DNA from: Candidatus Poribacteria bacterium | Lineage (GTDB): Bacteria; Poribacteria; WGA-4E; WGA-3G | Direction of reading: 5' to 3' | DNA length: 38,010 nt | NCBI GenBank assembly: GCA_047516705.1 | Contig: JAKZUG010000097.1 | Span: 1 to 38,010 of the forward strand | In this document: positions 1-38,010 of the stretch, in pieces | How positions within the stretch are numbered: the first letter of the stretch is position 1 | How the letters are laid out: each line of letters starts with the position of its first letter | Position numbers and translations under genes: made by a program | The notes under the pieces: generated by a model | Told to the model about the DNA's origin: nothing | Database searches by the model: none | The model's input: only the letters and a program-made list of their open reading frames with translations

Positions 1-2832
1 ACCTTGATTGATGCCTATAAAAATCAGGGGAAACTTGAAGAGTTGGAGACTATTTTTAAGAACAAACTCGAAAAGGATCCAAATAATCCAGCTGTTCTTG
101 AAATGGTTGCTGAAATTTATCGGAATGCGCGCAACTATGAAAAGGCGGCAGAAGTATATCAGGCACTCTGCAAAGCGCAGCCCGGCAATACCCGTAGTTT
201 TTTCTATGCTGCTGCTGCCCTACAGAAGAACAACCAACCAGATCTCGCAAAAGAGTTGATCAGTCAAGGTGAGACCGCGGTTTCAACCAACCCTCGCGCA
301 CAATTCGACATCTTTCTTTATCTGACACTCGCGTCCATCTGTGCTGAAGGTGAACTGTACGACTCGGCGATCAAATTCGCTGAAGAGACAATCGCTATGA
401 GCGCACGGTTGGGCGGGGGACTTTCGTCGCTCATGGAATATGTATACGAGATCCTTGGGAAGAGCTACCTCGGTGCAAAACGGTACCAGGAAGCCGTTGA
501 TGCGTATAAACAGATGGCAAATGTTGCCAGATTTGACCAACGGAGAGAAACAGCAGAGAACGCGATACGCCAAGCTTACATAGAGGGGAACCTCTATGAA
601 AAGCAGATTCCCGAGCAGCTACAGAAAATTCAGGAAAATCCTGATGACCTGGATGCCCGCTTCGCGCTTGCTGAAAACTACGAATTAAGCGACCAGGTCG
701 ACGAAGCAATCGCACAATACCAGAAAATCAGCGAACTGCAGCCTGATGACGCGCAGTGGCAGAAAAAAATTGGCGATCTCTACCAAAAACAACGTCAGAC
801 AGACGAAGTGGTTGAGGATACAGCACTGAACTTGCCTGGAGACCGGAGTTTCGTGGAAATTACGGATAGTGCTGCACTGAACAATATCAATCAACAGGTG
901 ACCGTGACCGCATGGATCAAACCGACCGATTTTCCGAACAGGTATACGCCTATCCTTTACAAGGGCGACAAGCGGACACCCGAAATCAGCAACCGAAGCT
1001 ACGCACTCTGGCTACGAAACGATGGTAGAATTCAGTTCGCTTCATCACCAAGTGGTGAACCAGAAAAGTTCGCCTTTTCACCTACCGGATCAATTACACT
1101 CAACAAATGGCACCACGTCGCCGGTGTCGTTGATGCCCCAAGAAATGTCATTAAACTGTTTATTGATGGTGCCGAAGTTGGGAGCAATGATTTTAGAGGG
1201 AATCCAAACATTTATGAAAGCCATCTGCCAGTCCGAATCGGTGGTTCACATGAAGAAGAGCGGACATCACACGCCTCATTTGTGGGGCAAATTGATAGAG
1301 TTTCTGTCTGGAATGTCGCTTTGACTGAGGCAGAGATTCGTGCCAACATGAATGCTCAGTTGAAAGGGAACGAACCCGGCTTAGTCGCCTACTGGAAATT
1401 CGATGAAGAAACGGAGGGGCACATCCCTGATGTGTCACCTAACAAGAGTAGTGGTAAACTGGTCGCGGATGCTAAATTGGAATCTTACACCCGTCCAGTT
1501 GAAACTATTGCAGGGGCAGAACGGTTAGCACAGGCAGGGGCAGCCTATGAAAAAGCAATTCAGCGTGAACCGAATTCGTACGAATTGTATGACCTGTTGG
1601 CACAAACCCACATAAAAGCAGATCGGTTGGTAGAGGCTGAAGCGGTGTATCATCGCGCTTTGGATGCTTCCCTTGAAAGTAGCGAACATGATGCCGCGAT
1701 CCGCGGTATCTGGAAACTTTACACTGACAAAGATGAGAAAAATGAGGGGATTGCCGTCCTTGAAGCCTTACGACCGCAAATGGAGACAAGTCCTGTTTTA
1801 CTTGAATTGTTAGGTGATGCTTACAAAGAGATAGGTAGTGTCGAGAAAGCAGATGCAGTATATACCGAGTGGTTAGCGATTCGACAAAAAGAGGCGAACA
1901 GGCGACAAAGTCCCGCTGGCTATCTCAGCCTTGCAAGACAGATTCTTAGCAAAGGTATCATGCCGGAAAAAGGGTTGGAATACGCTGAACGCGCATCACG
2001 GATGGGGTCGGGGTCAAGTTATACCACAACGTTGGCGCAGGCGTATCTCGCGAACGAACGATATGATGAGGCCTTGCAAGCGTTAAAACGCGGTCTAAAT
2101 ACCGCAACATCAGGAAGTTTTGAACGCCAGTTGTTCTCCCAAGTTACGCAAGCCGGCAAAAATGCAAAGGACAAAGAGCGTTTTGCTGAGATGTTGAACA
2201 CATTGATTGACGCTATGCCCGACAATCCGAGCGCTTATCTAAATCTCAACTTAGTGCTGGCTGAATTCTACCGTGAGAACGAAATGCCCGAAAAGGCAAA
2301 AGCGTATATTCAAAAAACTGGATTTATCACTGAAGACAGATGGTTGACGCTCGGCCCATTTGACAATACTAATGGGATCGGCTATGATACCGCTTACATT
2401 CCAGAAGACGCAACGCAGATCGACACAACTACAAAATACGATGGCGTGGACGGACAGGTGAGTTGGCAAAAAAGCACCGATGGGACCCTGAACGGCTATA
2501 TTGACCTCGGCGAGAACGTTGACTGGCGTGTTGCCTATGCGTTTGCAACTGTTACCTCACCTGATGAACGAGAGGCACAAATCCGTTTTGACAGCGACGA
2601 CCAAGGGAAAGTATTTCTAAACGGCAAAGAAGTTGTCACAAACACAGGGGCACATAGCGCAGTAATGGACCGCTATACTGTTCCTGTAACGCTCAAACCC
2701 GGCAAAAATAGTATCCTCGTCAAGGTCTGTAATGAAAAAAAACAGTGGGAATTCTATCTGCGGATTACCGATCCGGATGGAAAACCGTTTACAGATCTAA
2801 AAATAGGCAATTCAGATCCTGAGCTCCATTAG
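1..2832 (+). CDS. TPR-repeat protein with a central LamG (Laminin_G_3-like) domain and a C-terminal beta-sandwich domain. The 5' end is cut by the window edge.
   Basis: The frame is open from nt 1, and the TTG at 4 is only the track's start. TPR-like helical repeats flank a LamG signature (VTVTAWIKP...WHHVAGV...LFIDG...GQIDRVSVWNVALTEAEI). The C-terminus (GKVFLNGKEV...LKPGKNSILVKV...WEFYLRITDPDGKP) looks like a galactose-binding/PA14-like sandwich. Confidence 0.8.
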   Translation, partial: TLIDAYKNQGKLEELETIFKNKLEKDPNNPAVLEMVAEIYRNARNYEKAAEVYQALCKAQPGNTRSFFYAAAALQKNNQPDLAKELISQGETAVSTNPRAQFDIFLYLTLASICAEGELYDSAIKFAEETIAMSARLGGGLSSLMEYVYEILGKSYLGAKRYQEAVDAYKQMANVARFDQRRETAENAIRQAYIEGNLYEKQIPEQLQKIQENPDDLDARFALAENYELSDQVDEAIAQYQKISELQPDDAQWQKKIGDLYQKQRQTDEVVEDTALNLPGDRSFVEITDSAALNNINQQVTVTAWIKPTDFPNRYTPILYKGDKRTPEISNRSYALWLRNDGRIQFASSPSGEPEKFAFSPTGSITLNKWHHVAGVVDAPRNVIKLFIDGAEVGSNDFRGNPNIYESHLPVRIGGSHEEERTSHASFVGQIDRVSVWNVALTEAEIRANMNAQLKGNEPGLVAYWKFDEETEGHIPDVSPNKSSGKLVADAKLESYTRPVETIAGAERLAQAGAAYEKAIQREPNSYELYDLLAQTHIKADRLVEAEAVYHRALDASLESSEHDAAIRGIWKLYTDKDEKNEGIAVLEALRPQMETSPVLLELLGDAYKEIGSVEKADAVYTEWLAIRQKEANRRQSPAGYLSLARQILSKGIMPEKGLEYAERASRMGSGSSYTTTLAQAYLANERYDEALQALKRGLNTATSGSFERQLFSQVTQAGKNAKDKERFAEMLNTLIDAMPDNPSAYLNLNLVLAEFYRENEMPEKAKAYIQKTGFITEDRWLTLGPFDNTNGIGYDTAYIPEDATQIDTTTKYDGVDGQVSWQKSTDGTLNGYIDLGENVDWRVAYAFATVTSPDEREAQIRFDSDDQGKVFLNGKEVVTNTGAHSAVMDRYTVPVTLKPGKNSILVKVCNEKKQWEFYLRITDPDGKPFTDLKIGNSDPELH

Positions 2833-2842
2833 GGATAGGTTC

Positions 2843-3203
2843 CACCCCAGGCCCGGTAGGTTCGGTTTCATGAAGTTTAAGTATTTAAATCGGTAATCCC
2901 CAGGCCCGGTAGGCGCGGTTTGCAACCGCGCCGGGCATACACCAAGAACGCCACAGTTATCCCAATGAAATTACCAAATTATTTTTTGAATCTTCATCTA
3001 ACCGAACCGGGCTTGCCCAGGAAGGGTAGATTCGGTTTCTAACCGGGGTCCCGCCTTTTACGGGGAAGGGGCATACCTCCGTGCTGTCATTTCTTGTTCC
3101 TTAGTCCCGTAGGGTTTATTTGCTTGGGTATTTCTTCAGTATGTTTATAGAAAAGGATTGCCTTCCCTTCTTTAGCCCCGTAGGGGCGGCATGTTTATAG
3201 AAG
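2843..3203. repeat. Composite intergenic REP array. It contains a split REP (arms 2859-2867 ggttcggtt and 3000-3008 aaccgaacc) with a complete short REP (2898-2935) in its loop, a degenerate REP (3015-3046), and modules 3106-3152 and 3174-3203.
   Basis: Read directly: ccccaggcccGGTAGGcgcggtt-tgc-aaccgcgccggg; cccGTAGGgtttatttgcttgggtatttcttcagtatgtttatagaa; agccccGTAGGggcggcatgtttatagaag. The same modules recur at 4485-4837, 21446-21684 and 29519-29763. Confidence 0.85.
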
Positions 3204-3938
3204 ATGAATAGCAAGAAAAGAATCCCAAAAATTAATGACGATTCGCCGCTGAATCCTACAAACTGGATCGCAAGCGTATCTTCGGAACATTTCATCTATA
3301 AAACAGAAGTAAACCGTCCATGGAACCCGGAAACGGTGCTTGAATTATTAGAACAGGCACATAAAGAGTTTGTAAGGCTTATGGGAGCGGGATTAAGTAT
3401 TGTGATTGAAGTCGAAGATCGAATCTGTGAACCTAATAACTTAGGCGCGCGAGCCGAGATAGACAAACAGATACATTCCCCTCAAGATTTCACCATAGAA
3501 GTCAAATTTATCTGTGAGTTTCCACAGCACTATGGTTATACAGAGCAAGAACGGGATCTCGCATACCATTTTTTTGTGCATGAGCTATTTCATTGCTGGA
3601 TTGGTGGGAAGGTATCGCCTCGTTATGATCCGGTTGTTGAAGCAATTACCCAGTATATGACAGATTGGGTGCTCGTCCATTTGGGATGGTGCAGCGAAGA
3701 TCTGCTCATTCGCGGGCGGGTCAGCAGCCAACAAATCATAGACAACGCAACCCCACCACACACCACCATCGCTAAATACAAACGCCTGTTTCACCAAATG
3801 CACACCGACGATCCAGAGCACCTACTCGCTTTCTGTAGAGATTTAGCAGACTGTTTCCGCCAGCAGCGAACCCGCGCAGAAACAGATGTATCTCCTGTTT
3901 TACAGCGATACTTGGGAACAGCGTTGGAAGAAGATTAG
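3204..3938 (+). CDS. Hypothetical protein with an HExxH zinc-metallopeptidase motif (gluzincin-like HELFHCW...E)
   Basis: 244-aa ORF. It has FFVHELFHCWIGGK followed by a Glu 16 residues after the second His. I recognise no other family signature, and the start codon directly abuts a repeat module. Confidence 0.55.
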   Translation: MNSKKRIPKINDDSPLNPTNWIASVSSEHFIYKTEVNRPWNPETVLELLEQAHKEFVRLMGAGLSIVIEVEDRICEPNNLGARAEIDKQIHSPQDFTIEVKFICEFPQHYGYTEQERDLAYHFFVHELFHCWIGGKVSPRYDPVVEAITQYMTDWVLVHLGWCSEDLLIRGRVSSQQIIDNATPPHTTIAKYKRLFHQMHTDDPEHLLAFCRDLADCFRQQRTRAETDVSPVLQRYLGTALEED

Positions 3939-3950
3939 AAAAACATTAAT

Positions 3951-4074
3951 AGGACTTACGCAGCAAGCATCTGTTCGCCGAGGTCCCCGTGCCTCGGCGA
4001 ACTATCTTCTCACGGTTTTGCTTGCAGAATCCAAAGCGGACGCTTTCTTCCCAAATGGCGTTTGCGTAAGTCCT
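3951..4074. mobile_element. MITE-like element with 12-bp perfect terminal inverted repeats (aggacttacgca / tgcgtaagtcct) and an internal 11-bp-stem hairpin (3973-4002)
   Basis: The TIRs were read directly. The inner hairpin is gttcgccgagg-tccccgtg-cctcggcgaac. A shorter relative with the same TIR lies at 16709-16773. Confidence 0.6.
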
Positions 4075-4119
4075 AATTGATACGGTTACAATCCAACTTA
4101 CGTCTGAAGGAGGTTTGGC

Positions 4120-4467
4120 ATGCTTTATATTCTTTACGGTCTAAACCTTGCCGCACACTTGACTCTTGTAGGGCTGCTGATATTTTTATGTTTCCGGACG
4201 AAATCAAAAGGTTTGATACTCATTAGTGCCGTACTTCTTATGAGTGAGATCTCTGGTTTGATTTTTCAACAAGTTGTTAAGTCAGATTGGTGGCGATGGA
4301 AGCCGGGTAAAATGATGAACGAAGGAATACTGAATATGAGTGCCTTGGATCTCTTATTGACAGTTGCCATGGTACACCCCTTAGTGTACAGATGTTTATG
4401 TTTACTCGGTGTTTTTCTAATCTATAAAGAGTGGCGACAGGGAAAGTTCCGCTATCCTCCAACCTGA
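4120..4467 (+). CDS. Small integral membrane protein (3-4 predicted TM helices), function unknown
   Basis: 115-aa ORF with an aggagg SD about 9 nt upstream of the ATG. Hydrophobic segments include LNLAAHLTLVGLLIFLCF, LILISAVLLMSEISGLIF and LLLTVAMVHPLVY...LLGVFLIY. Confidence 0.6.
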   Translation: MLYILYGLNLAAHLTLVGLLIFLCFRTKSKGLILISAVLLMSEISGLIFQQVVKSDWWRWKPGKMMNEGILNMSALDLLLTVAMVHPLVYRCLCLLGVFLIYKEWRQGKFRYPPT

Positions 4468-4484
4468 ACATTTGGTCAGATTTT

Positions 4485-4837
4485 CCACCCCAGGCCCGGT
4501 AGGCGCGGTTTGTAACCGCGCCGGGTTTTAGACCCATACCTTGCTTACCCATAAATGTCAATTTAGCGGTCCCCCAAGCCCGGTAGGTTCGGTTTTGCGG
4601 CGTACTCGCCCAAATTTGGTTTCCCACACGCGGAAACCCAATTTTGCTTCGCAGTGAGAATGCTTTACATTTGCGATCTGCATTCCTAACCGAACCGGGT
4701 CTTAGACACAAACTGTGTATCCCCCAAAAACCCTCTTGAATCCCAGAGGGTTATTTGCTTGGGTATTTCTTCAGCATGTTTATAGAAGTGCATTTTCACG
4801 CTCTTTTTAGCCCCGTACCGACGATATGTTTATAGAG
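4485..4837. repeat. Composite REP array. It contains a short REP (4485-4525), a long-loop REP (4571-4699; arms 4586-4594 and 4688-4696, with a further hairpin insertion at about 4617-4673 in the loop), and modules 4742-4788 and 4808-4837.
   Basis: Module order and sequence match 2843-3203, 21446-21684 and 29519-29763. GTAGG precedes each stem. Confidence 0.85.
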
Positions 4838-4844
4838 ATTCTCG

Positions 4845-4874
4845 TTGACATTCTCGTATTGAATATGCTACCAT
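4845..4874 (+). promoter_or_regulatory. Possible sigma70-type promoter for the ATPase/PIN pair (TTGACA-N18-TACCAT)
   Basis: TTGACA at 4845-4850 and TACCAT at 4869-4874, 75 nt upstream of the ATG at 4950. This is a motif match only. Confidence 0.3.
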
Positions 4875-4949
4875 AACCAATGGAATTACTGAGGACGTGC
4901 CAATCACAATATCTCAGAACTTAGCGATCACGATTCTGGAGATAACAAC

Positions 4950-6269
4950 ATGAGCATTACCCAATTCACAATAGAGGAAGTCCGCTGTTTCCGCGAACGT
5001 CAGACGCTTGAAATCCGTCCCCTGACTTTTTTGGTCGGAGAAAACAGCACCGGTAAAACCACAGCATTGGCGTGTTTTCATGTATTAGCGGATTATTTGC
5101 ACGGTAAGGGAGTGGATTTTAATTTCCATCCCTATTCCATGGGAACCTTTAGGGATATTGTCAGAAATAGCAAGAAAGAAGAGAAAAATTTTAAACTCGG
5201 GTTTACTTATAAACACAATAATGAAGATATTCAGACAACGGTTGAGTTTGTTGAGAAGGGCGAAGGAATAGAACCTACTGTTAATTCGGTAGCGATAAAA
5301 CTTGCTGATGGTGAAATTGTTATTCAGGTTGAAGATACAACAAAGAAGGAACCGCGTTTAGATTCGTTTGACAAGAAACAGAATCAATATAAAATAATTT
5401 GTGGTGTTGATATATTGAATGAACCTCGCTTCTCTCTTTTTCTCCATCCCTATTTTTTTAGGAATGAATCTCAGGGCGAAACCTGCTTCTTGAGATATTT
5501 AGATAGAACAAGTGAAAAATTTGAAGAAAGCATCTATCGACCGTGGGATGTCTTTAAAACCTTGTCAGTGTTTAGTACATCACCAGTTCGCTCACGTCCT
5601 AAACGAACTTATGATCCGACAAGGGAGTTTGATGATCCAGAAGGCAGTGATGTACCTATGTATTTAATGCGGATTGAAGCGACTAAGAAAAAGAGTTGGG
5701 AGGAATTGAAAACACAATTAGTCGAGTTTGGCAGGAATTCTGGGCTATTCGAGAACATAGACGTAAAAAACCTCGGACGCTCCTTGGGGGCTCCATTCCA
5801 ACTACAGGTCAAGGTGCGCGGTCCTAAAGCAAATATCATTGATGTTGGTTACGGGGTCAGTCAAATTTTGCCAATTTTGGTGCAGATTTTAAATCCCAGT
5901 ATTTCTAAGCGTGCTCGGGATAATCCTATGCAGTCAATTTTTTCTTTATTACAACAACCTGAAATTCACTTGCACCCAAGAGCACAGGCGGAATTCTCTT
6001 CTTTGTTGGTGAAATTGGCTAACAAGGGTGATCAGTCATTCATCATTGAGACGCACAGCGACTATATGATTGACCGAGCACGGATTGAGATTAGGAAGGG
6101 AAACATTCGTCCCGAGGATGTGTCCCTAATCTATTTTGAACCAAAAGGAAATATTGTCAAGGTGCATAATATCACTTTTGATAAGATGGCTAACATGGTT
6201 GGAGTTCCATCACATTATGAAAAATTTTTCCTGAAAGAAACTAACCGGCTCATGGGGTTTGAGAATTAA
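4950..6269 (+). CDS. ABC/AAA_21-AAA_15-type (DUF3696/COG4938-like) ATPase
   Basis: Walker A is GENSTGKT. A signature-like VGYGVSQILPIL is present. The Walker B/D-loop-like motif is LLQQPEIHLHPRAQ and the H-loop is ETHSDYMIDR. The N-terminus (FTIEEVRCFRERQTLEIRPLTFLVGEN) is typical of SMC/OLD-like defence ATPases. No Toprim or HNH domain is visible. Confidence 0.8.
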   Translation: MSITQFTIEEVRCFRERQTLEIRPLTFLVGENSTGKTTALACFHVLADYLHGKGVDFNFHPYSMGTFRDIVRNSKKEEKNFKLGFTYKHNNEDIQTTVEFVEKGEGIEPTVNSVAIKLADGEIVIQVEDTTKKEPRLDSFDKKQNQYKIICGVDILNEPRFSLFLHPYFFRNESQGETCFLRYLDRTSEKFEESIYRPWDVFKTLSVFSTSPVRSRPKRTYDPTREFDDPEGSDVPMYLMRIEATKKKSWEELKTQLVEFGRNSGLFENIDVKNLGRSLGAPFQLQVKVRGPKANIIDVGYGVSQILPILVQILNPSISKRARDNPMQSIFSLLQQPEIHLHPRAQAEFSSLLVKLANKGDQSFIIETHSDYMIDRARIEIRKGNIRPEDVSLIYFEPKGNIVKVHNITFDKMANMVGVPSHYEKFFLKETNRLMGFEN

Positions 6270-6270
6270 T

Positions 6271-6690
6271 ATGTGTGTTATTTTGGATGCTAACTGCATT
6301 GGCGACTTTAATGACTCAGCCAATGAGGATATGAAACCTGTACGACAGTGGTTGGAGAGGAAAAATAGTAAAATCGTTTACTCTGACACCGAGAAATTTA
6401 GAAGAGAATGGGATGAAGGTGGTGGCTACCGGTTGAGGAGAGAATTGCAAAGAAGAAATAAACTCAAATTGGTGTCAGTTCAGGACGTAGAAGAAAGAGA
6501 GAATGAACTCAGTGGGAGAGTAGTATCGGATGACGAACATATTATTGCATTAGCCCTCACTGCCCAGGCGAAAGTTTTGGTATCCAGCGACAGAAGACTA
6601 ATCAGAGATTTTAAAGATCATGTGACACAAGGAAGAGTTTATCAAACGAAAGGGCATAAACGTTTATTGAAAAATGATCTTTGCCCTTAA
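6271..6690 (+). CDS. PIN-like domain protein (putative nuclease), translationally coupled to the upstream ATPase
   Basis: The ATG at 6271 lies 1 nt after the ATPase TAA (6267-6269); an alternative TTG at 6259 overlaps the ATPase. The N-terminal strand is CVILDANCIGDF. The C-terminal signature is SDDEHIIALALTAQAKVLVSSDRRLIRDF, matching the D..IAA.A......L.T.D..F pattern of VapC/PIN proteins. Confidence 0.65.
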   Translation: MCVILDANCIGDFNDSANEDMKPVRQWLERKNSKIVYSDTEKFRREWDEGGGYRLRRELQRRNKLKLVSVQDVEERENELSGRVVSDDEHIIALALTAQAKVLVSSDRRLIRDFKDHVTQGRVYQTKGHKRLLKNDLCP

Positions 6691-6692
6691 AG

Positions 6693-6728
6693 TGTAGGCA
6701 GCGCGATCCCCGGAGACATCGCACTACC
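6693..6728. repeat. REP-like GTAGG-prefixed imperfect palindrome between convergent genes, a possible bidirectional terminator
   Basis: The sequence is tGTAGGcagcGCGATccccggagacATCGCactacc. It lies between the stop at 6690 (+) and the stop at 6742 (-). Confidence 0.6.
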
Positions 6729-6741
6729 GCATAATTTACCT

Positions 6742-8415
6742 TTACGAAGGCATCCACGTCCGCGGCGCAATCCCTTCCACATGCGTTTTCACATCCACAA
6801 CCGCAGGCTTACCTGAAGCAAACGCCTGATCCAACGCACCCGCAAGTTCACTCGGCTTGTTCACCGTAATCCCAAAGCACCCCATCGACTCCGCCATCTT
6901 CGCGAAATCCGCATCAGGGAACAACCAGAGTTCATCAGAACCGGATGTCCGACCACCGTAAACCGACTCAACGCCACCTTGCTCCTGATTCAACGAGTGA
7001 TTATTATTCACAACGATAACAGCATTAATGCCACATTTCATCGCTGTATCCAGTTCCGCTATATGATACCAGATGCCGCCATCACCTGTGAAGCAGAGCA
7101 CCGGTCTGTCCGGTTGCGCGCACTTCGCACCCATCGCCGCGGGTACTCCCCATCCCAACGAACCCGAACATCGTATGAAAATCTGGTCGGGGTGTTTAAA
7201 ATCAATCATCGTACCAGTCCAGATCCCCGAATGTCCAGTGTCGGACACAAGGATTGCGTCTGATGGGAGATAGTCTGTCAGTTCACGGCAGAGTCGCTCC
7301 GGTAGCATCGGTAACCGCTCCGAGTTCACTTTATCGCTAACGCTCTCTTTCCAGTTCTGCACTAATTCCTGTACACGGTTAACCCAGTCGGTTCGTGGGG
7401 ATGTGGTTTCTGCCGCTGCAATCATCCGGCGCAGTGTATTCCTCACATCTCCCTGCATCCCTAACTGAATTGGATAGTTCCGTCCGAGTTCATCTGGATT
7501 AATATCGAGTTGTATAATCGGTGTCCCTTGGGGTGGAATCTTATACCCGTTGGTCACCTGTCCACCAGTATGGCTCCCGATAAAGAAGACGAGATCTGTC
7601 TCACAGACAGCTTGATTCGCACACGCCCGCGAATATGAACCGGGAGTGCCTACCGCCAGTGGATGGTCACTGGGGAACATCGCTTTTGCATTCAAGGAGG
7701 TCGCCACTGGGATTGAGAGTTTCTCGGCAAATGCTACAAGTTCTGCGCGTGCATCGGAAGCCGTTACGCCGCCACCCGCCACAATGATAGGTCGTTTCGC
7801 ATCGGTGAGCAATCTGATAGCGTCCGTTACCTTTTCCGCTTCTGCCTTTGGTCGGAAGGGTGGTAGTTGGGCAAATGTGTCTTCAATGATTACCTCAAAT
7901 TCACCCTCGCGATCGATGACTGCTGACCCTGCGATACCTTCCAAGTCGAGATGAGCAGGTCCCGGTGTTCCTGTCGTTGCTGAACGGAACGCTTGGCGTA
8001 GATAGAACGGAAGCTGTTCCCGTGTCCCGACATAAGCACTATATTTGGTAACCGCAGAAAACGGATTAACGTGATCCACCTCTTGATAGGCATGCCGTTG
8101 TTGATTGATTAGGTTCTCCCGACCAGTCAGGGCAATTACTGGCGAGCAGGCGAGATAGGCATCTTGTAACCCCGCGGCGAGGTTAACCGCCCCAACCGAT
8201 TGTGCCATACAGAGGCTTGGGCTACGGTTCACGCGAGCGTACGCATCCGCCATGTATGCAGCCGCTTTCTCGCCGTGTGTCTGAACCCGCTTAATACCAA
8301 GATTTTCCATCTCCATTAAAGCCCGCGGTCCGATATACGGCATAAAAAAAACGTGCGTAATCCCGTAACCGTGAACAGTTTCTGCAATAAATCGAGCACC
8401 CGTCATTTTCGGCAT
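6742..8415 (-). CDS. Thiamine-diphosphate-dependent enzyme (acetolactate synthase large-subunit-like family)
   Basis: 557 aa. The N-terminal Pyr domain is ARFIAETVHGYGITHVFFMPY...GEKAAAYMADAYAR. The TPP-binding motif is GDGGIWYHIAELDTAMKCGINAVIVVNNN. An SD aggaga lies upstream of the ATG at 8415. Substrate is unknown and there is no small subunit nearby. Confidence 0.85.
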   Translation of the reverse strand: MPKMTGARFIAETVHGYGITHVFFMPYIGPRALMEMENLGIKRVQTHGEKAAAYMADAYARVNRSPSLCMAQSVGAVNLAAGLQDAYLACSPVIALTGRENLINQQRHAYQEVDHVNPFSAVTKYSAYVGTREQLPFYLRQAFRSATTGTPGPAHLDLEGIAGSAVIDREGEFEVIIEDTFAQLPPFRPKAEAEKVTDAIRLLTDAKRPIIVAGGGVTASDARAELVAFAEKLSIPVATSLNAKAMFPSDHPLAVGTPGSYSRACANQAVCETDLVFFIGSHTGGQVTNGYKIPPQGTPIIQLDINPDELGRNYPIQLGMQGDVRNTLRRMIAAAETTSPRTDWVNRVQELVQNWKESVSDKVNSERLPMLPERLCRELTDYLPSDAILVSDTGHSGIWTGTMIDFKHPDQIFIRCSGSLGWGVPAAMGAKCAQPDRPVLCFTGDGGIWYHIAELDTAMKCGINAVIVVNNNHSLNQEQGGVESVYGGRTSGSDELWLFPDADFAKMAESMGCFGITVNKPSELAGALDQAFASGKPAVVDVKTHVEGIAPRTWMPS

Positions 8416-8666
8416 AAACTTTTCTCCTCTATCTTTTGGCGTAACTTATACCATTTCTATTTGTATCGTTTTCATAACAGGTCGTCTCCAGAAGTCCCCC
8501 TGATAAGGGGGATTTAGGGGTTTCTTATACGGATAGCACTTTATTTAGGAAATATCTTCCGTAAATGAAACATAATATATTAGAAATGGTATTACAATGC
8601 GATATAGGCTTCATTTTACCAATTTTCAACATAACTTACAAGTATCAACTTAAGATCGAAATAAAT

Positions 8667-8696
8667 TTGATAAGAAATCACCAAAGATGTTATAAT
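8667..8696 (+). promoter_or_regulatory. Candidate sigma70 promoter for the first LamG paralogue (TTGATA-N18-TATAAT)
   Basis: TTGATA at 8667-8672 and TATAAT at 8691-8696, about 90 nt upstream of the ATG at 8787. Confidence 0.4.
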
Positions 8697-8786
8697 GACT
8701 TCAAGGATTTTAGCAAACTATGGGTCTCAAAACTACACCACGGATTTTCATAGATGCGGAAACCTTTCCGCAAGGAGCAACGCACG

Positions 8787-9629
8787 ATGAAAAATCTAAT
8801 CTATCTCTTCACATTCACGCTAATTATCACCACATTTCTCCAAAATGGATATACCGAACCAGTCGTGACAGACGGACTCGTGAGTTATTGGACGTTTGAC
8901 GAGCAGGACATTGCCGGCGGTACGGTTAAAGATGTCTGGGGTGAAAATGACGGCAAAATAGTCGGTAATCCGAAAGTCGTTGACGGACAAGTTGGGGAAG
9001 CACTCGAATTTGACGGCTCTGACGATTATGTGAACTTGACGAACCTCGGCGATTTCGGAGAGCAAGTCGGTACGTCTACGTTTGAAGCTTGGGTCAAGAC
9101 CAGTTTCAAAAATGACTGGACAACCCTTTTCAAAGTCCTTGACCAAGGTTGCAATATGGCATGGGCAATCGATGTCAACCGCAGCGCGAAAGCGGGGTTT
9201 CCGTTTGCTGCGGACATTGTTCACTACTACGTCCGTCAGCAATCAGCGGCAGGCTGTAACGCTATCGCTGTTGAAATTGAGTTTCCACTCTCCGATGGAA
9301 AATGGCATCACATTGTTTTCGCAATTGTAGACCCAGGTGAGTCCGAGGTCAGCATCTATATGGATGGTGAACCACAAGAGATTATTGTCGGCGACGCAAA
9401 GAAACTCGACACTTTTATGCCGTTTGTGGAACCCGTCTATATCGGTGCAGCGAACAATCGCGGCAACGTTGAGCGGCATTTCCCCGGTGTCATTGATGAA
9501 GTTCGTATCTACGACCGTCCGCTCACCGCAGATGAAGTGACCCGAAATTTTGAATCCAAAATCGGATTGTCTGTTCAGGCTGCCGAGAAGCTACCGATCG
9601 TCTGGGGAACCCTGAAGACAGAATTATAG
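8787..9629 (+). CDS. Secreted LamG (Laminin_G_3) domain protein, paralogue 1 of 3
   Basis: The start was chosen at the internal ATG preceded by aaggag, which gives the signal peptide MKNLIYLFTFTLIITTFLQNG. LamG motifs are GLVSYWTFDE, ALEFDGSDDYVNL, WHHIVFAI and IDEVRIYDRPLTADEV. Confidence 0.85.
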   Translation: MKNLIYLFTFTLIITTFLQNGYTEPVVTDGLVSYWTFDEQDIAGGTVKDVWGENDGKIVGNPKVVDGQVGEALEFDGSDDYVNLTNLGDFGEQVGTSTFEAWVKTSFKNDWTTLFKVLDQGCNMAWAIDVNRSAKAGFPFAADIVHYYVRQQSAAGCNAIAVEIEFPLSDGKWHHIVFAIVDPGESEVSIYMDGEPQEIIVGDAKKLDTFMPFVEPVYIGAANNRGNVERHFPGVIDEVRIYDRPLTADEVTRNFESKIGLSVQAAEKLPIVWGTLKTEL

Positions 9630-9818
9630 AACAGGAAATGAGTATTCCCTTTGTTCATGTGATGGATTTCTAACGTCTCCAAATTTAGACTTCTATAAGA
9701 AGGTTGGAAAATGAAAGAATCTGTCTATCAAAAATATTTGAAGGCAGACGCTATAAGTGTCTATTGTGTAGGCAGGATTTTACTGCGCGACTTTCGCGCA
9801 CCTAAAGGAGCGGTTATT

Positions 9819-10661
9819 ATGAAAAGCCTAATCTATCTCCTCGCAACCACGCTAATTATTACTATGCTTCTCCAAAACGGGCACACACAACCCATCGTGA
9901 CAGACGGACTCGTGAGTTATTGGACGTTTGACGAGCAGGACATTACCGGCTTTACAGTCAAAGATGTCTGGGGTGAAAATGATGGTAAAATAGTCGGTAA
10001 TCCGCAAGTCGTTGATGGGCAAGTCGGAGAGGCACTCGAATTTGACGGTGCTAACGACTATGTCAACTTGACGAACCTCGGCGATTTTGGAGAGAAAATC
10101 GGTACATCTACATTTGAGGTTTGGATGAAAACCAGTTTTAAAAATGACTGGACAACCCTTTTCAAAGTCCTTGACCAAGGTTGTAACATGGCATGGGCAA
10201 TTGAGCCCAACCGGAGCGCGCAAGCCGGGTTCCCATTTGCTGAAGGTATCATTCACTACTACGTCCGTCAGCAATCGGCAGCGGGCTGTACCGCCATCGC
10301 TGTTGAAATCGAATTTCCGATCTCCGATGGGCAATGGCACCATATCGTTTTCGCAATTGTGGATGCTGGTAAAGCCGAAGTCAGCATTTATATGGACGGC
10401 GAGCCACAAGAGATCATCGTCGGCGACGCAAAGGAACTCGACAATTTTGTTCCATTTGTAGAACCCATCTTTATCGGTGCGGGGAATAATCGCGGTGCCG
10501 TCAGCCGACATTTCCCTGGCACCATTGATGAAGTCCGCATTTATGATCGACCCCTCACAGCGGATGAAGTGACCCGAAACTTTGAATCCAAAATAGGTTT
10601 GTCTGTTGAAGCAGCCGAGAAGCTACCTATCGTTTGGGGCAACTTGAAGACACAATTGTAG
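9819..10661 (+). CDS. Secreted LamG domain protein, paralogue 2 of 3
   Basis: The ATG at 9819 follows aaaggag and gives the signal peptide MKSLIYLLATTLIITMLLQNG. By eye it is roughly 85% identical to paralogue 1. The track start at 9711 lies in the conserved leader. Confidence 0.85.
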   Translation: MKSLIYLLATTLIITMLLQNGHTQPIVTDGLVSYWTFDEQDITGFTVKDVWGENDGKIVGNPQVVDGQVGEALEFDGANDYVNLTNLGDFGEKIGTSTFEVWMKTSFKNDWTTLFKVLDQGCNMAWAIEPNRSAQAGFPFAEGIIHYYVRQQSAAGCTAIAVEIEFPISDGQWHHIVFAIVDAGKAEVSIYMDGEPQEIIVGDAKELDNFVPFVEPIFIGAGNNRGAVSRHFPGTIDEVRIYDRPLTADEVTRNFESKIGLSVEAAEKLPIVWGNLKTQL

Positions 10662-10712
10662 AACGAAATCGGATAGGTCGCTATATAACCCCTAACTTCT
10701 CCAAATTTAGAT

Positions 10713-10742
10713 TTGCATAAAAACGTTGGAGAATGATATAAT
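10713..10742 (+). promoter_or_regulatory. Candidate sigma70 promoter for the third LamG paralogue (TTGCAT-N18-TATAAT), followed by a conserved leader hairpin at 10741-10771
   Basis: TTGCAT at 10713-10718 and TATAAT at 10737-10742. The hairpin is atctgcct-N15-aggcagat. A homologous, weaker version lies upstream of paralogue 2 (about 9690-9760). Confidence 0.45.
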
Positions 10743-10839
10743 CTGCCTATCAAAAAGATTTGAAGGCAGATTCCATAAGTGTCCATTGTATAGGTATACC
10801 TTACTGCATGACTTCTGCGAATTCAAAGGAGCAGTTACC

Positions 10840-11811
10840 ATGAAAAAACTCATCTTTCTCCTTACATTCATATTTACGATTACTATGTTTTCCCATAACG
10901 GGAATACGGCACCGGTGACAGATGGGCTTGTGAGTTACTGGACGTTTGACCAGCAGAACATTGCCGGCAACACAGCCAAGGATGTCTGGGGCAAAAACGA
11001 TGGAACAATTGTAGGAAATCCCAAACGTGTTGCCGGTCGAGTGAACGGTGCTTTGGAATTTGACGGCTCTGATGATTATGTGAACCTGACAAACCTCGGT
11101 GATTTTGGGGGGCAGGTCGGTACGTCTACATTTGAAGCTTGGATCAAAACTAGTTTGAGGGAAGACCGCTGGACCACGCTTTTCAAAGTTCGAGATGTTG
11201 ACTTTGCTGACCGTGATCCAGGGGGCATCAAAATCGGAGGCCCGGACTGTGGTATGGGGTGGGGAATTGATCTCAATGGATGGGCGAAACCCGCCATTTT
11301 TGCCAAATTGGGACTGAAACCATGGCATTTTGTTGAAAACCTTATAATAAATGACGATGATAGCATTAGTTTCGATAAGGACATCATTCGCTTTTATCTT
11401 ACTCATAAATTAAGAGCGCATAGATGCTGGAATTCAACCTCTGGATGGCGGTTCCCGATTTCAGATGGAGAATGGCATCACCTTGTTTATATAAACGGCG
11501 TGCCTTATGTAGATGAAAACGGACGCGAGTTGCGAGAAAGAGCTATCTTTATAGACGGTAAACGGGAATGGCTCAGTAGGCACCGATGGGAACCCGGCGA
11601 TTTTATCCCGTTCACGGAACCTGTCTATCTTGGCGCGGGGAACAATCGTGGTGAGGCAGAAGCGTTTTACAACGGCATCATTGACGAAGTCCGTATTTAC
11701 AACCGACCTCTCACTGCAGACGAAGTGAGCCAGAATTTTGAAATCGGACTATCCGTTGAGGCAGCCGAGAAACTGCCTGTCGTTTGGGGTGCTCTGAAGA
11801 CAGCGCAGTAG
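10840..11811 (+). CDS. Secreted LamG domain protein, paralogue 3 of 3, with roughly 40-50 extra residues (indels in the central part of the fold)
   Basis: The ATG at 10840 follows caaaggag and gives the signal peptide MKKLIFLLTFIFTITMFSHNG. The N- and C-terminal LamG motifs match paralogues 1 and 2, and the extra sequence (residues DVDFADRDPGG...SISFDKDIIRFYL) sits between them. Confidence 0.85.
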   Translation: MKKLIFLLTFIFTITMFSHNGNTAPVTDGLVSYWTFDQQNIAGNTAKDVWGKNDGTIVGNPKRVAGRVNGALEFDGSDDYVNLTNLGDFGGQVGTSTFEAWIKTSLREDRWTTLFKVRDVDFADRDPGGIKIGGPDCGMGWGIDLNGWAKPAIFAKLGLKPWHFVENLIINDDDSISFDKDIIRFYLTHKLRAHRCWNSTSGWRFPISDGEWHHLVYINGVPYVDENGRELRERAIFIDGKREWLSRHRWEPGDFIPFTEPVYLGAGNNRGEAEAFYNGIIDEVRIYNRPLTADEVSQNFEIGLSVEAAEKLPVVWGALKTAQ

Positions 11812-11844
11812 CGTTACATTAACAACAGCCGTAAAAGGAATTTA

Positions 11845-12630
11845 ATGCTAACACCTCACGAAAAATGGTTCTTTGACCACCACGGATTCATTATCCTCCG
11901 CAAAGTCGTGCCACCTGAGGATGTCGAGCGAATGATTGAACTCGGTAACCAGTGGCACGAAACGCCTCTTGATAAATTGCCATCACCGCTCGCGTCCACT
12001 TCCCGTACCGGTAAAGCTTCGCCAACGATTGCCCACTGGATCAATCATATCCAATACGGTGATCCGGTGTTCCAACGGCTTGTCCTCAACCGAGAGATTA
12101 TGCGCGTGATTATTGCCCTGACGCGAGGGACTCCTTGTCTCGTTGACTGTGCACTAACTAAGAACTATAAAACCTCCGATGACATCCACTTCCATGCGGC
12201 GGGTAAAGATTACAGTGTTGAAGAATTAGGACCTCGCGCAGGTTTCCTCAATGCCGGTATCTCCTTGGTTGATGTACCACTCGGAACAGGGTTCGTTTGC
12301 CTGCCCGGAAGCCATAAGCGTAACTTTGATCCACCAGAGAACCTCTCCATTTACGACGGACCGCCTACGGTTATCAATGTCCCAGTCAACGCCGGCGACT
12401 GTGTTATCTTTACAGAAGCACTCTATCACGGCGGAAGACGCTGGACCGAAGATTATCCGCGCTACACTATCTTCAATCGGTATATTGACAACGGATCACA
12501 CAGTGCCCTTCCTATTGAAAGCCATAAACATTTGATTTCGGATGAGGTTTATGAATTGGAACAGCCAGCAATTCACGGGCAACGGAAACAGGTAGTAGAA
12601 CAAATCCTAAGCGAGTTAGAGGCTAACTGA
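11845..12630 (+). CDS. Phytanoyl-CoA dioxygenase (PhyH) family Fe(II)/2-oxoglutarate oxygenase
   Basis: 261 aa. The N-terminus FFDHHGFIILRKVVPPEDVERM is typical of PhyH. His-containing segments are DDIHFHAAG and TEALYHGG. It is tightly spaced with its neighbours (33 nt and 9 nt gaps). Confidence 0.65.
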   Translation: MLTPHEKWFFDHHGFIILRKVVPPEDVERMIELGNQWHETPLDKLPSPLASTSRTGKASPTIAHWINHIQYGDPVFQRLVLNREIMRVIIALTRGTPCLVDCALTKNYKTSDDIHFHAAGKDYSVEELGPRAGFLNAGISLVDVPLGTGFVCLPGSHKRNFDPPENLSIYDGPPTVINVPVNAGDCVIFTEALYHGGRRWTEDYPRYTIFNRYIDNGSHSALPIESHKHLISDEVYELEQPAIHGQRKQVVEQILSELEAN

Positions 12631-12639
12631 GATTCTACA

Positions 12640-14751
12640 ATGCAGACACACCAACCATATCCACTTGGCGAACCAAGGCAAATGGCAACCTACCAGTATG
12701 ACAGTGAAGATCTGCTGTCCAGTACCTTTGTGAAGACATTTACCGTGACGCTTGGTTCGGTCAAAGAAGAGGTAGGCATGCCATATCAGTGGATGTGTCT
12801 CCGGGCAACGAAAGCAAACGGTGAGAAATTCGCAATCTGGTTACTCACTGAAAGTGCACCGTCCGACGATCTCGCCGTGGACCGTGCGACAACGTCCCGC
12901 TACATTTTACAGATCCAAGACGACACACCGTTGGAGTTCCAGAATAAGTTTACCGGCAAACCTGTCTTGCCTGCGCTCGGTGCATGGCAATATCTTTTCC
13001 CAAAACCTATTGACAAAACGACCCAAAATGAACTTTTCCCGCAAACAGTGAAATACCTTGGGCATACCTATCATCTCGCACACCTATCCGATTCAGGCGA
13101 ATCTGCCGAATCCCCCGACACGCACATTCTCTATCTCCACCCCGATGTCCTTATCGGACCGCCGAGCAACACAAGGCAGAAGGACGAGGCGCGACGTTAT
13201 GATATGTCCGACTATGAACTCATACCTCTCACAGAAACCGATTACGATGAGATGATTGCGGCGGGCATCAATTGTGTCCGCGTTGATGCGGAGCAGGTTG
13301 AGTGGGTTGAAAGACGCAATGTCTTTTATTGGGGAATCGACGCGGCTACGCTCGGCTATCCTGAGTGCCTATACCGAAGTAACTACCTCGGTTCTGCTAT
13401 CTTCATGGATGAACCTGCTGTCTGCACACGCGATCATGTGCTTAGACCCAAGCTGGAAGCAGATCCTGCGTTTCGGAAAGAACTGACACCACAGCTCGCA
13501 TTTGAGGCGTTTCAAGGCTACTTCCATACCGCCAAATACGACGGTGCCCCCACCCGTCTATGCAAAAGTTTGGAAGCACATCCGGATGTAGACCTGGGGG
13601 ACATGAAGTTTCTTCAGCAGAATCTCTATACATGGGAGACAATGATCAGTTCGGCGGCATACCAACTATCGGAGGGAAACACGGAAACGCCTGCCGCTAT
13701 AGTCTTTGAGCCACCCGGTCGCGTCGGGACGATGAGAACACTGCCCGAAATGAATATGACCTACGGTTGCCAAATCCCGATAGATGATCCAAAAAATCTG
13801 GCAAGTATCCTCTACGGATTCCTTCGCGGTGCCGCAAGACAAACCGATAAAAATTGGGGCATGAGTATCTACGGACAAGTGCATCGCGCCGATGCCTTCT
13901 GGCTGCAGACACACGCTTACGACTTAGGCGCGCGCCATTTCCACTACTGGGATAACTATCAACTTGCCTGTGTGCCTTACAGCGAAGTTCTTGCGCTCTC
14001 GCGAAATCTGAGTGCCCATGTTGAAAGTCATCCATGTAGAAATCTTGATAAACTCCGCACAGCAGCGGAGATAGTTATTCTCCTACCATCGGGCTACAAT
14101 CTGGGGCATGTTGAGATGGGAAGGGGCAATCTCTGGGGTTTAGGAGAACTCAATTTAGAAAGACACAATAGAGAAGGCATCAAATACCGGACCGTGATGC
14201 ATAACTTTTTTACCGAAATTGAGAGAGCTATTCGATTAGGTATCGCCTTCGATTTGCTATGGGATTTAGAAGGGCTCGATCTGTCCGGTTATCGCGAAAT
14301 CGTCCGTATTCGGGAAGATGGTAAGGTAGAGGTAACAGAAGGGAACGAAACAGTTTTACACGAAAGCACGAGAACACCAACCCGACCGAATGGCATCCCA
14401 CCAAAACTGACCGTTGATGTGTCTATTCCACAAGGTAAAACACCCCTTGAAGTCTGTGCCAGCGCGACTGTAACCGAAGGATCTGCCTCAGTCTACTACA
14501 CACGCGGCGCAGACGAAAACGGTATCTACAATAACGAGAGGGTACTCTGGGAATTGTTCGGTCCGGAGGAAGAAGATTACCGTTTTTTGAACAGAGAGCA
14601 ATCCAAAGTTCGCATCCATCAAACGGGATCCACAACTGAAGTGGAGATTCGTTTTAGTCTGAAACGCCCCGGAAATTACCGCCTTCGCGCTGCAACTGTT
14701 GACGTAGCAGGTCGCACAGCAGTGGCATGGAAAACCATCACCGTCCTTTAG
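12640..14751 (+). CDS. Large hypothetical protein, possibly a barrel-type hydrolase core plus a C-terminal Ig-like beta-sandwich. No family recognised.
   Basis: 703-aa ORF with no signal peptide. Segments such as AIFMDEPAV and ARHFHYWDNY resemble glycosidase-like active-site strands, but this is only an impression. The C-terminus (LTVDVSIPQGKTPLEV...NYRLRAATVDVAGRTAVAWKTITV) is beta-rich. Confidence 0.6.
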   Translation: MQTHQPYPLGEPRQMATYQYDSEDLLSSTFVKTFTVTLGSVKEEVGMPYQWMCLRATKANGEKFAIWLLTESAPSDDLAVDRATTSRYILQIQDDTPLEFQNKFTGKPVLPALGAWQYLFPKPIDKTTQNELFPQTVKYLGHTYHLAHLSDSGESAESPDTHILYLHPDVLIGPPSNTRQKDEARRYDMSDYELIPLTETDYDEMIAAGINCVRVDAEQVEWVERRNVFYWGIDAATLGYPECLYRSNYLGSAIFMDEPAVCTRDHVLRPKLEADPAFRKELTPQLAFEAFQGYFHTAKYDGAPTRLCKSLEAHPDVDLGDMKFLQQNLYTWETMISSAAYQLSEGNTETPAAIVFEPPGRVGTMRTLPEMNMTYGCQIPIDDPKNLASILYGFLRGAARQTDKNWGMSIYGQVHRADAFWLQTHAYDLGARHFHYWDNYQLACVPYSEVLALSRNLSAHVESHPCRNLDKLRTAAEIVILLPSGYNLGHVEMGRGNLWGLGELNLERHNREGIKYRTVMHNFFTEIERAIRLGIAFDLLWDLEGLDLSGYREIVRIREDGKVEVTEGNETVLHESTRTPTRPNGIPPKLTVDVSIPQGKTPLEVCASATVTEGSASVYYTRGADENGIYNNERVLWELFGPEEEDYRFLNREQSKVRIHQTGSTTEVEIRFSLKRPGNYRLRAATVDVAGRTAVAWKTITVL

Positions 14752-14774
14752 TAATCAGGGCTAATCTCAACCTG

Positions 14775-14880
14775 TTTTGGCATATTCTTGTAGGAGCGAG
14801 CTGTGCTCGCGATTAGTATTTTGGCATGCTCTTGCTGTAGGAGCGAGCTGTGCTCGCGATTAGTGTTTTGGCTCGCGATA
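14775..14880. repeat. Tandem REP unit with a ~46-bp period, about 2.3 copies. Each unit carries tGTAGGAGCGAGCtgtGCTCGCgatt.
   Basis: Copies lie at 14775-14818 and 14819-14865, with a partial copy at 14866-14880. The hairpin is GCGAGC-tgt-GCTCGC. The array sits between the stop at 14751 and the sigma-factor start at 15012. Confidence 0.85.
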
Positions 14881-15011
14881 TTTTACCCCCTATTTCAAAT
14901 TTTCCCAATTTAATTATAGAATTTTTCCTAAATCTTGCATTTTATGCAACCTTTCTGTCGTCAATTCCTATCTTAACATTTTGAAAGACAACATGTTTTA
15001 GGAGGTGGTGC

Positions 15012-16694
15012 ATGAAAAACGAGGACGTGCAATTGATTGAACGGACGTTGGCGGGTGACGAATCTGCTTTCAGTACGCTCGTGCGGAAATACCAAAAACC
15101 GGTCCACGCTTTCGTACGCCGGAAAGTCGGTGATTTCCACATTGCTGAAGAAATCACGCAAGATATATTCCTCAGAGTTTACGAAAAACTGCAGACGCTG
15201 AAAAACCCGAATACGTTTGCGGGATGGCTTTATGTGATTGCCGCTCGTCAGTGTTTCGCTTGGTTTGAAAAGAAGCGGATTCCGATGGAATCATTAGATG
15301 CAATGCCGTCAGCGGAATTAGAAGAATTGGCTTATACGCAACACCGCGCTGAACAACAAAGAGAATTCGTAAGTGAACAACAACGCGAAGTCGTCGAACG
15401 TCTCCTTCAAAAGTTACCGGAGAGTGAACGTACCGTTGTAACGCTTCACTACCTTGATAGTATGACATGCGAAGATGTTAGCGAGTTTTTGGGCGTATCG
15501 CCGAACACCGTCAAGAGTCGGCTCCACCGCGCCCGCAAGCGGTTAAAGAAGGATGAACCCACAATTCGCGAGATTTGGGGTGGTTCCAAAGGAGATTTTA
15601 TTATGTCTGATAAATTGAAAGATATTCGTGGCAAGTTCGATGCATATATGGAGTGTATGAGATCTGACCCTTTATCAGGGAAGGATATGCTTATGGAAGT
15701 CAACAACGAGATTGAAGATGCACTTAAGGGTGAAATTACGCCTGAGCTGGTGCATCTTGCTGTTGATGATATATACCCGTATATGGGCAAATTCGGAATA
15801 GAAAAACGGCTATCTCTACTCCGTAAGTATATGGATGACGCGCCAGATGATACGGAGCGTTTTTGGTCGCATAAGGGATTAGTCAATAGTCTCGCTTTTC
15901 TTCGGAGAAATCGAGAAGCTATTGAGGAACAGACGCGCCTTTACCGTTGGGCATGCAAGCAGTCAGAAAAATATGTGTTAAGAACTCTTTCTAGTCTGGA
16001 GGCTGCCGGATGTTGGAAAGCGGAAGGTCGTATTGATGACTGGATTCAACTTTATAATGAGGCATCTGAACGCTTAGAGAACCCTGAAGTGAGTGGCTAC
16101 AGCCGCTGCGATTTTCTGCAAATGGGAGCAGAAGTCTTACGAAAAAATGACCGGATCGATGAGGCGCTTCTCGGAATAGAAAAGTTGGAACGTGCTAACA
16201 AAGAACAGAGACGGAACTATTATTTCCGATTCTGGTTGGCTGCGAAAACGAATCGACTTCTGTTGTATAGCAAACAGGAAGATTGGGATCGTTTCGATCA
16301 AGTCTATACGGAAGTGAACACATTTATGGAAGGAGAATTGAAACAACTGGATGCAGGTTTTCCTGTAAATCTTTACGAACTGAAGTGGCTTGCTCATGAT
16401 TTCGGTTGTTGTCTGGTGTGGTCGAAGAAGTATAACGAGGCGAAACGTGCACTACAAGTCACAGTTGATTTGGAAAATTACAATGATTATAGCCACTTCC
16501 AGCTTGCTGTGAGCATCTGGGCATCTGAGAAGAACCGAGAGAAGACTTTACACTATTTAAAAGTCGCTCAGGACTCTTATGTGGTTAGTTCCTATAATTA
16601 TCAAGATACGTACTACCCGACTTTCCTTGAAACACCCGAATTTTCGGATGTAAAGGAGGATCCAGAGTTTCTGAAAGTTCTGGGACAGCAGTAG
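15012..16694 (+). CDS. ECF-type sigma-70 family factor fused to a ~370-aa C-terminal helical (TPR-like) extension
   Basis: An SD ggaggtgg precedes the ATG. Region 2 is STLVRKYQKPVHAFVRRKVGDFHIAEEITQDIFLRVY...AGWLYVIAAR. Region 4 is LPESERTVVTLHYLDSMTCEDVSEFLGVSPNTVKSRLHRARKRLKK. A further ~370 residues of helical repeats follow. Confidence 0.85.
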   Translation: MKNEDVQLIERTLAGDESAFSTLVRKYQKPVHAFVRRKVGDFHIAEEITQDIFLRVYEKLQTLKNPNTFAGWLYVIAARQCFAWFEKKRIPMESLDAMPSAELEELAYTQHRAEQQREFVSEQQREVVERLLQKLPESERTVVTLHYLDSMTCEDVSEFLGVSPNTVKSRLHRARKRLKKDEPTIREIWGGSKGDFIMSDKLKDIRGKFDAYMECMRSDPLSGKDMLMEVNNEIEDALKGEITPELVHLAVDDIYPYMGKFGIEKRLSLLRKYMDDAPDDTERFWSHKGLVNSLAFLRRNREAIEEQTRLYRWACKQSEKYVLRTLSSLEAAGCWKAEGRIDDWIQLYNEASERLENPEVSGYSRCDFLQMGAEVLRKNDRIDEALLGIEKLERANKEQRRNYYFRFWLAAKTNRLLLYSKQEDWDRFDQVYTEVNTFMEGELKQLDAGFPVNLYELKWLAHDFGCCLVWSKKYNEAKRALQVTVDLENYNDYSHFQLAVSIWASEKNREKTLHYLKVAQDSYVVSSYNYQDTYYPTFLETPEFSDVKEDPEFLKVLGQQ

Positions 16695-16708
16695 AACGAC
16701 AAGAACGG

Positions 16709-16773
16709 GACTTACGCAAACGCCTTAGCGGCGCGCAATACATAGGGTCGCACGGAAAAATTGCGTAAGTCCT
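16709..16773. mobile_element. Short MITE-like element with the same 12-bp TIR family as 3951-4074 (ggacttacgcaa / ttgcgtaagtcc)
   Basis: The TIRs were read directly. It lies immediately downstream of the sigma-factor stop, so it could also act as a terminator hairpin. Confidence 0.55.
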
Positions 16774-16809
16774 CCTTCATTTAAGGGCACCGATCACGGA
16801 GGACGCTAA

Positions 16810-18822
16810 TTGATGCAACTACAGAAAACTTGCGCGATTGTGTTACGAATCACACTGTCACTTATCTCAATCATAAACTTAAAGACCGTAGAGGCTCAAA
16901 ATACGCAAACCGTTAAAAAAGAACTCACCGCAGTCAAAACAGATCAACCACCCACCATTGACGGTATTCTTAACGATGTCTGCTGGCAGGATGCACCGCA
17001 AGCCGTTGGTTTCACCGATCAACGCACAGAAAAACCAGCCAAAAATCAATCCATCGGTCGCCTCGTTTATACGGACAAAGCCATCTACGTCGGGTTTCAC
17101 CTCTACGATGATCTGCCGGACAAAATTGTGGCACGCCAAACCAAAGATCAGACAGGAATCTCAGGAGAAGATTGGGTTTCCTTTAGTCTTGACCCGTTCC
17201 ACACACACCAGTTCTCTGATAGAAATTTCTTCATTGTAAATCCACTCGGCACGAAATTCGCGCATCTCGCCACTGGACGCGCAGAAAAAAGTGAATGGAT
17301 CGGACTCTGGAAAACCGCCGCGCAGATTGTAGAAGACGGGTGGGTCGTAGAGATGGAAATCCCGTGGCAGATGCTGGATTACCCAGACACAACTAAACCC
17401 GTTCGGATGGGTATCAACCTTGACAGATTACAACAACGCACTGGAGAACGTTCATGGTGGTGTAATTTAGGTGTTCAAGAATTTCGAGAAAATGATGGGC
17501 ATTGGGTTGATGTGCTACCTCCGCCACGAAAACGCGAACTCAAGTTGTTGCCCTATCTGATTGGCGGCATCAGTGAAACGGATGCCAATGTAGGAGAGAC
17601 CTCTCGGTCGCGAAGAGAATATACGGCTCGCGCGGGCGGAGACCTCCGTTATGAGGTTACACCACAATTACGACTCATTGGGACAGCGAACCCCGATTTT
17701 GATAACATCGAACAAGCCGTCGAAGGTATTGATTTTTCTTACAGCGAACGCTACGTGGATGACCGGCGTCCTTTCTTTTCGGAAGGTGCCAATGTTTACA
17801 ACGTTGGAGGTCTTTTCCATTCACGACGGATAGTGGATATGGACGGCGGACTTAAACTCTTTGGGAAACTCGGGAAAAACACCTCAGTTGGCACCTTAGG
17901 TACCTATCATAGGAACAACCAGAACCTTATCCTTCAAGCCTCACAATCGCTAACGGCAACTTCTAACATCGGCGCGGCGTTTCTATCGCACCATCGGCCT
18001 GACACGGATACAAACAGTGTCGGGCACCTCTCAGGAAATGTTAGACACGGTAAGTTCTCGGCGGCACCAACGCTTACCCAAAGTTGGGCAGGAGAATCAG
18101 ATGGAAGAGCAGGAAATGTCAATTTAAAATACAATGGATCGCTTTTTGAACCGGAAGTCGCTGTATTTTTTGTGGATCCAGATTTCGTAAATAACCTTGG
18201 CTACCAACCGTTTACCGGATACCGCGGTGCGTATGTACAAGGATCCATCCGGAACGAATGGCGCGACGGATTTATCCACAGTGTCTATCTTTGGGCTGGC
18301 GCATTAGCTTCTAATACCTATGAAGGTGAAGTTTTCCGGCGCAACGTCTCTGCCTTCTCACGACTCTTGACACACAGTGATTACACGCTTTTTATTAGTT
18401 GGGATGGCGGACAATTTGAAGAATTTACTGATAGTGTCTTCAGCATTGAATTAGGCGCACGTTCATCAGATCAGTTTAACAATATTAGCGTCGGCTATAC
18501 AGGTGGTGAACAAGCGGGTGAGCGGATTCACCGTATCAACGGAAATCTGAATCTTCGCGCTTACGGCTTCACTGCAGGACTCTCCTCACGTATCCAATGG
18601 CATTTTGAAAGACGCTACCAACAGATTCTAACGCTATCGTATGACTTCAGCCCCGCCTTAAGTCTTGGCAGTCGGTTAATCTGGCAAGTAGAAGGCATCA
18701 ACATCTATTTCGCGCTGCGCCGCTCTGGCTATGCTGGCACCGACTTCTTCATCATCCTCGGCGACCCAAACGCCTTGGAATTCAAACAGCGTTTGGTGGC
18801 AAAGGTTATCCGGGCATTTTAG
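16810..18822 (+). CDS. Secreted or outer-membrane protein with an N-terminal CBM9/DOMON-like domain and a DUF5916-like beta-rich region
   Basis: The signal peptide is MMQLQKTCAIVLRITLSLISIINLKTVEA. The motif PPTIDGILNDVCWQDAP...GFHLYDD is typical of CBM9-like/DUF5916 proteins. The C-terminal two-thirds has an alternating beta pattern. Confidence 0.65.
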   Translation: MMQLQKTCAIVLRITLSLISIINLKTVEAQNTQTVKKELTAVKTDQPPTIDGILNDVCWQDAPQAVGFTDQRTEKPAKNQSIGRLVYTDKAIYVGFHLYDDLPDKIVARQTKDQTGISGEDWVSFSLDPFHTHQFSDRNFFIVNPLGTKFAHLATGRAEKSEWIGLWKTAAQIVEDGWVVEMEIPWQMLDYPDTTKPVRMGINLDRLQQRTGERSWWCNLGVQEFRENDGHWVDVLPPPRKRELKLLPYLIGGISETDANVGETSRSRREYTARAGGDLRYEVTPQLRLIGTANPDFDNIEQAVEGIDFSYSERYVDDRRPFFSEGANVYNVGGLFHSRRIVDMDGGLKLFGKLGKNTSVGTLGTYHRNNQNLILQASQSLTATSNIGAAFLSHHRPDTDTNSVGHLSGNVRHGKFSAAPTLTQSWAGESDGRAGNVNLKYNGSLFEPEVAVFFVDPDFVNNLGYQPFTGYRGAYVQGSIRNEWRDGFIHSVYLWAGALASNTYEGEVFRRNVSAFSRLLTHSDYTLFISWDGGQFEEFTDSVFSIELGARSSDQFNNISVGYTGGEQAGERIHRINGNLNLRAYGFTAGLSSRIQWHFERRYQQILTLSYDFSPALSLGSRLIWQVEGINIYFALRRSGYAGTDFFIILGDPNALEFKQRLVAKVIRAF

Positions 18823-18905
18823 GCGGATTAGGCAAAATTGTTCTGGCGAATTCGCATATCAGAATTAATTTGGTATTGAATAAAATTCTAAGAAAGGAAA
18901 GCAAA

Positions 18906-21221
18906 ATGCATTACAAAAATATCGTTAACATTTGCTCCTGTTTACTCATCTGTTTAGTTGTTTTTACACCAATAGCTCGAAGCGAGGAGGAAGAAATGAA
19001 TCCTTTAACACTTGAAGATTTACTCAAATTTAACACATTTGTTGGGAGAGTCCCTATTGATATTACTGCCGACGGAAACTGGATTGCTTACAACACGCAG
19101 AACCGTGAACAGTACGAAGGTGGTGGTGGAAACTCTGCGTATTCTAAAACGGGTGTGATGATTGAAATGGCGTACGGAACGATTTGGGTAACGAATACGC
19201 GAACGGGTGAACATCGCAACCTCACTCCGGATTGGGGATCAAACTGGGCACCAAGATGGTCTCCTGATGGAACGCTTCTTGCCTTTTTCTCGGATCGGAT
19301 GGGTAAACCTCACCTATTCATCTGGAATCGAGAGACTGACGACATGCAGGAGTTCGCATCGACAACTGTTCGGACGTTCTTTGGCTTTGAAGTGCCCAAA
19401 TGGACACCAGATAGCCGTTTTGTGCTTTTCAAACCTATTTCCTCAGCAGATCCCCCGTTCAAGGATGAATCTTTACCAGACGCATCTGAAACTTCACAAG
19501 AGACATCTTTCGTTGAAGTCTGGGACTGGCCCAAAAAACGACTTCAAAAACGAGAAGATGAATCAACACAGGAAAACGGGCAAACTAAAGGAAAGGAACG
19601 AGGAAGAGCGAATCGAGACTTGGCTATCGCTGATACTAAGACGGGTGAGACATTCTCGTTGATGAAAAGATATAATGTTAGAAGTTTCGATATTGCTCCC
19701 AGCGGGGAATATGTTGCCGTTACGGTTCACTTAGGCTCCGAAACGCCGGTTGCGCAACAACAGATATTTGACCTTTATGTCATACCGCTGCCAAAGGAGT
19801 TCAGTGATACTTCCTCCACGAAAATTGAACCCCTTGTCCGGAAAATCCGTTTTGCGTATGGGATTACTGTCAGTTGGTCGCCGGATTCAAGGTACGTTGC
19901 GTGGACAACCGGAGGTGAGGAAGGTAAGTTAGCATCAGGGAATACATACGTTGTTGACGTGGAGACAGGCATAGTCCGTAATCTCACAGAAAATCTTGAC
20001 GTTGACCTTGGACGAGAGTATCAACCGCCACTCTGGACAGCAGAAGGGGATGCTCTTCTCTGCATTGCAAATGGGGAGGTATGGAAAGTGCCTCTAAACG
20101 ATGGCGTGATACAAAACTTGACGGAAAACTTTGAGTTTTCTGTTCACGATGTATTTTATCCAAGCGAAGGGTATACACCCTTGACGGTAGACAATGCTAT
20201 CACAATAAGAGCCTCTCATAATTTTTATCGTCTGAGTCTCGCGGATGACACAATTACACTTCTGCACGAAGCCGAACATCGGAATGTCCACGCAGGCCGC
20301 TTTCGTCAAGATGTAGCCGAGGCAACCGGCGAATTTATTTACGTTGTGGAAAGTAGTCAAGAGCCACCGAATATCTGGATGAGCGATGCTACTTTTGAAT
20401 CTCCTCGGCAAATTACAGACGTTAATCCACACTTAAAAACAATAGACTTCGGCAGAAGCGAGCTTCTTGAGTGGACACTTGAAGATGGACAAACAGCTAA
20501 AGGGATCCTCGTGCTACCCTCTGAGGCATCTGAGCAAGATCCTGTGCCGATGATTGTAAGCGTCTACGCAGGGGGTATGCATTCGTTTGCCTTCAACAGG
20601 TTTGCTCACGCGGAGAACGTGGGGGGTGCCCATCCGGGTATGTTCGTTTCACGAGGCTACGCGCTTTTCTTACCTGACTTCCCTGTACAGAAGATCGAGC
20701 CATACAAACAGTTCTCGGATGTTATTCTTCCGGGTATTGACGCGGCAATCGCGACGAAAAAGGTGGATGCTCAACGGTTGGGGGGCATCGGTCACAGTTT
20801 CGGTGGATATACCGTGAATGTCCTTATCACACAAACGACGCGATTTAAAGCGGCAGTCGCTTCTGCCTCTGTGAGCAACTTAATTAGTGGGTTCCTTAAT
20901 CAACCTGATACTGGTTGGTACGAGGCTGGACAGGTCGGGATGGGTGGACCCTTATGGGAATTCCCGCAACGCTATATTGATGGTTCGCCAGTCTTCCATC
21001 TGGATAAGGTTGAAACGCCTTTGCTTCTGATTCACGGAGATCAAGATTTCATACCCTTTGAACAGGCGCAGGAAATGTTCATCGGACTCGCGCGCCTTGA
21101 AAAAGAAGTTGTACTGTTGAAATACAAGGAGGCAGACCACTGGCCTGGCTTCTGGTCAAACGAAAAACTTGCCGATTATTGGGAGCGTGTCCTAAACGGG
21201 TTCGACGAATATCTGAAATAA
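18906..21221 (+). CDS. S9 family serine peptidase (prolyl oligopeptidase / acylaminoacyl-peptidase-like) with an N-terminal beta-propeller
   Basis: The ATG at 18906 follows aaggaaag (the track start at 18870 is a TTG). PD40-like blades include WAPRWSPDGTLLAFFSDR and WSPDSRYVAW. The catalytic triad context is GGIGHSFGGY, LLIHGDQDF and EADHW. Confidence 0.85.
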   Translation: MHYKNIVNICSCLLICLVVFTPIARSEEEEMNPLTLEDLLKFNTFVGRVPIDITADGNWIAYNTQNREQYEGGGGNSAYSKTGVMIEMAYGTIWVTNTRTGEHRNLTPDWGSNWAPRWSPDGTLLAFFSDRMGKPHLFIWNRETDDMQEFASTTVRTFFGFEVPKWTPDSRFVLFKPISSADPPFKDESLPDASETSQETSFVEVWDWPKKRLQKREDESTQENGQTKGKERGRANRDLAIADTKTGETFSLMKRYNVRSFDIAPSGEYVAVTVHLGSETPVAQQQIFDLYVIPLPKEFSDTSSTKIEPLVRKIRFAYGITVSWSPDSRYVAWTTGGEEGKLASGNTYVVDVETGIVRNLTENLDVDLGREYQPPLWTAEGDALLCIANGEVWKVPLNDGVIQNLTENFEFSVHDVFYPSEGYTPLTVDNAITIRASHNFYRLSLADDTITLLHEAEHRNVHAGRFRQDVAEATGEFIYVVESSQEPPNIWMSDATFESPRQITDVNPHLKTIDFGRSELLEWTLEDGQTAKGILVLPSEASEQDPVPMIVSVYAGGMHSFAFNRFAHAENVGGAHPGMFVSRGYALFLPDFPVQKIEPYKQFSDVILPGIDAAIATKKVDAQRLGGIGHSFGGYTVNVLITQTTRFKAAVASASVSNLISGFLNQPDTGWYEAGQVGMGGPLWEFPQRYIDGSPVFHLDKVETPLLLIHGDQDFIPFEQAQEMFIGLARLEKEVVLLKYKEADHWPGFWSNEKLADYWERVLNGFDEYLK

Positions 21222-21346
21222 CATGAGTTAGGCGTAAGCACGTATGGCATTCGGCAAGATTGAACAGAGCATGAAATAGCACACGCATCTGCCCAGAAAC
21301 CTGTGTATGTTCATAAGGATACCTGAGGTGTCCCGAAATCCGAGTG

Positions 21347-21400
21347 AACCCAACGTTTCATAGTACCGCATCGGTGAGTGATAGTGTTGGGTTTCTTTTT
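21347..21400 (+). terminator. Possible rho-independent terminator downstream of the peptidase gene (8-bp stem, long loop, T-run)
   Basis: AACCCAAC (21347-21354) pairs with GTTGGGTT (21386-21393) and is followed by tctttttgttt. The 31-nt loop is atypically long. Confidence 0.35.
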
Positions 21401-21445
21401 GTTTAATCCATAGGTGTCAATTTAATAAAAAATGATAGCCTCGGT

Positions 21446-21684
21446 CCCCAGGCCCGGTAGGTGCGGTTTTGCGGCGTACTCGTCCAAATGCGATCTGCAT
21501 TCTAACCGCACCGGATTTTAGGCACAAACCTTATATCCCCTAAAACGCCTCTTGAGCCCCAGAGGGGCGGCATCTGTGTAGAAACATGTATTAATAAAAA
21601 AGAAGCCCAGAGGGGCGGCATCTGTGTAGAAGCGCGTATCACATAAAAGTCAGGTTCCCCAGAGGGGCGGCATTTGAAGATAAC
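21446..21684. repeat. Composite REP array: a long-loop REP (21446-21514; arms 21460-21468 and 21504-21512) followed by three copies of the cccagaggggcggcat... module (21554-21585, 21604-21633, 21657-21684)
   Basis: Read directly. The 35-nt loop ttttgcggcgtactcgtccaaatgcgatctgcattct recurs at 4595-4687 (interrupted) and 32092-32131. Confidence 0.85.
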
Positions 21685-21854
21685 TACAAAATGCTGTGAA
21701 AAATCCCTAAATTAACACCCATGTATCACTTCTCTCAAAACCCCAATGTAGAGGTGATACCATTTAGGAGGCTTGATAACTTAAATTCTCTCTTAGACAA
21801 CAACCCATACCAACTACATTCCATCCATCAGCAAAATGGGGATAAGTGGGGAAA

Positions 21855-21976
21855 CAGAGTCATTCAGTTCTCCTTTAGGAGGAATCTTTGAATGTTCCAA
21901 AACCTTCTGTAGGAGCGATCTCCGAATCGCGACTGCTCCGATAGAAACGACGAAAACCGAAAACTGAATGGCTCTG
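21855..21976. mobile_element. 122-bp MITE-like element with 15-bp TIRs (cagagtcattcagtt / aactgaatggctctg) around a type-2 REP (tGTAGGAGCGATctccgaATCGCgact, 21908-21934)
   Basis: The TIRs match at 14 of 15 positions as a reverse complement. Related left ends lie at 24207-24225 and 24363-24380. Confidence 0.55.
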
Positions 21977-22038
21977 GTGTGGAAGAAATCTAATTTGACA
22001 TTGGCGGGTGAGCGTGGTACACTCTTAATCCTAAATTC

Positions 22039-22068
22039 TGGACAATTTTTTTATGGCTCTCATATAAT
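22039..22068 (+). promoter_or_regulatory. Orphan near-consensus sigma70 promoter (TGGACA-N18-TATAAT) with no ORF of 60 aa or more for about 750 nt downstream. A second candidate lies at 21995-22023 (TTGACA-N17-TACACT).
   Basis: The hexamers were read directly. A weak hairpin plus T-run at 22322-22350 could close a ~280-nt transcript. Confidence 0.35.
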
Positions 22069-22187
22069 AGATTGGATTTAACAGAGACACCTTTGGCATC
22101 AATATAAGATTCCCTATACACCTGTCACCCCGCTGGCGAAATCTCATTCTTATTTCTATAGGACGTACGCAATTTATCAAATACCTC

Positions 22188-22215
22188 TTGTAGGAGGGAA
22201 CTCCGATTCCCGACT
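22188..22215. repeat. Type-2 REP variant with a compensated stem (ttGTAGGAGGGAActccgaTTCCCgact)
   Basis: It has the same GTAGGAG prefix, ctccga loop and gact suffix as 21908-21934 and 36160-36186, but the stem is GGGAA/TTCCC instead of GCGAT/ATCGC. Confidence 0.75.
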
Positions 22216-22402
22216 TTGCTAATGTTCACACTGCCAACCCACTTAAGCGGTCTTTGCACACACCTCCGCCGACTGTGTACACTCGCTATCTGTACTGCAC
22301 GCGCTTACGGATTTTCTCAAAACACGATTCAACGTGTCGTCTGTTTTTTACTATCTTGGAAAAAATCTTTCGGATAACGCCTAAAAATGTCTTTTGGAAA
22401 CA

Positions 22403-22529
22403 TTATAGTAAAATCTAAAAATACTTTGACACTTCCACAGGCAATCCACCCCGTTCACCGCATTGCTGGCGAGGTTTCCTAACCTCGCCACATCAGACAG
22501 TGTAAACTTAATTGTAGGCTTTACTATAA
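22403..22529. mobile_element. 127-bp MITE-like element with TIRs ttatagtaaa / tttactataa, an internal TTGACAC box and an internal REP hairpin (22466-22490)
   Basis: A second copy lies at 32157-32290, sharing the TIRs, (c/g)ttgacacttc and ctggcgRggtt-loop-aaccYcgcc. Confidence 0.7.
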
Positions 22530-22819
22530 CACTCTCAGAAATCATGTAATCGACGACTTATCGCGCCTTTGGAACCCGACACTCGCTGAACAACCTCTAA
22601 AAAATGCAAATTTATCTAATTTTTCCCCAGAATGCACGTTTTCTACCGCAAAATTGTGTCTTTAATAGCAGGAAAGATATATTCCGCGTTTTTAAGCGGA
22701 TCCTTTAATTCATTTTTGAGCGTGGAGAGTTTGTCTGGGCTCAAACGCTTTGGTAACCGGTGTCTATTAAAAAGGAGGTTTTGTTTATGATATTTTGATG
22801 CCATTTCACCGCCTTTATT

Positions 22820-23353
22820 TTGCTTTTCGCAATCGCACCCCTTGGGTGTTCTATTCTCTATAAAGGAGAGAATAGGTTGGTCAGAAAACTCGATGCCATT
22901 ATTCTCACATATGATGATCTCCTGACAATGCGACTAACGGAGATTAACAACATCGGTAGATCCCGAATGGAATCTTACCGCATCGGTGGTCCCCCAAATG
23001 TTATCATAGGATTCAAGCAGCAGTGGGATAGATATCGACTAACTGTTCGATATTGGTTATATGATTCTGGGTCTACTGCTAAAAAAGGAGGGGCGGAAGG
23101 GCATCCATGGACTTTTGCAGCGTATGCGAACTTTCACCCTGAGCTAAATCCTGAGCATGTCATTGGAGATGCGACATGGCGTGTCATCCCCAGGAGACGG
23201 AGGGAAAACGATATGACTGACCTCTGGTTTGTGAAAAACAATGTCCTGGTCCACGTCAGGGCAAGTATACACCCGCCAAATGAACTGCAGGTTGCCCGAG
23301 ACATTGCCCGAAAGATTGAAACCAAAATTAACGCAGTATTGGAGAAACAATGA
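22820..23353 (+). CDS. Hypothetical lipoprotein, paralogue 1 of a tandem pair. The N-terminal signal peptide appears truncated or frameshifted.
   Basis: 177-aa ORF starting at a TTG, with a lipobox-like APLGC only 10 residues in. By eye it is about 45% identical to the downstream gene (VIGDATWR, LWFVKNN, ARKIE(T/A)KINAVL). Confidence 0.6.
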   Translation: MLFAIAPLGCSILYKGENRLVRKLDAIILTYDDLLTMRLTEINNIGRSRMESYRIGGPPNVIIGFKQQWDRYRLTVRYWLYDSGSTAKKGGAEGHPWTFAAYANFHPELNPEHVIGDATWRVIPRRRRENDMTDLWFVKNNVLVHVRASIHPPNELQVARDIARKIETKINAVLEKQ

Positions 23354-23955
23354 AAACACAGATTCTCTCAAGGAGCCATGCTCCGGTAAGCATCATCGGT
23401 TTTCTGCTCCTCGTGACAACAACGCTACTTGGGTGTGGGGTTCTCTTTAATGTCAATCGCGTCATAGGACTCGAGCCTGTCATCCTCACACAGGATGATC
23501 TCCACATGATGGGACTAACGGAGAGTAACCGCATCCATATACGCCCAGATGATCTCCCCGTGATGCGAGGAACGTTGAGTAACCGCAGTGGATTCTCAAA
23601 GAAATCACCTGTTATCGTAGGATTCGAGCAGAGGGAGGTTGGAGGGACTGTTCAATATTGGTTATTTGACTCCGCGTCCACTGCCAAAAAAGCTGGGGCG
23701 GAAGGGTGGATATGGATCCCCTTTGCCGAGATGCCGAACTTTCACCCCGAGTTCGATCCCGATGATGTCATTGGGGATGCGACATGGCGCGACATCCGCA
23801 GGAACCGGAGCGAATGGGAAAATGGTCTTACTGGCCTCTGGTTCGTGAAATGCAATCTCCTTATCAGCGTCAGGACAGACGAGCACCTACAGGACGCCCG
23901 GGACGTTGCCCGAAAGATTGAAGCCAAAATTAACGCAGTATTGCTCAAAAAATGA
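23350..23955 (+). CDS. Hypothetical lipoprotein, paralogue 2 of the tandem pair
   Basis: Its ATG overlaps the upstream stop (ATGA at 23350-23353). The signal peptide plus lipobox is MKTQILSRSHAPVSIIGFLLLVTTTLLGC. I recognise no family. Confidence 0.7.
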   Translation: MKTQILSRSHAPVSIIGFLLLVTTTLLGCGVLFNVNRVIGLEPVILTQDDLHMMGLTESNRIHIRPDDLPVMRGTLSNRSGFSKKSPVIVGFEQREVGGTVQYWLFDSASTAKKAGAEGWIWIPFAEMPNFHPEFDPDDVIGDATWRDIRRNRSEWENGLTGLWFVKCNLLISVRTDEHLQDARDVARKIEAKINAVLLKK

Positions 23956-24206
23956 ACACGGAGTTCCGAAGAAACTTGGTCCGCTTGAAAAACGGTTCTA
24001 TCCGGACATCTGCTATCACACCACACATCCTTTCCTTTAGATCTTTAGACCCCGCCTACAAAACACTGAATCTATCTGCTTTCAAAGGTGCCTTGTATAG
24101 AGGTGATACACTTTTCGGGTTTACTGACCGGATTTCTCATGTCCGTTTTGCACCATATATCCCGTATTCTACAACCTTCCAAGCAATGCGGTAAATGCGT
24201 CTGAAT

Positions 24207-24436
24207 CAGAGGCATTCAGTTCTCCTTAATCTCGATTTTCCAGTGATAGACTCTTCGCTGTAGGAGCGATCTCCCCCTTTCCAGTAACTAGTGGGGACCC
24301 CTGTCGCGACTCCCAACTGACCGCTGACTGCTAATTGCTATTTTGTTGACAACCACTCCCCACAGAGCCATTCAGTCTCCTTTTTTTCTCCAGTTTTCAT
24401 CCCAGGCCCGGTAGGTGCGGTTTCCTAACCGCACCG
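24207..24436. repeat. Repeat cluster: an attcagttctcc-type element end (24207-24225), a type-2 REP whose loop carries a ~29-nt insertion (24258-24313), a second element end (24363-24380) and a short type-1 REP (24401-24436)
   Basis: Read directly: ctGTAGGAGCGATctcc[ccctttccagtaactagtggggacccctg]tcgcgact, and cccaggcccGGTAGGtgcggtt-tcct-aaccgcaccgg. Confidence 0.75.
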
Positions 24437-24509
24437 GATCGAGGAAAAAAGGTGTAAAACCCGAGAATTTCTTAAAACTAAATAGCCCTACACTCCGCAT
24501 TAAAACCCT

Positions 24510-24537
24510 TTCTCAAAAACACCGGATATGGTATAAT
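24510..24537 (+). promoter_or_regulatory. Candidate extended -10 promoter for the propeller operon (TTCTCA-N16-TGgTATAAT)
   Basis: TTCTCA at 24510-24515, TG at 24529-24530 and TATAAT at 24532-24537, about 165 nt upstream of the start at 24703. Confidence 0.4.
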
Positions 24538-24702
24538 AGTGTATCAGACAGTGTTGAAAACAAAACGATTCGGCGCGTCCAATACATTGTAAATGCAAGG
24601 AAATACCGTGTTTTCGCAGACGTACCGAGTTAAACATTAAGACCCTTTCATCGTCTTAAGAAATTGAAGATACACGTAAAATACGCAAGGAGGAACAAAA
24701 AT

Positions 24703-26022
24703 TTGCATTACCGAAAACCGATTTTTTATCGGCTATTCATCTGCATTATTCTGGTCGCCGCTCCCATGCACGCCATTGCTGAAGACTGGCCGACGTGGCG
24801 GGGACCGAATCAAGACGGCACTTCTGCCGAGACCGGGTTAATCTCAACTTGGTCGGTTGAAGGCGAAAACCTGATTTGGGAAGCAGAATTCATCGGACGC
24901 TCCACACCAATTGTTCTCAACGACAGAGTCTACGTCATCGGGCGTGTCGGCGAAGGCATCACCCAACAAGAACGTGTCGCCTGCTTTGACGCGAAAACTG
25001 GGGAGCTCTTGTGGAATCACGAATTTAACGTCTTTCATACCACGATCTCCTTCAACCGAGTCGGTTGGACGAGCCTCGCTGGTGACCCCGAAACAGGGAA
25101 TATCTATGCGCACGGTGTCCAAGGACTTTTCTTTTGCTTCGACAAAGATGGTAATATCCTTTGGTCCCGTTCACTCACAGAGGAGTACGGACGGATATCC
25201 GGTTACGGCGGACGCGTTCACACCCCTATTATTGCTGGTGACCTTGTCGTTGTCAGTTACCTCAATTCAGGATGGGGCGCGCAAGCCGCGACACGCCACC
25301 GCTACTTCGCTTTCGACAAACGTACCGGTGAATTGATTTGGGTCTCAACACCTGGCGGCAGACCGTTAGACACGACCTACTCCACGCCAGTTGTAGCCAA
25401 TATCAATGGACAGCAACTCATTATCGGTGGTAATGCTGATGGCAGCATCTACGCCATGAAACAGAATACCGGAGAGATGGTCTGGGGATTTATACTCAGT
25501 CAGCGCGGTCTTAATACCTCTGTCATTGTTGAAGGCACGAAGGTTTACGCATCGCATAGCGAAGAAAATATAGATACTACGACGATGGGACGGGTCGTCT
25601 GTATTGACGCAACCGGCACCGGAGATGTTTCCAAAACCCACGAACTCTGGCGATATGACGGGGTGAACGTAGGATACGCATCGCCTACGATTCACGCTGG
25701 GCACCTCTATGTTGTAGATAACTCTGCTAATGTACACGCTGTTAATGCTGACACCGGGGAACTACACTGGCAACACAGTATCGGCAAAGTTGGAAAGGGT
25801 TCACCAGTCTGGGCAGATGGTAAACTCTATGTTACCGAAGTCAACGGCATCTTCACTATCCTTGAACCCAGCAAGGATGGCTGTGAGTCACTGAGTGCTC
25901 AAGAGATAAGTCGAGCCGAGGAAGATCACTACGTCGAAATCTACGGTTCACCCGCTATTGCCGATGGACGCATCTATTTCACGACAGAAGAACGCCTCTA
26001 CTGTATCGGGGGGACAAAATAA
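24703..26022 (+). CDS. Secreted PQQ-like (BamB/PQQ_2-type) beta-propeller repeat protein 1
   Basis: The TTG at 24703 lies 9 nt after AGGAGG and gives the signal peptide (M)HYRKPIFYRLFICIILVAAPMHAIA. The alternative track start is a TTG at 24664. Motifs are DWPTWRGPNQDG plus repeated G.L.W propeller blades. Confidence 0.8.
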   Translation: MHYRKPIFYRLFICIILVAAPMHAIAEDWPTWRGPNQDGTSAETGLISTWSVEGENLIWEAEFIGRSTPIVLNDRVYVIGRVGEGITQQERVACFDAKTGELLWNHEFNVFHTTISFNRVGWTSLAGDPETGNIYAHGVQGLFFCFDKDGNILWSRSLTEEYGRISGYGGRVHTPIIAGDLVVVSYLNSGWGAQAATRHRYFAFDKRTGELIWVSTPGGRPLDTTYSTPVVANINGQQLIIGGNADGSIYAMKQNTGEMVWGFILSQRGLNTSVIVEGTKVYASHSEENIDTTTMGRVVCIDATGTGDVSKTHELWRYDGVNVGYASPTIHAGHLYVVDNSANVHAVNADTGELHWQHSIGKVGKGSPVWADGKLYVTEVNGIFTILEPSKDGCESLSAQEISRAEEDHYVEIYGSPAIADGRIYFTTEERLYCIGGTK

Positions 26023-26942
26023 TGAGAAATGCTATTCCAATTTACACTGTTCTAATTGTGTGCCTCCTTGTTGCCGGTTGTGCCAGCAAAGAGATGGCAC
26101 CAGAACCTGTTGAGATGAGTACAGCTCCCGCTGTTTCACTGTTGCTGACCCCCGCAGAAGCACTTACATCAGGCGATCCTGTTGCGTTCAGCATCATCGG
26201 ATTCGATGCAGACGGAAAACGGACGAGTGCGATCGATGCCGTGGAATGGATGAAAACCGGATTAACCGGTACGCTCCAAGACGGCACGTTCACACCTGAT
26301 GAAAGTGCCGGGGCGCATGCAGGCACAGTCAGCGTCCAATCGGGTGAGATGAAGGCGATGGCACGTCTCCGTGTTATTCCATCACTCCCGTGGACAGAGG
26401 ATTTTGAGGCAATTGAACTCGAAAAAACACCTTCCCACTGGATCGGTGCGACCGGCAAATTCTTTGTGCGCGAGAAAAACGGTAATAAGGTCTTAGTCAA
26501 ACCTCCTGCCAGAGTCGGTCTAGACCGATCTAATGTCTACCTCGGTCCCGCCACAATGGAGAACTATCAGATTCAAGTTGACCTGATGGGCACAAAAAAT
26601 AAACGCAGATTGCCAGACATGGGACTGATTGCTAACCGCTACACATTGGACATGCAGGGCAGACACCAACGCCTGCAAATCCGTTCGTGGGCATCTGATT
26701 TACGGATGGCAAAGACGATTGATTTCTCGTGGGATACGGATGTCTGGTACACCATGAAAATGATGGTAGAGGTGCTTGATGATAAAGCGGTGATTCGAGG
26801 AAAGGTATGGCGAGCCGGTGAAATGGAACCCGCAGAATGGACAATTACCGCCGAGGACCCGCTGCCGAATCGAGAGGGGAGCCCTGGTATCTACGGCTAC
26901 TCCGCAACCGAAATCTACTACGACAATCTAAAAGTATGGTAA
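26022..26942 (+). CDS. Lipoprotein with a C-terminal concanavalin/LamG-like jelly-roll (DUF1080-like impression)
   Basis: The ATG overlaps the upstream TAA by 1 nt. The lipobox is LLVAGC. The C-terminal part is WIGATGKFFVREKNGNKVLVK...YQIQVDLMG...WYTMKMMVE...GKVW...EPAEW. Confidence 0.65.
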   Translation: MRNAIPIYTVLIVCLLVAGCASKEMAPEPVEMSTAPAVSLLLTPAEALTSGDPVAFSIIGFDADGKRTSAIDAVEWMKTGLTGTLQDGTFTPDESAGAHAGTVSVQSGEMKAMARLRVIPSLPWTEDFEAIELEKTPSHWIGATGKFFVREKNGNKVLVKPPARVGLDRSNVYLGPATMENYQIQVDLMGTKNKRRLPDMGLIANRYTLDMQGRHQRLQIRSWASDLRMAKTIDFSWDTDVWYTMKMMVEVLDDKAVIRGKVWRAGEMEPAEWTITAEDPLPNREGSPGIYGYSATEIYYDNLKVW

Positions 26943-26992
26943 TCTTTTATATGAGCACTACACGTAATATCAATACATAAGGAGTCGTTCAA

Positions 26993-28447
26993 TTGAAACT
27001 CTTTTGGAAATCCGGATTTACTTACATCATAAAACTCGCCGTGCTTCTCGCTTTTGCTGTATCTACTGCATCGGCGGAAAAGGAGATCGCTTTGTGGGGC
27101 GGCACGTTGAGTCGTAATATGGTCTCCGACGAAATGAATGTCCCCGCAAGTTGGGATATCGAAACCGGTGAAAATATCAAATGGATTGCAGAACTCGGTT
27201 CACAAAGTTATGCAGGTCCCCTCATCATCGGCGGAAAGGTCTTTGTGGGTACTAACAACAAAGGACTTCGCAATCCAAAGTTAACCGGCGACCGTGGGGT
27301 CATTATGGCATTTCGAGAATCCGATGGCGAATTTCTCTGGCAATCAACCCACACAAAACTCACCTCAGGCAGAGTTAACGACTGGCCCCTCCAGGGAATC
27401 TGTTCCACTCCGTTTATTGAAGGTGATCGGCTCTACTATATCTCCAACCGTTGCGAAGTCGTCTGTATCGACACCGAAGCCTTTCTCGATGGTGAAAACG
27501 ACGGTCCCTTTACTGCAGAAACCGAAACAAGCGAGATTGACGCGGACATCATCTGGAGCTACGATATGATGGATGAGTTGGATGTCTTTCCGCATAATCT
27601 TGCTACCTGTTCACCACTGGTTGTCGGTGATCTCCTCATCTTGGAAACGAGTAACGGTGTTGATGAAGGACATATCCACGTCCCTTCACCGGATGCACCG
27701 TCTTTTATTGCTTTGAATAAAAACACCGGAGAACTCGTCTGGGAAGATGCTTCCCCCGGCGAAAATATACTGCACGGACAGTGGTCAAATCCCTCTTACG
27801 GCGTTATCAAAGGTGTACCCCAGGTTATCGTCCCTGGTGGTGACGGCTGGATCTATGCTTTTGAACCTGAGACCGGCAACATTATCTGGAAATTTGACTG
27901 CAACCCGAAAAATTCCGTTTGGGAACTCGGCGGACGTGGCACACGCAACAACATCATCTCGACACCTGTTGTTTATGACGATAAGGTTTTTGTTGCTGTT
28001 GGACAAGACCCAGAACACGGCGAAGGCGTAGGACACCTCTGGTGCATTGATGCCTCACAAACCGGTGATATTACCAAGACCGCTGTTATCTGGCACTTCG
28101 GCGGTGAAGAGTTCAACCGTACGATGTCCACCGTAGCTATCGATGACGGACTCCTCTATATCTCAGATTTGAGCGGATTCCTCTACTGTTTGGATGTGAA
28201 CACTGGCGACCTTTACTGGAAATATGACACCTTCGCTGCTATTTGGGGTTCTCCTTATGTTGTAGATGGCAAAGTTTACCTCGGCAACGACGATGGCAAT
28301 GTTGTTATCCTAAAGGCAGGCAAAACGGAGCAGAGGCTCTTTGAAACCAACATGGGTAGTGCTGTCTATACCACACCCGTGGCAAAAAATGGCGTGCTTT
28401 ACATCGTAACCCGTAATATGCTGATTGCGATAGAAGAGAAGAAATGA
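26993..28447 (+). CDS. Secreted PQQ-like beta-propeller repeat protein 2
   Basis: The TTG start lies 8 nt after aaggag. The signal peptide is MKLFWKSGFTYIIKLAVLLAFAVSTASA. Propeller blades repeat (GEFLWQ, GELVWE, GNIIWKF, GDLYWKY). Confidence 0.8.
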   Translation: MKLFWKSGFTYIIKLAVLLAFAVSTASAEKEIALWGGTLSRNMVSDEMNVPASWDIETGENIKWIAELGSQSYAGPLIIGGKVFVGTNNKGLRNPKLTGDRGVIMAFRESDGEFLWQSTHTKLTSGRVNDWPLQGICSTPFIEGDRLYYISNRCEVVCIDTEAFLDGENDGPFTAETETSEIDADIIWSYDMMDELDVFPHNLATCSPLVVGDLLILETSNGVDEGHIHVPSPDAPSFIALNKNTGELVWEDASPGENILHGQWSNPSYGVIKGVPQVIVPGGDGWIYAFEPETGNIIWKFDCNPKNSVWELGGRGTRNNIISTPVVYDDKVFVAVGQDPEHGEGVGHLWCIDASQTGDITKTAVIWHFGGEEFNRTMSTVAIDDGLLYISDLSGFLYCLDVNTGDLYWKYDTFAAIWGSPYVVDGKVYLGNDDGNVVILKAGKTEQRLFETNMGSAVYTTPVAKNGVLYIVTRNMLIAIEEKK

Positions 28448-29517
28448 ACCTTTCCCGAAAAATTGCTGAAAACCAAAAAGCACTTGATGCGCACGTCAGG
28501 GAAATCGTCAAATGGCACTTTAGCCCAAAGACGGGATGTCCCTTCTGGTTGGAATTCGCAGAAAATCTCGATTTTGACCCGAGAAAAGAAATCGGTGGTT
28601 ACGCGGATCTCAAGTGTATCGGGCATTTCCAAGACGAATGGCTCCGCGGTGGACCCGTCCGACGTTGGGTTCCCAAGGCTTACGCCGATGAACCGATTTA
28701 TGTCTTTGAAACCGGTGGTTCGACAGGCGTACCCAAGTCACGAATTAGCATTCGTGATTTCCATATTGATTATGAGATCTTCAGTAAGACGCTCTCCGAT
28801 GAGAGTTTCCCACCCGGTAGCGATTGGCTTATGTTGGGGCCAACAGGACCGCGGCGGTTACGACTCGCAGTTGAGCATCTCGCCCAACATCGCGGCGGCA
28901 TCTGTTTCCATGTCGATCTCGACCCACGTTGGGTGAATCAACTCGTGCGTTACGGGAAGAATGAAGAATTGGATACCTATAAGAACCACGTCATTTCACA
29001 GGCACTCAACGTGCTACGCGCCCATGAAAGCGTGCAATGTCTCTTCACGACACCGAAGTTGCTGGAGGCACTCTGTGAAAAAATATCCTTGTCAAAAGTC
29101 GGTATCAAAGGTATCTTCTGTGGAGGCACCGAGATGGATGCACAGTTCCACCGCTTCGCACGTGAAGAACTCGTTCCCGGCATCGATTTTATCCCAACTT
29201 ACGGCAATACCCTCATGGGGTTAGCCACTTGTAAACCCTTTGATCCGGTAGATAACTATGCTATTATCTATTATCCACCGCAACCGCGCGCTATCATTGA
29301 ACTGGTCAATCCTGATAATCCTGATGAAACTGTCGATTACGGCGAAACTGGACGCGTGATGCTCACAACTCTGACGAAAGAATTTTTCGTTCCCCGCTTT
29401 CTGGAACGTGACGAAGCCGAACGCGCCGAACCCATTCCAGAATACCCGTGGGACGGTGTTGAAAACCTCCGCCTACTCACAGAACTCCAAGAAAGCGTCG
29501 TTGTAGGGGTCTATTAG
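28444..29517 (+). CDS. Adenylate-forming enzyme of the PaaK / F390-synthetase / LuxE (acyl-protein synthetase) type
   Basis: ATGA start/stop overlap with the upstream gene. The P-loop-like motif is FETGGSTGVPK, with later motifs FCGGTEM and YGNTLMG. At 357 aa it matches LuxE/PaaK N-domain-type proteins rather than full ANL ligases. Confidence 0.55.
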   Translation: MNLSRKIAENQKALDAHVREIVKWHFSPKTGCPFWLEFAENLDFDPRKEIGGYADLKCIGHFQDEWLRGGPVRRWVPKAYADEPIYVFETGGSTGVPKSRISIRDFHIDYEIFSKTLSDESFPPGSDWLMLGPTGPRRLRLAVEHLAQHRGGICFHVDLDPRWVNQLVRYGKNEELDTYKNHVISQALNVLRAHESVQCLFTTPKLLEALCEKISLSKVGIKGIFCGGTEMDAQFHRFAREELVPGIDFIPTYGNTLMGLATCKPFDPVDNYAIIYYPPQPRAIIELVNPDNPDETVDYGETGRVMLTTLTKEFFVPRFLERDEAERAEPIPEYPWDGVENLRLLTELQESVVVGVY

Positions 29518-29518
29518 T

Positions 29519-29763
29519 CTGGTAGGTTCGGTTTGTAAACGGGGTCCGCACCTGTTAACCGCAGAGGGCACCGGATTTTACGCACAAATCTTGTATACCG
29601 CAAAACAGTTCTTGAGTCCCGTAGGGTTTATTTGCTTGGGTACTTTTCAGCATTTGTGTAGCAAACGTGACGACCAAAGACCGAAGCCCCGTAGGGGCGG
29701 CATGTTTATAGATGCGCGTGTGTCCGCCCATCTTTAGCCCTGTAAGGGCGGCATGTTTATAGT
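29519..29763. repeat. Composite REP array: a degenerate REP (29519-29574) and modules 29618-29665, 29685-29712 and 29735-29763
   Basis: It has the same order and linker (ccggattttaYgcacaaaYcttRtat...cttgag) as 21446-21684 and 4571-4837. It starts 2 nt after the stop codon at 29515-29517. Confidence 0.8.
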
Positions 29764-29846
29764 TTATCTGAGGTATTGATTGTAATCCTTATGGTTGTAA
29801 TTATGAACCACACTCAGATAGATAGGCACTATAGAGGAGTTTGAAT

Positions 29847-30548
29847 ATGATAACGAAAATTGAAAAAGTCTTCCGGTCACCCTATGCGGTACCTAACGGT
29901 TTGCAAGTCACAGACGACGGTTTATGGATCGTTGACCAGATTACTGACAGAGTTGCTTTAGTTGAAATTGTAGCAGACGCGGACTACACCGTTCCGAAAC
30001 TCATCCGCGACATTCCGAGCGAATCCTCCAACACCAGCGGTATGGCGTATGGTGGCGGCGCGCTCTGGTTAGCCGCAAACGGACCCGGAGAACGTTGGCG
30101 GTCCGTCCGAGACACAGATGCCAAACCTGGTACAGGCGAGATTTTCAAAGTGGATCCCGCTACTGGTGAGACCCTCGGACGCTATCCGATACCCGATGGC
30201 GGCGGCACACACGGTGTCGAATATGACAACTACGATGAAGGGCATCTGTGGGTCCAAACCCTTAAGAATCAAGTCACACATAAGGTCAGAATTTCGGACT
30301 GGTCTGTGCAAAAAACACTCCCTTTGCCTTATGGACGTGGACACGGTATGGTTCGCGTTGAAGATGGACTTTGGTCAACTCACACTTCTGATAGGGTTAT
30401 CGTCAAACTTGACCTTAAAGACGGCACACCGATTGATCGGATTGAGGTGCCTGAAGATTGCCCTGAACCCCACGGCTTATCCATCTACGGCGACGATTTC
30501 CTCTATTGCGATGCCGCCTCCGGGTGGGTAGCGAAGATTACGACATAG
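29847..30548 (+). CDS. Beta-propeller-like protein of unknown function (glutamine-cyclotransferase / SGL-like impression)
   Basis: The ATG at 29847 follows agaggag (the track start at 29841 is a TTG). Blade-like segments recur: PNGLQVTDDGLWIVDQ, GMAYGGGALWLA, HGVEYDN...LWV, HGMVRVEDGLWS and HGLSIYGDDFLYC. Confidence 0.5.
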   Translation: MITKIEKVFRSPYAVPNGLQVTDDGLWIVDQITDRVALVEIVADADYTVPKLIRDIPSESSNTSGMAYGGGALWLAANGPGERWRSVRDTDAKPGTGEIFKVDPATGETLGRYPIPDGGGTHGVEYDNYDEGHLWVQTLKNQVTHKVRISDWSVQKTLPLPYGRGHGMVRVEDGLWSTHTSDRVIVKLDLKDGTPIDRIEVPEDCPEPHGLSIYGDDFLYCDAASGWVAKITT

Positions 30549-30602
30549 TAGTAGGCACAAAGTAGTAGGCATACGCCGTTGTGCCGTAACCTAACAAAAA
30601 TC

Positions 30603-32027
30603 ATGATACACATCCCAATTTTACGCGCCGGGCGTTCTTACAGAAGTCTGAACACCGTCAGCGTGTCACATATCAAAACAAGTGAGCCTTTAGTTGAGGT
30701 GAGCCAAGCTAACCGCGGATTGATAGCGAAGGACCTTGTTGACATTGCCCTCCAAAAAGAGGTGCTTGGACAATGTTCTGTCGCCGAATTGATTTCTATA
30801 TGCAAAGAGGCAGCTCGCCTTTTCACAACGGCTACATTGCCACTGGACGGAACCGACCAATCCCCGACAGATTACATCCAACAGGTTTCTGGGACGACCG
30901 GCTTGCCTGAGGCACTCTGTCAACAGAATCTGGGCAAGATCCAAGGCGTCATGGAGAATATAGAGACGGTTTTAGACGGACTCACTCGCGGCTTAGATTT
31001 ACAACTCCTTGACACTGGGTGGGGTGTCCAAGATGGACGCACGTTGAGTTACGTCTGTGAAACAGATTCACTCGGTGCTATCCTGCCGAGCAATTCGCCG
31101 GGTGTGCATTCGCTGTGGGTGCCTGCTATTGCTTTGAAAGTCCCCGTTGTACTAAAACCTGGACGTGAAGAGCCATGGACCCCTTATCGAATAGCGCAAG
31201 CGTTTATCACAGCCGGTGCTCCCGCAGAGGCGTTCAGCTTCTATCCAACCGATTACAGTGGTGCCAATGAAATTCTAACCCGATGTGGACGCTCCATGCT
31301 TTTCGGTGGCGGTTCAACCGTCGCACCGTGGCTGAACACCCCCCGCGTCGAAATCCACGGACCCGGACGCAGCAAAATCATCATCCATGAAGGACAACAG
31401 AGCAACTGGGAACAGTACCTTGATCTCATCGTAGAATCGGTCACCATAAACGGAGGTAGATCTTGCATTAACGCCTCTGGCGTGTGGGTAACGGCACACG
31501 GACGTGAAATCGCTGAAGCGTTAGCAGAACGCTTGGCACGTATTGAACCGAAACCGCTGGATCATCCTGATGCAGGAATCGCAGCGTGGGCAAATCCGAA
31601 AGCCGCACACGGCATTTCATTGCTGATTGATCGGCACCTCAAAGATCCCGGCGCAACGGAATTGACAACCGGTGACCGGGTCGTTGAATTAGATGGCTGC
31701 ACCTTCCTCAGACCCACTGTGATTTGGTGTGAAGATGCGGAGCACCCATTAGCAAACACGGAATTCCCGTTCCCATTTGTGAGTGTCGTTGAAGTTTCAC
31801 CAACGGAGTTAGTCGAATCTATGGGGGCGACACTGGTTGCCACTGCGATTACAGAGGATGCAGCACTCACGCGAGGCCTCATAGCAACGCCCCTCATTGA
31901 CCGACTCAATTTAGGTGCAATCCCGACAAATCAAATTTCTTGGGATAGTCCGCATGAAGGGAACCTGTTCGAGCATCTCTACAGGCAGCGCGCATTTCAA
32001 CTTGGTTATAGTGAAGCCCGAAAATAA
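30603..32027 (+). CDS. LuxC-like acyl-CoA reductase / aldehyde dehydrogenase superfamily protein
   Basis: The segment ILPSNSPGVHSLWVPAIALKVPVVLKPGREEPWTP parallels the LuxC AGNVP...IIKTSS.DP segment. The catalytic-Cys context is NGGRSCINASGVWV. The C-terminus SPHEGNLFEHLYRQRAF parallels the LuxC GSHDG..PL..L tail. The start is uncertain (ATG at 30603 versus TTG at 30579). Confidence 0.6.
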   Translation: MIHIPILRAGRSYRSLNTVSVSHIKTSEPLVEVSQANRGLIAKDLVDIALQKEVLGQCSVAELISICKEAARLFTTATLPLDGTDQSPTDYIQQVSGTTGLPEALCQQNLGKIQGVMENIETVLDGLTRGLDLQLLDTGWGVQDGRTLSYVCETDSLGAILPSNSPGVHSLWVPAIALKVPVVLKPGREEPWTPYRIAQAFITAGAPAEAFSFYPTDYSGANEILTRCGRSMLFGGGSTVAPWLNTPRVEIHGPGRSKIIIHEGQQSNWEQYLDLIVESVTINGGRSCINASGVWVTAHGREIAEALAERLARIEPKPLDHPDAGIAAWANPKAAHGISLLIDRHLKDPGATELTTGDRVVELDGCTFLRPTVIWCEDAEHPLANTEFPFPFVSVVEVSPTELVESMGATLVATAITEDAALTRGLIATPLIDRLNLGAIPTNQISWDSPHEGNLFEHLYRQRAFQLGYSEARK

Positions 32028-32044
32028 ATGGACATTTCAGTAAC

Positions 32045-32138
32045 CTGTGGGAGGGGTTTCTAACCCCGATCTCCCTTGCCTCCGCTGGCGAGGTTTTGCG
32101 GCGTACGCGCCCAAATGCGATCTGCATTCCTAACCTCG
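32045..32138. repeat. Two REPs of the ctggcg/GTGGG subfamily: a short one (32045-32075) and a long-loop one (32083-32138)
   Basis: ctGTGGGaggggtt-tct-aacccc..., and cgctggcgaggtt[ttgcggcgtacgcgcccaaatgcgatctgcattcct]aacctcg. The loop is the same 35-nt sequence as at 21469-21503. Confidence 0.75.
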
Positions 32139-32156
32139 TCAACTCGAGTGTATAGT

Positions 32157-32290
32157 TATAGTAAAACCGAAAAATAAGTTGACACTTCTGGGAATAACAA
32201 CCCCTCCTTCGCTGGCGGGGTTTGTAACCCCGCCTATTCAGAATGTCCAAGTAATTATAGGCTTCACTATAATTGTAGGCTTTACTATAA
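32157..32290. mobile_element. Second copy of the ttatagtaaa/tttactataa MITE-like element, with a duplicated right end (32256-32272 and 32273-32290)
   Basis: Left TIR at 32157-32166 and right TIR at 32281-32290. Internally it has gttgacacttc and ctggcgggggtt-tgt-aaccccgcc (32212-32234). Confidence 0.7.
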
Positions 32291-32328
32291 TATCCTGAAG
32301 AGAATGGTTCTTTTTAAGGAATTTCACA

Positions 32329-32541
32329 ATGAAAGTAAAGTATTTTCATGATACCGCTACAGCCTTGATTGAGTTTTCAGCACACCCAGTTGCTGAAACA
32401 AAAGAAATCAATGAGAATATCTACATAGATTTGGATGCTACAGGAAATCTGGTTGCGATAACCATTGAACATGCCGACTTACACGCGAATCTACCCGGTT
32501 TATTTTACGGGCAGATAGCACACGGAACAACTAATACATGA
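32329..32541 (+). CDS. DUF2283-like small protein (antitoxin-like fold family), with no partner gene
   Basis: 70 aa. MKVKYFHDTATALIEF...INENIYIDLDATGNLVAITIEHA matches the M.i.YD.e.D.lyi...vD.d..G.i.GIEi pattern. Its stop overlaps the sulfatase ATG (ATGA at 32538-32541). Confidence 0.6.
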   Translation: MKVKYFHDTATALIEFSAHPVAETKEINENIYIDLDATGNLVAITIEHADLHANLPGLFYGQIAHGTTNT

Positions 32542-34037
32542 CCGATAACCCAAATGTCATTCTCATCTTCGCAGACGATCTCGGACGCGGTATGCTCAGT
32601 TGCTATGGACAGCAACATTTCGAGACCCCAAATATCGACCGCCTCGCAAATGAAGGGATGAGGTTCAACCATGCCTACGGGTGCGCGTTTTGCGCGCCAT
32701 CTCGTGCCAGCATGCTGACGGGGATCCACGATTGCCATCAAGGGACATGGACATATACCAAGGGAGGCATCTACCAAAGCATAAGTACCGGTGAAATGAT
32801 GCCAAGTGAGATTTCGGAGTTGATTCATACAACCGGACTCCAAGCCGATCCTGACGATGTCTTCTTAGCACAAATCGCAGAGCAAGCAGGTTATACCACC
32901 GGACAAATCGGGAAACTTGAATGGGGTTTTGCTACAACGGGCGCGCGCATCCGCCGCCACGGCTGGCAGTATCACTACGGTTATTATGATCATCAGCGTT
33001 GCCACGGATTTTATCCGCCTTTTCTCTTTGAGAATGGAGAACTGACAAACATTCGAGGCAATACATACGCTGACTGCGGGAAGCATCCAAATTCGGAGTC
33101 GGACGAAAATATGGAGATTCGCAGGAATCGTCAGGGGAAAGCGGTATATTCTCAGGACATTTTCAACGAAAAAATCATAGCGTTCCTTCGCGATCACAAG
33201 GATAAACCTTTCTTTCTCTATCACCCTTCTCAGTTGCCACATGGACCCATCGCTATTCCTGATATCCACCCAGCCGTGAAACAGTCTTCGGCGTTGACCA
33301 CGTATGAAAAAGAATACGCTTCCATGATCCTAAAATTAGATGAGACCGTCGGGATTATCTTGGACGAACTCGAACGACTCGGTATTGACGACCGCACGAT
33401 GATTGTCTTCTGCTCTGATAACGGACACGAAGTGTATTACCGCCAGGAGGGACGAACTACAGGTAGGCAAGTGGATTTGGATGGCAACCCTTTTGACGAG
33501 ATCACAACGAAATTCTATTCGGAGACAGGTGGCGATGTGTTCAACGGAAACGACGGTATGGGAGGCTTGAAGTTTTCAAGTTGGGAAGGTGGCACGCGAA
33601 TTCCTTACATGGTCCGTTGGCCCGGAAGCATTACACCTGAGAGTGTCTCCAACCACATGCTCACGAACTATGATCTAATGCCAACCCTTGCAGATTTCAT
33701 CGGCGCGGAGATGCCACAAAGCAAAGACGGCGTATCGTTCTTACCGACTTTGCTTGAAAGGCATGAAGACCAGCAGCACCACGAGTGGGTCATATATGCC
33801 TCTCGGCTCGGTCCGGCACTCGTAACGGCAGATGGTTGGAAACTACGGTATATCAACCGCACGGACAGTTTCCAATTATATCATCTCGTCAACGATTACC
33901 GCGAGGAGAACGACATCGCGGCGGATCATCCTGACCTCGTTGCTCGACTCAGTGGATGGATGCTCAATGCGTGTGATGGTGATTATCGAAACGGTACCCC
34001 CGGAGCGCATCTCGCCGCGTATCCGGATGAAAATTGA
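32538..34037 (+). CDS. Formylglycine-dependent sulfatase (arylsulfatase family)
   Basis: N-terminus VILIFADDLGRGMLSCYG, the C-x-P-x-R motif CAPSRASMLTG, and later SDNGHE. No signal peptide is visible. Confidence 0.9.
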   Translation: MTDNPNVILIFADDLGRGMLSCYGQQHFETPNIDRLANEGMRFNHAYGCAFCAPSRASMLTGIHDCHQGTWTYTKGGIYQSISTGEMMPSEISELIHTTGLQADPDDVFLAQIAEQAGYTTGQIGKLEWGFATTGARIRRHGWQYHYGYYDHQRCHGFYPPFLFENGELTNIRGNTYADCGKHPNSESDENMEIRRNRQGKAVYSQDIFNEKIIAFLRDHKDKPFFLYHPSQLPHGPIAIPDIHPAVKQSSALTTYEKEYASMILKLDETVGIILDELERLGIDDRTMIVFCSDNGHEVYYRQEGRTTGRQVDLDGNPFDEITTKFYSETGGDVFNGNDGMGGLKFSSWEGGTRIPYMVRWPGSITPESVSNHMLTNYDLMPTLADFIGAEMPQSKDGVSFLPTLLERHEDQQHHEWVIYASRLGPALVTADGWKLRYINRTDSFQLYHLVNDYREENDIAADHPDLVARLSGWMLNACDGDYRNGTPGAHLAAYPDEN

Positions 34038-34078
34038 TTTGATTCGCCCACTTTCAACACATCAGAGAGGAATATTGT

Positions 34079-35167
34079 ATGCTCATTATTGATGCACACC
34101 TTGATCTGTCCATGAATGCATTACAAGGCAATAGGGATTTGCTAAGTTCTGCCTATACAATTCGCACCCAAGAGGCGCGAACCTCCGGCAAGGGACGCAC
34201 CCAAGGCACTGTCGCGCTTCCAGAGATGCGTCAGGGACGTATTGCACTGAGTTTCGTCACGCTATTTGCCCGTTCAACCGGCAGACCGTCCCCACATTCC
34301 GATTTCGCGTCGCCCGTCCAGTCGTACGGCATCGCACAGGGACAACTGGCTTACTACCACGCTTTAGAAGAAACCGGACACGTCCGTATCATCACAAGTC
34401 GGGAAAACTTGGACAGCCACATTGACGATTGGCGGGATTGGGAGAGCAAGACGACAGGTGATACAAGCGACCATAGTGATACCCCGCCTTTGGGATTTGT
34501 GATTAGTATGGAGGGTGCCGACCCGATTCTTCATCCGGAGCAATTAGAGGTTTGGGTGAAGGGTGGATTGCGTCTGATTGGTTTGACACACTACGGTCCG
34601 GGACGCTACGCCGGCGGAACAGGCACAGAGATTGGATTGACTGAACTCGGTCCACCTCTACTGGCTGAAATGGAACGCTTAGGTGTTATCCTCGACCTCA
34701 CCCACTGTTCTGATGAGGCGTTCTGGGAGGCATTGGAACACTACAATGGATTAGTTCTCGCCAGTCATAACAACTGCCGCGCGCTGGTTCCCCATCAACG
34801 TCAATTCAGCGATGCGCAATTACGTGCGATCTTTGAGCGGGACGGGGTCATTGGTGCTGCTTTTGATGCGTGGATGCTCCAACCGGGTTGGATTACCGGC
34901 GAAACTCCTAACGACAAGGTTACCTTGAGCAACGTCGTTGACCACATCGACTATATCTGTCAATTAGCAGGCAACAGTCGGCACGCTGCAATCGGTACTG
35001 ACTTAGATGGCGGTTATGGACGTGAACAGTCCCCGAGTGATTTGGACACCATCGCTGATCTACAAAAGATACCGAATTTGTTGGAGGCTCGCGGCTATAA
35101 GACTGATGACATCGCCGCCATCATGCACGGCAACTGGCTCCGATTCTTACACGACGCATGGAGTTAG
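34079..35167 (+). CDS. Membrane (renal-type) dipeptidase, peptidase family M19
   Basis: N-terminus IIDAHLDLSMNAL (HxD zinc ligands), then GLTHYGPGRYAGG, DLTHCSD, ASHNNCRAL, and the C-terminal NWLRFL typical of M19. Confidence 0.85.
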   Translation: MLIIDAHLDLSMNALQGNRDLLSSAYTIRTQEARTSGKGRTQGTVALPEMRQGRIALSFVTLFARSTGRPSPHSDFASPVQSYGIAQGQLAYYHALEETGHVRIITSRENLDSHIDDWRDWESKTTGDTSDHSDTPPLGFVISMEGADPILHPEQLEVWVKGGLRLIGLTHYGPGRYAGGTGTEIGLTELGPPLLAEMERLGVILDLTHCSDEAFWEALEHYNGLVLASHNNCRALVPHQRQFSDAQLRAIFERDGVIGAAFDAWMLQPGWITGETPNDKVTLSNVVDHIDYICQLAGNSRHAAIGTDLDGGYGREQSPSDLDTIADLQKIPNLLEARGYKTDDIAAIMHGNWLRFLHDAWS

Positions 35168-35181
35168 ACAAACTCGTAGCA

Positions 35182-35285
35182 TAGGTGAGAACCGGACAAA
35201 TCAGATCTCTTGGGGTAGCCCCGATGGAAGCAGCCTGTTTGAGTATCTCTACAGACAGCACACATTTCAGCAAAAACACTTCTAA
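35182..35285 (+). pseudogene. Orphan 3' fragment of a LuxC-like gene, homologous to 31911-32027
   Basis: It translates to NRTNQISWGSPDGSSLFEYLYRQHTFQQKHF*, compared with IPTNQISWDSPHEGNLFEHLYRQRAFQLGYSEARK* at the end of the 30603-32027 gene. By eye it is about 75% identical at the nucleotide level. No upstream body is present, and it starts 15 nt after the dipeptidase stop. Confidence 0.75.
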
Positions 35286-35447
35286 CTTGTTGAGCCTCGC
35301 TCCTGAGCCCTATGAACCCTCTATGAGATGGCTTGTGAATTTACATCTTGGTATTCAGTTCAATCTTATGTTACAATTACCAGAGATGCAAAACGTTTAT
35401 AATCGCATGTCTCTCCTTTTTTATTTTGAAACACCAGGAGGATTATA

Positions 35448-35717
35448 ATGCCGTATCCGAATTATACACCTGAAGTTGTCACCGCCCGCGGCGAAGAAAT
35501 CTATCAGCAACAGATACGACACAAAGTTGAACAGCAGCACAAAGGCAAATTCTTGGTCCTTGACATTGAAACTGGAGACTACGAAATTGACGCTGAAGAT
35601 TTGGAAGCAACGATGCGATTGCTTGCCAAGCACCCGAAAGCTATCACCTACGGTGTGCGGATCGGATATCCGGCAGCCTACGGAATTGGTTTTAACTTCA
35701 CGGCATATACAAAATGA
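35448..35717 (+). CDS. Small (89 aa) hypothetical protein, the upstream partner of the retropepsin-like protease
   Basis: AGGAGG lies 7 nt upstream of the ATG. The stop overlaps the partner's ATG (ATGA at 35714-35717). The core is GKFLVLDIETGDYEIDAEDLEATMRLLAKHP. No family is assigned with confidence. Confidence 0.7.
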   Translation: MPYPNYTPEVVTARGEEIYQQQIRHKVEQQHKGKFLVLDIETGDYEIDAEDLEATMRLLAKHPKAITYGVRIGYPAAYGIGFNFTAYTK

Positions 35718-36085
35718 TTATTGGAAAAATTAGGGCAGATCGAGAAGCGATCATTAAATTGGAAATTGTTGGATCAAATCACAGCGAAAAGGTTGAGGTG
35801 GTCATTGATACCGGTTTCACGGGATTTTTAATGCTGCCGATCGATTTGATTAACCGCCTTAGACTTCAACTGATCGGTAACCGACGCGCAATTCTTGGTG
35901 ATGGGAGTCCGGTTAGTTTTGATCTGTATCTTGCCAGAGTAGTGTGGCACGACGAAACACGTGAGGTTCCCACACTCGGAGCGAAACATGATGGTGCACT
36001 GCTTGGTATGTCTATGCTTTCTGGAAGTCGTGCAGTATTAGAGGTCATACCAAATGGTCCTGTAACCATTTCCCCTTTGGCGTAA
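35714..36085 (+). CDS. Retropepsin-like (clan AA) aspartic peptidase, single-domain
   Basis: 123 aa. The active-site motif is VVIDTGFTGFLMLP (D-T-G). The distal ALLGMSMLSG resembles the G.D/S.L flap/dimer motif of bacterial and archaeal retropepsin-like proteins. Confidence 0.7.
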   Translation: MIIGKIRADREAIIKLEIVGSNHSEKVEVVIDTGFTGFLMLPIDLINRLRLQLIGNRRAILGDGSPVSFDLYLARVVWHDETREVPTLGAKHDGALLGMSMLSGSRAVLEVIPNGPVTISPLA

Positions 36086-36086
36086 A

Positions 36087-36150
36087 TGATGACATTACTG
36101 CTATCATGCCCGGTAATTGGCTGCGATTCTTACATGATGCATGGAGTAAG
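36087..36150 (+). pseudogene. Orphan diverged copy of the dipeptidase 3' tail, a direct repeat of 35104-35167
   Basis: 53 of 64 nt are identical. It translates to DDITAIMPGNWLRFLHDAWS versus DDIAAIMHGNWLRFLHDAWS*. Seven of the 11 differences are synonymous third-position changes. The stop is mutated to AAG, so the frame runs on into a REP. Confidence 0.85.
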
Positions 36151-36159
36151 AAAAACCGT

Positions 36160-36186
36160 GGTAGGAGCGATCTCCGAATCGCGACT
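36160..36186. repeat. Type-2 REP (gGTAGGAGCGATctccgaATCGCgact)
   Basis: 25 of 27 positions (the shared core gtaggagcgatctccgaatcgcgact) are identical to 21908-21934. Confidence 0.85.
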
Positions 36187-36197
36187 AATGTACAAAT

Positions 36198-36464
36198 CTA
36201 AGCGGAGTTATCTTCGTTTACAGTGGAGTCACTGCCTAAGATTTTCGCAATTTGTAAGGTAAGATCAGACAATTCAGCAGTAGAGATTTTCCACACAACC
36301 TCAATGTCCACACCAAAATAGTGATGGATAAGTCTATCCCTTGTGGGCGTAAACACGATTTTTGCGGTTTTGGGAGATTTTGCCCAAATCCTCGAAACGC
36401 TTACCGACAATAACATCACCACCAAAGCGTAAAAGATTGGTATGAGTTTGAGATGCTTTCTCAT
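36198..36464 (-). pseudogene. Chimeric ORF: a signal peptide and PD40/TolB-like start fused to the C-terminal third of a HepT (DUF86, HEPN) toxin
   Basis: Residues 42-88, RDRLIHHYFGVDIEVVWKISTAELSDLTLQIAKIL, carry the HEPN RX4HXY motif and the typical HepT tail. Residues 1-41 are a signal peptide plus KIVFTPTRD. The HepT N-terminal helices are missing and there is no MNT partner. Confidence 0.6.
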
Positions 36465-36476
36465 TCAACTTATTTT

Positions 36477-37462
36477 CTAATCAGATATACTTGTGAACAG
36501 CAGCAGCATCGCAACGACAAAGCCTAAATTGCCAGCGATAGACCCTTTCGTTACGAGTGTTTTGCGAAGCGATGCTGTTTTCGATTTATAGATTTGGGTA
36601 TAAGCTTCGATATACTCAGGTGATTTGCCGAGGAGTTGCTCTGGTGGTGGCGTTGCGTTGTGCGGATACATGTGCACGCCAATCGGCACTGCCAAGGCAC
36701 CAAGAAGGATAGCACCTGCGGCAGCGCAACCCGCCTGCGAGGCAGTGGGTATAAGTGATAGACCCAAGCCTAAAGACTTGGGCTTCTGCATCGTGACACA
36801 GAAGCGTTTGTGGTATCAACAAGGGTTGCTTGCTATGCAAGTCTGATACCCTCTCCGCCAAGGGTTGCTACCCCAACCCCGCACCGAAGTGCCTAAATGT
36901 TTTGAGAGTGCGTTGTTTCGGGATTCGCCATTACGCGCCTTTCCCATTACACTCAAGTCTCCCATCAGCATCTATCTGGTGTCGTTAGACTTCTACCGCT
37001 TGTGTCGCAACTTTACGTGAGTCCACTCGGTATGCAGCCCCCAGGAGGCATGCTCAGAACCTCACACGCAAGCGCGTGATCGAGTTACTAAAGGAAATTA
37101 AATCACATTTTAGACCAAATGTCAACGCTTTTTTTAGGCGTTTGGACTCATTAACGAGGGCGGACTTTCATCCCAAACCTAAAGGATTGGGTTTTCAGTC
37201 CGTAAACAGGGTAAAACATCAGACCCTCCAAACGGATCCAACCTTGCTCCTAACGCACACCCTCCGACACAACCGAGGACGCAGCCAGCGGTGCTACTCA
37301 CCCACCTAACATAAACCACCACCCTTTTTTCATATCGTGGTTTGTGTCCCTTAGGGCATCGGCTTCCGCTTGTGTTTGCACGGAATTCTGTTGTACGAGA
37401 CTGACAGGCATCGTGCTGAAAAGTAATAAGGTTGCCGTGAAAAAGGCGAGTATACGAAACAT
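36477..37462 (-). pseudogene. Disrupted paralogue of the glycine-zipper membrane protein at 37539-38010. It has a 1-nt deletion near 37300-37303 and a ~490-bp insertion at 36732-37223.
   Basis: The N-terminal part (start at 37462) aligns to the intact copy up to GGCALGARLDPFGG. The C-terminal part (36477 to about 36731) aligns from GCAAAGAILLGALAVP onward. A run of 4 C in the intact copy (37861-37864) is 3 C here. Confidence 0.8.
36732..37223 (-). mobile_element. Non-coding ~490-bp insertion with same-orientation subterminal hairpins (IS200/IS605-derived PATE-like) and an internal promoter-like site and stem-loops
   Basis: The hairpins are cccaaacctaaaggattggg (37172-37191) and cccaagcctaaagacttggg (36763-36782), in direct orientation about 30-40 nt inside each junction. 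On the minus strand there is TTGACA-N17-TTTAAT (37125-37097). Several 5-7-bp stems are present. The only ORFs in the track here are 73-105-aa translations (36625..36846, 37076..37309, 37179..37496), which I treat as spurious. Confidence 0.5.
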
Positions 37463-37538
37463 AAAGTCCCTCTTTGGAGGTGTTGCGAATTTGCAAGTCT
37501 TCTGGTTTTCTAATTGAGATCCATCAGCAGTAGCATCA

Positions 37539-38010
37539 TTAATCGCTAATTATGGACAGTATCATACCAGCAACGCCTAAGTTAGAGGTGAGGGACCCAG
37601 CGGTTACGAGCCTTGTCCGAAGCGATATTGTTTTTGATCTATAGACTTGGGTGTAAGCTTTGATATATTCCGGAGTTTTTCCGAGGAATCGCTCCGGTGG
37701 TGGATTTACGTTGTGCGGATATATGAAAACAACGGCTGGCACTGCCAAGGCACCGAGAAGAATAGAGCCTGGGATACTACAATTCGTCACCGGGTCGTCT
37801 ATGGACGTCCCCAATAAACACCCTCCGACACAGCCAGTGACAAAACCCGCGGTGCTACTCACCCCACCTAACATAAACCACCACCCTTTTTTCATATCGT
37901 GGTCTATGTCCCTTAGGGCATCGGCTTCCGCCTGTGCTTGCATCGGGTTCTCTTGTGCGAAGCTGACAGGTATCGTGCTGAAAAGCAGTAGGGTTGCCAT
38001 GAGAAAGACG
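37539..38010 (-). CDS. Glycine-zipper-type small membrane protein (intact paralogue). The N-terminus probably lies beyond the window edge.
   Basis: The frame is open to nt 38010, and the track's Met aligns with a Thr in the paralogue's signal peptide. It has the glycine-rich TM segment GGVSSTAGFVTGCVGGCLLG and a second TM segment at the C-terminus. Confidence 0.7.
   Translation of the reverse strand, partial: VFLMATLLLFSTIPVSFAQENPMQAQAEADALRDIDHDMKKGWWFMLGGVSSTAGFVTGCVGGCLLGTSIDDPVTNCSIPGSILLGALAVPAVVFIYPHNVNPPPERFLGKTPEYIKAYTQVYRSKTISLRTRLVTAGSLTSNLGVAGMILSIISD

Follow-up and report, generated by a model that had tools for sequence, protein, structure and literature searches.

An ABC ATPase–PIN nuclease gene pair of Poribacteria as a probable anti-phage module of the HEC-03 type

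The window analyzed here is a stretch of 38,010 nucleotides from a Candidatus Poribacteria bacterium (GenBank assembly GCA_047516705.1, contig JAKZUG010000097.1), and positions 4950 to 6690 of it hold a real two-gene cassette in which the gene for an ABC-type ATPase precedes that for a small PIN ribonuclease. Judged from sequence, structure prediction and analogy, the most probable role of the pair is anti-phage defense of the abortive-infection type, as a module that joins an ABC ATPase to a nuclease effector (probability about 0.62). By profile and motif comparison, its architecture resembles that of HEC-03 most, its ATPase compares most closely with Menshen NsnB, PDC-M55A and the HEC-03 ATPase, and the pair represents a divergent, unnamed family of the HEC-03 type.

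Organization of the cassette

The ATPase gene spans 4950–6269 on the forward strand, to which all features below belong except a downstream hairpin. It ends in TAA and, after a spacer of 1 nt, ATG 6271 opens a 139-aa ORF that ends at 6690. The initial annotation had described two ORFs with this 1-nt separation, and both genes, their motifs and the junction proved real when the sequence was read again. Because homologs begin with MC[VI]ILD, ATG 6271 is taken as the true PIN start, and TTG at 6259 was dropped as an alternative. A GGAG ribosome-binding site (4938–4941), read directly from the sequence, lies 8 nt 5′ of ATG 4950. A tentative candidate for the operon promoter (TTGACA, 18 nt, TACCAT, with an upstream TG) was located at 4845–4874, about 75 nt 5′ of the ATPase start; promoter-like sites in the region did not exceed the number expected from shuffled sequence. 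An Rfam scan of 2800–7000 returned nothing meaningful. Among the upstream ORFs in the window, those of 244 and 115 aa had no Pfam match, and the 942-aa protein is a TPR/LamG protein.

The ATPase belongs to a defense-associated clade

The 439-aa ATPase contains GENSTGKT, GYGVSQILPIL, LLQQPEIHLHPRAQ and ETHSDYMIDR, the complete motif set that had been reported for 4950–6269. In Pfam it matched AAA_15 (8.8e-24, 85.2 bits against a cut-off of 32.1) and AAA_21 (1.1e-12). In PADLOC it matched PDC-M55A (1.4e-41, 141 bits, residues 1–423), NsnB (6.2e-41, 139 bits, residues 3–423, nearly full length), AriA (3.3e-28, 97.5 bits) and HEC-03B, the HEC-03 ATPase model (1.3e-21, 75 bits), as well as Old, GajA and PtuA, the best PADLOC matches all being defense ATPases. 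The features expected of an OLD-type AAA_15 protein (a profile score above threshold, Walker A and HLHP/H-loop) are present, and Thermus scotoductus OLD (6p74) can be aligned with the head of the ATPase. These matches place the protein in the defense-associated OLD/AAA_15 ABC clade, in line with the earlier call of an ABC/AAA_21-type ATPase. Homologs numbered 5,982 at E ≤ 1e-10. Pfam DUF3696 (PF12476) gave no match at E ≤ 1, and NCBIfam gave matches below threshold only. The AlphaFold2 model of the ATPase, built on a 49-sequence alignment, was poor (pLDDT 55) and was left out of the fold search and domain calls.

Walker A (GENSTGKT, residues 30–37; 5037–5060) is invariant in 77 of 77 family members. 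The signature-like GYGVSQ (residues 300–305; 5847–5864) has the GxG form, is conserved in the family and reads GFGVSQ in HEC-03; the same form of the signature has been described for NsnB (PMC12065111). All five residues of the H-loop region ETHSD (E367, T368, H369, S370 and D371; 6048–6062) are invariant. In Walker B (LLQQPE, residues 333–338; 5946–5963), the family alignment has QQ in place of the acidic dyad: Q335 and E338 are invariant, and 76 of 77 members keep Q336. In alignments, IIEEPE of the 6p74 OLD and MEQPE of HEC-03 stand opposite the motif, and the acidic dyad (EE or DE before PE) of OLD-type ATPases is absent across the family. That Walker B reads QQPE throughout this ATPase family is a new observation. 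Since Walker B reads QQPE, slow hydrolysis is suggested, and the QQ form could even mark an inactive ATPase.

Two further segments of the ATPase stand out by their divergence. The first is a hypervariable insert at residues ~90–200 (5217–5549), recognized from the identity profile and from swaps between lineages: its mean identity is 0.40 versus 0.72–0.78 elsewhere in the ATPase, column homozygosity is 0.23–0.37 for residues 121–200, and its alignment with a 41%-identical relative has many gaps and little identity. This insert may be a sensor or specificity region. The second is the C-terminal tail, residues 376–439 (6075–6266), the only ATPase segment that diverges in step with the PIN protein (rho 0.30, p 0.01 for comparisons with the window; 0.46 for all pairs). 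In Menshen, the predicted binding site for the PIN-like domain of NsnC is the C-terminal domain of NsnB (PMC12065111). Because the divergence of the tail tracks that of the PIN protein, and by analogy with NsnB–NsnC, the tail may be where the PIN protein docks.

The partner is a PIN-fold protein with an intact acidic site

The 139-aa protein (6271–6690) is, on its predicted structure and conserved residues, a stand-alone PIN nuclease with an intact acidic site, and would be the effector of the pair. Its AlphaFold2 model is of high confidence (pLDDT 93.8, pTM 0.87), and the top Foldseek matches in the PDB were VapC/PIN structures at probability 1.00 and TM scores of 0.5–0.65, with VapC toxins closest (5x3t_B, E 6.7e-4, probability 1.00; 5h4g_B, TM 0.65; also 7by2_B and 3h87_A). 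D6, E46, D88, D107 and D113 show no or almost no variation in sets of 45 and 78 sequences, and the acidic residues, placed on the predicted secondary structure, fall at the canonical PIN positions (D after β1, E in the helix after β2, D and D). Model, structural matches and invariant residues together bear out the initial annotation, which had seen a PIN-like acidic pattern here. C2, H90, H129 and C138 are further invariant or near-invariant residues of the family.

Sequence profiles respond to this protein faintly. It scores 21.6 bits on Pfam PIN (PF01850), under the gathering cut-off of 23.6; among 45 family members, 8 matched PIN and 8 matched DUF4411, all weakly. No PADLOC model matched at E ≤ 1, the HEC-03 PIN model (HEC-03A) included, and NCBIfam returned nothing. 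The family profile searched against PDB sequences gave chance coiled-coil matches only, so fold comparison was needed to reveal the PIN relationship. Among viral structures, Foldseek found nothing similar to the model at E ≤ 0.001. The best 150 profile relatives were all stand-alone proteins or fragments of at most 183 aa, and the protein family comprises about 1,670 clusters at 50% identity.

Gene pairing and distribution

A homologous ATPase lies directly 5′ of the PIN gene in almost all of the 92 related loci examined, which come from four named phyla and unassigned metagenome contigs. In 87 of 89 loci, 5–13 nt separate the end of the ATPase from the PIN match, the other gaps being 29 nt (L055) and 198 nt (L066); at L051 and L067, just a C-terminal ATPase fragment adjoins the PIN gene, and L093 is too short for pairing to be judged. 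Pairing extends to remote relatives: the ATPase of L090 is 41% identical over its full length and keeps QQPE, and L092 also has an ATPase upstream. Co-conservation of the two genes elsewhere, on which the initial annotation had made its idea depend, is thus widespread.

The distribution is patchy and crosses phyla (Poribacteria, Latescibacterota, Caldilineaceae and Owenweeksia). A scan of 185,579 species genomes confirmed at least 217 relatives, a lower bound in that it used short peptide patterns, and one genome carries two copies of the cassette (L026 and L046). No homologs turned up when phage and plasmid collections were searched with the PIN protein by tblastn. Around 51 non-syntenic loci, sulfatase, VWA/GATase1-like, FUR and Vgb-lyase genes predominate among the immediate neighbors, and defense-type neighbors amount to about three type I specificity subunits and two ResIII genes. 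At L003 and L028, the pair lies 3′ of a type I restriction–modification specificity gene with a 4-nt overlap. Most loci lie outside recognizable defense islands, a point that the initial annotation had proposed to check.

Base composition and flanking repeats

The cassette has a G+C content of 39.9% versus 47.4% for the window (s.d. of same-size windows, 2.4 points) and is the lowest stretch of the window. GC3 is 0.39 for the ATPase gene and 0.37 for the PIN gene versus 0.44–0.56 in most neighboring genes, and the TPP-enzyme gene next to the cassette has 52.5% G+C. The deviation noted at the outset is therefore real; the 27–38% then quoted was too low, as 300-nt windows across the cassette range from 34.7% to 43.3%. 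Of 71 related loci, 70 have a cassette poorer in G+C than its flanks, and low G+C is a family-wide trait.

The module had also been described as bounded by a 350-bp REP array upstream and a REP at 6693–6728 downstream. Upstream, a real interspersed palindromic repeat (4488–4710; unit CCCCAGGCCCGGTAGGYGCGGTTT...AACCGCRCCGG) has copies beginning near 4495 and 4579, in place of a continuous 350-bp array. The same repeat occurs at 2852, 2905, 21453 and 24407 (6 matches versus 0.07 expected) and, because of these copies, is a genome-wide intergenic element that belongs to the flank rather than a boundary of the module. Downstream, between the convergent PIN and TPP-enzyme genes, there is a weak imperfect hairpin (6692–6732, no strand assigned; −11.6 kcal/mol, z = −1.16) that is single-copy in the window and not a REP copy. 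A REP-bounded mobile element was discarded on both counts.

Long residence and exchange within the cassette

The cassette occupies the same locus, beside the same TPP-enzyme gene, in the genomes of 28 other Poribacteria species. Because of this synteny its acquisition is not recent, and recent acquisition in this genome was rejected. Mean identity at the syntenic locus falls from 92% for the TPP enzyme to 73% for the ATPase and 54% for the PIN protein. The ATPase of the window is nearest to other copies at the TPP locus, and its PIN protein is nearest to copies at other loci, with the exception of L010. Abrupt PIN swaps at the gene boundary were found at L079, L059, L065 and L081, and the insert has been swapped independently of the ATPase core at L037, L011 and L014.

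The independent exchange of the ATPase insert and the PIN gene between lineages is a further new observation, and the resulting natural chimeras (some pairing one ATPase with different PIN proteins, others one core with different inserts) offer material for mapping trigger sensing versus nuclease docking.

Transfer between phyla is evident but old, and what is recent is recombination inside the cassette. Of the horizontal acquisition with REP flanks first proposed, the transfer between phyla survives; the genome-wide repeats are not its marks, and the synteny speaks against a recent date. The fall in identity from the TPP enzyme to the PIN protein suggests evolution of the conflict type, which was counted for defense.

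Synteny in 28 other species' genomes and a strongly conserved ATPase core would also be expected of a housekeeping pair conserved in Poribacteria for RNA processing or ribosome quality control. This reading is highly improbable: confirmed relatives are few in the species-genome collection as scanned with short peptide patterns, and the double copy, low G+C under the flanks and the exchange of PIN and insert between lineages make a core cellular role unlikely.

Proposed function

The cassette would encode a nucleotide-switch ABC ATPase and a VapC-like PIN ribonuclease, predicted to be catalytically competent, in one operon. By way of its C-terminal tail, the oligomeric ATPase would hold the PIN protein in an inactive state until the hypervariable insert recognizes an infection cue. 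Binding of ATP, rather than fast hydrolysis, may then alter the complex and free or activate the PIN protein, which would cut RNA (tRNA, rRNA or mRNA) in a Mg2+-dependent reaction and so stop translation.

Counted for a defense role were the defense-clade ATPase, the PIN fold and site, the pairing, the HEC-03 precedent, the analogy with NsnB docking, the swaps, the patchy distribution, the low G+C and the position of L003 and L028 beside a type I restriction–modification specificity gene. Counted against it were the possibility that the QQ Walker B denotes an inactive ATPase, the location of most loci outside recognizable defense islands, the lack of homologs in the phage and plasmid collections, the lack of a PADLOC model for the PIN protein and the stable residence in 28 other species' genomes, which fits toxin–antitoxin-like addiction equally well.

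That last point leads to a different view of the pair, as an addiction or stress module in which a VapC-type PIN toxin is neutralized by the ATPase and which serves selfish persistence or growth regulation, with no dedicated anti-phage role. The closeness of the PIN model to VapC toxins, the solitary cassettes scattered among housekeeping genes and the long residence at fixed loci favor it, and low G+C and patchy distribution fit it too. We nevertheless regard it as unlikely: the partner is a 439-aa defense-clade ABC ATPase, not a small DNA-binding antitoxin, HEC-03 with the same architecture gives phage defense, and the hypervariable, sensor-like insert and effector swaps suggest an external, evolving target. 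The two views overlap in mechanism, as PARIS-type systems act like triggered toxin–antitoxin pairs.

The trigger might instead be DNA ends or structures rather than a phage protein, with the pair directed against plasmids, transposons or damaged or abnormal nucleic acids. Sensing of DNA ends or structures has been proposed for OLD-, Lamassu- or Wadjet-type ATPases, and the ATPase here is related to OLD, GajA and LmuB-type ATPases, its head aligning with the Thermus scotoductus OLD. However, it has no coiled-coil or DNA-clamp insert, VapC-type PIN nucleases are usually RNases, and hypervariability of the insert fits recognition of a protein trigger better; we consider this quite improbable.

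If the anti-phage reading is correct, the ABC ATPase–nuclease defense superfamily would gain with this pair a widespread family, concentrated in the poorly studied Poribacteria, Latescibacterota and Caldilineaceae. As its PIN component lies outside Pfam, NCBIfam and PADLOC v2, automated defense annotation probably misses the family. Whether ATP binding alone drives activation was left open for HEC ATPases (Payne et al. 2024, bioRxiv 10.1101/2024.01.29.577857), and the invariant QQ Walker B provides a natural test of this question for the class. A broader and more speculative proposal, which we put forward tentatively, is a large unnamed defense family in which a hydrolysis-impaired QQPE ATPase acts as an ATP-binding switch and core, sensor insert and catalytic PIN effector are exchangeable, possibly representing the ancestral state of Menshen NsnB–NsnC.

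Comparison with known systems

PARIS (AriA/AriB) and Septu (PtuA/PtuB) likewise use two genes, one for an OLD-type ABC ATPase and one for a small nuclease, and AriA and PtuA models score 97.5 and ~36 bits on the window ATPase. The ATPase of each system sequesters or controls its nuclease, and activation leads to tRNA cleavage (summarized in PMC12065111). Their effectors are Toprim (DUF4435) and HNH proteins rather than PIN, and the ATPase matches are partial; the AriB Toprim partner of PARIS is absent here, its place being taken by the PIN-fold protein without a PADLOC match. VapBC resembles the pair in the VapC-like PIN model and the conserved acidic site, but no VapB-like small antitoxin accompanies it, the upstream gene encodes the 439-aa ABC ATPase, and the PIN family falls under the Pfam PIN threshold and has the extra C2, H90, H129 and C138.

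PDC-M55A is the best-scoring PADLOC model for the window ATPase, yet a true HEC-03 ATPase scores 126 bits on it, so the 141 bits found here denote clade-level likeness. PDC-M55 is a PADLOC candidate system, defined in a supplementary table (Payne et al. 2024); in the literature searched it was found in that table and in the main text of no paper. It is a three-gene cassette (FAM_00005>>FAM_02935>>FAM_00004), whereas just the A model matches here and there is no third gene.

Menshen consists of NsnA–NsnB–NsnC (Millman et al. 2022; Li et al. 2025, PMC12065111). The window ATPase matches the NsnB model almost end to end, shares with NsnB the GxG signature variant and the lack of a canonical DE Walker B, and likewise precedes a PIN-fold partner. 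The HEC-03 ATPase scores 177 bits on the NsnB model versus 139 for the window ATPase, so this score marks the clade and not the family. In contrast to Menshen, the window has no NsnA (ParB-DUF262 + ParBDB) gene, DUF262 is not among the commonest 25 of 39 Pfam families in 99 neighboring proteins, and the window ATPase gives no Pfam match to a C-terminal DUF3696. The partner here is a 139-aa PIN alone with D-E-D-D, whereas NsnC joins an inactive PIN-like N-terminal domain to a separate C-terminal nuclease, all major NsnC PIN-like domains being reported to lack the D-E-D-D residues (PMC12065111). The inactive PIN-like adaptor of NsnC could plausibly be linked by evolution to a stand-alone PIN with an intact site such as this one; were the ancestral reading true, the PIN domain of Menshen would have become an inactive adaptor fused to other nucleases.

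The initial annotation could match an ABC ATPase combined with a PIN effector to no named system. Just this combination is found in HEC-03, for which PADLOC has models: a VapC-like PIN follows a DUF3696-type ABC ATPase, phage defense depends on both genes (bioRxiv 10.1101/2024.01.29.577857), and the system is toxic when induced (Payne et al. 2024, bioRxiv 10.1101/2024.01.29.577857). In the reference from Pseudomonas cichorii ATCC 10857 (WP_025259138.1 and WP_025259137.1; 322707–324092 and 324079–324552), a 461-aa ABC ATPase precedes a 157-aa VapC-like PIN, and the window shows the same two-gene operon of overlapping or adjacent, co-directional genes in the same order. The two ATPases share 30% identity over 148 aa (E 5e-15) and are homologous, have closely similar motifs (GFGVSQVLPALV and MEQPEIHLHP in HEC-03, GYGVSQILPILV and LLQQPEIHLHP here) and both cross-match the NsnB and PDC-M55A models.

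The differences lie at the level of family. On HEC-03B the window ATPase reaches 75 bits in two partial stretches versus 765 bits for a true member, it lacks the Pfam DUF3696 match, and its Walker B reads QQPE versus EQPE in HEC-03. The PIN proteins have no significant sequence similarity (hhalign probability 0.5%, HMM 1.2 bits, global-alignment z 0.37), a true HEC-03 PIN scoring 284 bits on HEC-03A, and the window pair is not embedded in Hma or another defense system. A by-eye alignment of the PIN proteins (E5/D6, E52/E46 and a common C-terminal LCP) was suggestive, was without statistical support and was kept as a lead only. A match to a named system, which was to count against the original idea, was found in part: the pair is of the same kind as HEC-03, and the family tests assign it to none of HEC-03, Menshen and PDC-M55. 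Compared in this way, the pair is a sequence-distinct family of the HEC-03 kind rather than a new kind.

The ATPase-PIN cassette and its distribution

The cassette comprises an ATPase gene encoding 439 aa (4950-6269, forward strand), in which all of the ATPase motifs quoted in the initial annotation are present, and a 139-aa PIN gene (6271-6690, forward strand) whose ATG at 6271 lies 1 nt past the ATPase TAA, as had been described. Because homologues begin at the same residues (MSITQF... for the ATPase and MC[VI]ILD... for the PIN protein), the assigned starts of both proteins are correct. GGAG lies 8 nt 5' of the ATG at 4950, and a promoter-like TTGACA-18-TACCAT at 4845-4874 (forward strand) belongs to a class of sites no more numerous than expected from shuffled sequence.

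A word-indexed search returned 308 PIN homologues, and an exhaustive profile search returned 1,673 representative clusters at E<=1e-3, of which 871 reached E<=1e-10; the best 150 of the 1,673 were all stand-alone proteins or fragments no longer than 183 aa. The two genes are indeed conserved neighbours: a homologous ATPase ends 5-13 nt 5' of the PIN match in 87 of 89 loci. The gap is 29 nt in locus L055 and 198 nt in L066, and in L051 and L067 the PIN gene is abutted by a C-terminal ATPase fragment only. Among three remote members, an ATPase is also upstream in L090 and L092; L093 is too short to judge. This near-universal pairing and tight spacing imply co-translation.

In a scan of species genomes, 217 relatives were confirmed. 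Most of the top 80 come from Candidatus Poribacteria, with others from Latescibacterota, Caldilineaceae and one Owenweeksia, so a Poribacteria origin of the window is almost certain. Two copies occur in one genome (L026 and L046) and one in the window; no relatives were found in phage and plasmid collections.

Conserved features of the two proteins

Pfam AAA_15 (8.8e-24) and AAA_21 (1.1e-12) matched the ATPase, and the best PADLOC models were PDC-M55A (1.4e-41, 141 bits) and Menshen NsnB (6.2e-41, 139 bits), followed by AriA (97.5 bits) and HEC-03B (75 bits), in agreement with the proposed ABC/AAA_21-type assignment. No variation occurs within the family in Walker A (GENSTGKT), the H-loop, HLHP or a GYG variant of the signature. 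Walker B reads LLQQPE, with Q335 invariant and Q336 retained in 76 of 77 members, and is kept even in a relative of only 41% identity. The two glutamines align with EE of IIEEPE in Thermus scotoductus OLD (6p74) and with EQ of the HEC-03 ATPase; EN has been reported at this position in NsnB (PMC12065111). Residues about 90-200 form a hypervariable insert (mean identity 0.40 versus 0.72-0.78 elsewhere). AF2 modelled the ATPase poorly (pLDDT 55), and this model was left out of the analysis. The stretch FSTSPVRSRPKRTYDPTREFDDPEGSDVPMYLM (residues about 204-247, window 5559-5690) is among the best-conserved parts of the protein, yet its pLDDT in the AlphaFold2 model is only 26-31 (very low confidence); candidate roles are a Q-loop equivalent or an interface ordered only within a complex. 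NsnB has Arg in place of Q at the Q-loop position.

The 139-aa protein gave a full-length but sub-threshold match to Pfam PIN (21.6 bits versus a cut-off of 23.6) and no match in NCBIfam or PADLOC; among family members, weak Pfam matches to PIN and to DUF4411 were each found in 8 of 45. Its sequence family is therefore outside the coverage of Pfam, NCBIfam and PADLOC v2. An AlphaFold2 model built from a 45-sequence alignment (pLDDT 93.8, pTM 0.87) has an alternating beta/alpha topology, and its best PDB fold matches are nearly all VapC/PIN structures, including 5x3t_B (E 6.7e-4, probability 1.00), 5h4g_B (TM 0.65), 7by2_B, 2fe1, 3h87_A and 1v8p. Five acidic residues are invariant or nearly so in sets of 45 and 78 sequences: D6 and D107 come after beta-1 and beta-4, respectively, E46 lies in the helix after beta-2 and D113 in the one after beta-4, and D88 sits at the N-terminus of a helix. 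The protein is thus PIN-fold with an intact acidic site, as first suggested from its motif pattern. C2, H90, H129 and C138 are likewise fully or almost fully conserved in the family and may constitute a metal-binding or disulphide feature atypical for VapC; the HEC-03 PIN protein also has a C-terminal LCP-containing Cys/His motif. The cassette is real, and the original fold and family calls are correct.

Genomic context, base composition and repeats

At 39.9% G+C, 4950-6690 is the lowest-G+C stretch of its size in the window (47.4% overall, sd 2.4 points). GC3 is 0.39 and 0.37 in the cassette genes versus 0.44-0.56 in most neighbouring genes, and the adjoining TPP-enzyme gene has 52.5% G+C. 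The reported A/T-richness was right in direction, but the 27-38% obtained from sampled lines was too low. Across 71 loci compared with their flanks, the cassette is lower in G+C in 70 (mean gap 7.2 points) and follows host G+C (rho 0.72). The A/T-rich spacer that separates the divergent TPP-enzyme and first LamG genes (8416-8753, about 32% G+C) is lower still.

The cassette had been read as horizontally acquired and REP-bounded, which holds only in part. It occupies the same place next to the same TPP-enzyme gene in 28 loci besides the window, and it is not a recent acquisition of this genome. The upstream palindromic element, CCCCAGGCCCGGTAGGYGCGGTTT...AACCGCRCCGG, has copies in the spacer upstream of the cassette and matches the window six times versus 0.07 expected, at interspersed intergenic positions (2852-2868, 2905-2921, 4495-4511, 4579-4595, 21453-21469 and 24407-24423, forward strand). 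The copies at 2905, 4495 and 24407 have a short-hairpin form, and those at 4579 and 21453 a long form with the shared insertion TTTGCGGCGTACTCG.CCAAA. The CCCCAGGCCCGGTAGGYGCGGTTT repeat resembles REP or MITE elements and appears to belong to this Poribacteria genome; it is a genome-wide intergenic element and no boundary mark of the cassette. The downstream hairpin first read as a REP (6693-6728) is single-copy in the window with a weak fold (z = -1.16), and no Rfam family matched in the cassette region. The flanking repeats and a reading of recent acquisition are largely incidental or wrong.

In other lineages the cassette has other fixed positions: it follows a sulfatase gene in Latescibacterota, and it is also found downstream of a VWA/GATase1-like gene or ahead of FUR. 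Immediate neighbours at 51 non-syntenic loci are mostly housekeeping genes, with about three type I specificity subunits and two ResIII, so the defence-island signal is weak. The clearest case of a cassette inside a known defence operon is the Owenweeksia locus L003/L028, in which the ATPase gene shares 4 nt with the end of a type I specificity gene; on this shared contig (L003 2988-6435) the pair comes directly after that specificity gene, part of an R-M cluster of N6_Mtase/Eco57I, DUF4145 and Methylase_S. In five Latescibacterota loci (L027, L029, L032, L074 and L083, about 5115-6710) the stop of a preceding 532-aa ORF overlaps the start of the ATPase gene. This ORF most likely belongs to the sulfatase family seen in nine of the neighbours, and the cassette therefore appears to form the last part of a housekeeping operon.

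Around the window's cassette, a Laminin_G_3 (concanavalin-like) cluster (4-2832, 8754-9629, 9711-10661 and 10726-11811) comprises three tandem paralogues and a 942-aa TPR + LamG protein, is followed by a PhyH dioxygenase gene (11845-12630) and is kept beside the cassette in syntenic Poribacteria loci. Upstream ORFs at 3204-3938 and 4120-4467 had no Pfam match; their products, a 244-aa protein that reads as zinc-protease-like from its HELFH motif and a 115-aa protein that seems hydrophobic and membrane-like, both recur 5' of the cassette among related genomes (37-89% identity).

Mosaic evolution of the cassette

At the 28 syntenic loci the TPP enzyme averages 92% identity to the window (range 90-96%), the ATPase 73% (61-95%) and the PIN protein 54% (47-96%). 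PIN identity also averages 54% at non-syntenic loci, many of them in other phyla, no lower than at syntenic ones. Correlation between ATPase and PIN identities is absent or negative (rho -0.19 for all loci, -0.37 for syntenic ones). Identity profiles along the proteins contain sharp breaks: L079, L059, L065 and L081 match the ATPase at 70-100% almost throughout and drop to about 50% from the PIN gene boundary, and in L037, L011 and L014 the ATPase core is roughly 0.7-1.0 identical and the insert falls to 0.3-0.5. The nearest relatives of the window's ATPase are other TPP-locus copies; those of its PIN protein are copies at other loci, aside from L010, in which ATPase, PIN and TPP proteins are all 95-96% identical to the window's. 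Independent swapping of this kind, of sensor-like insert and effector, has been described in polymorphic conflict systems, Menshen NsnC among them (PMC12065111). Within the ATPase, divergence follows that of PIN in the tail alone (residues 376-439; rho 0.30, p 0.01 against the window; rho 0.46 over all pairs), a modest signal consistent with the tail as a candidate docking surface for PIN.

A model for cassette function

By analogy with HEC-03, PARIS, Septu and the models for Menshen, we favour, with a probability of about 0.6, an ABC ATPase-controlled PIN RNase module acting in four steps. The C-terminal tail of an ATPase oligomer would keep the PIN protein inactive; the hypervariable insert would sense an infection cue; a nucleotide-dependent change would free or activate the PIN RNase, with ATP binding probably weightier than hydrolysis because Walker B is QQPE; and the RNase would arrest translation. 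The main rival, a toxin-antitoxin-like addiction module lacking an anti-phage role, appears unlikely; it overlaps mechanistically with this RNase module.

Comparison with known systems

The ABC ATPase-PIN combination had been thought to match no named system, but HEC-03 of Pseudomonas cichorii is such a pair: a 461-aa DUF3696-type ABC ATPase followed by an overlapping 157-aa VapC-like PIN gene, validated in defence, which needs both genes, and toxic upon induction (Payne et al. 2024, bioRxiv 10.1101/2024.01.29.577857). The HEC-03 ATPase is a distant homologue of the window's (30% identity over 148 aa, E 5e-15), and the two PIN proteins have no significant sequence similarity. True HEC-03 proteins score 284 bits (PIN, PADLOC model "A") and 765 bits (ATPase, model "B") on their own models, compared with 75 bits for the window's ATPase on the latter. 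In Menshen, the NsnB ATPase is coupled to NsnC and the ParB-DUF262 sensor NsnA is required (Li et al. 2025, PMC12065111), whereas the cassette is without NsnA; NsnA-less pairs were outside the reach of that study because it was seeded from ParB-DUF262. NsnC has an inactive PIN-like N-terminal domain whose predicted docking site is the C-terminal domain of NsnB (PMC12065111), unlike the window's stand-alone PIN protein, which keeps its catalytic residues. For PDC-M55, an untested cassette of three genes, the ATPase model is the sole match here.

The window's family thus fails every specific membership test (HEC-03, Menshen and PDC-M55). The ABC ATPase-PIN kind is already known and validated, and the window's family is distinct within it, pairing an ATPase subfamily of its own, marked by a QQ Walker B, with a distinct PIN family. 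Its interest lies in the size of this unannotated family, the invariant QQ Walker B and the natural chimeras, and an evolutionary link to Menshen is possible.

Follow-up and report, generated by a model that had tools for sequence, protein, structure and literature searches.

A diverged duplicate of a dipeptidase gene 3′ end around a small cassette in Poribacteria, most likely a product of one-sided homologous recombination

Introduction

The window, that is, the whole stretch of 38,010 nucleotides analysed here from a Candidatus Poribacteria genome (G000), contains an M19 dipeptidase gene whose last 64 nt are found twice, once at the end of the intact gene (copy C1) and once as an orphan (copy C2) on the far side of a small cassette encoding an 89-aa protein (p89) and a retropepsin-like protease. 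The duplicated tail most likely adds one more case to an already known recombination process, and is no new mobile element. The DNA of a diverged relative probably recombined homologously in or upstream of the dipeptidase gene, its far end was joined illegitimately, and the native tail was stranded downstream, which is the pattern of homology-facilitated illegitimate recombination (HFIR), an established process (PMC3240628; discussed in PMC2884548). C2 is colinear with the native flank, C1 and C2 differ as alleles under coding constraint do, empty-site and donor-type haplotypes both occur in relatives, and the same signature recurs with other cassettes and orphan lengths. A further orphan tail in the window, A2, derived from a LuxC-like gene, requires a second event beyond the one that duplicated the dipeptidase tail.

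Organization of the locus

Table 1. Coordinates of the features around the duplicated dipeptidase tail, in window positions.
Feature	Position	Strand	Basis
LuxC-like aldehyde dehydrogenase gene	30579..32027	+	Pfam Aldedh
A1, tail of the LuxC-like gene, source type of A2	31912-31999	+	repeat D3
DUF2283 gene, in the variable slot between LuxC-like gene and sulfatase	32329..32541	+	Pfam DUF2283
Sulfatase gene, in the conserved LuxC-sulfatase-dipeptidase block	32538..34037	+	Pfam Sulfatase
M19 dipeptidase gene	34079..35167	+	Pfam Peptidase_M19
C1, resident dipeptidase tail	35104-35167	+	last 64 nt of gene
A2, orphan LuxC-like tail	35182..35285	+	repeat search; common to G078
Stretch of ~50 nt between A2 and the conserved upstream region of the cassette	35286..35335	.	
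Conserved upstream region of the cassette, probably promoter	35336..35447	+	alignment; blastn of 35286-35447
p89 gene (89 aa), first gene of the toxin-antitoxin-like pair	35448..35717	+	
Retropepsin-like clan AA 'DTGF' aspartic protease gene (123 aa), second gene	35714..36085	+	TIGR03698
C2, orphan dipeptidase tail, now non-coding	36087..36150	+	repeat search, alignment with relatives
Native spacer downstream of the dipeptidase	36151..36197	.	alignment with L031 and L038
3′ part of the native neighbour, a HepT toxin gene	36198..36347	-	Pfam HepT-like

A repeat search of the window aligns 35104-35173 with 36087-36156 without gaps at 83% identity (repeat D4), and pairwise blastn of C1 against C2 gives E = 1e-16. 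In a codon-phased comparison the copies are identical at 53 of 64 nt, and the 11 differences are distributed over codon positions 1, 2 and 3 as 2, 1 and 8 (P = 0.009 for at least eight of the 11 at third positions), seven codons having as their sole change a synonymous one at the third position. The peptides, DDIAAIMHGNWLRFLHDAWS followed by a stop in C1 and DDITAIMPGNWLRFLHDAWSK in C2, differ at 2 of 20 residues; C2 has lost the stop codon and carries a His-to-Pro change in the conserved MHGNW motif. Such a bias to third positions shows that the changes accumulated under coding constraint. A first-pass annotation, made by a model from the letters of the window, had described the recurrence of the 64-nt tail with its 53 identities, the seven synonymous changes and the two differing residues, and had concluded that the copies diverged while still coding; repeat search and blastn confirm the first of these observations, the codon-phased comparison bears out the second, and the third-position bias of 8/11 agrees with the conclusion. 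The longest block identical between the copies, read from repeat D4, is the 11-nt CGATTCTTACA. The duplication event is older than the split between G000 and its sister genome G078, so that an identical core at the junctions could have mutated.

C1 is 92-97% identical to the tails of its nearest relatives, and the best matches of C2 are the alleles of HepT-adjacent genomes (L105, L097, L113). C2 is no nearer to C1 than to the alleles of other species, and the same holds for A2 with respect to A1. Both orphans are further than the resident copies from all relatives, which points to neutral decay of the two.

The sequence common to all cassette-bearing relatives has its left boundary at 35336, and the boundaries of the cassette are sharp in all relatives. 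Its two genes overlap by ATGA (35714-35717) and form, judging from sequence, a putative toxin-antitoxin-like pair. The protease carries the motif VIDTGFTG and scores 56.8 bits against TIGR03698, just under the cut-off of 57.35, with a weak match to Pfam gag-asp_proteas. Searches of p89 in Pfam, NCBIfam, PADLOC and PDB sequences returned nothing usable, and the pair has no PADLOC or PDB sequence match. Of 65 genus members, 55 carry the p89 family, each with 1-5 copies. At the DNA level, no further copy of the cassette was found in this genome, where it is single-copy at >90% identity, and the copies above this identity in relatives lie in the dipeptidase neighbourhood in every locus but L186. 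No recombinase domain was detected in the cassette or in any larger ORF of the window, and an Rfam scan of the window gave no match.

The arrangement is present on contigs from four sponge-metagenome runs belonging to three studies, which span the junctions with 0-2 differences; the one that corresponds to 35108-36700 is 1676 nt long and has 2 differences. In G078, the sister genome and a single-contig MAG, the dipeptidase-LuxC-tail-p89 arrangement is found as well. The MAG that contains the window is fragmented (758 contigs) and carries 5.4% contamination, as would suit a chimeric assembly of two co-occurring strains, but this explanation has practically no chance of being right, given contigs of four runs across the junctions, the left half of the structure in the single contig of G078, and a junction between the protease (AspP) stop and C2 that offers no repeat able to mislead an assembler. 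No excision joint was found on the assembled contigs of public runs, a kind of contig from which rare variants are dropped. One joint on the public contigs, from 35172 to 35419, has 16 mismatches and belongs to a related organism.

The empty site and relatives' loci

In L031 and L038 the dipeptidase tail, its stop codon, a spacer and a HepT gene on the minus strand are colinear with positions 36087-36345 of the window, and the spacer 36151-36197 is colinear with these empty-site genomes save for a deletion of ~50 nt. HepT also lies 27-120 nt past the dipeptidase in several other genomes. For the minus-strand ORF 36198-36464 of the window, the match to Pfam HepT-like covers profile positions 86-120 of 120, and the fragment is 86% identical to L031 and L038, in which the HepT frame continues; the gene is truncated at ~36347 through a separate rearrangement. 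From the colinearity with the empty site it follows that C2 is the native tail and that C1 would have arrived together with the cassette; the 14 nt after the dipeptidase stop of the window match the cassette-bearing relatives L022 and L023. The first-pass annotation had predicted an empty site and proposed that the insertion brings a replacement 3′ end and strands the native tail at the far junction: the site exists in these two genomes, which support that proposal, whereas the HepT fragment, which it had counted as a third orphan 3′ tail, is a truncated native neighbour and no displaced tail of that kind.

Among the first 20 loci of relatives, six have the cassette immediately after the dipeptidase (L023, L024, L025, L037 and, partially, L022 and L027). 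None of the six has a second copy of the dipeptidase tail, and in the four that could be aligned past the protease stop the downstream sequence is unrelated. Orphan dipeptidase tails occur in L040 (~113 nt) and L114 (272 nt), both flanking a lipoprotein-gene cassette, which in L035 sits in the same place without a duplication. Orphan tails at the dipeptidase have in this way three lengths (64, ~113 and 272 nt) and accompany two different cassettes. The two dipeptidase alleles of L114 have separate affinities: the resident one clusters with lipoprotein-bearing genomes, the orphan with other genomes.

A genome-wide scan of G000 detected orphan tails of 53-276 nt downstream of their parent genes, flanking cassettes such as HicA/HicB (276 nt, 85% identical), GmrSD (104 nt), a 143-aa ORF (129 nt) and an 88-aa ORF (53 nt). 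In total, 21 orphan tails were counted against 13 and 11 orphan heads or middles, a modest excess. Third positions are in excess among the differences (8/11 for C1/C2, and 24/41, 23/36 and 10/17), and no motif common to cassette ends and orphan starts was seen by eye at five loci. For the dipeptidase, LuxC-like and sulfatase genes the nearest relative switches from segment to segment, which indicates frequent homologous recombination between species.

A larger arrangement was noticed in G078, where an island of 14 kb lies between an altronate-dehydratase-like gene and its orphan tail. It contains two DUF1670 proteins, an IS4-type transposase and cadherin-like proteins, and no integrase was found among its ORFs scanned or read by eye.

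The orphan LuxC-like tail

Repeat D3 aligns 35182-35269 with 31912-31999 at 78% identity, and the LuxC-like gene with the source-type tail sits in the same window, 3.2 kb upstream of A2. The LuxC-sulfatase-dipeptidase block is syntenic in at least 20 genomes; a locus survey found the DUF2283 gene in some relatives and missing from others. A2, which had been read at first as a possible relic of residence in another luxC-like gene, is thus a copy of the tail of this conserved block's own LuxC-like gene. The last ~7 codons and the stop of that gene are supplied, from ~32005, by a MITE-like repeat; the evidence on this gene comprises repeats D3, D7, I1 and I4, and orthologues that match only to residues 474-476 of 482. 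The differences between A1 and A2 fall at the three codon positions as 4/7/8, and a third-position bias is absent.

The 50 nt that follow A2 have no match in the fetched loci, the genome or the LuxC-downstream spacers, the sole match being the same stretch in G078. A cassette placed after a LuxC-like gene, which could have been the source of A2, was found in none of ~60 dipeptidase loci and 29 p89 loci except in G078, which has A2 too. A single event of the HFIR type leaves A2 unexplained. It could stem from another recombination of the one-sided kind, with its anchor in the LuxC-like gene, after which the redundant sulfatase-dipeptidase copy would have been deleted; this scenario is consistent with the data.

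Origin of the duplication

In the favoured reconstruction, a HepT/MNT toxin-antitoxin locus would have stood right after the dipeptidase in the recipient, and the p89/retropepsin-like cassette would have had that place in the donor, a member of a related Poribacteria lineage. The DNA may have entered by transformation or another route, and a homologous crossover would have taken place within the conserved dipeptidase gene or upstream of it. The far end of the donor DNA, 1 nt past the last stop of the cassette, would then have been joined illegitimately 64 nt before the recipient's own stop codon, possibly at a TAAAT/TATAAT-like microhomology of 3-5 nt, and the recipient's tail, C2, would have been left downstream to decay. 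The dipeptidase gene would be intact because the donor supplied its own tail allele, C1.

The junction reads GCGTAAA/TGATGAC, the slash marking the joint. In relatives the protease stop is followed by TAAAT, and GA(T/C)GAC of the dipeptidase is preceded by TATAAT, which would allow a microhomology of 3-5 nt, these present-day relatives not being the actual parents. In a sliding window along the dipeptidase, the nearest relatives after G078 are non-cassette types at 226-675 and cassette-bearing types at 676-1050. Trees built from the gene's 5′ part and from its 3′ part show no clustering of cassette-bearing genomes (10-11 changes, versus ~12 for shuffled labels), and the switch near position 676 is for that reason not relied on. 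This genome, like every genome of the same genus that was examined for them, has homologues of ComEC and DprA, which shows no more than that DNA uptake is conceivable. The donor end 1 nt past the stop and the sharp cassette boundaries would also suit a discrete mobile unit.

A site-specific integrative element, miniature or decayed, whose attP mimics the dipeptidase 3′ end and whose tyrosine or serine recombinase acts in trans, fits the geometry, in which the near junction has a surrogate tail and the far junction the native one, as well as the cassette boundaries conserved in all genomes, and ~10 PF00589 tyrosine-recombinase matches lie elsewhere in the genome. It is nevertheless improbable, as the cassette and the window contain no recombinase, the copies share no identical block longer than 11 nt, orphans of three lengths beside differing cassettes leave no fixed attachment site, six of the first 20 relatives' loci have the cassette beside the dipeptidase without an orphan tail, and the cassette at >90% identity is single-copy and, L186 excepted, restricted to one neighbourhood; nor does an excision joint appear on public-run contigs, which have little power to reveal one. 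Of the integrative-element signature put forward in the first-pass annotation, the replacement tail and the displaced native tail stand, supported by the empty site, and the site-specific element, even miniature or decayed, lacks support, given the missing recombinase and the variable lengths. That annotation had also suggested looking for the cassette beside different gene tails and had held that its idea fails if the cassette never occurs in another context; essentially no such copies were found at >90% identity, which by its own reasoning tells against it. Still less credible is a dedicated, so far unrecognised Poribacteria process that, by a recombinase in trans or by recognition of cassette ends, equips conserved genes at their 3′ ends with toxin-antitoxin or defence cassettes of sharp boundaries and with a surrogate tail. 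The sharp boundaries, the donor end just past the stop and the bias of the cargo towards toxin-antitoxin and defence genes are the points in its favour, and if it were true, the orphan tails at several loci would be its footprint and not that of random one-sided recombination.

An in-situ tandem duplication of a 3.27-kb unit, 31912-35181, which starts at the LuxC tail and extends 14 nt beyond the stop of the dipeptidase, and whose second copy was mostly lost and replaced by the cassette, would make A2 and C2 its two ends. In one step it explains the order A1...C1-A2...C2 and the abutment of A2 on the dipeptidase 3′ flank, and it agrees with the similar divergences of the two pairs (22% for A1/A2, 17% for C1/C2) and with the neutral decay indicated by the distance of both orphans from all relatives. 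It is unlikely all the same, because 35168-36086 holds no remnant of a sulfatase or dipeptidase body, only A2, the 50 nt and the cassette, because neither orphan is nearer to its resident counterpart than to other species' alleles, and because the third-position bias of the C1/C2 differences speaks of coding constraint. Furthermore, the duplication is absent from other genus members although its copies differ more than species do, a cassette inside the second copy demands two further illegitimate joints, and the comparable orphan tails of L040, L114, C111, C28 and others get no explanation. A decayed tandem paralogue with upstream remnants, named in the first-pass annotation as an alternative to its own proposal, finds no body fragments between the copies. 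A Campbell-type event, in which a relative's circularised fragment (dipeptidase tail, spacer, cassette) entered by a single crossover within the 64-nt tail and so duplicated it, would yield exactly the observed product, requires no illegitimate joint in the recipient, and is consistent with the diverged copies and with the donor and recipient haplotypes. Its prospects are poor, for the joint of the circle must fall exactly between the protease stop and dipeptidase codon 342, and 64 nt at ~83% identity are a very poor RecA-type substrate given the dependence on homology length (PMC2884548). In L114, moreover, the resident dipeptidase is of the donor type throughout, beyond the duplicated part, and since the whole resident gene is a donor-type allele, a crossover far upstream is favoured.

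Implications

Read as one-sided homologous recombination, the locus is a well-documented natural case of accessory cassettes (toxin-antitoxin, defence and lipoprotein genes) being exchanged between sponge-symbiont species of an uncultivated genus without mobile-element machinery, and it shows that a conserved gene can outlive an insertion that hits its 3′ end. As fossils of displaced alleles, the stranded tails mark old recombination joints and could for this reason serve to count and order cassette turnover across Poribacteria genomes assembled in one or few contigs. For genome scans, the lesson is that a diverged direct repeat of a gene 3′ end around a small cassette does not, alone, indicate an integrase-type element.

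Comparison with known systems

Experiments have described HFIR in Acinetobacter baylyi, Streptococcus pneumoniae and Pseudomonas stutzeri. One report refers to 'three naturally competent species' and, in addition, to conjugation in E. coli (PMC3240628). As in those experiments, one homologous anchor in a conserved gene is combined here with one illegitimate joint, the foreign DNA is trapped beside the anchor, and an element-encoded enzyme is unnecessary. In contrast to them, the present case is deduced from natural genomes of uncultivated symbionts, with a presumed microhomology and entry route, and a diverged duplicate of the 3′ end remains because the illegitimate joint lies inside a stretch that the donor also carries.

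The nearest natural parallels are the displaced 3′ ends and orphan immunity genes of Vibrio T6SS clusters, and the Rhs loci, for which HFIR has also been proposed (PMC5361080). In Vibrio cholerae, where T6SS effector-immunity modules displace one another in sequence, and at Rhs/CDI loci with their displaced C-termini, as proposed for the dipeptidase, recombination of the incoming module runs through conserved sequence upstream, the older 3′ end becomes an orphan further downstream, and arrays of remnants build up when events are repeated. The Poribacteria loci differ in that the anchors are metabolic genes (dipeptidase, LuxC-like dehydrogenase, altronate-dehydratase-like and PhyH-like), the cargo consists of toxin-antitoxin, defence or small uncharacterised cassettes, and no functional module, an immunity gene for example, is part of the orphan.

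Elements that target 3′ ends and carry a surrogate end include the islands and prophages in tRNA and tmRNA genes and the lambdoid elements in E. coli icd. They share with the dipeptidase locus a replacement end at the near side, a native end at the far side, and copies that differ mostly at synonymous sites. Here, unlike there, no integrase was found, the two copies share no identical block longer than 11 nt, the cassette is restricted to one chromosomal neighbourhood, and separate events at one gene differ in cargo and in the length of the duplication. Alternative cassettes also lie between conserved genes in the minimal mobile elements of Neisseria and in the hot spots of defence and toxin-antitoxin islets, and are spread there by homologous recombination. 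The Poribacteria loci resemble the Neisseria elements in having alternative small cassettes in the same slot that spread without machinery of their own, but the classic exchange relies on homology at both sides and leaves no duplicate, whereas at the dipeptidase one end is illegitimate and a remnant stays behind because the downstream flank differs between haplotypes.

Layout of the duplicated dipeptidase tail

The source genome (G000), whose relatives are Candidatus Poribacteria living as sponge symbionts, is metagenome-assembled (758 contigs, 5.3 Mb), and the window is its entire contig C97. The direct repeat of the dipeptidase tail reported in the first-pass annotation was confirmed: 35104-35173 aligns gap-free with 36087-36156 at 83% identity. 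Within the tail, the copy ending the resident gene (C1) and the orphan copy (C2), an orphan being a 3'-end copy lying downstream of its parent gene, differ at 11 of 64 bases, 8 of them third codon positions (P = 0.009), and at 2 of 20 residues; the stop codon is lost in C2. Between them lie a second orphan, A2, which is a 78% copy of the LuxC-like tail A1 (also in the window, 3.2 kb upstream), and a two-gene cassette. An assembly artefact was rejected, since the junctions of the tail-repeat structure are spanned by contigs from four sponge-metagenome runs of three studies and the sister genome G078, assembled as one contig, likewise has the portion from the dipeptidase through A2 to the 89-aa gene (p89).

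A metagenome contig of run X6, which passes directly from 35172 into 35419 and shows 16 mismatches over 170 nt, belongs to a co-occurring relative that carries the cassette after the dipeptidase without the LuxC-tail copy. In the region 36334-36476, within and next to the minus-strand ORF at 36198-36464, the HepT frame is broken at ~36347 and fused to unrelated sequence, which is common to G078 at 86-90% identity; this rearrangement is older than the G000/G078 species split and separate from the tail duplication.

Features of the window in order along the plus strand (contig C97), followed by the other orphan tails of G000
Contig	Feature or parent gene	Position	Strand	Orphan tail	Neighbours or cargo
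C97	LuxC-like aldehyde dehydrogenase gene, tail A1 (31912-31999)	30579-32027	+		first in order
C97	DUF2283				between LuxC-like gene and sulfatase
C97	sulfatase				between DUF2283 and dipeptidase
C97	dipeptidase, tail C1	35104-35167 (tail)			followed by 14 nt, then A2
C97	A2, LuxC-like tail	35182-35285		orphan	followed by ~50 nt of no matched origin
C97	conserved upstream region				between ~50-nt stretch and 89-aa gene
C97	89-aa gene (p89), then 123-aa clan AA 'DTGF' protease gene	35448-35717, 35714-36085			between upstream region and C2
C97	C2, dipeptidase tail	36087-36150		orphan	followed by spacer, then 3' part of HepT gene (minus strand)
C111	altronate-dehydratase-like	88-2795		276 nt, 85% identity	HicA/HicB
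C28	PhyH-like	20-1438		129 nt, 87% identity	143-aa ORF
C749	no assigned family	3041-4117		53 nt, 87% identity	88-aa ORF
C180	no assigned family	1604-4339		104 nt, 81% identity	GmrSD restriction enzyme
C755		7008-10694		downstream of parent gene	749-aa ORF

Probable native and incoming DNA

A block of LuxC-like, (DUF2283), sulfatase and dipeptidase genes is conserved genus-wide, and its three intergenic slots are highly variable. Two loci (L117, L119) have no sulfatase at all, the LuxC-like gene lying 32-99 nt from the dipeptidase, and other genomes hold inserts of 2.6-4 kb between sulfatase and dipeptidase (L073 8075-10700; L107).

The central prediction of the first-pass annotation, an empty site, was confirmed in the loci L031 and L038, where the dipeptidase tail, stop codon, short spacer and opposite-strand HepT 3' end align base for base with 36087-36345; HepT also lies 27-120 nt past the dipeptidase in several further genomes. 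On the strength of this alignment, C2 with its flank appears to be the native gene end and C1 to have arrived with the cassette, which upholds the proposed geometry of an insertion supplying a surrogate tail. C2 is nearest to alleles from HepT-adjacent genomes.

The accompanying idea of a site-specific integrative element is not supported. No recombinase domain was found in any ORF of the cassette or the remaining window, tyrosine-recombinase matches being confined to other contigs; orphan lengths and cargo vary; and relatives carry the cassette without the duplication. Of the first 20 relatives' loci, six have the cassette immediately after the dipeptidase; none of these six has a second dipeptidase-tail copy, and the four of them aligned beyond the protease stop run into unrelated sequence after a few bases. 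At >90% identity, the cassette is single-copy in G000 and falls within the dipeptidase neighbourhood in all fetched loci but one, with more distant family members (50-80%) located elsewhere. Selection for a functional unit whose flanks turn over rapidly could account for the sharp edges of the cassette in every genome; a discrete mobile unit would also fit. Short N-terminal fragments of the protease gene directly behind the dipeptidase tail in two cassette-less genomes (L040 7662-7722, L034 7112-7192) are debris from earlier occupancy of the same slot.

The locus is a hot spot of toxin-antitoxin debris, MITEs and an IS200/IS605-like non-autonomous element. A 457-nt non-coding insertion (36755-37211) interrupts a membrane-protein paralogue, for which G078 holds the exact empty site as uninterrupted sequence (L072 reverse complement, 10965|10967); G000 carries multiple copies of the element, those on C640 (81%) and C660 (75%) being full-length, and its ~120-nt ends occur on many contigs. 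MITE-like repeats, nested or adjacent, whose terminal inverted repeats read TTATAGTGAAGCC/GGCTTCACTATAA, occupy 32005-32290 of the window and 10409-10546 of L072 (reverse complement). The left MITE-like end gives the LuxC-like gene its last ~7 codons and stop, and in G078 a repeat of this family lies exactly at the deletion of the p89 end, protease gene, C2 and HepT fragment.

Further orphan tails

A scan of all called genes in G000 revealed further orphan tails downstream of parent genes, with no shared motif visible by eye at their joints. G078 (L183) likewise has the C111 orphan, there separated from its gene by a 14-kb island, versus 0.7 kb in G000; the island encodes two DUF1670 proteins, cadherin-like surface proteins and an IS4-type transposase, and none of the ORFs scanned or read by eye in it proved to be an integrase. 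At the dipeptidase itself, orphan tails of ~113 nt (L040) and 272 nt (L114) lie downstream of a 137-aa lipoprotein gene, which in L035 stands between dipeptidase and HepT with no duplication. The whole resident dipeptidase of L114 is of the allele type of lipoprotein-bearing genomes, and its orphan is nearest to other genomes' alleles.

Proposed recombination at gene ends

The simplest account of the C1/cassette/C2 arrangement is one homologous and one illegitimate joint. Incoming DNA from a related lineage, bearing a dipeptidase 3' part and the cassette, would have paired with the resident dipeptidase, and its non-homologous far end would have joined at short microhomology within the last 64 nt of the resident gene, the donor tail keeping the dipeptidase intact and the native tail being stranded. 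The microhomology of 3-5 nt is deduced from sequences of relatives, not of the true parents. In support of this account, in four gene-orphan pairs third positions hold 8/11, 24/41, 23/36 and 10/17 of the differences (pooled 62%), the expectation under our own rough model of in-situ duplication and subsequent neutral decay of one copy being ~44%. The nearest relative switches from segment to segment across all three block genes, which indicates frequent inter-species recombination. For the left crossover, a switch of nearest relatives near dipeptidase position 676 is a candidate that finds no backing in trees of the two gene halves. ComEC and DprA homologues occur genus-wide, which means only that DNA uptake may take place. 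The DprA/DNA_processg_A family has two to six strong matches per genome in G000 and same-genus genomes, far above the usual single copy.

A2 predates the G000/G078 split, its differences from A1 show no third-position bias, and its ~50-nt flank had no match anywhere searched. In one scenario, the LuxC-like gene would have served as the anchor for another one-sided recombination, which would have imported a whole segment reaching from LuxC tail to dipeptidase, after which the redundant older sulfatase-dipeptidase copy would have been deleted; only event types observed here are needed. If 31912-35181 had been duplicated in tandem once and then replaced, the interleaved order would be explained more simply, but the remaining evidence would fit less well.

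With its one homologous and one illegitimate joint, the dipeptidase arrangement would match the pattern of homology-facilitated illegitimate recombination, as described in PMC3240628 and discussed in PMC2884548, and the locus most likely adds a new, well-documented case to a recombination process already known. Similar reasoning has been put forward for Rhs loci and, in Vibrio T6SS clusters, for 3' ends that have been displaced and for orphan immunity genes (PMC5361080).
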